Shown piece by piece: positions 1-53,800 of a stretch of 53,800 bases of DNA. Below the pieces are notes generated by a model. It was given only the letters and a program-made list of their open reading frames with translations, was not told the origin of the DNA and searched no databases. The translations under genes were made by a program, and so were the position numbers. Each line of letters opens with the position of its first letter. The stretch's first letter is position 1. Location of the stretch: NCBI GenBank assembly GCA_013416795.1, contig RQSC01000022.1:50802-104601 (forward strand), given 5' to 3'. The stretch is from Prasinococcaceae sp. CCMP 1430 (taxonomy: Eukaryota > Plantae > Prasinodermophyta).

Positions 1-50
1 CCAGCGCGCGCCCTCGCCGCAGCCGCTGCAGTACGCGCTCCCGCCCCTCG

Positions 51-470
51 CAGAGGTTAAGGTACAGTGCGGTACAACACCATCAAATGGCATTGCACAC
101 ACCCGAGATTTTTTAAACCTGTTTAGGGTCATTTCAATTGTAGGGTTTATATGTTTCGGTTCGATGTTTGTGTTTGGGGGGCCATCACAGAGGTTTGGGT
201 ACAGTACGATACAACACCATCAAATGGCATTGCACACACCCGAGGTTTTTCGGACATGTTTACGGTGAGCTAACATGGACTTAGGGTTTAAGGTCGTCGG
301 TGCGATGTCTGGGAGGCCTTCGCAGAGGTTAGGGTACACGTCCGAGTTTTGTCAGGCGCATTTTAGGTTTCTTACTTCATAGGGTTTAGTACTGAGACAA
401 ACGCGCTTAAACGTCGGGAGTTAGGGGTTTAGGTTTGGGTTTTAGGGTGTGAAAATATAGGGTTTGAGTG
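51..470. repeat. Degenerate ~136-bp tandem repeat (2 full + 1 partial copy) with interspersed telomere-like TTAGGGTT motifs
   Basis: The unit CAGAGGTT..GGTACAGT..G.TACAACACCATCAAATGGCATTGCACACACCCGAG starts at 51 and 188, with a partial copy at 323. TAGGGT-like motifs occur at ~122, 140, 281, 329, 380 and 421-465. Confidence 0.85.
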
Positions 471-842
471 CGTGTCGTGCGCGGGGCCTCGTGGCTCCCC
501 TCCGCCGCCGGGCGGCCACAGGCGCTGCAGGCGGCGCTGCTTGTAGTCGGACTCGCGCCCGCGCGCGCGGCCGCTCGCAGCTTCCACACCGCGGTCGGAG
601 CCCGCGCTCGCAGCCACACGTCGCGCGAGAGCCCTGCGTCGCGGCGCGCCTCCTCCCACGGCGCGCTGTCCGTCAGATCGGTCGCCAGTGCGCGCACATC
701 CGCGACGCGCGCCACGCGGCGGTAGGCATGCGCCCGACTGCCACATGGCCCTCCGCCGTGGAGCGCCTGCCATGTACGCAATCGACATATTTACACACGG
801 AGCATCGCACGGCATGGGACCGAGGTCGCCTCGCGGGCGCGC

Positions 843-3809
843 TCAGATGTCGCTCAGGTGCCCCCCCCGAGCGGCCTTTCTCAGCAAGTCCATGTTCTTG
901 CCGAGGTTCGGCTTGTAGCCGCCGCCGCTGCCGCCCTTCTTCTTGGCCTTCGCCTGCGCCTGCCCCGGCTGCTTGCCCGGCCCGGGGCGCCGTTGCCGCT
1001 GCTGCTTGGGCTTGGCCGATCCAAAGGTCTCGAGGAGCTTGGCCTCCCCATCCGCCTCGCCGTCGCCCCTCGTCGGGGGCTGCGCCTGCTCGCGCTCCGT
1101 GCGCGCGCGCGCCGCTTTGGCCGCCTGCACCTGCGCCTGCGCACCTGCCGGCGTGCTTGGCTTGGCGGAGCCGAAGTCCTCGGCGCGGCCCGCCCTCTTG
1201 AGCAAGTCCAAGTTCAGGTTTGGCGCCTTGTACCCCCCGCCGCCGCCGCCGCCTTTCTTTTTCGTCTTCTTCTTCTTCTTCGGCGCGGCCTCGCCTCCCG
1301 GTGGTCCGGCGAGCTGCGCGTCCGGGTTAACGTCGCCGCTCCCGTCGCTCCCATCGACGTCGGCAGCGTCCGCCTGCGCCGCCTGCTGCGCTTGCGGCTG
1401 CGCGCGCGACTTCGCGCGCTGCCGCTGCCGCGGTTTCGTGGATCCGAACGCGTCGAGCAGCGCGGAGTACTCATCGCGCTCGCGCTCCTCGACGACGTCC
1501 TCGCCCGCTGCCGCGGCTGCAGCCGCCTGCTGCCGCTTGAAGCGACGCATGCGCAGCTCGCTCAGGTTGAGGTCCTCTGCCATCCGCTTCTCGCGCTGCT
1601 GGGCCATCAGCTTGCCCACGATGCCCTCCTGAGGCGCGGCGCTCTCCGGGTCGAGCTGCGACCGCGCGGCCTTAATCTTTTGCTTGAGCTTCCGCTGCTT
1701 GGCCTTGGACAGGCCCTCCAGCGCGCTCTCATCGCCGGCCGCGACGGCCTCCGACCTTCGGACCTCCGCCATCGTCTTCAGCTTGATGCGAGCCTTCAGC
1801 GCCGCCGCTTCGAGCTCCTTGCGTCCTGCGCGCCAGTGCACCGCCTCCGACGCCAGCTTGGCGTCGCGGGCGGCACCCGCACGCGCGCGCGCCGCGGCGG
1901 CCGCGTCGCTGCAGGACTGCACGCGCCGCTGGGCGGCGTGCACGCGCGCACGCTCGGTCTCCATCTGCTCGACCAACGTGTCCGCGCGCGCGCGCGCCGC
2001 CCCGACGAGCGCCTCCGCATCCTCGATGGCGCCTGGATCCACGCCGATGCGCCGCGCGACCGCGAGGCCACGGCTGCGACCAGGCACCCCCCACAGCACG
2101 CGGTACGTCGGACGCTCGCCCGCCTCATCCCACTCCATGCTGGCGTTCTCCGCCACCGTCTCGCCGAGGTCGTACTTGAGCGCCGTGAGTTCGCCGTGGT
2201 GCGTGGTCGCCACGCACATGCCGTATCCGCCCGCGAGCCGCCCGGCGAGCCCGCGCAGCAGCGCCGCACCCAGCGCGGCGCCCTCCAGCGGGTCGGTGCC
2301 CGCGCCCACCTCGTCGAGCAACACCAGCGCGGGCGGCGCATCCGCCGCCGCGCGCATCGCCGCAGCGGTGCGCGTCACCCGCGCCGTGAACGTCGACAGG
2401 CTCTCGGCGATGCTCTGCGAATCGCCCACGTCTGCGAGCACGCACGCGAAGAAGGGCACCCGCGGGCCGGCGTACTCGGCGCCGAAGACCCCCATCCCCG
2501 TGCCCGGCGGGAACATGCCCGCGCGGGCCATGACCGCACAGAGGCCCAGCGTCTTGAGCGCCGCCGTCTTGCCGCCGGCGTTGGGCCCTGTGATGGTGAC
2601 CACGCAGACGCCGCTCTCGACCTTGAGGTCGAGCGGCACGGGCTCCTCGAGCGCTTCGAGCAGCGCCTGCGCGTCGGCGCTCGCGCGCGAGCGCTCGGCG
2701 GCCCTCCGCGCGGCGGTGTACGCCTCCTGCAGCAGCGGATGGACCACGTGGCGCACGTCGAGCGCCAACGCGGGGCCGTCGGCGCCGTCGGCGTCGCCGT
2801 CGGCCCCTGCGTCGGCCGGCGCCAGCAGGTCCACCAGCGTGGGCCGCATCGCGCCGCTCGCCGAGGCGTACGAGGCCTTGGCGCAGATGACGTCGAGGGA
2901 CGCGATGAGGTCCAGGCAGCGGCGCAGGTCGCCTCGCCAGGGCTGCACGAACGTGCGCGCTAGCTCGTCGCGCGCGCGGCGCGCGGCCGCCTCGGCGGCC
3001 GCGTGCGCGTCCGCGAGCTTGGCGTTGACGCCCGCCGCGGCGCGGGGCTCGAGCGTGACGTATCGCCCGTCCACGCCGATGACCAGGGTGGTCTTCTCGA
3101 TGTCGGCGGTGACCGCGTCCGTGGGCAGGCGCAGCGCGAGTCGCCCGCCCCCGCCGGGCGCCTCGACGATCTCGCCCAGGCCCGGCGCGACCGCGCCGAG
3201 CAGCGAGCGCAGCTTCTGCGCGTGCTTGCGCTCCCGCGCGCGCGCGGAGCGCAGCTCATCGCTCGCGCTGTCCTTGAGCGCGCGCGCGTCCATGTCGAGC
3301 TTGGGCAGGAGGCCCTTGCGGCACTCGGTCGGCACCTCCACCGAGTCGACCAGCGCGTCGAGCGCGCACAGCACGCCGCGCGAGCCGTCCTGCGGCCCCG
3401 CCGCGAGCACCGCCCGCTGCAGGCGCTCCGCGGCGTCGACGAGCTCCACGATCGCGCAGAACTCGTCGTCGCCCAGCGCGCTCGACGCCGCGAGCTCGAG
3501 CGCGCGCGCGGCGGCGGGCGTGTCGACTCCGCCAAAGTCGAGCCGCACGCCGTGCTGGTCGACGAGCGCCTGCGCCGCCTCGGTGCGGCTGAGGAGCGCG
3601 CGTGCCCGCGGGCGCCGCGCGCGCCGCCATCGCCGCGGGAGACGCGGCGGACCCCCTCCGGGAGGAGCGCCTCTCCAACCCGCCACACGCACACGCACAC
3701 ACACACACACACCACCCCCCCACGGGTGCGCCGGCGCCGCTGCTGCGCGCGCGCGCGGTGTGGCGCACTCTGGGGCCGCCGGCGGCGCGAGGTCAAACCG
3801 AAACCTCAT
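843..3809 (-). CDS. mutS2: MutS2-family ATPase (probably plastid type); 5' end uncertain or damaged; no Smr domain seen
   Basis: Motifs: Walker A ITGPNAGGKT, DVGDSQSIAESLSTF, Walker B LVLLDEVGAGTDPLEGAALG, ATTHH, ENASMEWD, TYRVLWGVPGRSRGLAVARR. TGTAA on the minus strand at 795-791. Confidence 0.9.
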   Translation of the reverse strand: MRFRFDLAPPAAPECATPRARAAAAPAHPWGGGVCVCVRVRVAGWRGAPPGGGPPRLPRRWRRARRPRARALLSRTEAAQALVDQHGVRLDFGGVDTPAAARALELAASSALGDDEFCAIVELVDAAERLQRAVLAAGPQDGSRGVLCALDALVDSVEVPTECRKGLLPKLDMDARALKDSASDELRSARARERKHAQKLRSLLGAVAPGLGEIVEAPGGGGRLALRLPTDAVTADIEKTTLVIGVDGRYVTLEPRAAAGVNAKLADAHAAAEAAARRARDELARTFVQPWRGDLRRCLDLIASLDVICAKASYASASGAMRPTLVDLLAPADAGADGDADGADGPALALDVRHVVHPLLQEAYTAARRAAERSRASADAQALLEALEEPVPLDLKVESGVCVVTITGPNAGGKTAALKTLGLCAVMARAGMFPPGTGMGVFGAEYAGPRVPFFACVLADVGDSQSIAESLSTFTARVTRTAAAMRAAADAPPALVLLDEVGAGTDPLEGAALGAALLRGLAGRLAGGYGMCVATTHHGELTALKYDLGETVAENASMEWDEAGERPTYRVLWGVPGRSRGLAVARRIGVDPGAIEDAEALVGAARARADTLVEQMETERARVHAAQRRVQSCSDAAAAARARAGAARDAKLASEAVHWRAGRKELEAAALKARIKLKTMAEVRRSEAVAAGDESALEGLSKAKQRKLKQKIKAARSQLDPESAAPQEGIVGKLMAQQREKRMAEDLNLSELRMRRFKRQQAAAAAAAGEDVVEERERDEYSALLDAFGSTKPRQRQRAKSRAQPQAQQAAQADAADVDGSDGSGDVNPDAQLAGPPGGEAAPKKKKKTKKKGGGGGGGYKAPNLNLDLLKRAGRAEDFGSAKPSTPAGAQAQVQAAKAARARTEREQAQPPTRGDGEADGEAKLLETFGSAKPKQQRQRRPGPGKQPGQAQAKAKKKGGSGGGYKPNLGKNMDLLRKAARGGHLSDI

Positions 3810-4069
3810 CCGGATTTTCTGTAGGGTTTATTCCAGTCGCAAAATCGGGCGGGATGCGTCGTACCCGAGGTTGGGAGCACAAGATGTGGACGCCGTTTGG
3901 CAAAGACAAGGCCCCGAAAGGGGCCGCGTAACGGTCCTCATGGCAGCATACAACCCACACTCCGCCGAACAGGAGCCCAAGTCGCGCGGTCGGTCTTGTG
4001 TGCAGCGACCGCTTGGTTGACAGCCTTAGCATAAGGCAGTCAGCCCAGGACTCATAGTTTGCATGAAAG

Positions 4070-4640
4070 GGACGATTCTACCCCAACCTAAGGAAAGGGT
4101 TGCGGGTTTTCCTGCACATGGACGATTTCCTGTTGCTGGTCGACTTTGTCGGCGAGGGCAGGACGGCCAAGCTCTTCGTAGAGATGGTGCTCGCCATGTT
4201 AGGACTCCGGAGACACGCCACCAAAGGGTGGTGGGACAATTCGCCACTCCGACGTATGCGAAGTTTGCGGGCTGCCCCTGGGCCGGGCACCGCGCCGGCC
4301 AGACGTCCCTAGGCGCACATGGTGCCCCTCAACGCGGAGTTAGGCGCCATGCACATGCCCGCATCGCGAGGGCGGAGGCGGTGTGGCGCACGCTCCGCGT
4401 CAGCATCGCCACGGAGGCGCGCACCAAGCACCGTCATCTACGAAATCTCGCGCGGGCACGACCACCTTGCGCACGCCTACAACCAGCTGCAACTGCTTCA
4501 CTATGTACGCCGTTTGGTACGGTCCGCGCTGTTCAGAGGACGACGACAATCCCTTCATGCGGGCGGGGCTCGCATGGTGTTTCAGGCACTCTGCACAATC
4601 ACGCGCGAGGCCCAACTTGCCGCCATGGCTGGGTACGAGA
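4070..4640 (+). mobile_element. Degenerate DIRS-like retrotransposon reverse-transcriptase relic
   Basis: The frame of 4100 reads LRKGLRVFLHMDDFLLL...LGLRRHATKGWWD, i.e. a YxDD-type motif mutated to HMDD followed by the DIRS-like LG.....KG.W thumb motif. A frameshifted continuation reads VPLNAELGAMHMPASR and RRQSLHAGGARMVFQAL. GC is lower than in the flanks. Confidence 0.65.
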
Positions 4641-4817
4641 ACACACGCCGTTTCGCACCGCGAGGAGCCTTCGCCCCGCCTCAGATGCGCGGCGCGACGC
4701 CTCCATTCCCCGCGAAAACGCGCCCACCAACCCCCCTTCTATTTCACACAAATCCCCCACAAAATAAACCCCACCGCGAAATAGCATTTTTCCCACGCCA
4801 TCCTTTTTTGAACCTTT

Positions 4818-7800
4818 ATGTATTTTTTTTTGTTTTTTTTGGCGCTGTTGGCGATGCGGTGCGGTGCGGCGCCCAGCACCGCCAGCCACAGCGCGCGCGG
4901 CGTTCCCCCCCCGGCGCTGCCGCCGCGGGGCAAACCCGCCCGCCGCACCTCCCCGCCCTCCACGAGGGAGCGCCCCTCTGGGAGGCGCCAACCCCGCGCC
5001 TCGGCCGGCGTGTCGTCGTCGGACTGCCCGCCGGCGGCGTCGGTGACGACCCCCGCGGGCGCGGGCGTGGCGGGCTACCGCGACAGCGCCTTCGGAGGCG
5101 AGGCCGCGCTGCTCTCCTCTCCGCGTGGCGTGGCGCTGCGCCCCGCGGGCGACGTGCTCTACGTCGCAGACGCGGGGAACAATCGCGTGCGCGTCGCCGT
5201 GCTCCCCGCGAACGCCACCGCGGAGGGGATGAGCGCCCCCACCGAGTTGTACGGCCTGGCCGGAAACGGCGCCGCGGGCGCCTCTGACGACGACGACGCG
5301 CTCCAGGCGACCTTCAGCGCGCCCGCAGATGTGGCGGTCATCGCCGCCGGTGACTTGCTCGTCGCCGACACCGGCAACAGCCTCGTTCGCCGGGTCGCCG
5401 TCGCTGCGGGCAGCTCGCCGCCTGCGGCCGCTGGCGTAACCACCTTCGCGGGCCACGGCATCGCGGGCCTGTTTGACAGCCCCGACCCGCTCGCGGCCAT
5501 GTTCAACGCGCCCGAGGGCATCGCGCACGACGCCGCCACCAACGTGACCTACGTGGCGGACACGGGCAACAACGCCGTGCGCGCGATCAGCTGGGACGCC
5601 GCCGCGGGTGCGCGCGGCGCCGCGGGCGCGGTGACGCTGCTGGCCGGGTCCTCCGCGGGCCAAGCGGGCTTCGCAGACAGCATGGGAGGCGACACCGATG
5701 GGTCGGGGGCGCGCTTCGACGCCCCGCGAGGCCTGGCGCTCGGGTTGGAGGGCGCGGTGCTGTACGTGGCAGACACGGGCAACGGCGCCGTGCGCGCGAT
5801 CGACACGGTCACGGGGGTGGTCAGCACGCTGGTGAACCCGCCCGGCTCGTCGCCCGCGGCCGTGAACGGCCTGGTGCAGCACCCCACTGGCGTCGCATTC
5901 GATCCCGCCGTGGGGCTCTACGTCTCCGATCGCATAGGCGATATTGTGGTGCTGGTCGGCACCGACCCCGACGTCGACGAGGACACCGCCGCTGCCGAGG
6001 CCGAGGCGGCGGCCGCCGCGGCCACGCCCGCGGCGGTCACCATGGGCGTGTACGGCGTCCCGCGCCCCGTGGCGGGGGCGCGCGCAGGCGGCGATGGGCT
6101 GCGCGACGGCGTGGGCGACGAGGCGCGCCTGCACCGCCCTGCGGGGCTCGCGGTGGGTGCCGCGGGCACGCCCTTCGCGGGGGTCGTCTTCGTGGCCGAC
6201 GAGCTCGCGCATGCCGTCCGCCGCCTCGACGTGGAGGCGCCTGTGGCGCTCACCGTCAAGGTGACAGGCGTGGGCGACTTCGACAACCACACGGGCGTCG
6301 ATGGCGCCAACACGCGCCCCGGCCGTCACCAGGACCAGTACGAGGCGGGCTACTACGCGATCAACGGCCCCCCGCACAACGAGACCAACCACGTGTACGA
6401 CCACATCACGTACCACGGCGAGGAGCACGAGCTCACGCTGTGCACGTATCCCTCGCAGAGCACCTTCGTGTACTTCCGCGGCCGTGTGGCGGCGACCGTG
6501 ACCGACGAGGCCGGCGGGCATGTGTACCTCGCTTGGGAGGGCGCGAGCGCACAAGACAGCCGCAGCGAGACGCTGCGGCTGCGTGGGTCAGGATGCGCCG
6601 ACGAGGACGCGGCGAACTACAACCCCTACGCCACGTCGCACGTTGCCTCGAAATGCGTGGCAGGGCACAAGGCTACCCTGGTGGTGCGCGCGTCAGGCGC
6701 GACTGGCGGGGCGTACCAGATTGACGGCCCCGCGTTCTTCCACTTCGACGAGCTCGAGGGCCTCGCGGACAGCGCGGACGAGGACGAGGTTCACGAAATC
6801 ACGCTTTCGTACTATCCCGGCGCGAGCTACACGTTCCTGCTGCGCGGCCAGGTGAACGCCAGCCTGCACTCGCCCAGTGGCGCGTGGGGCGAGTACCTCG
6901 GCTGGGCGGGAAACGCCTCCTCGGACCGCGTGCTGCTCTCCTTCCGGCCGCCCGGCCCTGGCTGCACCGACGCCGCAGCGTCCAACTACAACGCCCTCGC
7001 GCTGCACAACGACGGCTCGTGCATCTCCGGTAGCGATGTGGACGTGTCCGTGTCGGCGACGAACGCCTCTCGCGTGGGCTACCGCGCGCAGCATTCGGCC
7101 GAGGACGCCGCGCCACCCGACTGGTTCGCGCGTGGCGCGTTCACGGTGATCCACGCGGGCACGGCGGCGGAGGTCGCGCTGAGCCACCTCTTCGAGGAGG
7201 GCGACGGCCTCAGCGGCGGCGGGGACACGGCGGGCGGCGGTGATGGAGGCGCTCAGGCGCAGGAGGTGACGCGGCGCGTGCGCCTGCCCCCGGGCCGGTA
7301 CGAGTTGACCTTCTTCGGCCAGGTGTCGGGCGAGGCGACCGACGCAGCGAGTGGATCACCGCTGGTGTCGTTCGACGGCGCGCTCGAGCTGACGCTCTAC
7401 GTCGACGAGAACGGCTTCGCGCGCACGCTCGAGGAGGGCGCGGTGCTCTTCCGCGTTGCGGTTGACCCCACCAATCCGGTGCCCGTGACCGACGCGGGCG
7501 GACATGTGGGCCAGGTGGACGTGGACGCAGGAGCGGTGGTGGTTCCTGAAGGTGCCATTGAGGAGGGCGAGGTGGTTGACATCACGCTTGGGGGCATCGA
7601 CGCCGACGGCGCGCACGTTCCTAGCTACGAGACTCTCAAGGCCGAGTTCGGCGGCCGGGAGATGTACCCCATTGGGCAGATCTTCAGGTTCCTGCCACAC
7701 GGCCAGAAGTTCCTGAAGCCGGTGACCATCCAGGTCCCGTTCGATGTGCGGAGCGGACTGGCGGGGGCGTGCGGCACCGCGGCGGGCGTGCCGTGCGAGC

Positions 7801-10800
7801 ACGCGCTCACTTTCGTGCGTGCGTCGGACGAGGCTGCCGACAACTGGCGCGTGATGGCAGGGGGGTCGTTCAAGGACGGCGTGGGGACGCTCGACGTTGA
7901 CACGTTTTCCCTCGTGGCCATCGTGCTGCGCGCGCGCGTGGACGCGCTCGTGCCCACGCACGGCGGCTCGGCCACCGGCGGCGCGATGATCACCGTGGTG
8001 GGCTCGCAGTTCCACGAGAGCTCGTTCACCTTTTGTCGCTTCTCTGGGGGTGCGCTGCCGACGCGCGGCGTCCACACCAAGGCCGAGGTCATCTCCGAGC
8101 GCCGCATGGCGTGTGCGGTGCCGCGTGGCGCCGCGGGGTTCGTCACGGTCGAGTACATGCAAGCCCGCACGCTGATGGTGTCCAACACCTCCACGCAGGT
8201 GCTCGTTCACTCGCCGCCAAGGTTGGCGGCAGTCACTCCGCGCGGCGGCGGGCGCGACGGCGGCACGCTCGCGACCCTGCGCGGCGCTGACCTTCACGCC
8301 TACGCCGCGGGGTCCTCGCACGGCGGGCACATGCGCGCGGCGTGTGAGGTCGGGCCCGCGCGCGGCGGTGGCGGCTCGCGCGGGGGTGGCGTGCGCACGT
8401 CTGTGGCGCGCATGCTGTCGTCGGTGCTCGCCGTGTGTGAGATACCCGACGCGCGCTCCGCGGGCGTCGAGATCGACGTGGGTGGCAGCGCCGTCGACGC
8501 GGAGCACGGCCTCGCGGCGGCGCGCGTGGCGCTCGTGCGCGGTGAATCGCGCGTCGCGCGCGAGCGCACGTTCGGCTTTGCGCAGCCAGGTCTCGAGACC
8601 GCCGAGATGCAGGGCAACTCGTTTGTGCACTCCCCCGCGCACGACGAGGCGGCGACCATCGTCCAGGCCAGCGCTGCGGGGGCCGGTCCGGGCGCGCTGC
8701 TCGCCATGCGCGACTACTGCTTCGCGGGCATCGGCGGCTTCGCCGCGAAAGACGCGTCGGCCGGGTCTGTGGGCGGCGGCTCGAGCGTGCTTGTGTCGGG
8801 GGAGAGCACGTGCTCGCCCATGTCTGCGTCGTGCCGCTGCACCTTCGGGACGGTGTCCGTCGGTGCGCTGCCGTCGATTCCGCACGGTGCGAATGGCATA
8901 TACGGCGACGGTGGCGCTTGGCAACACGTCCAGTGCGTGTCGCCGTCGGGGGCTGCGGGGTCGCAGGTGCCCGTGACTGTAGGTGCATCTGCCTCCGCAG
9001 AGGCGTCGACGCCGCTCGGCACGTTCGCGTATGACCCCCCGCAGACAACCGCCGGCCGCGCGCAGTCGAGCAGCGACGACTCAATTATTGGCACGAGCGC
9101 CCTCGCCGCCGACGCGAGGGGTGGCGAGGCCGTCACTGTGTACGGAGGGGCGCTGAGCACCGCGGGGAGTGCTCTCTCGCTGGGGTGTGCATTCGGCATT
9201 GCCGCAGTGTCTGCCGCCGCCCGAGCGACGAGCGGCGCGGTGTGCCTCATCCCCGCACATCCGGCAGGCTTCGTCCCGCTTCGCGTGGTCTCGTTGTCGT
9301 CGGGCACGCACTCACGCGGGAGCGCGCACGCGCAAAAGCTCGCCGCGGCGCAGCTTTCCGTCGTAGAGACGCCCTGGGTGCGTGACTTCGATCGCGCGGT
9401 GCGCCTTGCGGGCGGTGGCGGCGTGCTTGCAATCCATGGTGCGCATCTCCAGTCGCCAGCGCGCCCGCTCGCGTGCGAGTGGGAAAGCGGCGGCGGCGGC
9501 CGCGCCGTCGGGAAGAGCGCACTCGGGACTGCGCTCGGCGTCGCCAGCGCCAGCGCCGGCGGCGCAGCAGGTATGGGGCACCTGCGCGCGGTGTCGAGCG
9601 TGCTGGCCGCGTGTGTCATTCCTGAGGCAGAAGAGTCCGTACTAGGATCGGATCCCTCGGATTGGGGCGCCGCTGGGGAGGCGCAGGTGCCTCAGGAGCT
9701 CTCTCTCGCAGCGATGCTCGTACCTGCCGCGGGCGGCGGCGCTGGCGTGGCGGAGGGGCCTTCGGCGGGAGCGACGGGCTCTGGTCCGTCCGTGCGTGTG
9801 TCCTTTGTTGCAGGTGCCGACGCGGAGGCGATCGTGGTCGAGGCCGGCCCAGAGGACGGCGCCGGTGAAGGTCTCCCTGCGGACGGGGGCGCGGTCGTGT
9901 CGGTGGTCATGCCATCCGCGGCGCGGGGATCCGCGCGTGCGCCTTCGCTGGTGGCTGAGGCGACGTCGGGAGGTCGCGGCGTGCAGGGAGCGCTCGACAC
10001 CGCGCGCCACGCGTCGATCGTGTGCGACTTTGGCACCGTGGTCGGGGTGCACGCGGCGCCCATGTCTGCTGCACCTGCCTCGCTCGGGCGTGGCGTCGGA
10101 ACGGTGGCATGCGTCGCACCAGCGCGGGCTGCCGGCGTGGCGCAGCTGAGCCTGCGAGCAGCCACGGCGTCCCTCGCCGCCGGCTCGCGTCAGCTGCGAG
10201 CGCCAAACGTTGGATACGACTCGCGGATCGGCGGCGCGAGCGTCGGCCCCGCGCCGGGCGCTGTCGCGATGCCCGAGTCAATGCCGAGCGGCGGCAGCGG
10301 TGTGCTCATTGTTTCCCTCGAGGGCGTCCCGCCGCAGAGGCAATGGCGCCCACCAGCGCAACTGCTCTGCAGTTTCGCCGGCAGGCGCGGCGACGCGAGC
10401 GCGACGGCGCAGCTGGTGCGTGCCGCTGCGACAGGAGTCGGTGGAGGGAGTGCCGCGTGCCTGGCGCCGCCGCTGCAGGCCGGCTTCGCCGTGGTGACGG
10501 TGACGACCGCCCCGGGCGCGAGCGTTCGCGCCGGCTCGGACGCCTTCGTGGTCGCGGCGGTGCACGTGCGCGAGCCCGAAGTCGTGCGCGCCCTGCTTCC
10601 TGCGATCGGTCCCGCGCGCGGGGGCGTGGTGGTGCACGCCGTCGGTGCCAACATGCACGAGGGCGCCCGAGCTCGGTGCGCCTTTGGTGCGCATGCGCCA
10701 TCGTCCGACGGAGGGGGTGGCTCGAGCGCCTACGCATTCAGCAGCGCCCTGCTCGCGTGCGAGGTCCCGCCGGCGTCGGCGGCCGGCGCCCGCATCGCGG

Positions 10801-11388
10801 CTGGTGCGCAGCAGCAGCTGGCGGCGGTGGCCACCGTGCCCATGTCGGTGATCTCGGACCACTCCCGCGTCCCCGCGGGTGCGCACGCTTTGCCGCATGC
10901 ACACGCGTCGGCCGCTGCCGGGCCACAGTTCGCGTACGCGCTGCAGCCCGTCCGCGACGTGCAGGTGCATTCCTCGCACCGCCGCGGCGGGCAGACCTCG
11001 GGCGCCATCGGAAGCGCGCGTGGCGGCACGAGCGTGGTCCTCGCGGGCGAGGGTGCGTGCCGCCGCCTCGTCGCGCGCCGTCTTTGGGCGATGCAGGCGC
11101 GGCATACGGCTCGGCGCGCGTCGCGTGTGCTGACCCACAGTCTTTGCTCTCCCTCGCGCGCGCTCTGCAGGCTTCAGCGCGTACGTGGTCTCGGATCACT
11201 TCGGCGGCGAGTTCACGCCGGGCTGCGCGTTCGGCACGGTGTACGTGGCCGCGCGCGCCGCCAACGCGAGCGCGCTCGAGTGCGTCAGCCCGGCGCGCGC
11301 CGCGGGCGCCGCGTCGCTCGCCGTGGTCGCGCACGCGGCCGCGCACTCGCTCTCCGAGGGCCTCGCCGACACCTTCGTGTACACGTGA
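4818..11388 (+). CDS. Giant secreted/surface protein: NHL beta-propeller + 2 GCxDxxAxNYN repeats + ZU5-like domain + 9 IPT/TIG-like repeats; join(4818..11052,11171..11388), alternative ATG at 4854
   Basis: Repeated LYVADTGN..VR / F.AP.G.A NHL motifs; GCADEDAANYN and GCTDAAASNYN; PIGQIFRFLPHGQKFLKPVTIQVP (ZU5-like); G...GG..V.V.G..CxF...C..P repeats. A GT-AG intron at 11053-11170 (branch GCTGAC ~11129) restores the last repeat. TGTAA at 11460. Confidence 0.85.
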
Positions 11389-11762
11389 GGACCCAGCGCG
11401 CAAACACCACGCACTCCCATCGCCACTCTCACATACATACAGTAGGATTAGACGAGGTGTGTAATATGCTAGAGCGACTCTCAACCCACCGAGTGCGCGT
11501 GCGCGTGCGCGTGCGAGGGCGCTCTTCACACACGCGGGCGCGCGCCACCGACGAGCGCGCGAGTGCGCAGTCTGTGCGATTCGCGCGCCTTCGCGCGGCT
11601 GCGATGTCGGAGAGATTGAAAGCAGGCCCGCTGGCCCTGCGGCGGCGCTGCGCTCCTCGCACCCGCGCCGCTACTTCCTACGTGTACACTGAAGTCTGTG
11701 TGTGTGTATGTGCGCGGGCGTGTGTGCGTGCTCGGCGCCTGCGCGGCCTTCGCACACGGACG

Positions 11763-12131
11763 TCAGAAGGCGTCGTCGTCGTCGCTCTCATCGTCCCAGT
11801 CGTTGGCCTCGGTGCCCTCCTCGAAGTCCACCTGCACGTCGTACTGCCAGCCCTCGTCGCCGGGGCGCAGCCGCCGCTGCTCGAAGCCGACGTCCATGCG
11901 CGCCTTGGCTCGCACGAGCGCGTCCGCGCTCACGTGTTGCAAGTCCTCCACGTCGGCGTCGGCGTCGGCGTCTGCCGCGGGCGTGCTCGGCTCGTGTGGG
12001 GCGCCGTCCGCGCCCTCGGGGCCCCCGTCGCCCAGCGGCGGCAGCAGGCGGCCTGTGCTGGCGGGCGCGCTGCTGAAGACGCCGCCCCGCCTCTCCCCGT
12101 CGGCGGCGGCGTCGACGCTGCCGGAGCCGCT
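11763..12131 (-). CDS. CEP19: CEP19-like centriolar protein, 3' part only (5' part lies in the assembly gap 12132-12264)
   Basis: The C-terminus EDLQHVSADALVRAKARMDVGFEQRRLRPGDEGWQYDVQVDFEEGTEANDWD matches the CEP19 pattern DL.......L...K..MD..FE......D....YD..V.F.......WD. Confidence 0.75.
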   Translation of the reverse strand, partial: SGSGSVDAAADGERRGGVFSSAPASTGRLLPPLGDGGPEGADGAPHEPSTPAADADADADVEDLQHVSADALVRAKARMDVGFEQRRLRPGDEGWQYDVQVDFEEGTEANDWDDESDDDDAF

Positions 12132-12621
12132 NNNNNNNNNNNNNNNNNNNNNNNNNNNNNNNNNNNNNNNNNNNNNNNNNNNNNNNNNNNNNNNNNNNNN
12201 NNNNNNNNNNNNNNNNNNNNNNNNNNNNNNNNNNNNNNNNNNNNNNNNNNNNNNNNNNNNNNNNGTGTGTGTGTGTGTGCGCGTGCGTGTGTGCGTGTGT
12301 GTGCGTGCGTGTGTGTGCGTGTGTGTGTGTCGGTGTGCCACCGCGCGCACTGTCAGGCCGCCACCGCGCCAAGAGGTCAAGGTTTCGTTCCAAAGTCAGG
12401 GCCGGTCTCCCGAGTTTGGGTAAATTCTACACGAAATAGGGTTTGTGGCTAAGTACCGCGCAGCCGCCGCCGCGGCGGCTGCGCGCTGCCACAGCGAGGG
12501 CGCACGCCGCGGGCCCTGTGGGCGCCCGGCGGGGCGCCAGGCGAGGGGTTCGGGGCGCATCCGCAGCGGGAGGAACGGCCTGGTGTCAGCAGCCGCCGCC
12601 CGCGCCACGACAGCGGCCGCG

Positions 12622-15600
12622 ATGGCGCCCGGGCCCGTGCAGGAGCCGGCGGTGGCCGCTGCAGACGCTGCCGCATGCGCGGTGGAGCCGGCGGCAGCGG
12701 CCGCTGCTCATGCTGCGCCGGCGGCGGACTCGGTGCCAGAGCTGCAGGCGGAGGCGGGTGCAGTGGTGGACCAGGATGAGGCGAAGCCCATTCCCAACCC
12801 CGAGCCCGATGCGCAAGTGGTGCCGAAGGCCGAGACGGAGGTGGAGTCCGGAGCTGGGACGGTCGCGGAGGCAGAGGACGCGCAGCAGGGTGGGGAGCCG
12901 GAGCTGGCGCCGGAGGTTGAGGCCGAGGCGGAGCCCGCACACGTTGCGCGCGCGTGGGCCGCCGACGGCAGTGCCGGCGGCCCCGTCCCGGCGCCCGCGC
13001 CCGGAGACGTCGTCGTCGGCAGTGGTGAGCGCGACGGTGCCTCGGGAAATGCGCCGAACTCCGATGCGCTCGGCGCGGCGCGCCGGGGGCTCGTTGGCCA
13101 AGGCGCGCTGGTGCCGACGGCGCTCGGCGAGCGGGCGGCCGTGTACTGCGACTGGGCGGCGCACGGACGCGCGCTGCGCGGCGTCGAGCGGCGCGTGCTC
13201 GATTGCGTGCTTCCCACGCTGGCCAACACGCACACCACCACGAGCGCGGCCGGCCTGCAGACGACCTGCTTCCGCGAGGAGGCGCGCGGGGCGATCGCGC
13301 GCGCCACCAACTGCCGCGTGCAGCGCGCCGACCGCCACGCCGACGTGGTGCTTTTCGCGGGCCGCGGCGCGACCGGCGCCGCCAACAAGCTGGTCGGTGC
13401 GCTCGGCCTGCTTGCGCCGCTCCCGGAGGGCACGCCGGACTCGAAGCGCGCCGTGGTGCTCGTCGGGCCGCACGAGCACCACTCCAACCTGCTGCCGTGG
13501 CGCGAGTCGTCGGCGCTCGTGGTGAGCGTCCCCGAGGACGCGCGCGGTGGCGTCGACCGCGCCGCGCTCGCGCGCCTGCTGGAGCGGTACGCTGCGGTGC
13601 ACCCGCTGGTGATCGGCGCCTTCGCTGCGGCCTCGAACGTCACAGGCATAGAGGCGGACGTCGACGGGATCAGCGAGCAGCTGCACCGCGCGGGCGCGCT
13701 CGCCGTGTGGGATTACGCCGCGGCGGCGCCATTCGCGCCGCTGGACATGAACCCCGTCGTCATGATGGCCGACGGGTCGGGCGCCAATCCATACGTCTAC
13801 AAGGATGCCGCTCTCGTCTCAACGCACAAGATGGCCGGCGGCGCCGGCGCGCCCGGGGTGCTGCTCGCCAAGCGCCGCCTGTTTTCGCTGGCGGCGGCGC
13901 CGTCCACGCCGGGGGGTGGCACCGTCTTCTTCGTCACGTCGACGGATCACCGCTATCTGTCCAACCGCGAGGAGAGGGAGGAGGGGGGCACGCCGGACGT
14001 GGTCGGCGCCGCGCGCGCGGGGCTGGCGTTCGCCGCGCGCGCCGACATGCTGCGCGCCGGGGGGCACGCACGCGACATGGCGATTGCCGCGCGTGTGGAT
14101 GGCGCTCTGCGCGCGACGCCTCGGCTGGCTGTGCTCGGGCCGACGGCGGCTGACGTGCCGCGGCTAGCGGCGGTGTCTTTCCTCGTCGAGGCTCCTGCGC
14201 CATCCGTCGAAGGCCACGCTGGCGGCGCCTCCGGCACAGCGCCCGCCCGCGCCGCCGTGCGTGAGGGCCTCTATCTCCACTACAACTTCGTGTGTGCGCT
14301 CCTCAACGACGTTTTCGGCGTGCAATGCCGCGGCGGATGCGCATGCGCCGGCCCCTACGGGCTCGAGCTGCTGGGCGTGACGCCGAGTGCCGCCGCGGCG
14401 CTCGAGACGCAGCTACTCGACAAGCAGGAGGTGCTGCGGCCGGGGTTCACGCGGCTGAGCTTCGCACCGATGATGGCGGACTTCGAGGTTGAGTACGCCA
14501 TCGAGTGCGTGCGCGTGGTCGCCGAGTGCGGCTGGCGCGCGTTGCCGCAGTACCGCTTCGACACCCGCACGGGCGAGTGCCGCCACGCGAGCTGGGCGCG
14601 CTCCTTTCCCAAGCGGCGCTGGCTCGCGCACATGCGCTGGGAGGATGAGGGGGGCGGCCAGAGTGAAAGCCACGATGCACGCGATCGCACGTCGGTCGCC
14701 TTTGTGGACGGTGGCGAGGAGGGCTTGCGCGGCCGGCTCGAGGCGCAGCTCGCTGAGGGGGCGGCATGGCTGCGATCGCTCGGAGGACCCGAGGACGCCG
14801 TGCGCGCGCACCTCGCCGAGGGTCTCAACGCTGGACTGGAGGGCGAGGCGGAGCGCCTGCGTTGGTTCATGCTGCCGGGCGAGGCGGCGGCGCTCATGGG
14901 CGGTACCGCCTGCGCGCGCGCCACGGCCGCGTCTGCTGACGCGGTGCCCGTGCGGGTGCGCGAGTACGCGTCCGATGCATCGAACGAGGCCGAAGCGCCC
15001 GACGCCTCGTTCGAGCCGGCTGACGAACTCGCGGAGGAGGGAGACGACGTGTTTTGTGACGCCCTGGAGGATGCAGCGACAGTTGAGGCGCGGGACGAGG
15101 CACCCATTGCGCCGCCGGCTCCGAGCGAGCCTCGCGACGCTCAGCCATCGCCGGTCGAGCAAGGTCCGGCGCGCGCGGCGAGCCGCAAGCACGCGCTCCA
15201 GGGTGGCGGCGGCGGCGGCGCGGGCGCACGCGCGCCGGCGTATGTGGCGCTCGGCGAGAGCCTCAAGAAGGAGGCCAAGGCCGAGGCCGAGGCCGAAGCC
15301 GAAGCCGAGGCGTGCGCTCGCGGTGAAGGCGGAAACCAAGCGGATGGCGGCTCGCGCGCGGAGGGCGCCACGGATGGCTCGCACGCGGGCTCGCGGCTCA
15401 GCGCCAAGCAGCTTCGCCGGCGCAAGGCCGCGGGGCCATTCGTCACGCCTCCGCCCAAGGTCATGAAGAGCCTGGCAAAGGCGAACGCGCACTGGGGCAT
15501 GATCCAGCCAGGGGACAAGGTCCTGCTGGGGCTATCAGGCGGGAAGGACTCGCTCGCGCTGCTGCACTGCCTAGCGGCGTACCAGCGCCGCTTCCCGCCG

Positions 15601-16920
15601 GGCTCGTGGAGCTTTGCGGTGGCGACGGTCGACCCTGGCACTGACGCGTTCAACCCGCGGCCCCTCATCCCGTACGTGGAGAGCCTCGGCCTAACGTACC
15701 ACTACCTCGAGAATCCCATAATGCAGTGGGCGGCCGATGGCCACATGCAGGGGGACAGCATCTGCGCGTTCTGCTCGCGCATGAAACGCGGCGCGCTCTA
15801 CTCGTGCTGCCGCGAGCATGGCTACAACAAGCTGGCGCTCGCGCAGCATCTCGACGACCAGGCCGAGTCGTTTCTCATGAGCACCCTTCACAACGGCAAG
15901 CTCAGGGTCATGAAGGCGTCGTACACGATCGACGCCGGCGACATCGACGTCATCCGCCCCTTCGTGTACGTTCGCGAGCGGGCGCTGCGCGACTTTTCGT
16001 ACGCCGCGGGGCTGCCCGTCATCGCCGACAACTGCCCCGCGTGCTTCGAGGAGCCCAAGGAGCGCCACAGCGTCAAGAAGCTCCTCCAGAAGGAGGAGGC
16101 CGTCTTTCCAAGCGTGTACTCGTGCATCCTTCGTGCCATGACGCCCGTCATGGACCCGCTCGTTCAAGACGTCCTGGCGTCCGTCAGCGCCGACCTCGAT
16201 GCCCGCGCGGGAGAGAAGGCCGCGCGCGCCAAGGCGGCGGACCCGCTGCACCAGGCGCGACTTCGTGCCGGTGGCGAGCGGGCGCTGCAGGCAGCCAAGC
16301 GTGCTGAGGACAACGTGCGCGGCAACGGCGTGCGCGCCCACGGCAACGGCGACGGCGCGCGTGCCAACGGCAACGGTTCGCACGCCAACGGCAACGTCGC
16401 GCACGCCAACGGCAACGGCGTGCACGCCAACGGCAATGGTGTGCACGCCAACGGCAATGGCGTGTGCGCCGACGGCAATGTCAGCGGCGCTCTCGCCAAC
16501 GGCGTGCATCCGAATGGAGGCAAGGCCGCCGATGCCTCCGCCGATGCAGACCCCGATGCGGCGCTGCGCAGCTCGCGCGCGCGCGCGTACTCGTACTTCG
16601 CCGCCTCCTCGGGTGGCGCTGAGAACGGCGTCACTGTCGCATGCGGCAACGGCGCCCGCGCCCTCGCCGGAGACAACGGCGCCGCCGCCGAGGCGGCCGC
16701 GCTGGCGGACTTTTCGGAGGCGGAGCTCCTCGCGGAGCTGCGCAGGCGCCAGGTGGCCAAGCGCGGCGGGGGGAAGAGCGGACAGGGCGCGCGCGCGCAC
16801 GTGCAAGGCGTGCCGCGCGTGCGCGACGAGGCCGACGCCTTCGAGGCCGCCAAGTCCGCCGCGGCCGCGGGCCTGGCGTGTGCGCCTCCTGGCGCGGCGG
16901 CCGCCGTCGCGGGCGCCTGA
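12622..16920 (+). CDS. Intronless fusion of a class-V PLP aminotransferase (cysteine desulfurase-like) and a TtcA-type PP-loop tRNA thiolase
   Basis: N-domain: YCDWAAHGR, ANTHT, GPHEHHSNLLPWRE, AASNVTG, WDYAAAAP, PLP-Lys STHKMAGGAG, EEGGTP, RGGCACAGPYG. C-domain: MIQPGDKVLLGLSGGKDS, CAFCSRMKRGALY, NKLALAQHLDD, VIRPF, CPAC. First ATG at 12622; TGTAA at 17244. Confidence 0.92.
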   Translation: MAPGPVQEPAVAAADAAACAVEPAAAAAAHAAPAADSVPELQAEAGAVVDQDEAKPIPNPEPDAQVVPKAETEVESGAGTVAEAEDAQQGGEPELAPEVEAEAEPAHVARAWAADGSAGGPVPAPAPGDVVVGSGERDGASGNAPNSDALGAARRGLVGQGALVPTALGERAAVYCDWAAHGRALRGVERRVLDCVLPTLANTHTTTSAAGLQTTCFREEARGAIARATNCRVQRADRHADVVLFAGRGATGAANKLVGALGLLAPLPEGTPDSKRAVVLVGPHEHHSNLLPWRESSALVVSVPEDARGGVDRAALARLLERYAAVHPLVIGAFAAASNVTGIEADVDGISEQLHRAGALAVWDYAAAAPFAPLDMNPVVMMADGSGANPYVYKDAALVSTHKMAGGAGAPGVLLAKRRLFSLAAAPSTPGGGTVFFVTSTDHRYLSNREEREEGGTPDVVGAARAGLAFAARADMLRAGGHARDMAIAARVDGALRATPRLAVLGPTAADVPRLAAVSFLVEAPAPSVEGHAGGASGTAPARAAVREGLYLHYNFVCALLNDVFGVQCRGGCACAGPYGLELLGVTPSAAAALETQLLDKQEVLRPGFTRLSFAPMMADFEVEYAIECVRVVAECGWRALPQYRFDTRTGECRHASWARSFPKRRWLAHMRWEDEGGGQSESHDARDRTSVAFVDGGEEGLRGRLEAQLAEGAAWLRSLGGPEDAVRAHLAEGLNAGLEGEAERLRWFMLPGEAAALMGGTACARATAASADAVPVRVREYASDASNEAEAPDASFEPADELAEEGDDVFCDALEDAATVEARDEAPIAPPAPSEPRDAQPSPVEQGPARAASRKHALQGGGGGGAGARAPAYVALGESLKKEAKAEAEAEAEAEACARGEGGNQADGGSRAEGATDGSHAGSRLSAKQLRRRKAAGPFVTPPPKVMKSLAKANAHWGMIQPGDKVLLGLSGGKDSLALLHCLAAYQRRFPPGSWSFAVATVDPGTDAFNPRPLIPYVESLGLTYHYLENPIMQWAADGHMQGDSICAFCSRMKRGALYSCCREHGYNKLALAQHLDDQAESFLMSTLHNGKLRVMKASYTIDAGDIDVIRPFVYVRERALRDFSYAAGLPVIADNCPACFEEPKERHSVKKLLQKEEAVFPSVYSCILRAMTPVMDPLVQDVLASVSADLDARAGEKAARAKAADPLHQARLRAGGERALQAAKRAEDNVRGNGVRAHGNGDGARANGNGSHANGNVAHANGNGVHANGNGVHANGNGVCADGNVSGALANGVHPNGGKAADASADADPDAALRSSRARAYSYFAASSGGAENGVTVACGNGARALAGDNGAAAEAAALADFSEAELLAELRRRQVAKRGGGKSGQGARAHVQGVPRVRDEADAFEAAKSAAAAGLACAPPGAAAAVAGA
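16321..16510 (+). repeat. Coding 21-nt tandem repeat encoding (GNGVHAN)n
   Basis: About 8 degenerate GGCAACGGCGTGCACGCCAAC units in the tail of the fusion protein. Confidence 0.9.
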
Positions 16921-17522
16921 CAGTAGGTGCAGGCGGTGCGTTTCGTGTGCGTGTGCGTGTGCGTCAGGCGTACACGCACTCGCGCACAACAGCATGTGCG
17001 CATGCGCACATGCGCACAGTATATGCGCATGCGCACACAGCCACGTGTGCGCATGCGCACATTCGCATTGTGCTGCGCCCCGCTGCCTCCCTCCCTCAGT
17101 CCTCCCCCCGAACGCGCGATCCGTGTGACGGCGCGGGCCCCAACAGGTGCACTGTGCGCCAAGGCCCGCCGCCTGACGGAAGTGGCCGCCACGCGCGGCC
17201 ACGCGCCTGGGCGGGCGACAGCGCGCGACCCGCGCGCTGCTCATGTAACATCAGATACGATACACACGCGCGCGCGCGTGCACACACACCGCGTGCTACA
17301 GTGCTGCTTGTGGAGACCCACATGCACGCACACTTACACGACCGCGTACACACGGGTGCGAGCACGCGCGCACACACACACCGCGTGCTGCAGTGGTGCT
17401 TGCGCGAGCCCGCATACGCATACACCGCGCGTGCTGCCGTCCGTGTGGACGGCACGCGCGTGCCCGCAGCGGCAGACGGGCGCGCGCCCTCGGGCTCTCG
17501 CGGCGCCATGCGCGAGCGCGCT

Positions 17523-18299
17523 CTAGAGCCCCGCCGCCCTCGCCTTCGGGCTGTCCTGTGCGAATCCCGCGGCGAGCTTGCCGCTCCTCGCGCCGCTGAG
17601 GTCGGCGATGAGCGCGCGCCGCTGCGTCTTGGCGGCCTGGCCCGCGGTGGGCCCCCGCATTGTCTCGCGGGTGCGGAGGGACTCCGCCTCGAACGTGCGC
17701 AGGCTGGCCACCGTCGCTGCGAGCTGCGCCTCGATGGCCACCCGCCGCTGCCGCTCGGCGCTCAGCTTGGCGGAGAGCACCGCCACGGGGTCGCCGCTGC
17801 GCGAGGCGCCGCTGATGGAGGCCTCCACGCCCGTCGACCCGCTCGAGGAGGACCCCCGCCGCCTGCTCGCTCGCCTGCTGGACGCCATGCCGCCGCTCGG
17901 ATCGGCGAACGCGCTCGCGGCGCCCGCGAGGCGCAGCGCCGCGGTCGGCGTGAGCGGCGCGCCGTCCTCGTCGCCCTCCCCCGCTGCCCCCTCGCCCTCG
18001 CCGCGGCCGGCCGCGCATGAGAGTCCAGTGTCCCCGTCGCCCGTAGCTTCGGCGGCACCGACGCCAACCTGGGTCAGCGATCCCACTCCCATGCCTTCCC
18101 CCCACACGTACAGCGTGCCTGCGCCGCTCCCTCCAGACATGACGCGCGCGGCCAGCGCCGAGATGCCCATGCCAAACGGCACCGTGCCCGCGGTGGTGCA
18201 CAACATGGCCGTCGAGCGCGGAGATCCCGCGCCCGCTCCTTCCGGCCGGCCGCTCGTGGGCGCTGCCGACGCACGGCCGGGCGTCGCCACGTCACGTGN

Positions 18300-18371
<72 letters not shown>

Positions 18372-18579
18372 GTGTGCGCGCGCGCGCACGCACCGGCCCT
18401 GGCGACTGCCTGCGTGAGCGCCGAGCTCGCCGCGGAGGGTGTCGGGTCGGAGGCGGAGCGCGCGAGAGCGTCGAGAACGGGAGGCGTGGGCGCGGGCAGG
18501 GCCGAGGCGGCGGATTCCGCCGTGGCGCCCTGTGACGAGGAGGCTGCGCCAGCACCTGTGTGTGCGAGCGTGTGTGTGT

Positions 18580-18626
<47 letters not shown>

Positions 18627-18858
18627 CCGGGTTAGTACTTGCATGTGTTGTGTGTGATCATGTCTGTGCGCACACGCGCGTGCGCGCGCGTGTGTGTGTG
18701 CCCGTGTGTGCGCGTGCACGCGCGCGCGTGCGCGCGCGTCGTGTGCGTGTGCGTGCGCACGCACCCGGATGGCCGCCTGCGTCGCCGCCGTCCTTTGCCG
18801 CGCCCCCGTCCGCGCCGGAGGAAGGGCGCACGGCGACGCTGGACGTGCCGCAGCCCAT
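17523..18858 (-). CDS. Hypothetical N-myristoylated/palmitoylated protein with a C-terminal coiled coil; exons ~18858..18765, 18555..18394, ~18298..17523
   Basis: Starts MGCGTSS (acylation motif). Exons 1 and 2 join in phase through GT/AG sites; the last acceptor is obscured by the N at 18299. Coiled-coil-like LSAKLSAERQRRVAIEAQLAA. TGTAA on the minus strand at 17338-17334. Confidence 0.6.
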
Positions 18859-18891
18859 GGGCGTGGACTCGCGCACTTCCACACGCGCGCA

Positions 18892-18946
<55 letters not shown>

Positions 18947-19223
18947 TTGTGTGTGTTTGTGTGTGTTTGCAGGCCCGCACGCCGCCGTGCGCGCCTGGTG
19001 ATGTGCGCAGGTGTGCGCACGCGCCTGGCACACGGGCGCGCGCGCTGCCCGCCTCGCGCCGCTGAGGGCCTGTGGCGCGTCCGCTCACGCACACGCACAC
19101 ACACACACGCACACACACACACCGCATGCGTGCGGGCACGCGCACGCAGCACACGCACACACGCACGCACACACGCACACTCCCCCGTGTAGACCCAGAC
19201 ACCAACGGGGAACGTGTGGTTTT

Positions 19224-19268
19224 AAACCCTAACCGAAAATGGTCTCGTTATTGAGGTTTCAGGGTTTA
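19224..19268. promoter_or_regulatory. Telo-box pair (AAACCCTA / CAGGGTTTA) in a divergent promoter
   Basis: AT-rich patch between two head-to-head genes. Similar motifs occur at 3822, 12437, 42276 and 44273. Confidence 0.55.
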
Positions 19269-19510
19269 CGTTTAAATGTCATTTGACCTATGGCGGGCGC
19301 GCGCGCGCGCGCGTGCCGCATCGGGCGACACTGCGTGTGTGTGTGTCTGCGCTGTGTGTGTGTGTGCGTGTGTGTGTATGTGTGTGTGTGCGTGTGTGTG
19401 TGTGCGTGTGCGTGCGTGCGCATGCGTGTGTGTGGTTGCACGAGCGGACCTCGTCCGGCGCGTGGCGCGTGGCGCCACTCACGCACGCGCGCGCGCGCGC
19501 GCAGCCAGCC

Positions 19511-19644
19511 ATGGCGGAGGAGAGCGATGTCGAGGTCGGGGTGGTGCGTGCGCGCGCGCGCGGCGCAGCGCACGGGCGCGCACAAGCATGCGCGAACACG
19601 CACTCACATGCCGCTGACAATCTCAAACACGCACACACACACAC

Positions 19645-19677
<33 letters not shown>

Positions 19678-20052
19678 CATTTTTACGCACGCACGCGCAG
19701 ACGTGGGAGGGCGAGCTGAGCGCCGAGGGCGCCCCCGACGGCGAGGGCACCATGGTGTACCCCGACGGCGCCACCTTCGTGGGCACCATGGAGGCGGGCC
19801 AGCGCGTCACGGGCACGTACACCTTCGCCGACGGCTCGGTGTACGAGGGCGAGTACGCGGAGGTGAGCGCCCGAGCGTGCGCGTGCGCGTGAGCGTGTGT
19901 GTGTTCGTGTGCGCGTGTGTGTCGACGAGCATGCCAAGTGCAGCCACGCTTGTTGCTGCCTTGCGGGTTTGCTCGCACACCCGCACACGCGCTTACAGAC
20001 ACACACACACACACGCACATACACACACACACATACACGCACGCACACACAC

Positions 20053-20099
<47 letters not shown>

Positions 20100-20819
20100 T
20101 ACACACACACCTCCTGCCTCGCCCTCGCGCTTGCAGGGCTTGCGCTCCGGCAAGGGCAAGATGACCTACTCGGACGACTCGGTGTACGAGGGCGAGTGGG
20201 CGGCGGGCAAGCGCTCGGGCTCGGGCGTGTACACGTACGCCAACGGCGACAAGTACCGTGGCGAGTGGGCGGACGACCTCAAGGTGCGCATGCGGGGACG
20301 CGCGCTGCGTGGCGCGTGTGTGTGCGAGTTTTTTTTCGTGTGTGTGCGCGTGTGCGCGTGTGTGTTCGTGTGTGTGTGTGTGTGCACGCGCGCGTGTGTC
20401 GTGCAGGCGCTCGTGCATCAGCGTTCACATCGTCGCGCGCGTGCGTCCGAGCGCTTTGGCGTGGGTGTGTGGGAACACTTATGCTGACTCTTTGAGAGCT
20501 TGCGCCCACGCATCTCTACACACACACACACACACACACGCACATGTGCGCGCGCGCGCGCGCGCACGGCCGCGCTGTGACGCAGAGCGGCGAGGGCGTG
20601 TATACCTTTGTCGCCGCAAAGACCAGCTTCCAGGGCACCTTCGAGGCCGGCACCTTCGCGCGCGGCGAGTGGTTGCTCTCCGACGGCTCGCGCTACGAGG
20701 GCAGCTTCGAGGCAGGCAAGCCCAGCGGGGAGGGCGCCTTCATCTCGGCGTCGAGCGGCAACGTCACCAAGGGGGCGTACGACGCCGAGGGAAAGTGGAC
20801 CACGACGCAGGTGCTGTAA
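19511..20819 (+). CDS. MORN-repeat protein (RSPH1/RSP10-like); join(19511..19534,19701..19862,20137..20283,20586..20819)
   Basis: Repeated YEGEW.AG.RSG.G.YTY.NGD MORN units. All three introns are GT-AG, phase 0. TGTAA at 20884. Confidence 0.88.
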
Positions 20820-21067
20820 GCACCACGCGCCCCCCTGTGCGGTGGCGGCAAACGACCAGAGAGCGCACGCGCGTGTGTGCGCGTGTAACACATACAGACA
20901 TGCACACACACACACACACACGCGCGCGCGCACGCATGCACACACACACACACGCGCATACATCCACGCACACATGCACATTTGAGTAACGCGAGCACAT
21001 ACATACGTACACACCTGAGCGAGCGCATGCCCACGCAGGCGCATGTTTGTGTGCGCGCGTGGGCGCC

Positions 21068-22322
21068 TCAGCCACGACTCTTCTCACCCCGCGCGAGCTC
21101 CCCCGCCGCCGCGGCCACCGCCTCGGCGACGGCGTCGACCTCCGCCTCGGTGGTGTACTTCCCCACCGACAGCCGCACGGTGCCGTCGCCCCACTCGGGC
21201 GCCACGCCCATCGCCGCCAGCACGGGAGACATTGACACCGCACCCGCGTGGCAGGCGGAGCCAGAGCTGAACGCCACCTGGTGTGTGTGTGTGTGTGTGC
21301 GTGTGTGCGTGTGTGTGCGTGTGTGCGTGTGTGTGCGTGTGTGCGTGTGTGCGTGTGTGCATGTGTTCATGTGTGCACGCGCATGCGTGCATGTGTGCAT
21401 GCGTGGGTCAGAGTGTGAGCACGCGTGTGCGCGCACGAGTAGCGCACACACGCGCACGAAGACACACACACACTCACACGCGCGCGCCTCCATACGTACG
21501 GCACGCAAGCGCACGAAAGCGTCCGCTCGCACCTTGTCGCTGCACGCCTCCACGAGGTGCGCGCCGACGACGCCGCGCACCGACACCGACAGCGTGTTGG
21601 GCAGCCGTAACGCGGCCTCCGCGGGGCCGTTCACGCGCGCCTCGACGCCCTCGCGCTCCAGGGCGGCGAACAGCGCCTGGCACGTCCACGCGTGCGTACG
21701 CGTATGTGCGCGCGAGTGCATGTGTGTGCAAGTTCATGTGCATGTGGATTTGTTGTGTGTAGACGCGCGTGTGCGTGTGTGTATGCGTGTATGTGTGCGT
21801 GTGTGTGTGTGTGTGTGAGACAATGTCAGTGTGTGTGTGTTTCCGTCAGTGCACGAGGCAGCAAGCGTGTGTGAGCATGAGCAAACACAAGAACCCACAC
21901 GTGCACGCGCGTGCACAATCACGACGTGTGCACACACGCGTGCGCTCGCGCGTGTACGGCGCCCTCTCTCGCGCCCTCACCTCGCGCAGCCGCTCGCGCA
22001 GCGCGTGCAGCCGCGCGCGCGCCTCCGGCACGCGCTCGTGCGGCGAGGCGCCGCACGCGAGCTCGGCGGCCGCGCCGAGGCCGACGTTGAGGATGATGTT
22101 CTCCGTGCCTGCGCGGCGGCCCCCTGAGGGTCGTGTGTGTGTGATTGTGTGTGCGTGTGTGCGTGAGCACAGGCTGCAGCAGTGAGTGTGTCTCGCCGCA
22201 AGTGTATTCACGCTGTGCAAGTACCCGTGCCCGTCCAGACACCGCACAAAGACGCTCACAAACACATACACGCAGACATGCGCGCGTGCACACAGAAGGC
22301 CAATGCCGAACACACACACGCA

Positions 22323-22356
<34 letters not shown>

Positions 22357-22957
22357 AACACGTGCACACACGCAAAAACGCACACACACGCACCCTCGTG
22401 CCCCGCGCCGATCATGAACCTCTCCGGCTGCGCGGGCGCGTCCCTGCGCGCCACGAGCGCGCCCACGCCCTTGGGGGCGTACAGCTTGTGCCCCGCGACG
22501 GTGAGGAGGTCCACGCCGAGCTCTGCGAAGTCCACCTTGAGGGGGCACGCGAGCGTGTGTGTGTGCGTGTGTGTGTGTGTGTGCGCATGTGTGTGTGTGT
22601 GTGTGTGCGTGTGTGTGTGTGTGTGCGTGTGTTTGAGTGCCCGCGCGTGTTTGCCAATGTCAGTGCGCAGGTGTGCATGTGTGGGCGCATGGCAGTGCGC
22701 GTGCTGTGTGTGTGCGTGTGTGCGTGCGTGCGAGCGCGCGCGCCCCCCACCTCCACCTTGCCGACGCTCTGCGATGCGTCGGTGTGCGACAGCGCCCCCG
22801 CGGCGCGCGCGGCGGCAGCCGCCTCGCGCACGGGCATCAGCGCGCCCGTCTCATTGTTGGAGTGCATCACCTTGGCGTGTGCGTGTGCATGCGCCTGTGT
22901 CAGTGCAAGCGCGCACGCGTCTGTGTGCATCCACGCATGTGTGTGCGTGTGTGTGTG

Positions 22958-23007
<50 letters not shown>

Positions 23008-23261
23008 TGTGCGCCTTCGTGACTACGCATGCACGCACCGTCACAATCGCGGTGCACCCCGGCCGCACCGCGGCGGCGATGTCCGCCGCTGACGCGACCC
23101 CGTCGGCGCCAACGCCCACGTAGGTCGCCTCAAAGCCCTCCTTCTCCACCAGGTAGGCCACCACCTGCGCGTACACGTGTGTGTGAATGTGAGCGTGCGC
23201 GTCAGTTACCACATGAATGAATGCACGTGGGTGCCTACGAGTTGGAAACACCACATACACA

Positions 23262-23359
<98 letters not shown>

Positions 23360-23910
23360 CGCGCACACACACACACACACACGCACACACACACACACAT
23401 ACGCACACACACACACACACACGCACCTCGGCGACCGCCGGGTGCTCCACCGCCGTGGTGACGATGTGGTTTCTGGCGCCGTCGGCCTCGCGCATCGCCC
23501 TGCAGCCGCCTCTGATCGCCCAGTTGTTCGACTCGGTGCCGCCCGACGTGAAGGTCACGCTGGCGTCGGACGGAGGGGCGCCCAGCGCCGCGGACAGGCG
23601 CGCGCGGGCCGACTCCACCGCCGCCTGCGCAAGCGTGTGTGTGTGAGTGTGTGTGTGTGCGCGCGTGTGCGTGTGTGTGTGTGCGCGCGTGTGCGTGTGT
23701 GTGTGTGTGTGTGTTGTGTGTGTGTGTGTGCGTGTGTGTGTGTGTTGTGTGTGTGTGTTGTGTGTGAGTGTGTGTGTGTGTGTGTGTATGTGTGTGTGTG
23801 TGTGTGTGTGTAATGTTTTCACATGCGTGCGTGTTTACGCGGGTGCGCACGCGAGTCAGCACCAATCCATCGCGTGCGAGAGGTGCGCGCGTGTGCATGT
23901 GTGTGTGTGT

Positions 23911-23956
<46 letters not shown>

Positions 23957-23970
23957 GTGTGTGTGTGTGT

Positions 23971-24032
<62 letters not shown>

Positions 24033-24354
24033 TGTTTGCACATGCGTGTGTGTTTACGCGGGTGCGCACGCGAGTCAGCACCAATCCATCGCGCGCGAGA
24101 GGTGCGTGTGTGTGTGTGTGTGCGCGCGCGCAGCGCGTGCTCTTGCGCGCGCGTGGGCGCTCTCGCGCGCGTGCCTTCGCCTCGCGGCCGTAGGCGTGGC
24201 CGCTGCTCGGGTTGCCCCACACCGCGAAGAGGTACGGCGCCATCGCGCGCGACACCGCCGCGGCCACGGGCGTCGTCGCGTTGTAGTCCGCGTAGCTGCG
24301 AAGCATGCGGTCGCGAGTGTGTGTGTGTGCGTGCGAGTGTGCGCGTGGGAAGTG

Positions 24355-24388
<34 letters not shown>

Positions 24389-24689
24389 CGTGTGTGTGTG
24401 TGTGTGTGCGTGTGTGTGTGTGTGTGTGCGTGCGCGTGTGAGCGGGTGTGAGTCGGTACGCGCACGTGCCGTGCGAATGTGAGCACGTGCATGCGCATGC
24501 GTGTGCCTGTGCGCGTATGCGAGTGTGCGTGTGTGTATGATTGTGTGTGTGTGTGTCAGTGAGTGTGTGTGTGTGTGTGTGTGTGCTTGTGTGTGCCTGC
24601 GCGCACACGTACATGGGCGCGCCCGGCGCGAACGGCGACGCGTCGTCGCTCTCCGGCACCGCGGCTGCGCGCGCCGCCGGCGCGGCCAT
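21068..24689 (-). CDS. NifS/IscS-type (group I) cysteine desulfurase or selenocysteine lyase; 9 exons: 24689..24613, 24295..24175, 23624..23427, 23164..23039, 22870..22751, 22535..22394, 22123..21981, 21676..21533, 21277..21068
   Basis: The spliced product contains [56 protein letters not shown]-Lys [27 protein letters not shown], catalytic SSGSACH and RLSVGKYTT. Intron 2 uses a GC donor. Confidence 0.92.
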
Positions 24690-25130
24690 CGCTGTGCGCG
24701 CGCGCGCGCGCGGGCGCGCTTGTGTGCGGGCGCGCAGCATGCGTGCGGCGCGCTCGCGGTGTGGCGCAACGGGATGTGTGTATGCGTGTGCGCGCGTGTG
24801 TGCGTGTACCATCCGAATTTCCACCCCTCGAAAGCGTGTGTGCGCCATCGACGTGCCACACCCGCGCGCGCGCGCACACACACGCGCACGCACGCACGCA
24901 CGTGTGTGTGCGCGCGCGCGGGTGGCTAGGCATAGACACGTGCACGCGCGTGCGCACGCGAGTGTATACAGGCGCGTCAACACACAGATACATACGCAAA
25001 CGCTCTCACACACGCACGCACACGCACACACGCACACACACACACACACACTCTTACACACACACTCTTACACACACACACAAACACACACGCACACACA
25101 CACACGCACACACACACACGCGCGCGCGCT

Positions 25131-25649
25131 ATGGTGCTGCTCCGCCGCGTGGAGGTGCGCGCGTCGGGCGCGCACGGCCGTGGGGTGTTCGCGCTCGAGC
25201 GCATCGCGCGCGGCGAGTGCTGGTGGCGCTTCGACGAGGAGAGCTGCGACGCGTACACGCACGACGAGGTAAGCGGCGTGTGCGTGTGTGTGTGTGTGTG
25301 CGTGTGTGTGCGTATGTGTGTGCGTGAATTCGCGCGTGTTCATGTGTGTGTGTGTGTGTGTTTGTGTGTGTTTGTGTGTGCGTGCGTGTGCGTGTGTGTT
25401 ATGGTATGCGCGAGCGCACACGCGATTGGCCGCACACGCACGAGTAGGAATGCGCCACTGACGCTTTCTTGCCTACGCACATGCCTGCGTGCACACACTT
25501 ACTCACACACACGCGTGCGCGCGCATGCACACACGCGCGAACACAATCAGGCGTGGGCGCGTGCGACGTCGCTCGAGGCGGCCGCGCAGGGCGGCGACGG
25601 CGAGGCCGCCGAAGCGCTGCGAGATGTGCGTGGGCGCATGCGCGTGAGC

Positions 25650-25680
<31 letters not shown>

Positions 25681-26257
25681 CGTGTGTGCCTCGCGCTGAC
25701 GCGTGCGAGCCTACCTTCGCGGTAGATGTGCTGGTTCGGCTACTACGCGCCGACGGCGCGCGCGTGGGTCGTCGCACGAGACGGCGCGCAGTTCGTCAAC
25801 CACTGCGGAGAGGACGGTGTGAGCGCGCGCACGTGTGCGTGTGCGTGTGCGTGTGTATGTGTGTGTGAGTGTGTGGCGCGTGCCCACGCGCGCGTACACA
25901 CGCACGTTCATACGTATACGCACAGTCACGCTGACACAAGCATGTGTGTACCCCCCACACACGCGACCTCATCACACGCACACACATACACACACACACA
26001 CGCACACACACACGCACACACACACGCCCGCCCGCGCGGTCAGCCTCGAGGGCCAACTGGGGCGGCCAGCCCGCGGGCGTCTCCTTCGAGCGCGTGTGCG
26101 ACGAGGCGTGCTACGCCACGCGCGACATCGAGGCCGGCGAGGAGATACTCGAGGACTACGGGACGTACGGCCACGGCGAGTGGGAGGCCGCCTTCCTCAG
26201 GAGGTGCGCGCGTGTGTGTCTACGTGTGTTCGTGTGTGTGTGTGTGTGCGCGCGCGC

Positions 26258-26295
<38 letters not shown>

Positions 26296-26621
26296 TTACG
26301 TGTGTGCGTGTGCGTGCGCGCGTGTGTGCGCGTGCACGTGCACATATACCTATGTAGACTGTTGTGTACGTGTGCATTTGTTTGCGCGCCATTGCATGTG
26401 TGTGTGCGTGTGCGTGAGTGCGTGTGCGTCGGTTTCTGTAGCATGTGTGTGGGCGCGTTGTCGCGCGCGTGTGCGCGTGTTTCTGCGCTCACGCGACGCT
26501 CTCTCCCGCGCGCGCGCCGGCGCGCAGGTTCTGCCCCGAGCGGGCGGACTTCGAGGACACCGTCGAGAAGAAGGACGCGCTCGTGCAGATCGACGCCGGC
26601 GCGACGGCGGAGGAGGCGTAA
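25131..26621 (+). CDS. Small stand-alone SET-domain methyltransferase; join(25131..25268,25551..25625,25726..25816,26044..26203,26528..26621)
   Basis: [46 protein letters not shown]. Intron phases are consistent. Confidence 0.85.
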
Positions 26622-26892
26622 TACGACTGAGTCGGCGAGTGCTCGCGCGCGTTTGCGCGCCGGTGCGCGCCTGCGCTCGGGTGGTGTGCGTGTGTGTGTG
26701 TGTGCGTGTGTGCGTGTGTGCGTGTGCGTGTGTGTGTGTGTGAGCGTGTATATGTGCGTGTTTGTATGTGCGTGTGTGGTGGTGTTTGTGTTTCTAACCA
26801 TGTTCGTCAGTGTGTATGTGCGCACGCGTGTGCACTTGTGTGTGCGTGCTCGTGTGCACCTGTGTGCACATGCGTGTGTGTGTACGTGCATC

Positions 26893-27161
26893 TTACGATC
26901 CCATGCCGCCGATGTTCGAGCCGTCCGCCTTGACGACGCCCGGCACGCGTTCCCAGCCGGCGCTGGAGAACCTCCGCGGCGCGCGCGCCGGGAAGGTCTC
27001 CGAGTACGTAGTGCGCCCCGGCGCCAGCGACTCGTCCCTGACGATGACCGCGCCGCGCGAGCTCGCCCTCTCGGCGGAGGGACTCCGCGCGGCGGCGAGT
27101 TCCTGTGCGCAGGCGTGTGTGTTTGTGTGTGTGTGTTTGCGTGTGTGTGTGTGTGTGTGTG

Positions 27162-27211
<50 letters not shown>

Positions 27212-27224
27212 TGCGCGCGTGTGT

Positions 27225-27260
<36 letters not shown>

Positions 27261-28186
27261 GCGTGTGCGTGCGCGTCGGATTTTAGGATGCGTGCGTCTG
27301 TGTTAGTGCGTGCCTATACATGCATCTTGGCCGCATGCACCGACGCACGCGCGCAGATTTGTGCGTGCGGGTGCACATGCTTGTGTGTGTGTGCGTGTGT
27401 GTGTGTGTGTACGTGTCCGTGCGTGCGCGAGCACGTGCATAGTCAGTCGCACCTTGGGCGCGTAGTCGTCCACGTACGAAGTCGTCTTCGGGAAGGGCTC
27501 CTTGAACGCCATCGCGCCGCCCATCAGCGGCACGCTCGACGTGTACGTAGGCTTCGCCTGCCCCGCCGTTGCCTGCAAATTTTCATGTGTGTGTGTGTGT
27601 GCGTGCGTGTGCGTGTGCGTGTGAGTGCGCGAACGCACGCGCGCATGTGTGGTTAAACGCACAGCACACGCACACAGATGCACACACACGCGTGCGCCCG
27701 CGAGCGTGCGTCAGCTTGCAAAGACGCGCAGACACGCGCATGCGCACGGGCGTGAATACATGCACACGCGCACTACACGTACACGTATGCCCATGCGCGC
27801 ATACGTACGCGCATGCACACACACACACACGCGCGTGTACACACACACGTTCACACACACACACGTCCACACACGCACGTTTGCGTCCACGTGCGCGGGA
27901 AACTCGTCCTTGTACGCGCTCGACCCGCCGAAGGCCGCGCCGGGCTCGTACAGCGCCACTTTGGACCTGCGGCTGCGGAAGGGGTCGGAGGCGCCCGCCT
28001 TGCGCGCCGCCGCGATGGCGGCCGCCGTCTTGTCGCCGAAGTCGTCGCTGTACTGCGTGCCCTTGGCGAACTCGACCGGGAGGCGCGGGTTCTGTGTGTG
28101 TGTGTGTATGTGTGTGTGTGTGTGTATGTTCCACACGCACACACACACACACGCACACACACACACACACACGCACACACACACAC

Positions 28187-28234
<48 letters not shown>

Positions 28235-28654
28235 AAGGCATGGCACGTCGAGCGCGGCCGCGAGGAGGAGCGCGCAGGAGCAGACGCCCGCGGAGGCGCG
28301 CCCGGAGAATGCGGCCGAGCCGGGGCGGCGCTCGCGGGGAGGCATCCTCTGCTTGCGAGTGTCCATCCGAGGCGCGAGCAGCGACCGCGACCCGGGGCGG
28401 CGGACGTCGGCGCGGGCGAGGGCGCGAGGAGTGGCAGCGGCGGCGAGCCGTCACCCGACGCACTGGCAGGCGGGGCAACGCTGCCCGCAGCGCTCGCCCG
28501 GGGTGCCACCGGCACACGCCACACTTCGACACATCGAATGTGAGTCTTCGAGTCGTCGTCGCGAAAGATTTGATTTGTTCGACGCGGTCCCACAGACACA
28601 CGCGTGCACGGAGACGAATGGACACTGCACGCAGGCACATACGCACACACACAG

Positions 28655-28723
<69 letters not shown>

Positions 28724-28988
28724 CACATACACACACACACACACTGCGCACGCGCACACACACGTGTGCGCATACAGTTAGACGCCCACACAGCATGTCG
28801 TGCATAAGACCTCAGTTTCACTCTCCCGTGTGGGATGTAGACGTACGAATATGCGCATTGTCCACGCGCATCTCGGGGCGGTGCGGGTACGTCACGGCAT
28901 CAAAATCCAAGGGACGCGTTGGGTTCGCGCTCGGCAGCGCGGAATGAGTGGAGGGCCCACGTGTGGCGCGGCCTCCCAGGCGGAAGAG

Positions 28989-29048
<60 letters not shown>

Positions 29049-29075
29049 GTGTGTGTGCGTATGTGTGTGTGTGTG

Positions 29076-29117
<42 letters not shown>

Positions 29118-29500
29118 CGTGTGTGTGTGTGGCGCGCATACGCGTCAGCACGCGCGCATGCGCTGATGTTCGCGCGCGTACACCCGCGCGGACATGCCGA
29201 CGTCCGCTCCCTTCACACGTGCTCACCTTGTACACATTCGTATTTCTGAAGGCGGGGTGCGTGCGACCCAGCAGCTCGGCGGCGACGGGCTGCGCCTCGC
29301 CGGTGAGGTCGAGGAACTCGTGGTTGTAGCTCGACTCCTGCGAGGCGCACGCCAAGGTCAGCGCGTGCGCGTGTGCGCGCGTATGCGCATACGCACACAC
29401 ACACACACGCGCGAAGGTGCATGCCTTCACGCACACACACACGCGCACACACAGACACGCACACACACACCGTGTCACACACACACACACACACATACGC

Positions 29501-29538
<38 letters not shown>

Positions 29539-29582
29539 ACACAAGCACACACACGCAGGCACGCACGCACCTGCCCGGCCAT
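26893..29582 (-). CDS. SAXO/STOP-like microtubule inner protein (Mn-motif repeats); exons ~29582..29571, 29337..29227, 28091..27879, 27572..27453, 27102..26893; start uncertain
   Basis: Recurring (T/S)(S/T)Y..(D/E)(F/Y) motifs: SSYNHEF, TQYSDDF, SAYKDEF, TSYVDDY, TTYSETF. Phase-0 GT-AG junctions. Confidence 0.65.
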
Positions 29583-30135
29583 GCCGTCGGGGACGACGTC
29601 GGCATGCTTGAGGACGATGCTGTTGGCGCGGTGCCGCGGCACGGCCTCGGCGGCGGAGGGCGCGGGCGCACATAATTAAACGCGGTTAAACATGGAAGCC
29701 GTTCACGGTAAATTCCGCGCGCACGCGCGCGCTCGCGCGGGCGCGTGCGCGACGCGCATCGCGTGCGCGCTGTGTGCGCTCTGTGTGTGCGTGTGTGTGT
29801 GCGTGTGCGTGCGTGTGTGTGTGTGTGTGCGTGTGTGTGTGTGTGTGCGTGTGCGTGCGTGTGCGTGTGTGTGTGTGTGCGTGTGTGTGGGCGTGTGTGT
29901 GGCGCAGAGCGCGCGCGCGCGCGATCCGTTCCCGCGCGCAGACACGTACGTCCGTTTGTGCGCGCGCGCGCGTGCGTTCCAGCTTTCGTGTGTGTTTGCG
30001 TGCCAACGTGTGCGTGCGTGTGCCAGTGTGTGTGCGCGCCGCGCGTGTGTACACGCGTACACGCGCACACACGCACACACACACGTGTGTGTGTGTGTGT
30101 GTGTGTGTGCGTGCGTGGGCGTGGGCGCCCGGCCC

Positions 30136-30272
30136 ATGCGCGTGAAGAACCGCTACCTGGTGCTCGCGCTGCGCTGGCGCGGCGCGGCGCCGCCGGTGGG
30201 CACGCCGGCCTCGGCGGCGGCCGCCGACGCGGTGCGTGCGGGCGTAGCCGCGTGCGCGTGCGTGCGTGTGCC

Positions 30273-30318
<46 letters not shown>

Positions 30319-30387
30319 CGCGCGCGCGCGCGTGTGTGTGCATGCTGCTGACGCCGAAGCGCACGCATGCACACACTTACGTACACG

Positions 30388-30443
<56 letters not shown>

Positions 30444-30607
30444 CACGCGCGCACACACCACGCACACGCAGGCTGCGGCGCTCTCGCGCGCGCTCGCCGA
30501 CGCCGAGGGCGCCGACGCCGCGGCCGCGGCCGCGCGCGCGCTCTCCGTGCGCTACGCCAACGTGCACACGGGCACGCTCGTCGTGCGCGTCGAGGCGGAG
30601 TTCGAGG
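30136..30607 (+). CDS. POP5: RNase P/MRP subunit POP5/Rpp14-like, 5' half only; join(30136..30231,30472..~30607)
   Basis: [12 protein letters not shown] and [17 protein letters not shown] fit the family pattern K.RY....L.V.Y....TG..I.R. The C-terminal VSGTI motif was not found. Confidence 0.7.
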
Positions 30608-30843
30608 GTGCGGGCGCGGGCGCGCGCTGCGCGCGCGTGTGCGCGCGCGTGTTCGCGTGTGCGTGTACCTGCGTGCGCTCACGTTGTGTGTGTGTGTGTG
30701 TGTTGTTGCGTGTGTGTCTGTGTGTCTGTGCGCGTGTGCGTGTGTACACGCGCTGCTTCCACTCACACCCACACCCATGTCCGCCCCGTGCTCACACACA
30801 CACACACACACACACACGTACACACACACACACACACACACGT

Positions 30844-30935
<92 letters not shown>

Positions 30936-30987
30936 GCACACACGCTGACGCAGGCGCTCTCGCTCGCGCTTCGCCGCGTGCGCGCAG

Positions 30988-31213
30988 GTCGGCGGCGCGT
31001 ACCAGGCTAAGCCCGTCTGCCACTCGCCCCAGCGCGTGGGCGCCAAGGGCGCGGCGCGAAGCGGCGGCAAGGTGTGTCTGTGCGCGCTGGCCCGCGCGCT
31101 CGCACACACACACACGCGCGCGCATCCGCGAGCGCACGCACACGCACACGCGCATGCGCACGCTAACACAGACGCGCGTGCATACACGCACTTACGGACG
31201 CTCTCGCGCGCGT

Positions 31214-31269
<56 letters not shown>

Positions 31270-31272
31270 CGC

Positions 31273-31342
<70 letters not shown>

Positions 31343-31794
31343 TCACACACACACACACACACAAAAACGCACACACACACGCACGCACACGCACACACAC
31401 ACACACACGCACACACGCGCGCGCGCGCGCGCGCGCGCAGGTGGTCAAGCCCAACGTTGCCGTGGGCCACGAGATCGTGGAGCCCTCGTCGTCGGGCGCG
31501 GACGCGGCGCGCGCGCGCGTGGCGTCCATCCTGGCGGCGTACAAGGAGCGCCTCGCCGAGCGCACCGAGCTCCACCTCGGCTACCCGTACAACCTCGACT
31601 TCGACTTCGGCGAGCTCGCGGACCTGCAGGCGTACTCCATCAACAACCTGGGCGACCCGTGGATCGAGTCAAACTACGGCGTGCACGCGCGGGAGGTGCG
31701 CGCGCGCGGGCGGGCGCGGGCGGGCGCGGGCGCGGGCGCAAGCGCCTGCACGTGCGCGAACGCTGACACAAACGCACACACACACACGCACACG

Positions 31795-31893
<99 letters not shown>

Positions 31894-32345
31894 ACGCATA
31901 CACGCACACACACACACACACACACATGCGCGTGCCTTGCAGTTCGAGGTCGGCGTGCTTGACTGGTTCGCCCGCGTGTGGCGCATCCCCCGCGACGAGT
32001 ACTGGGGGTACGTGACCAACTGCGGCACGGAGGGCAACCTGCACGGCATCCTGGTGGGGCGGGAGGTCCTCCCCGACGGCGTGCTGTACAGCTCGAGGGA
32101 GACGCACTACTCGGTGCCCAAGGCGGCGAGGATGTACCGCATGGACTTCGAGGAGGTGAGGGGGGAGAGGCGGGGGGGGATAGGGCGCGTGTGAAGTGTG
32201 TGTGTGCGTTGATGTGCGTGTGTGTGTGTGTGTTCGGACGCGCACACGCGCGCGCAAACACACGTACACGCCGCACTCGCGCTCGCACGCGCTCACACGC
32301 GCGCGCGCACACGCGCACACGCACACACGCGCGCACGCGCACATC

Positions 32346-32386
<41 letters not shown>

Positions 32387-33092
32387 ACACGCATGCCACG
32401 CAGGTGGCCACGCAACACACGGGGGAGATCGACCTCGCCGACCTGCGGGAGCGGCTGCGGCGGAACGCGGACAGGCCCGCCATCGTCAACGTGAACATCG
32501 GCACAACGGTGAAGGGCGCCGTGGACGACCTCGACGGCGTGATCGCCGCCCTCAAGGTGCGCACGTGGCGCCATGGCGCGCGCGCTTGGGAGCACGTGCG
32601 CGTACTTGCACACACGAGAGCAGAAGCACACACACACGCACACACACGCACACACACACACAGACACAGACACACACTCGCACACACACACATGTGCTGA
32701 CCCTCCCACACTCGCGCGCCAACGCGCGCGCGCCCACGCACACAGGCCGAGGGCTTTGAGGAGGACAGGTTCTTCATCCACTGCGACGGCGCGCTGTTCG
32801 GCATGATGGCTCCCTTCGTGCACGCCGAGGGCAGCGAGCAGGCACCGCTGGTGTCGTTCGACAAGCCCATCTCGAGCGTGTCGGTGAGCGGGCACAAGTT
32901 CCTCGGCGCGCCGCTGCCGTGCGGGGTGGTGGTGACGCGCCTCAGGTGCGCCGGCGTCGCGCGCGCGCGGCCGCAGACACGCGCACACGCGCACGCGCGC
33001 GTGCGCGCGCGCACGTGCACGCATACACACTCATGCACTTTCATACGCACATGCATGCACGCAAAAACCTGACACACACACACACACATACG

Positions 33093-33126
<34 letters not shown>

Positions 33127-33743
33127 CACACACACACGCACAGGCACGTGGCGGCCCTGTCGAGCGACATCGAGTACCTCAACTCTCGCGACGCGACCAT
33201 CATGGGCTCGCGCAACGGCCACGCGGCGCTGTACATGTGGTACCAGCTGAGCAAGAAGGGCCTCGCGGGCATGCGCGCCGACGTCGAGCAGTGCATCGCC
33301 AACGCGCGGGCGCTGCTGGAGATGCTCCAGGCCGCGGGCGTGCCGTGCATGCTCAACGACCTCAGCTGCACGGTGGTCTTCGAGCGCCCGCGAGAGGGGG
33401 CGTTCATTCGCCGCTGGCAGGTGTGTGTGCGCGCGTGCGTGTGTGCGTGTGTGCGCGCGTGCGTGCACGCGGGCCAGTGCGTGAAACGTGTGTGCGATGG
33501 AACATGTGTGCGTGTATGTGCATGTGCGTGTGTGTACGTGTGCTCACGCCGCCATCGCACCTATCCCGATCCTCCGCGCTGCAGCTGGCGTGCGAGGGCG
33601 GCGTCGCGCACGTCGTCGTCATGCCCAGCGTGGGCGTGGACAAGCTGCGCAGCTTCGTCGACGAGCTCGTGGAGAGCAGGGCGCGCGCGGGCGCCGCCGA
33701 GGAGGGCGTCGTCGTGCCGGGCCTCGAGGCCGTCATGCTCTGA
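30988..33743 (+). CDS. SDC1: Serine decarboxylase (group II PLP decarboxylase, plant SDC1/HDC type); exons 30988..31071, 31441..31695, 31943..32155, 32404..32556, 32746..32945, 33144..33420, 33585..33743; start upstream (possibly ATG at 30777)
   Basis: [75 protein letters not shown]-Lys [26 protein letters not shown]...AHVVVMP. Confidence 0.93.
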
Positions 33744-33934
33744 GTGTGTCATTCTTAAATCTGTTGTTGTTATATGAACGCGGGAGCGTGTGTGTGTGTG
33801 TGTGTGTGTGTGCGTGCGTGCTTGTGCGACTGGCGACGAGCGCGTGCGTGTGCACTTGCGTGTGTGTGTGTGTGTGTGTGCGTGCGCGTGCATGCGCGTG
33901 TTGACTTGAATCCGATATCTGATGTTACATGCGC

Positions 33935-34732
33935 TCAGTCCGCCTCGGCGAGTTGCGCCCTCTCGAACTCGCGCTCGAGGTTGGCGCTGCTCTCGGCGTC
34001 CTCCCTCAGCGCCGCGTCCCAGTCGTCGAGGTCCGCGTCGAGGTCGAGCGCCACCTCGCCCGCGTCCGAGCCCGAGTCCGAGCCCGAGTCCGATTCGCCT
34101 TCCGAGGCCGCCGCGGCCGCCGCCCCCCCGCCCGCGGCGAGCTCGGCGAGGCGCTCCGCCGTGGGCGCCACGCCGTTGCGCTTCTTCTGCGCGGCGCGCA
34201 GATTCTCCAGGCGGCGGCGCGCGGCGTTGCCGGAGCCCGCGCGCGCGGCCTCGCGGCCGTCGTGCGAGTGCTTGGACGCCCCCGAGCTCTTGGGGTGGAT
34301 GCGGTACGACAGCGGCGGGCACCACGCCGCCGCGCCCTCCTCGCGCGCGCGCTCGTCCGCGCGCCGCTCCAGCTCGTCCGCGAGGGCGCGCAGGTCGTCC
34401 GTGCCCATGTCGCGCCTGCCGAGCACCTCCCGCAGGTCCGGGAAGACCATCAGCCAGTCCGCGAGCATGCGGAAGGCGTGCGACTTCACGCAGCCCATGG
34501 GCACCGGGTGGGCGTCCACCTCGTCCGCGTACTCGCGGAGCAGCGAGGGGGCGCGCGCCTGCGGCTCGGCGGCGCCCTCCGACGCGTCCGTGGGGCCCTC
34601 GAAGAGCGCCGGGTTCCACAGCAGGCACTCGGCGCTCATCACCGCGTCGGCGCCCGTCGCCTCCAGGCACGCCTGCGCGTCCTCGTAGCTGCCGACGTTG
34701 CCGTTGGCGATCACGGGCACCTGTGTGTGTGC

Positions 34733-34791
<59 letters not shown>

Positions 34792-34796
34792 TGTGT

Positions 34797-34858
<62 letters not shown>

Positions 34859-35280
34859 ACGCGTCTATGTGTGAGCGCCCATGCGCGTGTGTGCACGCGC
34901 GTGCGCGTGCGTGCGTGCGTGTGCGTGTGTGCGCTCGCCTTGCGCGCGCGCGCGCCCACCTTCACCGCGCGCTTCACCGCGGCGATCTGCTCCCAGTCCG
35001 CGCGGCCGAAGCGCGCGCCCTTGATCTCGCGCGTGCGGCCGTGCACGCAGAGCACCTGCGCGCCCGCCTCCTCGATCATCTTGGCGTACGCCACCGTGCG
35101 CTCCACCTCGGGGAAGACGCGGATCTTGGCGGTGACGGGCACGTCGAGCTCGCGGTGCGCCGCCTCCACCAGCGCGCGCACGCGCTCCAGGTCGTCCATC
35201 AGAAACGAGCCGTAGCTGCCGGCGGAGCGGGGGGGGAGAAGGGAGGGTCAGCGGTGGCGCGCGCGCGCGCACACACACAC

Positions 35281-35324
<44 letters not shown>

Positions 35325-35377
35325 NNNNNNNNNNNNNNNNNNNNNNNNNNNNNNNNNNNNNNNNNNNNNNNNNNNNN

Positions 35378-35448
<71 letters not shown>

Positions 35449-35848
35449 GCACACACACACACACACACACACGCGCGCGCGCGCACACGCATACACGCGC
35501 GCGCACACACACACACACGCTCTCGCGCGCGCCCTCACTTTCCGCGCTTGGCGATTCCCTGCGGGCAGCCGAGGTTGAGGTCCACCGCGTCGCAGAGGTG
35601 CTGCACGCGCTTGGCGGCGGCGACGAAGGTGTCGGGGTCGTTGGCGCAGAACTGCACGAAGAGCGGCCGGTCGGCGGCGCACGTCGAGAAGGTGCTCGCG
35701 CGGTACTTGGGGCGCGTGTCGAACATCTGCGCGTGGAGCATCGGGGTGTACGCCAGCTCGACGCCGTGGCGCCTGTGTGTGTGTTTTGTGTGTGTGCGTG
35801 TGTGTACGTGTTTTGTGAGTGTGTGTGTGTGTGTGTGCGTGTTTTGTG

Positions 35849-35910
<62 letters not shown>

Positions 35911-35911
35911 N

Positions 35912-36001
<90 letters not shown>

Positions 36002-36235
36002 CGCGCACGCGCGCGCGCGCGTAGGTGAGCTCGCTCACCTGGTGAGCATGCGGAAGGGCAGCTCGCTCTGGTCGACCATGGGGCTGCACACGAACTTGGG
36101 CGCGCCCATGGCCTCCCAGAGCTCCCACGACGTGAGCTTCTTCCTCTTCGGCGCGCCGGCCTCGGCGTCGGCGTCGGCGACGACGGGCGAGTCGGCGGTG
36201 AGGTCCTTGAGGTCGTCGGCGTCCAGGGCGCCCAT
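33935..36235 (-). CDS. DUS1: tRNA-dihydrouridine synthase 1-like; exons 36235..36039, 35772..35539, 35215..34960, 34720..33935
   Basis: [79 protein letters not shown] on the minus strand at 33929-33925. Confidence 0.93.
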
Positions 36236-36642
36236 GGCGGCGGCGCGCCGCGCGTGCGCGCGCGAGCGCGCGGGGACGCNNNNNNNNNNNNNNNNNNNNN
36301 NNNNNNNNNNNNNNNNNNNNNNNNNNNNNNNNNNNNNNNNNNNNNNNNNNNNNNNNNNNNNNNNNNNNNNNNNGCGCGCCGCGGCGAGCGCCAGGCGCAT
36401 GCGCGGGCCGCAGCGCGGACGCGCGCGCTGTGACCCACACACACACACGCACACACACACACACACGCACACATGCACACACACACACACGCACACACGC
36501 ACACACACACACGCACGCACGCACACACGCACACACGCACACACACACACGCACGCACGCACACACGCACACACACGAACGCGTGTACGCACCGCAGCCG
36601 CCGCTGGGAGGCGCCCCGACCCCCGCAGCAGCGCGAGCCACC

Positions 36643-36836
36643 TACTCTCCCGTGTGCACATATATAGAGTATTTTGTAATAGTGCTAGTACTATACCAAC
36701 ACAAGCTGGAGAGATCGTACATCAAAACGCATGTGAAAAGCAATTTTCGGTGAAAGACTCTCCCGTGTGTAAATATATAGTTAGAGTACACTACAAACTC
36801 CGCAGGCTGGTGAGATTGTATATCAAAACGCATTGC
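36643..36836. repeat. AT-rich degenerate direct repeat (2 copies, ~123-bp spacing)
   Basis: ACTCTCCCGTGTG..ATATATAG...GCTGG.GAGAT.GTA.ATCAAAACGCAT occurs at 36644 and 36767. Confidence 0.8.
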
Positions 36837-37009
36837 ACGCGTGCACGCGCGCGGTGCGGGAGGCTGTGTGTGGGGTGGGGTGGGGGGGAGGGGAGGGGAG
36901 GGCACGCGGGTAGGGGCGCCACACGGCACGCGCGGCCGCGCGGCGCTGGCGCGTGCGTGTGTGTGTGCGTGCGTGTGTCGACGCGTCGTCTCATCCCGCG
37001 CGTGGCGCG

Positions 37010-37165
37010 ATGGAGTGCGCGCTGACGTCCAAGGTGCCCTCGCTGGCGGTGGATCCGCTGCGCGCGACGCTGCGCGCGGCGTGCGGCGGGTGCGAGCGCG
37101 CCGTGCACGTGCACGAGCTCACGATGCGGCTCGCGCGGCGGCGGCCGGACGCGCCTTCCTATAAG
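37010..37165 (+). CDS. MED18: Mediator subunit MED18-like, first exon only
   Basis: MECALTSKVPSLAVDPLRATLRAACGGCERAVHVHELTMR resembles the plant MED18 N-terminus (MEC.........VE.L...LQGLCG......VHELCL). The exon ends at an AAG|GT donor. Confidence 0.6.
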
Positions 37166-37475
37166 GTACCTGCTCGAGGGTGTCGAAGAGACCGACTCTG
37201 AGTGGCGAATCGATTCTAGTGGCGATGAGGCGCCGGCAGGGCAGGGCGCAACGCTCAGTGCGGCACCTGCGCTCGAGTGCGCGACCGGAGTTCCCTCCTG
37301 GACAAATCGCGTGGACAAGTTCGAAGGCACGCTCGACTGGGTGCTCGTCGAGCGCGGGCGGCTTGTGCCGATGCGGCACGCCCCGCCCGTCGCAGACTCT
37401 GTGGGCTTCTTGCCGTCGGAGGAGTTTCCGTCGGACCATATCGCCGTGTGCTGCGACGTGCAGTACACGCCATGA
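37164..37475 (+). CDS. C-terminal fragment of an EEP-family CCR4/PDE12-like phosphodiesterase/deadenylase (not in the ORF track)
   Basis: The frame from 37167 reads YLLEG...SWTNRVDKFEGTLDWVLVE...GFLPSEEFPSDHIAVCCDVQYTP*, containing the TN....F.G.LD and P..FPSDH signatures. Confidence 0.75.
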   Translation, partial: RYLLEGVEETDSEWRIDSSGDEAPAGQGATLSAAPALECATGVPSWTNRVDKFEGTLDWVLVERGRLVPMRHAPPVADSVGFLPSEEFPSDHIAVCCDVQYTP

Positions 37476-37656
37476 GCGCATTGAACACCGTCGGAGCAGC
37501 GTGGTGACGCGCCCTGGAAATGTCGTAAACTATGTCAATATCATGTACAACACGCCCGCAGCGGCTCGGTCCCGAGCGGCGAGCGCAGCGTGGGCCATCT
37601 GCGCACAGCGCCGAGCCAGAGCGAAGGCCAAGCGACGCTACACGCGCGTTTCACGC

Positions 37657-38391
37657 TCATGCCATCATGGTCTTGAACTCCTCGAAGTCAATAAGCCCCG
37701 AGCCGTCCTTGTCCGTCTCCTTGATGAGCTGCTCGATGTCGATGGTGAGGCCGAATTCAAGGATGGTGTTGCGCAGCTTAGTTGTCGAGATCTCGCCTGT
37801 CTTATCAGCGTTGCCGCCTAGGGCCACGAATGCCTCGATGGTATCACTCTCGTCACCGCGCGCAGCCTCCTTAGCCTGCGTGACAAGGAACGCGCGCGGA
37901 TGCCCAGCAGCAGGAAGGATGCGTCGCACGAGCGCGTGGGGTGGAAGTGGGGGGGTCACAAGCACGTGAGACAGGGGAAGACTTGAGTCAGGGATGTCCG
38001 CACGCACATTTCCACCCGCTAGCACGCGCAAGGAGCAGCGCGCTTTGCACGCGTCGTGCGAATGCGCGTGCATGGCCTGCTCGCACGCCCGGGAGAAGCA
38101 CCTGCGCACGTGCGCTCGCTCATCCGCGCTGCTTCTTGTGTGCCTACGCCCATGCCTGGCGCATACCTTCTGGCTCTCAATCACTCGCAGGAACTCGGAA
38201 AACTCGATCTCACCGCTGTTGTCGTCGTCGACCTCCGAGATCATGAGGAAGATCTCCTCCTCGGTGGGGTTCTGACCGAGCGCCTGCAGCGTGGCCTTGA
38301 GCTCGGTTGCATCGATGGTGCCGCTGCCGTCCTTGTCGAAGCGGCTGAACGCCTCACGGCAGCCGTCGATCTCCTCCTGCGACAGGCCCAT
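37657..38391 (-). CDS. Calmodulin-like outer-arm dynein light chain LC4 (18-kDa Ca2+-binding); join(38391..38167,37875..37657)
   Basis: EF hands [24 protein letters not shown] and [12 protein letters not shown], plus the LC4-diagnostic [17 protein letters not shown] and [12 protein letters not shown]. Confidence 0.9.
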
Positions 38392-38485
38392 GGTCGCGAG
38401 CGCGTGGGCGCGCGCGCAGTCCCGGAGGGCGCACGCCGCGCAGAGAATGGCGCNCGCGCGGGCGACGCCGCGCGGCGGCGGGTGC

Positions 38486-39510
38486 ATGGACGCGGCGTGC
38501 GTGGCGGCGTGCGGCGGCATGGACACCGACGCCCACATGGGCAACCCCGACGCGTCCCTGCGGACGTGGACGGGCACGCACCAGGCCATCGGGGACGGCA
38601 CCGGGTGCATCCGGCTGCCCGCGGCGCAGCAGCCGGTCGCCGAGCCAGAGGTCAACTGCATCTACCTGAGCAGCTACGCGCGCGCGGGGGGGCCTTGGGC
38701 CGAGGAGCGCGGCATGGCGGGCGCGCAGCACAGGTGTGGGCCCAAGTGCACCATCCGTCAGGTGAGCTCGCGATCGCGCGCCGCGCGCGGCGCTCCGACC
38801 GCCCCCCCCCACACACACACACCGAACACACACACACGCCGACCGACCGACCTCCCTTCCTCGCGCCCTCGCGATAGGCGCTGACGCCGGCGCCGCGCGC
38901 TGCGCGCCCGCCACCCGCCCAGGAGTTCGGCAACGTCTGGAGGTGCATGTCCAGCGGCAAGCTGCACATCTGTGACGCGACATGCGAGGAGCGCATCGCG
39001 TGGGGGCCCAACGAGTGCATCTGCCGGATATCGCGCAGGGTGACGCCCCTCACGCACAACGAGGCGTCGTACGTCCGCCGCGTGCTCTCCAAGCGGTCCG
39101 CGCGCGACGACGACATCGAGGACAGCGACGACGCCGGAGCATCGCCCTCGCGTGGCGGCGGCGCGCGCGCGCGCGCGTACGCGAGCGCGCAGGCGCAGCG
39201 GCAGCACCTGCAGCAGCAACAGCAGCAACACACCGGCGGGTGCTTCGGCATCCTCACGCCCGGCGGCGAGAGCTCCAAGAGGCAGCGCTCGGCCGTGCGC
39301 CCGCCGCCGTTCCAGCAGCTCGCGAACGGCCAAACCAGCCACGCCCCGACTGCGAGCAGGGGCGTCAATCCCTTCGCCGTGGGCTTCGGCGGCGCGTCGA
39401 CCAGCAGCGCGCTGGGCCCGCCGGGACCCGCCGGCGTGGGCGCCTTCGGCTCCATGAGCGGCTTCAACTCGTGTGCGGGGGCCGCCGCGCCGGACACGGA
39501 CATGTGCTGA
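38486..39510 (+). CDS. Conserved green-lineage Cys/His (putative zinc-binding) protein related to the SKIP31 C-terminal domain; join(38486..38761,38923..39510)
   Basis: HRCGPKCTIRQ|EFGNVWRCMSSGKLHICDATCEERI...CICRISR; branch point GCTGAC at 38880; low-complexity Q/G-rich tail. Confidence 0.7.
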
Positions 39511-39819
39511 GGCCTCGCCGCGCCCTCGGCAGCGCTCGCGACACGCGCGCGCCCTTATGTACAAACCTCGACGAAACGTAGCGTACGCACGCACGCGCAC
39601 ACGCGCGCGTGGAGAGAGGCGGGCGCACGCGCGCGCGCAGAGCGCCGCGCGTGGGTGGCCGCTCGCCGAACCGAGCGCCCGTGAGGCCGCCTCGGGTCGG
39701 ACAAAGAAATGCGTGGCATCGACAACAGGGACTAGCAGCCGCCACCGCGCGCGCGGCGCGCGGCGTGGCGCGCGGCGCGCTGCCGACGCGCGCCCGCCGC
39801 CTCGCGTCCAGTCGCGCGC

Positions 39820-42114
39820 TCAGGACTCCCCCTGGGCAGGGAAGGGCTTCTCCCCCAGCACGGGCTGCCACGGGCCGGTGCGCGTGCGGCGGAACTGCGC
39901 AGAAAGAAGGAGTGAGGACAGAGCGCGTGTCAGCGCGCTCCTCGACGTCGCGATGCACGTGCGGGCCGGGCGCCCCTGGGCGCGCACGCATGCGCCACGC
40001 GCGCGCGCGCCCGCACGCCCAGCGCAAGCGCTCGTTGCGCGTACCTTGTCCGTCCACGGCACGACGTCGGCGAAGAAGTCGTACCACACGTGGCCCGGCC
40101 CCGCATCGCGCGAGACCTGGCCCCACATCGAGGGGTAGAGCCTCAGCGCGTCCTCGTACTTCCTCTGGACGTCGGCGCTCTCGAATGTGCCGAAGGCGCT
40201 CTCGACGGCGCCCTCGAGCACGATCACCTTGGCGTCGCGCACGGGGGCGAGCGCCTCGACGAGCGCCGCGTCGCTCAGCCCCGCCGCGACGCTCACGCCG
40301 CCCTCCGGCGCCGCGCACCCATCGCCCTCGTCCGGCGCGCACACGCGCACGCGCGCCTCGCTCAGCCCTCCGGGTCGCCGCGGGTTCTGCAGGAAGGAGT
40401 GCTCGCGGAAGGGCACCGGCACCGCCCCGGGCGCCGCGCGAATGAGGTCTCCATTGAGCGCCTTGTGCATCTTGTCCACCTCCAGGAAGTGGTCCGCCGG
40501 GCAGGCGAAGGGCAGCTTCCCCTGCGAGCCTGGGAAGACGCCGCGGTGGGGGAACCACACGCGGTCGGCGCCGCACATCACCCGCGGCAGCACCACCGCT
40601 CGCCCCAGCGCCACCCCCACGGCGTACGTCGCGCGCAGCCGGCGCAGCGAGTAGTGCACCAGGTCGAAGTGGCCGCGCAGCCCCTCCATCGTGCCGTCGT
40701 ACATCTTCGCCCCCAGCAGCTCCGCCGGGATCTCGAAGTCCGCCGCCACCACGCCGCCCGGCGGGTCGTAGTACGCCGGCTCGTCGAGCCACGCCATGGC
40801 CTCGCGCATGCGATGGCGCTTGCCCTCGGTGCCCGCGTACTGGTAGGTGGCGTGGATGGCGTACGGCCTGTCGAAGCCCTTGGCGGCGTACATGCGCTGC
40901 ACGAAGCCCGTGTGGCCCGAGCAGAAGAGCGCCACCGGCAGGATGCCCGCCGTCATGCGGCCGCCCCAGCCGACGAAGAGGCGGTCGGAGGACACGCCGT
41001 CGGCGGCGAGCGGCTTGGTGCCCCCCTTGCGGATGAGGTCGTTGAAGGCGGCCTGGTCCCAGTACTTGGGGTCGGCGTCGATGGCCTCCTGCCACGTGCG
41101 CGCGAAGGCGCGGCTGGCGTCCGTGGCGCGGAAGAGCATGATGCCGATGTTGAAGGCGCTGCCCGCCTGCGGCCAGTGCTCGAGGCCGTCGTCGCCGTCG
41201 TCGAGCGTCGAGCCCAGGTGGTCGGACGACGTCAGCACGTCCGCGGCGCGCAGCTCCTTGCGCTGCACGTACTCGTTGGGGTCGCGCGCGTAGACCACGT
41301 CCACGTCGGTCAGCAGGATGTCCACGCCCAGCTCGGTGAACTTGGAGATCAGCGCGATCTTCTGGCGCCCCATCTTGTGGAAGGTGGGCGATCCCCACCC
41401 GAAGTCCCCCAGCGTGAGCGAGTTGAGGTCCATCGCGAACGTCGGCACGTCCCTCTCGCGCAGCGCGTCGAGCATCTTGTCGTCCATCGCGCCCACGATG
41501 TAGTTGCTCACGCCCAGCTCGCGCAGGTGGCCCACCCAGTTCATCACGAAGTCCAGGTAGTGGAAGTTGGCCCACGTCACCATCACCAGGTTGTCCTTGG
41601 CCGCCGATCGCACCAGCTCCGAGGTGAGCGCGCCGCCGTCGCTGCCGCTCGCGACGGGGCCGGTCGCGGCGGCGGAGGCCTGCGGCGCGGCCGCCTGTGC
41701 AGGAGCGGCCTCGGCGGGGCTCGTCCCCTTGGCTTCCGCAGGCGCCGCGGCCTCGGCGGGGCTCGCCCCCTGTTCCTCCGCAGGCGCCGCGGCCTCGGCG
41801 GGGCTCGTCCCATCCTCCTCCCTCTCCGCACCTCCGCGGGCGGCCTCGTCGGCTCGCGCCACGCTCACGGCCCTGTGCGCGGCGTCGCCGCCCACAAAGT
41901 ACTCGCTCACCCGCTCGCGCACCGCGGCGGCGTTCGCGCCGCCGAGGTAGTCCCCGACGTCGGCGGCGACCCTCTCGGCGTGCAGCGCGCCGCCGCGCGC
42001 CGCGTAGATGAGCTGGTACCGCAGCGGCTGCAGCGGGCCGAGCAGCAGCATGCTCGCCCCCAGCGCCGCGACCACGGCACACAGGAAGCTGCCGCGCATG
42101 CCGAGCGCGCCCAT
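39820..42114 (-). CDS. XEG113: GT77 nucleotide-diphospho-sugar transferase, XEG113-like arabinosyltransferase; join(42114..40045,39894..39820)
   Basis: N-terminal TM anchor, VTWANFHYLDFVMNWV, DFGWGSPTFHKMGRQK, DxD motif LLTDVDV, DVLTSSD, FNIGIM, WDQAAFNDL, FCSGHT, HATYQY..TEGKRHRMREA, CPADH, GHVWYDFFAD. Confidence 0.9.
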   Translation of the reverse strand: MGALGMRGSFLCAVVAALGASMLLLGPLQPLRYQLIYAARGGALHAERVAADVGDYLGGANAAAVRERVSEYFVGGDAAHRAVSVARADEAARGGAEREEDGTSPAEAAAPAEEQGASPAEAAAPAEAKGTSPAEAAPAQAAAPQASAAATGPVASGSDGGALTSELVRSAAKDNLVMVTWANFHYLDFVMNWVGHLRELGVSNYIVGAMDDKMLDALRERDVPTFAMDLNSLTLGDFGWGSPTFHKMGRQKIALISKFTELGVDILLTDVDVVYARDPNEYVQRKELRAADVLTSSDHLGSTLDDGDDGLEHWPQAGSAFNIGIMLFRATDASRAFARTWQEAIDADPKYWDQAAFNDLIRKGGTKPLAADGVSSDRLFVGWGGRMTAGILPVALFCSGHTGFVQRMYAAKGFDRPYAIHATYQYAGTEGKRHRMREAMAWLDEPAYYDPPGGVVAADFEIPAELLGAKMYDGTMEGLRGHFDLVHYSLRRLRATYAVGVALGRAVVLPRVMCGADRVWFPHRGVFPGSQGKLPFACPADHFLEVDKMHKALNGDLIRAAPGAVPVPFREHSFLQNPRRPGGLSEARVRVCAPDEGDGCAAPEGGVSVAAGLSDAALVEALAPVRDAKVIVLEGAVESAFGTFESADVQRKYEDALRLYPSMWGQVSRDAGPGHVWYDFFADVVPWTDKVRATSACAGRAGARARGACVRAQGRPARTCIATSRSALTRALSSLLLSAQFRRTRTGPWQPVLGEKPFPAQGES

Positions 42115-42591
42115 CGCCGACGCGCCGGCCCACGCGCCGCCCCCCCCTCCGCGGGCGCCGCGCGAGAGAGGGCGCGAGCGCGCGCTCTGGCTCGCCCCCC
42201 CCACCCCGCGGCGGCGGCGACGCTGCTGCTGCGCCGATCTGCGCGTCGCTCGGGGAACCTGAGCGCACAAAACTTAACCCTAAAATGCAATGTACAGTAA
42301 ACCTCAATAGTCTGAAACCAAACCTCAACATCCGCGCGCGGCGTGCCGCCGCGCTCGCCTCGCTCGAGGGAGGAGGGGCCTCGCGTGAGGCGCGGCGCCC
42401 CCACGCCACGCGCGCGTGTGCGCGCGCGTGCACTCTCGAGTGCGCGCGGGGGCGTGCGCGGGGGCGCTCTCGCGCGCGACGCCCTTGGCGAGAGCGCCGG
42501 AGTCCACACAATGATGATGATAGTACAGTACACAGGTGCGGCTGACATTGCCGCAGAGAGAAGAAGAGCGGAGTGGCGTCTGTGAGCGGCG

Positions 42592-44269
42592 TCAGTGGCC
42601 GCTGCCGCGCAGCGCGAGCGCGGCCGCGGCGACGGCCGCGCAGGCGAGGGCGGCGAGCAGCGCGGCGACGCGCTTGGTGGTCTCCTGCGCTCGGCGCCAA
42701 AACTGCGTGTAGGGCCGCCCGGCCATCTGCTGAGTCAGGATGAAGGAGTGGGGGCTGAACACCTTCGGGAGCAGGGCGTTCAGCACCGTCCGTAGCGCGA
42801 AGTTGAGCGTCCAGAGGAACGAGCCGAGCGCGCTCTGCGAGTACTGCCAGGGGTACGACGTCGCCACCAGACGCACCAGCGCCTCCACGTCAGGGCCGCG
42901 CGCGGCGCTGTACGCCTCGACGGCGTCGCCCAGCGATGCGCCCGAGCCAGAGCTCGTGGCGTCCAGCTGCTCCGCCAACAGCTCGACGTCCTCGAGCGCG
43001 CTGTTGACGCCCTGCCCGATGTCGGGGGGAAAGGCGTGCGCCGCGTCGCCAACCAGCACCGCAGCGGTGGCGCCGTCCTCGCTGAGCGACGCACCCAGGC
43101 AGGGCGTGCGCTGCGGCTCGGGGAAGGTCCCGCCACTCGAGGCGGCGAACGAGGCCGCCTCCTCTTCCGGGACGGTAATGCGCCAGTCGACCTGCGGGAA
43201 GACCCGCTGGAAGTACTCGTAGAACGACTCGGCGTCGTGCACTTCGGTCCAGAGCTCGTGGTCGGGGTTTGTGATCACGTTGGCCGTGCGCACAGTCATC
43301 CCAGGCGCAACCGGCAGGAGGCCGAGGCGCAGGGCTTTCTTGGAGCCTTTGTTGGCCCCGCGGATGCTGACCAGGCGCCCCTTCTCTGCGACGCGCGCCT
43401 CGTCCCCGAGTCGCAAGTCGGCGGGCAGCGTCAGCACTTTGTAGCGCAATCCTGCAGCCGGTGACGGGAGGCTCTGCAGCCCAAAGCGCTCCGAGCCGTC
43501 CCACGCTTCGAGGGCGCTCTTCACGCGCGAGCGGTAGCCGTCCGCGCCGACGAGCAGCGCGGGCCGCAACGTCACGCCGGCTCGGCTGCCGATGTCGCCC
43601 ACCGCGGACGGAGACAGGGTCACAGTGGCGCCCCCGTCGCCAATCGCAACGCTCGCCTCCCAGCCGCGGCGGAGCTCCACTCCCTCCTGCGTTTTGGCCA
43701 CCCCCAGCAGCGCGTGCAAGAGGTCCTGGCGCGGCATCCAGTACTGCACGTTGCCGTCCGCCTTGACCGCCACGCTCCTGTCGGTCACCCTGCCGTTCGG
43801 CTCGGCGATCGTGATAGGCAGCTCCTCGGCCGTCATGACCGCGCGCTCGGCGAGCGCCGCGGCGACCGGCGAGCCGTCCTCGAGGCCGACGGTCGCGTCC
43901 AGCGCGGCGCGGCCGCGCGCGTCCAGGCTGTACACGAAGCCGCGCGTCGGGTCGAATGCCCACCACGCACGCCTCGCGGTGCGCGCGGGGCGACGCGGCC
44001 CTCGCCACCGCGCGCATGCTGACGGGAGGCGGCGAAGCCTGAGAGCGGCCCCGCGCGCCTGGCACCGCCTCCCCGTGAGGGGTCACTCCCCGTACGCCGC
44101 CTGCGTGCAGCGTGTGGCGACGCCGCCACGAAGCGAGCGAGCGGCCCCGCGCGCCTGGCACCGCCTCCCCGGGAGGGGGCAACACCCGCACGCCGCCTGC
44201 GTGCTGTGTGTGGCGCCACCGCAGCAGCGCTGCTGCGAACAGGCACAGACACACACAGACGGCACGCAT
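42592..44269 (-). pseudogene. Kynurenine-3-monooxygenase-like FAD monooxygenase with an apparent deletion/frameshift at ~43957-43960 (possibly an assembly error)
   Basis: LLVGADG..S.V, VLVGDAAHAFPPDIGQGVNSALEDV, YPWQY. The upstream frame ends at REACVVG, where the Rossmann GxGxxG should follow, and switches frame to FDPTRGFVYSL. Confidence 0.7.
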
Positions 44270-45059
44270 TTGAACCCTACATAGTAAACCTTAATGCGAC
44301 TGTTCAAAACCTAAACTCGTGGGCTCACGCGCGGGGAGACCTGACTGTGTGTGGGACCGTAGCGCCAGGATAACGCCAGGTGGGTGACAGTTGGGTGGCA
44401 GTGCATTTTCCACGTTGGGGCCTCGGAGGGGTCGTCGCTTGTCTCGGAGGGTTCGTCGCTTGTGAGTTCGTTAGTAGCTTGTCGGCATTCAATCGTGGCC
44501 ACAGGTTTCGGGGGGGAGCAGAAGCGCGAGAAGCGGCACGCGATCGTCACTTGCCACACCGTGCACACAGCGCACGCTGAGCACACGCACGGGCCCTACC
44601 AAGGACGCCACCTGTCTCAGCCAGAGGATTCTCCAAGCAGGGTGGTTGCTTGCGTCTCCTTGCGCCTCTCGCTCGAGCGCATCACCGTCGCGGACTTGGA
44701 GGTATTGAGCTGCCGCTCTCTCTCTCTCTCTCTCTTGCCACTTTGTGACTTCGTCCCAGCAGCCCACCCGAACGTGGTTGACGTTGCGCCCGCCTTAGCC
44801 TCACCTCTTCCCCACCCGATCCTTGCTGACTTCGTGCTTCAATTTTTGGACCCTCAAGAGCGTGGCTGTCACGTTCGTACAGTAGTCACACGCATCCCTC
44901 AGCAGGCAGGCGTCTCTAAAAGCGTAAGCCCGCTTGTGCGAACAAAAGAAGCCAGGAGTCTGAGGCGTTACGAGCAGAGTGGTGACAGCACAGCTTTGTC
45001 AGACCACTAAAAGGGCTGGTACGCAACGACTAAGACCAATCAAGCAAGCATTGCCAAGC

Positions 45060-45896
45060 ATGGACCCACGGCCGCAAACGCCGCGGGGCCGAGGCGGCAG
45101 CTTCATAAGTCTAGTGCCCTCACGTTCTAATTCTCAAGACGACCTCGCGCAGCAAGTTGAACTCACTCCTCGGGCTCAGGACGGCATGAACCTCAACGAC
45201 TTAAACGAAATCGCCGCGGACGATGCCGGTGCTGTGGAGAATGGGGAGGCAGGTACCTTCGAAGCGGAGCCACCTGAGCTTCAAGCCCTCAATAGGTGTT
45301 TTCAAGAATTGCAGAAGCTCAATGCGAAGGAGACAAAGGCGGACCACTACCGGATGGAGCCAAAGGTTGACTACGCCTCCGCGGTGTCTACTGTAGTCTT
45401 CGGTTTCGCAGTACAATCGTTTCAGTCGGCAATGGATCGGTGGGGGACGCGCTTCGACGAGGAGAGCGGAGTTTTCGCACTCCAAGCAATAGATGACAAG
45501 AGGGTGACGGTGGCATTCCTTGTGATTCTCAGCCTGGTGCTTATGCTCTCCGGGGGTGCCACAGCCATATTCATCGTGTGCTCGATGCGAGACTTTGTTG
45601 CAATGAAGAACAATGCAGTAGAGGACAAAGATCGCCTTGAGTGGGTCCGGACAATGCTCTTTCGTGGTCGCCTCTGCACCGTACTTTCCCTCTTTTTTTA
45701 TATGGTGGCACTTATTTTACTTGTATGGACCTACGACCTCACAAGAGGACATGAGGAGTATGACTCGCTAGAGTCGGCCGCCATCTTAATTGCATCGTGC
45801 ATTGCTACGATAGCGTTGGCCGCTGCGTCGTTTTTTGTTCTGGTGCAGGGTTGGTACATTTACTGCACTTCTTGCACGCTGAAGCTTAAGCCATGA
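45060..45896 (+). CDS. Orphan 4-TM membrane protein with Orai/PGG-like topology
   Basis: Intronless ORF with a coiled-coil-like N-terminus and four hydrophobic helices: ASAVSTVVFGFAVQSF; VAFLVILSLVLMLSGGATAIFIVC; LCTVLSLFFYMVALILLVW; AAILIASCIATIALAAASFFVLV. Confidence 0.7.
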   Translation: MDPRPQTPRGRGGSFISLVPSRSNSQDDLAQQVELTPRAQDGMNLNDLNEIAADDAGAVENGEAGTFEAEPPELQALNRCFQELQKLNAKETKADHYRMEPKVDYASAVSTVVFGFAVQSFQSAMDRWGTRFDEESGVFALQAIDDKRVTVAFLVILSLVLMLSGGATAIFIVCSMRDFVAMKNNAVEDKDRLEWVRTMLFRGRLCTVLSLFFYMVALILLVWTYDLTRGHEEYDSLESAAILIASCIATIALAAASFFVLVQGWYIYCTSCTLKLKP

Positions 45897-46387
45897 TAAC
45901 ACTTCCCCTGGTAAACGGAAGAGACCAAGGACCCCTGTCGGTATTGTGCTTCCGAGTCGTCAACACTGCGCCTCCCTCGGCGCCTCGACGACGCAAAATC
46001 AGCCGAAGGCAGCCACAGCACTATGTCGCGCTCGCTGGCAGTCTTGGACCAGGCCGTTTTCATATATTTGCACACTTCTTGCCAGCGCCAAGGGCACGTG
46101 AACTGGTAGTGTCACCGGGATGCGTGGATCCATCAAAGGATGACCTCATAGTGGAACCCATCACAGTAGCGTACCAAAGTTCTCCACAACATAATGAATA
46201 TGGCTTCCAAGTTACACTATGATGCGCTCCTTCCCCTGCTCGGTCGTGCTTCTACTCTCAACCCGAAGTCCTGATGCTCTTGGCCACCCCCGCCCCTCTC
46301 CCCAGCCAGCGGCCGGCCAGCGCGCACTTGAGCCTTCATGTGTTTGTGTGTCGCCAGCCGCAACAGCAGCAACTACAATCGAGTACA

Positions 46388-46447
46388 GTTGCCCCCCCCC
46401 CCCCCCCCCCCCCCCCCCCGGGGGGGGGGGGGGGGGGGGGGGGCAAC
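46388..46447. repeat. Homopolymer palindrome GTTG-C28-G24-CAAC
   Basis: Directly visible, immediately 3' of the iota-CA stop codon. Confidence 0.9.
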
Positions 46448-46453
46448 AGTCGC

Positions 46454-48706
46454 TCACTCCGTGTTGATGGCGTTGACCACCTCCGGCACCGCAGCGGGCG
46501 TCTCGACGAACGGCACCGACGAGTGGTGCAGGAAGATGCGCGGCTTGCCGTCGTCGTTGCGCTTGTAGCCGAACGTGTACTCGACCTTGGCCTCCTGGCC
46601 CGTCGTGGCGCAGGTGAAGATGTAGAAGCCCATGGCGATGGCCGTCGGGCCGTTCAGGTCGATCTTGTGGTTGTTGAACTCGACCTTCTTCCAGCCCTTG
46701 CCGCCGTTGATGGCGAAGCCGCTGTCCTCGGCGATGCCGTTCTCCACGTTGTCCGCACCCACAAAGTAGCTCATTGCCTTCTCGGCCGTGGGACGGAAGG
46801 GCACGTCCGCCGCCTTTGTAGGTTTGAAGAGCACGTCGGTCTTGCCGTAGCCGTACAGCTGGCCAGCGGCCTCGCCCGCCGCACCCACGAAGTCGCCCCC
46901 CTCGAGGTACGTCTTGCTGATGGACGCGATGGCGTTGGCCCAGCTCTGCTGGCACTCGAGCACCTCGGCCTCGGTGATCGGCGCGGGCGCTTCCACGTAC
47001 GGCACTGAGGAGTGGTGCAAGTAGATGCGCACCTTGCCGTCGTCGTTGCGCTTGTACCCGAAGGTGTACTCCACCTTTGACTGGGCGCCCGTTGTGGCGC
47101 AGGTGAACATGTACGCGCCCATGGCCTGCGCCGAGGGGCCGTTGAAGCTGGTCTGGTGGTTGAAGAAGACCACGTCGCTCCAGCCCTTGCCGCCGTTGAT
47201 GGCGAAGCCACCATCCTCGGGGATGCCGCCCTCCTCGACGTTCTTGGCGCCGACGAAGTACGACATCGCGTCGGCCGCCTTGGGGCGGAAGGCGACCGCG
47301 GCCGCCTTGGTGGGTTTGAAGAGCACGTCGGTCTTGCCGTAGCCGTAGAGCTCGCCCGCCGCCTTGGCGGCCTCGCCGACGAAATCGCCGCCCTCAAGGT
47401 ACGTCTTGCTGATGGACTTGATGGCGTTCGCCCAGTTCTGCTGGCACTCGAGCACCTCCGCAGCCGTCACGGGCGCCGGCGCCTCGACGTACGGCACCGA
47501 CGAGTGGTGCAGGAAGATGCGCGGCTTGCCGTCGTCGTTGCGCCTGTAGCCGAAGGTGTACTCGACCTTCGCCTTTGCTTCGGTCGTGGCGCAGGTGAAG
47601 ACGTACGAGCCCATGGCGATGGCGACCGGACCGATGACCTCGATCTTGTGGTTGGTGAAGACCACGTCGCTCCAGCCTTTGCCGCCGTTGATGGCGAAGC
47701 CGCCGTCCTCGGCGATGGCGCCCTCCTCGACGTTCTTGGCGCCCACGAAGTACGACATGGCATCAGCGCCTGTGGGGCGGAAGGGCACCTCCGCGGCCTT
47801 GGTGGGCTTGAAGAGCACGTCGGTCTTGCCGTAGCCGTACAGCTCGCCCGCCGCCTTGCCCGCCGCACCCACGAAGTCGCCACCGTCGAGGTACGTCTTG
47901 CTGATGGACTTGATGGCGTTGGCCCAATTGGCCTGGCACTCGAGCACCTCGGCCTCGGTCATGGGCTCAACTGTTGGCTCGGCCGCCTCGACGGGCGGCG
48001 GAGCGCTTGGGACGGGCACCTCGACTGCCGGGGGCACGACCTGCGGCACGACCTGCGGCGGGGCGAGGGCGCCCGAGGTGATGATCTTCTCCAACGCCGA
48101 GAGGCGCCCGTCGAGCGCCACGTCGCGCAGCTCGTTCTCGTGGCTGGTCTTGGCAGCGCTCAGCGCCAGCTTCGCGGCGCGCGCCGCCGCGAACTGCCAC
48201 GCGGCGAGGCCGGTGGCGACGGCGGCCATGCCGGCCGTCACTGCGGAGGCCGGAGGGGTGGCGGGGAGAGCGCCAAGCAAGGTCGGTGCCGGGGTCGCGG
48301 GGCTCGCCGGCGCGGCGACGGACTGTGATGAGAGGGTGCGTGCGCGGGAAAGGCAGGGGGCAGCAGTGGGATGTGTATGAGGGCGCGAAGTCAGACCACG
48401 GCGTTCGCTCAGTGATGGCGGTAACTTGAACGATGACGTGGTTGGAGTGACAGCGGCCGTGCCACAGAGCAGTCATTCTTGTGGGGCACTATCAATGGGC
48501 GACGGCTGGCACGCATTATCGACGCTCACCGAGATCTCGCCAATCGACGCCGGCGTCGCGGAGATGGACGCGGGGGAGATCTCCGCCTTGCCCGCGGCGC
48601 GGGTCGCGCAGCGGCGCGCGGCGCGGCCGCTGCGCGGACGCGATCGCGGACGCGAGGGGGCGGCCGCGGCGCGCGCCGGCCGCGACGCGGTCGCAGCGAC
48701 GGCCAT
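46454..48706 (-). CDS. Plastid-targeted iota-class carbonic anhydrase with three tandem COG4337-type domains; join(48706..48530,48322..46454)
   Basis: Three 492-nt (164-aa) repeats containing LFKPTKAA, SYFVG, EDGGFAIN.GKGW, AMG.Y.F, KVEYTFGY and the LHHSSVP signature. Ala/Arg/Ser-rich transit peptide. GT-AG intron 48529-48323. TGTAA on the minus strand at 46216-46212. Confidence 0.92.
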
Positions 48707-50127
48707 GGCTGTCTGTTGGTGGTGGTGCTGGTGGGCGCAGCGCACGACGCGCAGAGAGTGGCAGCCGCTCGTCACCTGCGCCTCCTGCTGACCCGCGAGC
48801 ACTGTGTTTAGGCGGTAGGCTGCACAGACGGTCACCCGCGCGACTACCCCTCCGCCAGTCGCCCGCTCCCACCCCCTGCACTCCCCGCTCGATGCCCGCG
48901 CAGTTCTGCAGCTTGGAGCGCTGACAGCCCCTCGTTGGCCAGCACAGCGGCACGCAATTTTAACGAACATGATCCTGTTCAGAACGCGAGATCTCACCGT
49001 CACCGCCCTCCGCAGGCAGCCAGTCACGCGCGCGCGCACGACGCGTGCTCCGATGCTCGCCCGGTCGCACAGCAGCACTGCCAATGTAGTCAGGCAGCGA
49101 GGTCCCACGCCGCTTCCGAGCCACACAGATCTCTCTCGCGCGGCGAAGGAAGCCCTCGGCCGCGGCCACCCCTTCGACGTAGGCCCGCAGCGCGAGCGCT
49201 TTTCTGTGTACCATGCTGGTAGCTTGTAGAGTACCAATCCCACAGCGCAATACGCACACGCGCGCACGCATCCGCGCGACCGCAGCCACACGCATTCTTA
49301 TCCGCGCCCGCGCCGAGAAAAAAAAAAAGCGTGGCTCGCAACGCGCGGATTAATATCGGTCGCGGGAAAGTTTTGATCGTCCGGAGTGCGAATTTGTGCC
49401 ATTGCGTGGGAATGCGAGGTCCGGACAGAGGGCCTCGGAGGGCACGCCCAGGTTTTGTCGGAGTTTCCGTTTCCGGCTCGAAAGCGCATGCGTAGCCATA
49501 CGGACCCCATCTCTGCAAATGAAGTAACTACCCGTGTGGACTGTGGAGCTGAGTGCACACAGCGCTGGTGCGTGCGAGTGTACTGCACCGTGGGTGATGA
49601 CGTGGACCAAATCTCGCAGAAAGATACGCTTCGGCGTGCAACCTTACGGTGGCAGCCTCAGGGGTGCGGGCGCAACGCACACGCGGGGATGCCACTCTGC
49701 GCGAGGGCCGCGCGGTGCGCGCAGCCTGTCCAAGCGTGTACTGACAGGCCCATACCTGGCCCTCGGCGAGAAGAAGCGCACAAGGAGCTTTCATTATTCG
49801 TCGCGTGCGCGCGAAGAGTGCAGGCTGCAGTGAGGGGCTTGTCGCCCTGAAACCCGAACGAACATCTAGCTTGGTAGGCAGGGGAGAGTTGGTGGGAAGG
49901 CTGACCCGCACAGCCTGTGAACGCAGGAAGCATCAACTTGCGCAGTTTACCCGGCCCGGTCCGTGTCGTGCGTGTGTGGCCTCGTGCGGAGCACCATCGT
50001 GTGCCTGCCCTTCTCACAGAACAGTGGCTGCCGCGGGCCACTGACGAGCAGTGCTGCCTTGCGCGTTGCGCCTCAGCCCTCAGCGTGCCGCGGTCTGTGT
50101 GCTCCTGCGCGCAGATACAAGCAAGGC

Positions 50128-51264
50128 ATGGTGTTTCAGTTCCTCGCAGCTGTGTGGAGCTGGCGGACCTATGATAAACTCTGGCGCGAACGAGGAGATG
50201 ACGTTGACACCAGGGAGGAAGCGCGCCTCAAGCGCCTCGAACATGGCGAGCTTGAGCCGCCCTCAGAGGACCCTGTCGAGCTTGCGCCGCCCTCAGAGGA
50301 CCCAGAAGAGGACCGAGACGAATACAAAGGGCCCTCACGAGAATTTCTTCTCGCAAAAGCCATTCGCACCCGCCTCACATGGTCTAACTTTTTACTCTCG
50401 TCGATCTCGGACGCAGACGTCGCGCTTGACGCGGTGTTTCTGCAACAGCTCGTCAAAAGAAGCGACGAATCGAGAATGGGAGCTCCCGGCGGCTGCGTGT
50501 GCCCTACCAGTGATGACAACTGCGACTTGATTCCATGCCCCGGGGACTTTGTCCCGGCGCGGTACTGGAAGGCTGCGGCTGGGATCTTTGCTTTCTCTGC
50601 AATTCTTTGGCTCTACACGGTCGTATTCGAGATGCCGGTCGTCACACCTAGACCTCAGGTGCAGAGCGCGCGGCTTCCCCCAAAGGGGCCGCTACCACGG
50701 CCCCAGGCATTGAACCGCGCCCCGTCTTCGGCTGGATCCGACAAGTCGAGGCGAATGATTTTCCTAAATTCTCGTCTGCTCTGGCAACTGGGGGTGCTTT
50801 TCTACGAAGACGTGCCTCAGATTGTCCTGTCTACTGTCGTAACTTTGGCGTACGACAACAACGGCGACAAGGAGCTTTCATCGCTCGCGCTGGCCAATCT
50901 CGTCACGTCTTTATACAATTTCGTGGGCAAGGGCCCCGCCATTATTTTGTCTCTCAACGACCCCTCCGTCTCACTGATCGACGGTGAGTATATCCTCTTC
51001 TTGGCGGATTTCATCTATCGTGCTGATGAAACGGCGCTAAAGCAATTTGACAGAGCAAGGCGAGCTCGCGCGGAGGCCCCAGCACTCGAGAGGAGTATTG
51101 CCTCTTTTGGGGAGGAGATGCCATCTCAACATTCAGGGCTTGATCCTAGTTCAGGTGATGCCTTAGCCCCCGACCAGCACGACGGCGACGCTGGCAGGAC
51201 CGGTGGGCCCTCCAGTCGCGATGGCATCGACAACGTCGGCGTGGACTCACCACCTGGCGTTTAG
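50128..51264 (+). CDS. Orphan multi-pass membrane protein with an XK/TMEM26-like EDxPQ motif
   Basis: Intronless ORF with SISDADVALDAVFL, a Cys-rich loop, YWKAAAGIFAFSAILWLYTVVF, LGVLFYEDVPQIVLSTVV and LALANLVTSLYNF. Confidence 0.65.
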   Translation: MVFQFLAAVWSWRTYDKLWRERGDDVDTREEARLKRLEHGELEPPSEDPVELAPPSEDPEEDRDEYKGPSREFLLAKAIRTRLTWSNFLLSSISDADVALDAVFLQQLVKRSDESRMGAPGGCVCPTSDDNCDLIPCPGDFVPARYWKAAAGIFAFSAILWLYTVVFEMPVVTPRPQVQSARLPPKGPLPRPQALNRAPSSAGSDKSRRMIFLNSRLLWQLGVLFYEDVPQIVLSTVVTLAYDNNGDKELSSLALANLVTSLYNFVGKGPAIILSLNDPSVSLIDGEYILFLADFIYRADETALKQFDRARRARAEAPALERSIASFGEEMPSQHSGLDPSSGDALAPDQHDGDAGRTGGPSSRDGIDNVGVDSPPGV

Positions 51265-52511
51265 GCACCCGTGCCTGCCAGTGACCACCGGGGTGCACAC
51301 TAGCTAGGTGCCACCGCCACCGACACTGCACCCAGAGGCCAAATAGCTCCATGCGACGCTCGATGGCATACGTCTGCAGTGTTGTTTAGTTGCCAAGCTC
51401 ATCATGCATCGCAGGAGAGATATGTCACTTCATCGCCAAGACCCCGACCGGTTCACGAGGTCCTGACAGCAAGCGCAGCGCCCTATCATCTGAGTCATCG
51501 TAGGATATGACACGCGGTTCCGAAGCTATGATCACCGCATTGCATTGTCGAAGCCAAGAAGAACGCCATTGAGTGAATTGACAGCGCCACTACCTGGTAC
51601 TGTGGGTGTGGCGACGCAGACAGCGTACGTAACAACTGCTACTGTAGTACCATCGGATGGTACCTTTCTAAGTGACGCGCGTGTATTTATGCCGCAGAGC
51701 ATAAGCAGCCAGGGTCTAAGCTAGGGTCAGATGCGCGCGGTGCCAGTACAACCGGCCTCAGAAGTGCGTGTTGTGTACTGCCGACTTTCTTCGCGAGACA
51801 TTATTGCATTCTGGCCGATTCCCAAGCTCGAGCACTGCCAAATCACGGTAAATGATATTCCGTGCGTGCTTTGCGATGGTGCCACGACTACAGTACGTCA
51901 AGGCGACCAGCCGCGCTCTCGTATATCCCGTCAGGGCGCGCATTGAGCGTCCACATGCATTGGTGTGCGCTGCCAATTCACGCGCGCTCAAAACAACCAC
52001 CGAGCAGCCGCCCATTCTTTTGATGTTCTCCAGAGCGGCTTTAGCTGAGCTGAGGCCGAGGCTGAAGCGCCACACCAAAGACAGGAGGCACATGCAAATG
52101 AGCTCTGAATGCACATGCGGCGACGCACTAGTTGAACCGACTCAAAGACTGCAGCGACTCAGGGACGTAAGGGAGGCGCACGCCACGTCAGCGAGGATTT
52201 TTCGCTGGCGTGTGCTGTGCGGGCTGGCTGACACGTGTGAGGCAGCACATTGCGAGGCTACATGCGGCATGAGTGTGCGACAGGAGGGCGTGTGAGGGGC
52301 GGTGCGCGGCGCCGCGCCACACCGCGTTCCCGGAGCGTACCCTCTCGCCTGTGCCGCCCGAGCGCCGCTGCTGCGCTGCCGTGTGGTCCCGTGTGCGGCG
52401 TGCGTCTTCGACAACAACGCGCCCACGGAGCTTGCGTACTGCGACAGCTCGCTCACTTTTGTTGGCAGCAGATCTCAGCACTCCGCGGGCGCGGCCGCAC
52501 CGCCAGCAGCG

Positions 52512-53210
52512 ATGCCGCTCGCCGCGGCCATCCTCGCCTCCTCCGGCCCGCGCATGCGCCCGCACGCGCCGCCCGTCCACCGCGCGCCGCGGGGCCGCCG
52601 CGTGGGGCTCGGCGGGGCCAAGGGGGGGCTCGCAGCTGCGCGCACCAAGAAGACCCAGCCGCGCATGTACACCGACTGGTTTATGCTGCCCGGCGAGGTA
52701 CGCCTTGGTGCAGGACACACTAGTACTCACGCGTGCACGGCCACGCGCGCAAGCACACACACACACACATTGACGTGCTCGAGCACGTGCGTGTACGCGC
52801 GCACTGACCTTCGCCCTCTCTGCTGCTATCTATCACAGTCGGCGACGCCCGGCGTGCTGGCCACGCCCGATGACGTCACGAAGGCCGGCGGCGTGTTCCT
52901 GACGCGCGCGGGCGACCCCGAGCGTGGCGAGCTCATCGACGCGGGCGACGGCACGCTCGCCACGCTGCCGCTCGAGGAGGGCGCGCCCGCCACCGCCGCG
53001 GGCGCCGTGGCGCTGTTCGACGACACCAGCCGCGGCGAGCACCTCTACTTCTCCCCCGTCGCCGCGGGGGGCAGCGGCTCCGTGCGCACCAGCGCGCTGT
53101 GGATCGACGGCCAGGAGCTCACGCAGACCACCGAGGCGCGCGCGGGCATGAGGCTCGAGGTGGCCGGCAAGACCTTCCTGCTCGAGCGCCAGATCTTCGC
53201 CCACGCCTGA
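52512..53210 (+). CDS. Putative plastid protein, possible FHA-like beta-sandwich; join(52512..52697,52839..53210)
   Basis: Transit-peptide-like N-terminus; 141-nt GT-AG intron with CTGAC at ~52804; the C-terminus LWIDGQEL....RAGMRLEVAGKTFLL is FHA-like. Confidence 0.6.
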   Translation: MPLAAAILASSGPRMRPHAPPVHRAPRGRRVGLGGAKGGLAAARTKKTQPRMYTDWFMLPGEVRLGAGHTSTHACTATRASTHTHTLTCSSTCVYARTDLRPLCCYLSQSATPGVLATPDDVTKAGGVFLTRAGDPERGELIDAGDGTLATLPLEEGAPATAAGAVALFDDTSRGEHLYFSPVAAGGSGSVRTSALWIDGQELTQTTEARAGMRLEVAGKTFLLERQIFAHA

Positions 53211-53800
53211 GCAGCAATGCGTGCGTGTGTATTATTGTGCGCGCGTGCGTGCACCCGCGTGTATCTGCGCCTCTGTCTGTACGTTAGCGAGGGCAAGGGA
53301 CGTGGCGAGATGAAACGGTGTCGTCATCGTGGCGCCTCAGTGCCGTGGAGCACAGCGCCGTCTGACTGACACCTGGCGCCACGGACGAGTGGCATCGCGA
53401 TCACCGGTGGCGATGCCACAGCGACTGAGCTCCACGTAGTGCGAGCGTGTCGTTTGTCTGTTCACTGAGGGTGGCGCGCCGTCTGCCTCTGAGCCCGCGC
53501 TCTCTGCGCCGCTGCAGACGCGCGCGCGGAGGTGCACACACACCCGCACGCGCGCGCGCGCACCGCCGATCGCCGAGCTGTAGGAGCTGTGTGTGGCAGA
53601 GTGCGTCACAGTGTGTGGGATGCGTCATTTTGATGATTTATTTCAGAAAAATGCGCTGCGAAAAACGCGCGCTCGCGGCAATGCATTTTGACATTGGTCA
53701 CTTTTTTTTTGCGCGCGTCGAATCGAATCGGCGCGCGCGCGCAAAATGCGCGGGCGGGCGCCACAGCGCGCGCCTCGCGCGCGGCAGCAGGAGCGCGCGC

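What the first reader, a model, noticed from the sequence alone, without database searches (positions are those of the whole stretch)
12622..16920. Eukaryotic cysteine-desulfurase-TtcA fusion: candidate self-contained tRNA 2-thiolation machine
Seen: a single intronless ORF joins a complete class-V PLP domain (PLP-Lys STHK, candidate persulfide Cys in RGGCACAGPY) through an acidic linker to a PP-loop domain (SGGKDS) that has only two CxxC motifs (CAFC, CPAC). Established: this two-CxxC layout is that of bacterial TtcA, which makes s2C32 and depends on an Fe-S cluster and IscS. Eukaryotic Ctu1/Ncs6 differs in having extra terminal zinc fingers and using Urm1, and s2C is not a recognised modification of eukaryotic cytosolic tRNA. 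Inference: the protein mobilises its own sulfur (or selenium) and thiolates an RNA or other substrate in cis. I recall similar architectures in some other eukaryotes but know of no characterised function. The acidic N-terminus does not look like an organellar transit peptide.
Basis: partly seen in the sequence, partly recalled or inferred. Interest (0 to 1): 0.82.

Follow-up and report, generated by a model that had tools for sequence, protein, structure and literature searches.

The report
Desulfurase–TtcA-like fusion gene, Prasinoderma
This green alga has one gene that joins a sulfur-releasing enzyme to a TtcA-like enzyme that probably puts sulfur onto transfer RNA. The fusion is real and expressed, but it is widespread in eukaryotes and a 2026 preprint already proposes the same function, so this is one more member of an untested family.

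Summary
Window 12622-16920 (+) is one uninterrupted 1432-codon ORF of Prasinoderma coloniale (EukProt PRCOL_00007051). It has a SufS-type PLP module (res 151-756: HH286/287, K403, RGGCxCAGP with C575) and a TtcA-like PP-loop domain (res 936-1190: SGGKDS, CAFC, CPAC).

One 4216-nt contig of a transcript-like run covers both domains. It carries both in-frame "introns" of the public model, so that model is probably wrong.

The fusion is neither chance nor new. At least 646 proteins of fusion length match, and all 120 listed carry both domains. They come from green algae, stramenopiles, haptophytes and euglenids, and the Atlas adds arthropods. Both domain trees recover a green-algal and an oomycete clade.

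The C domain scores far higher for TtcA than for TilS, TtuA or NcsA, but stays below NCBI's TtcA cut-off. It is 27% identical to E. coli TtcA and 52-54% identical to short bacterial TtcA-like proteins that, as far as I found, are uncharacterised.

The N module belongs to a large uncharacterised bacterial and eukaryotic family. In 80 bacterial loci it was never next to a PP-loop gene.

A September 2026 preprint reports s2C32 in Aplysia tRNA-Lys and names the same fusion as the candidate enzyme.

Function remains inferred. Verdict: new member of a known, biochemically untested kind.

The parts
12566..12621 (+). 5' untranslated leader. It runs from the start of the transcript-like contig to the first ATG.
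   Evidence: The run X1 contig begins at 12566 and there is no depth upstream. No ATG lies between 12566 and 12622, and the start context is GCCGCGATGG.
12622..16920 (+). Complete uninterrupted coding sequence: 1432 codons plus TGA.
   Evidence: It is colinear with X1 contig 12566-16781 with no gaps. It is 100% identical over the searched C-domain region (res 940-1200) to EukProt PRCOL_00007051-RA, and that model's sequence equals this ORF minus two in-frame pieces.
12622..13071 (+). Acidic, unconserved N-terminal region (res 1-150). It does not look like a transit peptide.
   Evidence: It has 28 D/E against 4 K/R. Column occupancy is 0.12-0.39 in the 132-sequence alignment.
13072..14889 (+). 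SufS-type (type II) PLP module with a family-specific C-terminal extension of about 180 aa (res 151-756).
   Evidence: Pfam Aminotran_5 covers res 174-516. The AlphaFold2 model has pLDDT 89.7. The top 50 PDB matches are all SufS, NFS2 or CsdB, with TM 0.79-0.86 by target. Stand-alone bacterial relatives end right after the LRWF motif.
13477..13482 (+). His286-His287, in the motif EHHSNLLPW.
   Evidence: They align to the EHHAN(I/L)(I/V)PW motif of solved SufS enzymes. They are at least 90% conserved in 132 fusions.
13828..13830 (+). Lys403, the predicted PLP Schiff-base lysine (STHK).
   Evidence: It aligns to the SGHK of SufS. It is invariant in 69 family members.
14338..14346 (+). The Cys573-Ala-Cys575 motif inside RGGCACAGP. 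Cys575 is the predicted persulfide cysteine.
   Evidence: RGGCACAGP aligns to RTGHHCAMP of E. coli SufS, so C575 matches the SufS catalytic Cys and C573 matches a His. Both Cys are 100% conserved in 132 fusions and in bacterial relatives.
14857..14868 (+). The LRWF motif that closes the N module.
   Evidence: R747 and W748 are at least 90% conserved. In stand-alone bacterial proteins it lies 7-9 residues from the C-terminus.
14890..15426 (+). Acidic linker (res 757-935). It holds two short conserved motifs: around P799 (15010-15027) and around P872 (consensus KYPLR, 15229-15243).
   Evidence: P799 is present in 119 of 132 fusions and P872 in 122 of 132. The linker has 33 D/E against 20 K/R.
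15164..15340 (+). First 'intron' of the public gene model (GT..AG, 177 nt, in frame). Here it is read as coding.
   Evidence: The model lacks res 848-906. The X1 contig and a metatranscriptome contig (14974-15350) run through the stretch. It contains the conserved P872 motif.
15427..16191 (+). TtcA-like PP-loop ATPase domain (res 936-1190).
   Evidence: NCBIfam TtcA NF007972 scores E 8.9e-50 and 169.6 bits over res 946-1184. Identity is 52-54% to short bacterial TtcA-like proteins and 27% to E. coli TtcA.
15535..15552 (+). PP-loop SGGKDS, the ATP pyrophosphatase signature.
   Evidence: It is at least 90% conserved.
15763..15774 (+). Cys1048-x-x-Cys1051. They are predicted to be two of the three [4Fe-4S] ligands.
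   Evidence: They align to E. coli TtcA Cys122 and Cys125, which are essential cluster ligands (PMC4081106). They are 100% conserved.
15805..15807 (+). Cys1062, an extra cysteine specific to the fusion clade.
   Evidence: It is present in 97% of 132 fusions. It is absent from E. coli TtcA and from the Thiothrix TtcA-like proteins.
16033..16044 (+). Cys1138-Pro-Ala-Cys1141. Cys1141 is the predicted third cluster ligand.
   Evidence: It aligns to PCNLC of E. coli TtcA. The second Cys of that motif is C213 in RefSeq numbering and is called Cys222 in PMC4081106, where it is essential.
16192..16917 (+). Poorly conserved tail (res 1191-1432). It contains a 21-nt tandem repeat (16339-16478, HANGNGV units), the motif FSEAELLAELRRRQ (16711-16752) and a single near-terminal Cys1420 (16879-16881).
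   Evidence: The Cys column is shared by 52% of fusions. Many relatives end in a Cys pair.
16315..16524 (+). Second 'intron' of the public gene model (GT..AG, 210 nt, in frame). Here it is read as coding repeat.
   Evidence: The model lacks res 1232-1301. The X1 contig is colinear across it, and metatranscriptome contig 16288-16394 crosses the supposed donor site.
16921..17178 (+). The part of the 3' untranslated region that is seen.
   Evidence: X1 contig 16804-17178 covers the stop codon and the 258 nt beyond it.

Best explanation
The gene encodes a probably cytosolic two-enzyme polypeptide of a family widespread in eukaryotes. Shown: the sequence, the fold, the conservation and the single transcript-like contig. 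Inferred: every chemical step that follows. The N module is a SufS-type PLP enzyme. It would bind cysteine on Lys403-PLP and take its sulfur as a persulfide on Cys575. The C domain is a TtcA-like PP-loop ATPase. It would hold a [4Fe-4S] cluster on Cys1048, Cys1051 and Cys1141, adenylate C2 of a pyrimidine, and replace the oxygen with sulfide bound to the free iron of the cluster. The most likely target is cytidine 32 of some cytosolic tRNAs, giving s2C32. The fusion would channel the persulfide within one polypeptide or across a dimer. Cys573, the clade-specific Cys1062 or the C-terminal cysteine may act as a relay. The Fe-S cluster and the reducing equivalents must still come from the cell, so the protein is not fully self-contained.
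For: Both domains lie in one ORF and on one contig of a transcript-like run. At least 646 proteins of fusion length match, and all 120 listed carry PF00266 and PF01171. They include complete MMETSP and EukProt transcripts and Atlas clusters whose commonest known phyla are Arthropoda and Oomycota. In 132 fusions the invariant or nearly invariant residues include the known catalytic ones: HH, the PLP Lys, R..C575, the PP-loop and three Cys that align to the E. coli TtcA cluster ligands. The N-module model has pLDDT 89.7 and its nearest solved folds are all type II cysteine desulfurases. For the C domain, TtcA scores 169.6 bits, TilS_N 57.6, TtuA 29.3 and NcsA 24.5. The two domain trees both recover a green-algal and an oomycete clade, which fits co-inheritance of the two halves. 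Other desulfurase fusions to PP-loop-type sulfur enzymes exist: Aminotran_5 with ThiI, with MnmA and with PAPS_reduct. The preprint 10.64898/2026.09.27.754811 maps s2C32 on Aplysia tRNA-Lys(UUU). Its only TtcA homologue is a 1177-aa protein with CsdA and TtcA-like domains and the same CxC, CSFC and CPAC motifs.
Against: No member of the fusion family has been assayed, as far as I found, and neither has any member of the stand-alone N family or of the short bacterial TtcA-like family. The C domain falls below the TtcA equivalog cut-off (169.6 against 272) and is only 27% identical to E. coli TtcA. In 80 bacterial loci the N-family gene never has a PP-loop gene within 10 kb. Its only recurrent neighbours are an AsnC/Lrp regulator, an ABC ATPase and Cys/Met PLP enzymes, so its ancestral job may be amino-acid catabolism. 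Type II desulfurases usually need a separate acceptor such as SufE or SufU, and none is evident here. The Aplysia link is a correlation, without genetics. The docking prediction for the two domains gave no answer. No s2C data exist for Prasinoderma.
Confidence: 0.55

Rival explanations
1. The chemistry is the same but the target differs. The TtcA-like domain thiolates another nucleoside or position (for example a uridine, a tRNA position other than 32, or rRNA), or it thiolates a small molecule.
For: The C domain and its nearest bacterial relatives form a subfamily far from characterised TtcA. Identity is 27%, the tree branch is very long, and scores of 170-224 bits stay under the 272-bit equivalog cut-off. 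I found no characterised member of the subfamily. PP-loop thiolases with the same three-Cys cluster site act on U34 (NcsA) and on U54 (TtuA).
Against: TtcA is by far the best-scoring curated family. The only eukaryote in which this fusion has been discussed carries s2C32 and has no other TtcA homologue.
Confidence: 0.2
2. The two halves work independently. The N module serves general cysteine or sulfur metabolism, as its bacterial relatives may, and the TtcA-like half takes sulfur from the usual NFS1-based route. The fusion then only co-expresses them, or the linker is cut after translation.
For: There was no genomic link between the two families in 80 bacterial loci. Stand-alone N-family paralogues exist in oomycetes, and a partial Micromonas model carries the N module only. 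The linker is about 180 aa and mostly unconserved. The docking run gave no answer. The preprint also raises cleavage as a possibility.
Against: The fusion has been kept across several eukaryotic supergroups, and the two domain trees share the same main clades. The linker holds two motifs conserved in at least 90% of members. Desulfurases have been fused to PP-loop-type sulfur enzymes repeatedly elsewhere.
Confidence: 0.12
3. The N module is mainly a selenocysteine lyase, and the protein handles selenium: either selenation of a nucleoside or recycling of selenium.
For: Among the top structural matches is E. coli CsdB/SufS, solved both as a selenocysteine lyase and with a perselenide intermediate (1jf9, 1kmk). 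From general knowledge, type II enzymes often have high selenocysteine lyase activity.
Against: Nothing in the sequence marks selenium specificity. From general knowledge, known 2-selenouridine synthesis uses a different enzyme (SelU/MnmH) with selenophosphate. The fusion also occurs in oomycetes and arthropods.
Confidence: 0.05
4. It is an artefact: two neighbouring genes read together because stop codons are rare in a 70% GC genome, or a misassembly.
For: High GC gives many long spurious ORFs in this window. An N gap lies just upstream, at 12132-12264.
Against: One contig of a transcript-like run spans both domains with no mismatch. The same architecture is seen in all 120 listed matches, from many lineages, including assembled transcripts. 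A second strain has a 95.9% identical 1422-aa protein.
Confidence: 0.02

Closest known systems
Aplysia californica LOC101861551, called the 'IscS-TtcA' fused protein (bioRxiv 10.64898/2026.09.27.754811)
   Same: The order of domains is the same: a CsdA/SufS-like domain first and a TtcA-like domain second. The size is similar (1177 against 1432 aa) and both have a long, poorly conserved linker. Both have the PLP lysine, a conserved Cys-x-Cys (Aplysia C448/C450, here C573/C575), SGGKDS, a C(S/A)FC motif and CPAC. The proposed function, s2C32 synthesis, is the same.
   Different: I could not align the Aplysia sequence here, so the match rests on its published motifs and on arthropod Atlas clusters. 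The preprint calls the N domain IscS-like and could not place its catalytic cysteine. Alignment to SufS here places it at C575. The preprint surveyed molluscs and mentions birds and insects, not algae or protists. It also calls the linker unconserved, but two short motifs are conserved.
Escherichia coli TtcA, the tRNA cytidine(32) 2-sulfurtransferase
   Same: Both have the PP-loop SGGKDS, the central CxxC and the second Cys of the later CxxC. These align to the three essential [4Fe-4S] ligands. Neither has terminal zinc-finger CxxC pairs.
   Different: Identity is only 27%, and the score is 169.6 bits against 513.8 for E. coli TtcA and a cut-off of 272. The domain here is fused to its presumed sulfur source, whereas E. 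coli uses free IscS. It has an extra conserved Cys1062 and lacks the E. coli C-terminal extension.
Type II cysteine desulfurases: SufS, CsdA/CsdB and plastid NFS2
   Same: The fold matches (TM 0.79-0.86 by target). The EHH(S/A)N..PW motif, the S-x-HK PLP lysine and the R-x-G-x-x-C-A-x-P catalytic loop are shared.
   Different: Identity is about 20%, and the score is 70.6 bits against the SufS subfamily cut-off of 475. The motif is Cys-x-Cys where SufS has His-His-Cys. There is an extra helical C-terminal extension of about 180 aa ending in LRWF. No SufE or SufU partner is evident, and the gene is not in a suf operon.
Ctu1/Ncs6-Ctu2 with Urm1-Uba4, the eukaryotic cytosolic s2U34 pathway; also archaeal NcsA and TtuA
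   Same: They belong to the same PP-loop superfamily and use Fe-S-dependent 2-thiolation of a pyrimidine in tRNA.
   Different: NcsA scores 24.5 bits and TtuA 29.3 bits, against 169.6 for TtcA. The domain here has no N- or C-terminal zinc-finger CxxC pairs. The sulfur would come from a fused desulfurase, not from a Urm1 thiocarboxylate.
Other fusions of a desulfurase to a PP-loop-type sulfur enzyme (Aminotran_5 with ThiI in Bacillota, with MnmA in Myxococcota, with PAPS_reduct in Methanobacteriota)
   Same: The logic is the same: a class-V PLP enzyme joined to a PP-loop-type enzyme.
   Different: These are prokaryotic, have different partner domains and belong to different desulfurase subfamilies. 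They are Atlas leads at scores of 0.83-0.87 and I did not examine them further.

Membership tests
TtcA (tRNA cytidine(32) 2-sulfurtransferase, NCBIfam NF007972 equivalog) | PP-loop motif SGGxDS | tested here: met
   SGGKDS lies at res 972-977 and aligns to E. coli TtcA.
TtcA (tRNA cytidine(32) 2-sulfurtransferase, NCBIfam NF007972 equivalog) | Three essential cysteines that bind the [4Fe-4S] cluster (E. coli Cys122, Cys125 and the second Cys of PCNLC) | tested here: met
   C1048, C1051 and C1141 align to them. Their essentiality is from PMC4081106. They are 98-100% conserved in 132 fusions.
TtcA (tRNA cytidine(32) 2-sulfurtransferase, NCBIfam NF007972 equivalog) | Score at or above the curated equivalog cut-off of 272 bits | tested here: not met
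   The score is 169.6 bits. E. coli TtcA scores 513.8, and the closest bacterial relatives score 212-224, also below the cut-off. I therefore file it as TtcA-like, not as TtcA.
TtcA (tRNA cytidine(32) 2-sulfurtransferase, NCBIfam NF007972 equivalog) | Forms s2C at position 32 of tRNA | not testable with these tools
   The only support is a correlation from the Aplysia preprint.
Type II cysteine desulfurase (SufS/CsdA, TIGR01979) | Fold-type I PLP fold closest to SufS, with the PLP lysine in S-x-H-K | tested here: met
   The model has pLDDT 89.7, and the top 50 PDB matches are all SufS, NFS2 or CsdB. K403 aligns to the SufS lysine.
Type II cysteine desulfurase (SufS/CsdA, TIGR01979) | Catalytic cysteine in the loop R-x-G-x-x-C-A-x-P | tested here: met
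   RGGCACAGP aligns to RTGHHCAMP of E. coli SufS, and C575 is invariant.
Type II cysteine desulfurase (SufS/CsdA, TIGR01979) | Score at or above the subfamily cut-off of 475 bits | tested here: not met
   The score is 70.6 bits. Stand-alone bacterial relatives score 104-143 bits. This is a separate, SufS-like family.
Type II cysteine desulfurase (SufS/CsdA, TIGR01979) | A dedicated persulfide acceptor (SufE, SufU or CsdE) encoded nearby or as a partner | tested here: inconclusive
   Clustering of all ORFs within 10 kb in 80 bacterial loci gave no recurrent neighbour family beyond an AsnC/Lrp regulator, an ABC ATPase and a few others. The small clusters were not all scanned, and the eukaryotic genome was not surveyed.
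Ctu1/Ncs6/NcsA and TtuA (group with terminal zinc fingers) | Additional N- and C-terminal CxxC zinc-finger pairs and a strong match to the family model | tested here: not met
   NcsA scores 24.5 bits (cut-off 500) and TtuA 29.3 bits (cut-off 450). Only two CxxC motifs lie in the domain.
TilS (tRNA-Ile lysidine synthetase) | The TilS N-domain score at or above 93.6 bits, plus the TilS substrate-binding C-terminal domains | tested here: not met
   TilS_N scores 57.6 bits and full-length TilS 22.5 bits. No TilS C-terminal domain turned up in Pfam.
Eukaryotic SufS-like/TtcA-like fusion family (Aplysia LOC101861551 type) | Both domains in one polypeptide, in the order desulfurase then TtcA-like, with the CxC, C(A/S)FC and CPAC motifs | tested here: met
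   The motifs match those the preprint reports. Arthropod Atlas clusters with both Pfam domains score 0.97-0.98.
Eukaryotic SufS-like/TtcA-like fusion family (Aplysia LOC101861551 type) | Direct sequence alignment or tree placement with the Aplysia protein itself | not tested

The most novel reading that the evidence does not exclude
The fusion is an ancient, eukaryote-wide cytosolic route that makes s2C32 without NFS1 or Urm1. It would work as a three-part internal relay: a SufS-type persulfide on Cys575, then a built-in redox-active dithiol that reduces or relays it, then the Fe-S site of the TtcA-like domain. In many lineages the dithiol would be a C-terminal Cys pair such as C(A/P)PC(Y/F)EL. 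In some it would be a whole thioredoxin domain with WCPPC, and the clade-specific Cys1062 may also take part. Prasinoderma would carry a decayed version, with CAPP in place of CAPC. If so, s2C32 would be a common but overlooked eukaryotic tRNA modification that standard model organisms have lost.
Probability: 0.25. Interest if true: 0.7.

Novelty: new member of a known kind. Interest (0 to 1): 0.45.

Why it matters
Until a September 2026 preprint, 2-thiocytidine was thought to be absent from eukaryotic tRNA. That preprint points to this same fusion in molluscs as the likely enzyme.

This gene shows that the fusion also exists, intact and expressed, in a deep-branching green alga. The searches show it in stramenopiles, haptophytes, euglenids and arthropods as well. 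If the function holds, s2C32 may therefore be widespread in eukaryotes, made by a sulfur route separate from the Urm1/Ctu1 pathway.

The work adds three things to the preprint:
- It places the catalytic cysteine by alignment to SufS.
- It defines the true limits of the desulfurase module.
- It shows that both halves belong to large families that appear never to have been assayed.

The claim is easy to test in tractable carriers. As a discovery it is incremental, because the architecture is already in databases and the hypothesis is already in print.

Tried and rejected
- Docking: complex prediction of the N module against the TtcA-like domain scored 0.00, with no verdict. This is no evidence either way.
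- Bacterial gene linkage: two single look-ups (Marinobacter N-family, Thiothrix TtcA-like) and 80 genome loci with 10-kb flanks showed no PP-loop gene next to the N-family gene. Clustering the neighbours gave mostly shadow ORFs inside the GC-rich gene itself. The only weak recurrent partners were an AsnC/Lrp regulator in 13 loci, an ABC ATPase in 16 and Cys_Met_Meta_PP in 8.
- tRNA substrates: no tRNA gene lies in the window.
- Literature: searches combining TtcA with algae, oomycetes, diatoms or Euglena listed no relevant paper. Among the listed results of the other searches, only the Aplysia preprint described the fusion.
- RNA status of run X1: its record does not say RNA. I infer it from contig ends that coincide with the gene's ends.
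- Rooting the N-family tree on E. coli SufS gave a very long outgroup branch, so I draw no conclusion on whether the family is bacterial or eukaryotic in origin.
- A first regular expression for the tail motif was too narrow and found almost nothing. I replaced it with a direct look at the alignment.
- I did not use the large representative protein search, because the word search had already found hundreds of relatives.

Full report
**What is there.** The window is about 70% GC. Window 12445-16920 (+) is one open frame. Its first ATG is at 12622 in a GCCGCGATGG context, with no ATG between 12566 and 12622. This gives 1432 codons and a TGA stop. Pfam finds Aminotran_5 (res 174-516, E 2.7e-22) and ATP_bind_3 (res 966-1137, E 5.9e-15). 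Over the searched C-domain region the protein is 100% identical to EukProt PRCOL_00007051-RA, and that model's sequence equals this ORF minus two in-frame pieces. The genome is therefore Prasinoderma coloniale, and earlier notes of this scan on the same genome say the same.

**Gene model and expression.** The public model (1303 aa) differs from the ORF only by two in-frame GT..AG "introns": 15164-15340 and 16315-16524. A run of 12 Mb of contigs from the same organism has one 4216-nt contig lying on 12566-16781 with no mismatch and no gap. A second contig lies on 16804-17178, and almost nothing lies upstream of 12566. The run's record does not say RNA. Because the contig ends coincide with the gene's ends, I read it as a transcript.

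A true marine metatranscriptome holds pieces 90-97% identical over the N module, the linker and the C domain. One piece (14974-15350) runs through the first "intron", and another (16288-16394) crosses the supposed donor of the second. A second strain encodes a 95.9% identical 1422-aa protein that keeps both pieces. The first piece also contains a proline motif conserved in 122 of 132 relatives. So the gene appears intronless, both halves lie on one contig of a transcript-like run, and the annotated introns are probably wrong.

**The C domain.** Among curated families, TtcA wins clearly: E 8.9e-50 and 169.6 bits over res 946-1184. TilS_N scores 57.6, TtuA 29.3 and NcsA 24.5.

Aligned to E. coli TtcA, the PP-loop and C1048, C1051, C1138 and C1141 are invariant. 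C1048, C1051 and C1141 match the three cysteines that Bouvier et al. showed to be essential and to hold the [4Fe-4S] cluster (PMC4081106). The paper's Cys222 is C213 in RefSeq numbering.

The domain is nevertheless only 27% identical to E. coli TtcA and falls below the 272-bit equivalog cut-off. Its nearest stand-alone relatives are bacterial proteins of 240-280 aa (Thiothrix and other Gammaproteobacteria) at 52-56% identity. These also score only 212-224 bits. I therefore call it TtcA-like. I found no assayed member of this subfamily.

**The N module.** The nearest solved proteins by sequence are SufS-type desulfurases (E about 3e-12), with EHHSNLLPW matching EHHANLIPW and STHK matching SGHK. 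An alignment that includes E. coli SufS puts RGGCACAGP on RTGHHCAMP. Cys575 is therefore the counterpart of the SufS persulfide cysteine, and Cys573 replaces a histidine. An AlphaFold2 model built on 69 relatives is confident (pLDDT 89.7, pTM 0.91). Its 50 best PDB matches are all type II desulfurases: NFS2, SufS or CsdB, with TM 0.79-0.86 by target.

Stand-alone relatives of 550-600 aa are 44-46% identical over nearly the whole query. They end 7-9 residues after an LRWF motif. The module therefore spans res 151-756, and the true linker is only about 180 aa. The whole 608-residue shape recurs in Atlas clusters from Actinomycetota and Oomycota (TM 0.86-0.87). This is a SufS-like family of its own, scoring 70.6 bits against a SufS cut-off of 475.

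**Distribution and history.** A search on the C domain among proteins of fusion length found 646 matches, and all 120 listed carry both Pfam domains. They include oomycetes, Pylaiella, Hondaea, Paraphysomonas, Pseudoscourfieldia, Euglena and complete MMETSP transcripts. The N-module search added Tribonema and Chrysochromulina fusions. The Atlas adds two clusters with both domains whose commonest known phylum is Arthropoda.

In a tree of 152 C domains, all fusion domains and the longer proteins (over 285 aa, probably fusion fragments), plus five short rows including named eukaryotic fragments, form one clade apart from about 70 short bacterial proteins. Support is moderate (SH-aLRT 91, stem 0.45; quick search). 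The window groups with an 83%-identical relative and sits in a weakly supported group (SH-aLRT 82) with other probably green-algal sequences. The N-module tree recovers a green clade (95*) and an oomycete clade (96*), and ochrophyte rows group together in both trees. In it, stand-alone oomycete paralogues nest inside the oomycete fused clade, for example Phytophthora F441_17267 next to the fusion F441_17268. This pattern fits an old fusion inherited vertically with many losses. The root is not resolved.

**Bacterial context.** In 80 loci with up to 10-kb flanks, an HMM of the C domain found no PP-loop gene. The only recurrent neighbours were an AsnC/Lrp regulator (13 loci), an ABC ATPase (16) and Cys/Met PLP enzymes (8). 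The coupling of the two halves thus appears confined to eukaryotes in the data examined. The ancestral role of the N family may lie in sulfur amino-acid metabolism.

[quoted passage not shown] It finds that the only TtcA homologue is a 1177-aa protein with CsdA and TtcA-like domains, conserved in molluscs and, by its authors' statement, in birds and insects. It proposes that this protein is a dedicated s2C enzyme. Its conserved Cys448/Cys450, CSFC and CPAC match the motifs here. No genetics or enzymology is given. The listed results of my other searches showed no further description of the fusion.

**How it most likely works.** Shown: one polypeptide, both folds, conservation of the catalytic residues, and expression. 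Inferred: all the chemistry. PLP on Lys403 would strip sulfur from cysteine onto Cys575. The TtcA-like domain would hold a [4Fe-4S] cluster on three cysteines, adenylate C2 of cytidine 32 and insert cluster-bound sulfide, as proposed for E. coli TtcA. The fusion would channel the persulfide. The cluster and the electrons needed to turn persulfide into sulfide must come from elsewhere, so "self-contained" is too strong.

The acidic N-terminus (28 D/E against 4 K/R) argues for a cytosolic location. I put 0.55 on the full statement. Separately, I put about 0.97 on a genuine conserved fusion, about 0.75 on an active desulfurase and about 0.8 on an Fe-S-dependent RNA thiolase. The rivals are a different target (0.2), functionally independent or cleaved halves (0.12), selenium chemistry (0.05) and an artefact (0.02).

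**Extra features seen.**
- Cys1062 is present in 97% of fusions but absent from E. coli and Thiothrix proteins.
- The linker holds two short motifs conserved in at least 90% of members, around P799 and P872 (consensus KYPLR).
- Of the 132 fusions, 46 end in a Cys pair within the last 22 residues, against 5% of control windows. Examples are CTA(D/E)GC, C(A/P)PC(Y/F)EL and DGLCFEIA. Others end in IPCRELME with the two cysteines further apart.
- Two relatives instead carry a C-terminal thioredoxin-like domain with WCPPC.
- Prasinoderma has only CAPP at that place.

A built-in dithiol that reduces or relays the persulfide is an attractive reading, but it is untested.

**Verdict.** Novelty is limited: this is one more member, from a deep-branching green alga, of a widespread fusion family that databases already list and a recent preprint already links to s2C32. 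The docking prediction gave no answer.

Noticed in passing
window 15164-15340 and 16315-16524: The public gene model PRCOL_00007051-RA removes two in-frame GT..AG 'introns' (59 and 70 codons). The contig of the transcript-like run and the metatranscriptome contigs keep them. The first one contains a motif conserved across the family. The model is probably wrong.
   Followed up: yes
window 16339-16478 and 15271-15311: A 21-nt tandem repeat (6.7 copies, encoding HANGNGV units) and a GAGGCC hexamer repeat (EA dipeptides) lie inside the coding sequence. A second strain's protein has fewer units of both, so they vary in copy number in frame.
   Followed up: partly
relatives P0004-P0120 (C-termini); window 16879-16890: Many fusion proteins end in a short Cys-pair tail (C(A/P)PC(Y/F)EL, CTA(D/E)GC, IPCRELME, DGLCFEIA): 46 of 132 against 5% of control windows. 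Prasinoderma has CAPP at the aligned place. This could be a built-in redox or relay arm.
   Followed up: partly
P0061 and P0064 (metagenomic relatives), last ~150 residues: These fusions carry a third, thioredoxin/nucleoredoxin-like domain with a WCPPC active site after the TtcA-like domain.
   Followed up: partly
P0108 and P0281 (Phytophthora nicotianae F441_17268 and F441_17267): Going by their consecutive locus tags, oomycetes carry a stand-alone paralogue of the desulfurase module next to the fusion gene. The stand-alone clade nests inside the oomycete fused clade, which suggests tandem duplication followed by loss of the TtcA-like half.
   Followed up: partly
P0308 (Cladochytrium tenue) and P0227 (Cyprideis torosa): A chytrid 'stand-alone' protein sits inside the Phytophthora paralogue clade. 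An ostracod 262-aa TtcA-like protein sits among bacterial sequences. Both look like contamination or gene transfer in those assemblies.
   Followed up: no
L005-L084 (bacterial loci), for example L005:13027-13509: The stand-alone bacterial relatives of the desulfurase module occur in at least 588 species. In 13 of the 80 loci examined an AsnC/Lrp-type regulator lies within the 10-kb flanks, and in 8 loci a Cys/Met-metabolism PLP enzyme does. This is a large SufS-like family that seems never to have been characterised.
   Followed up: partly
ESM Atlas clusters: Analogous fusions of a class-V PLP enzyme exist elsewhere: with ThiI in Bacillota, with MnmA in Myxococcota and with a PAPS_reduct domain in Methanobacteriota. 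Joining a desulfurase to a PP-loop-type sulfur enzyme has therefore arisen several times.
   Followed up: no
window 4818-12452 and 12132-12264: A very long ORF (2544 codons as listed) ends just upstream of this gene and runs across an assembly gap of 133 N. I did not examine it. The contig of the transcript-like run for the fusion gene does not reach it.
   Followed up: no
window 16936-16964: A GTGCGT microsatellite starts 16 nt after the stop codon, inside the 3' untranslated region. GT/CA-rich repeats are frequent across this window.
   Followed up: no
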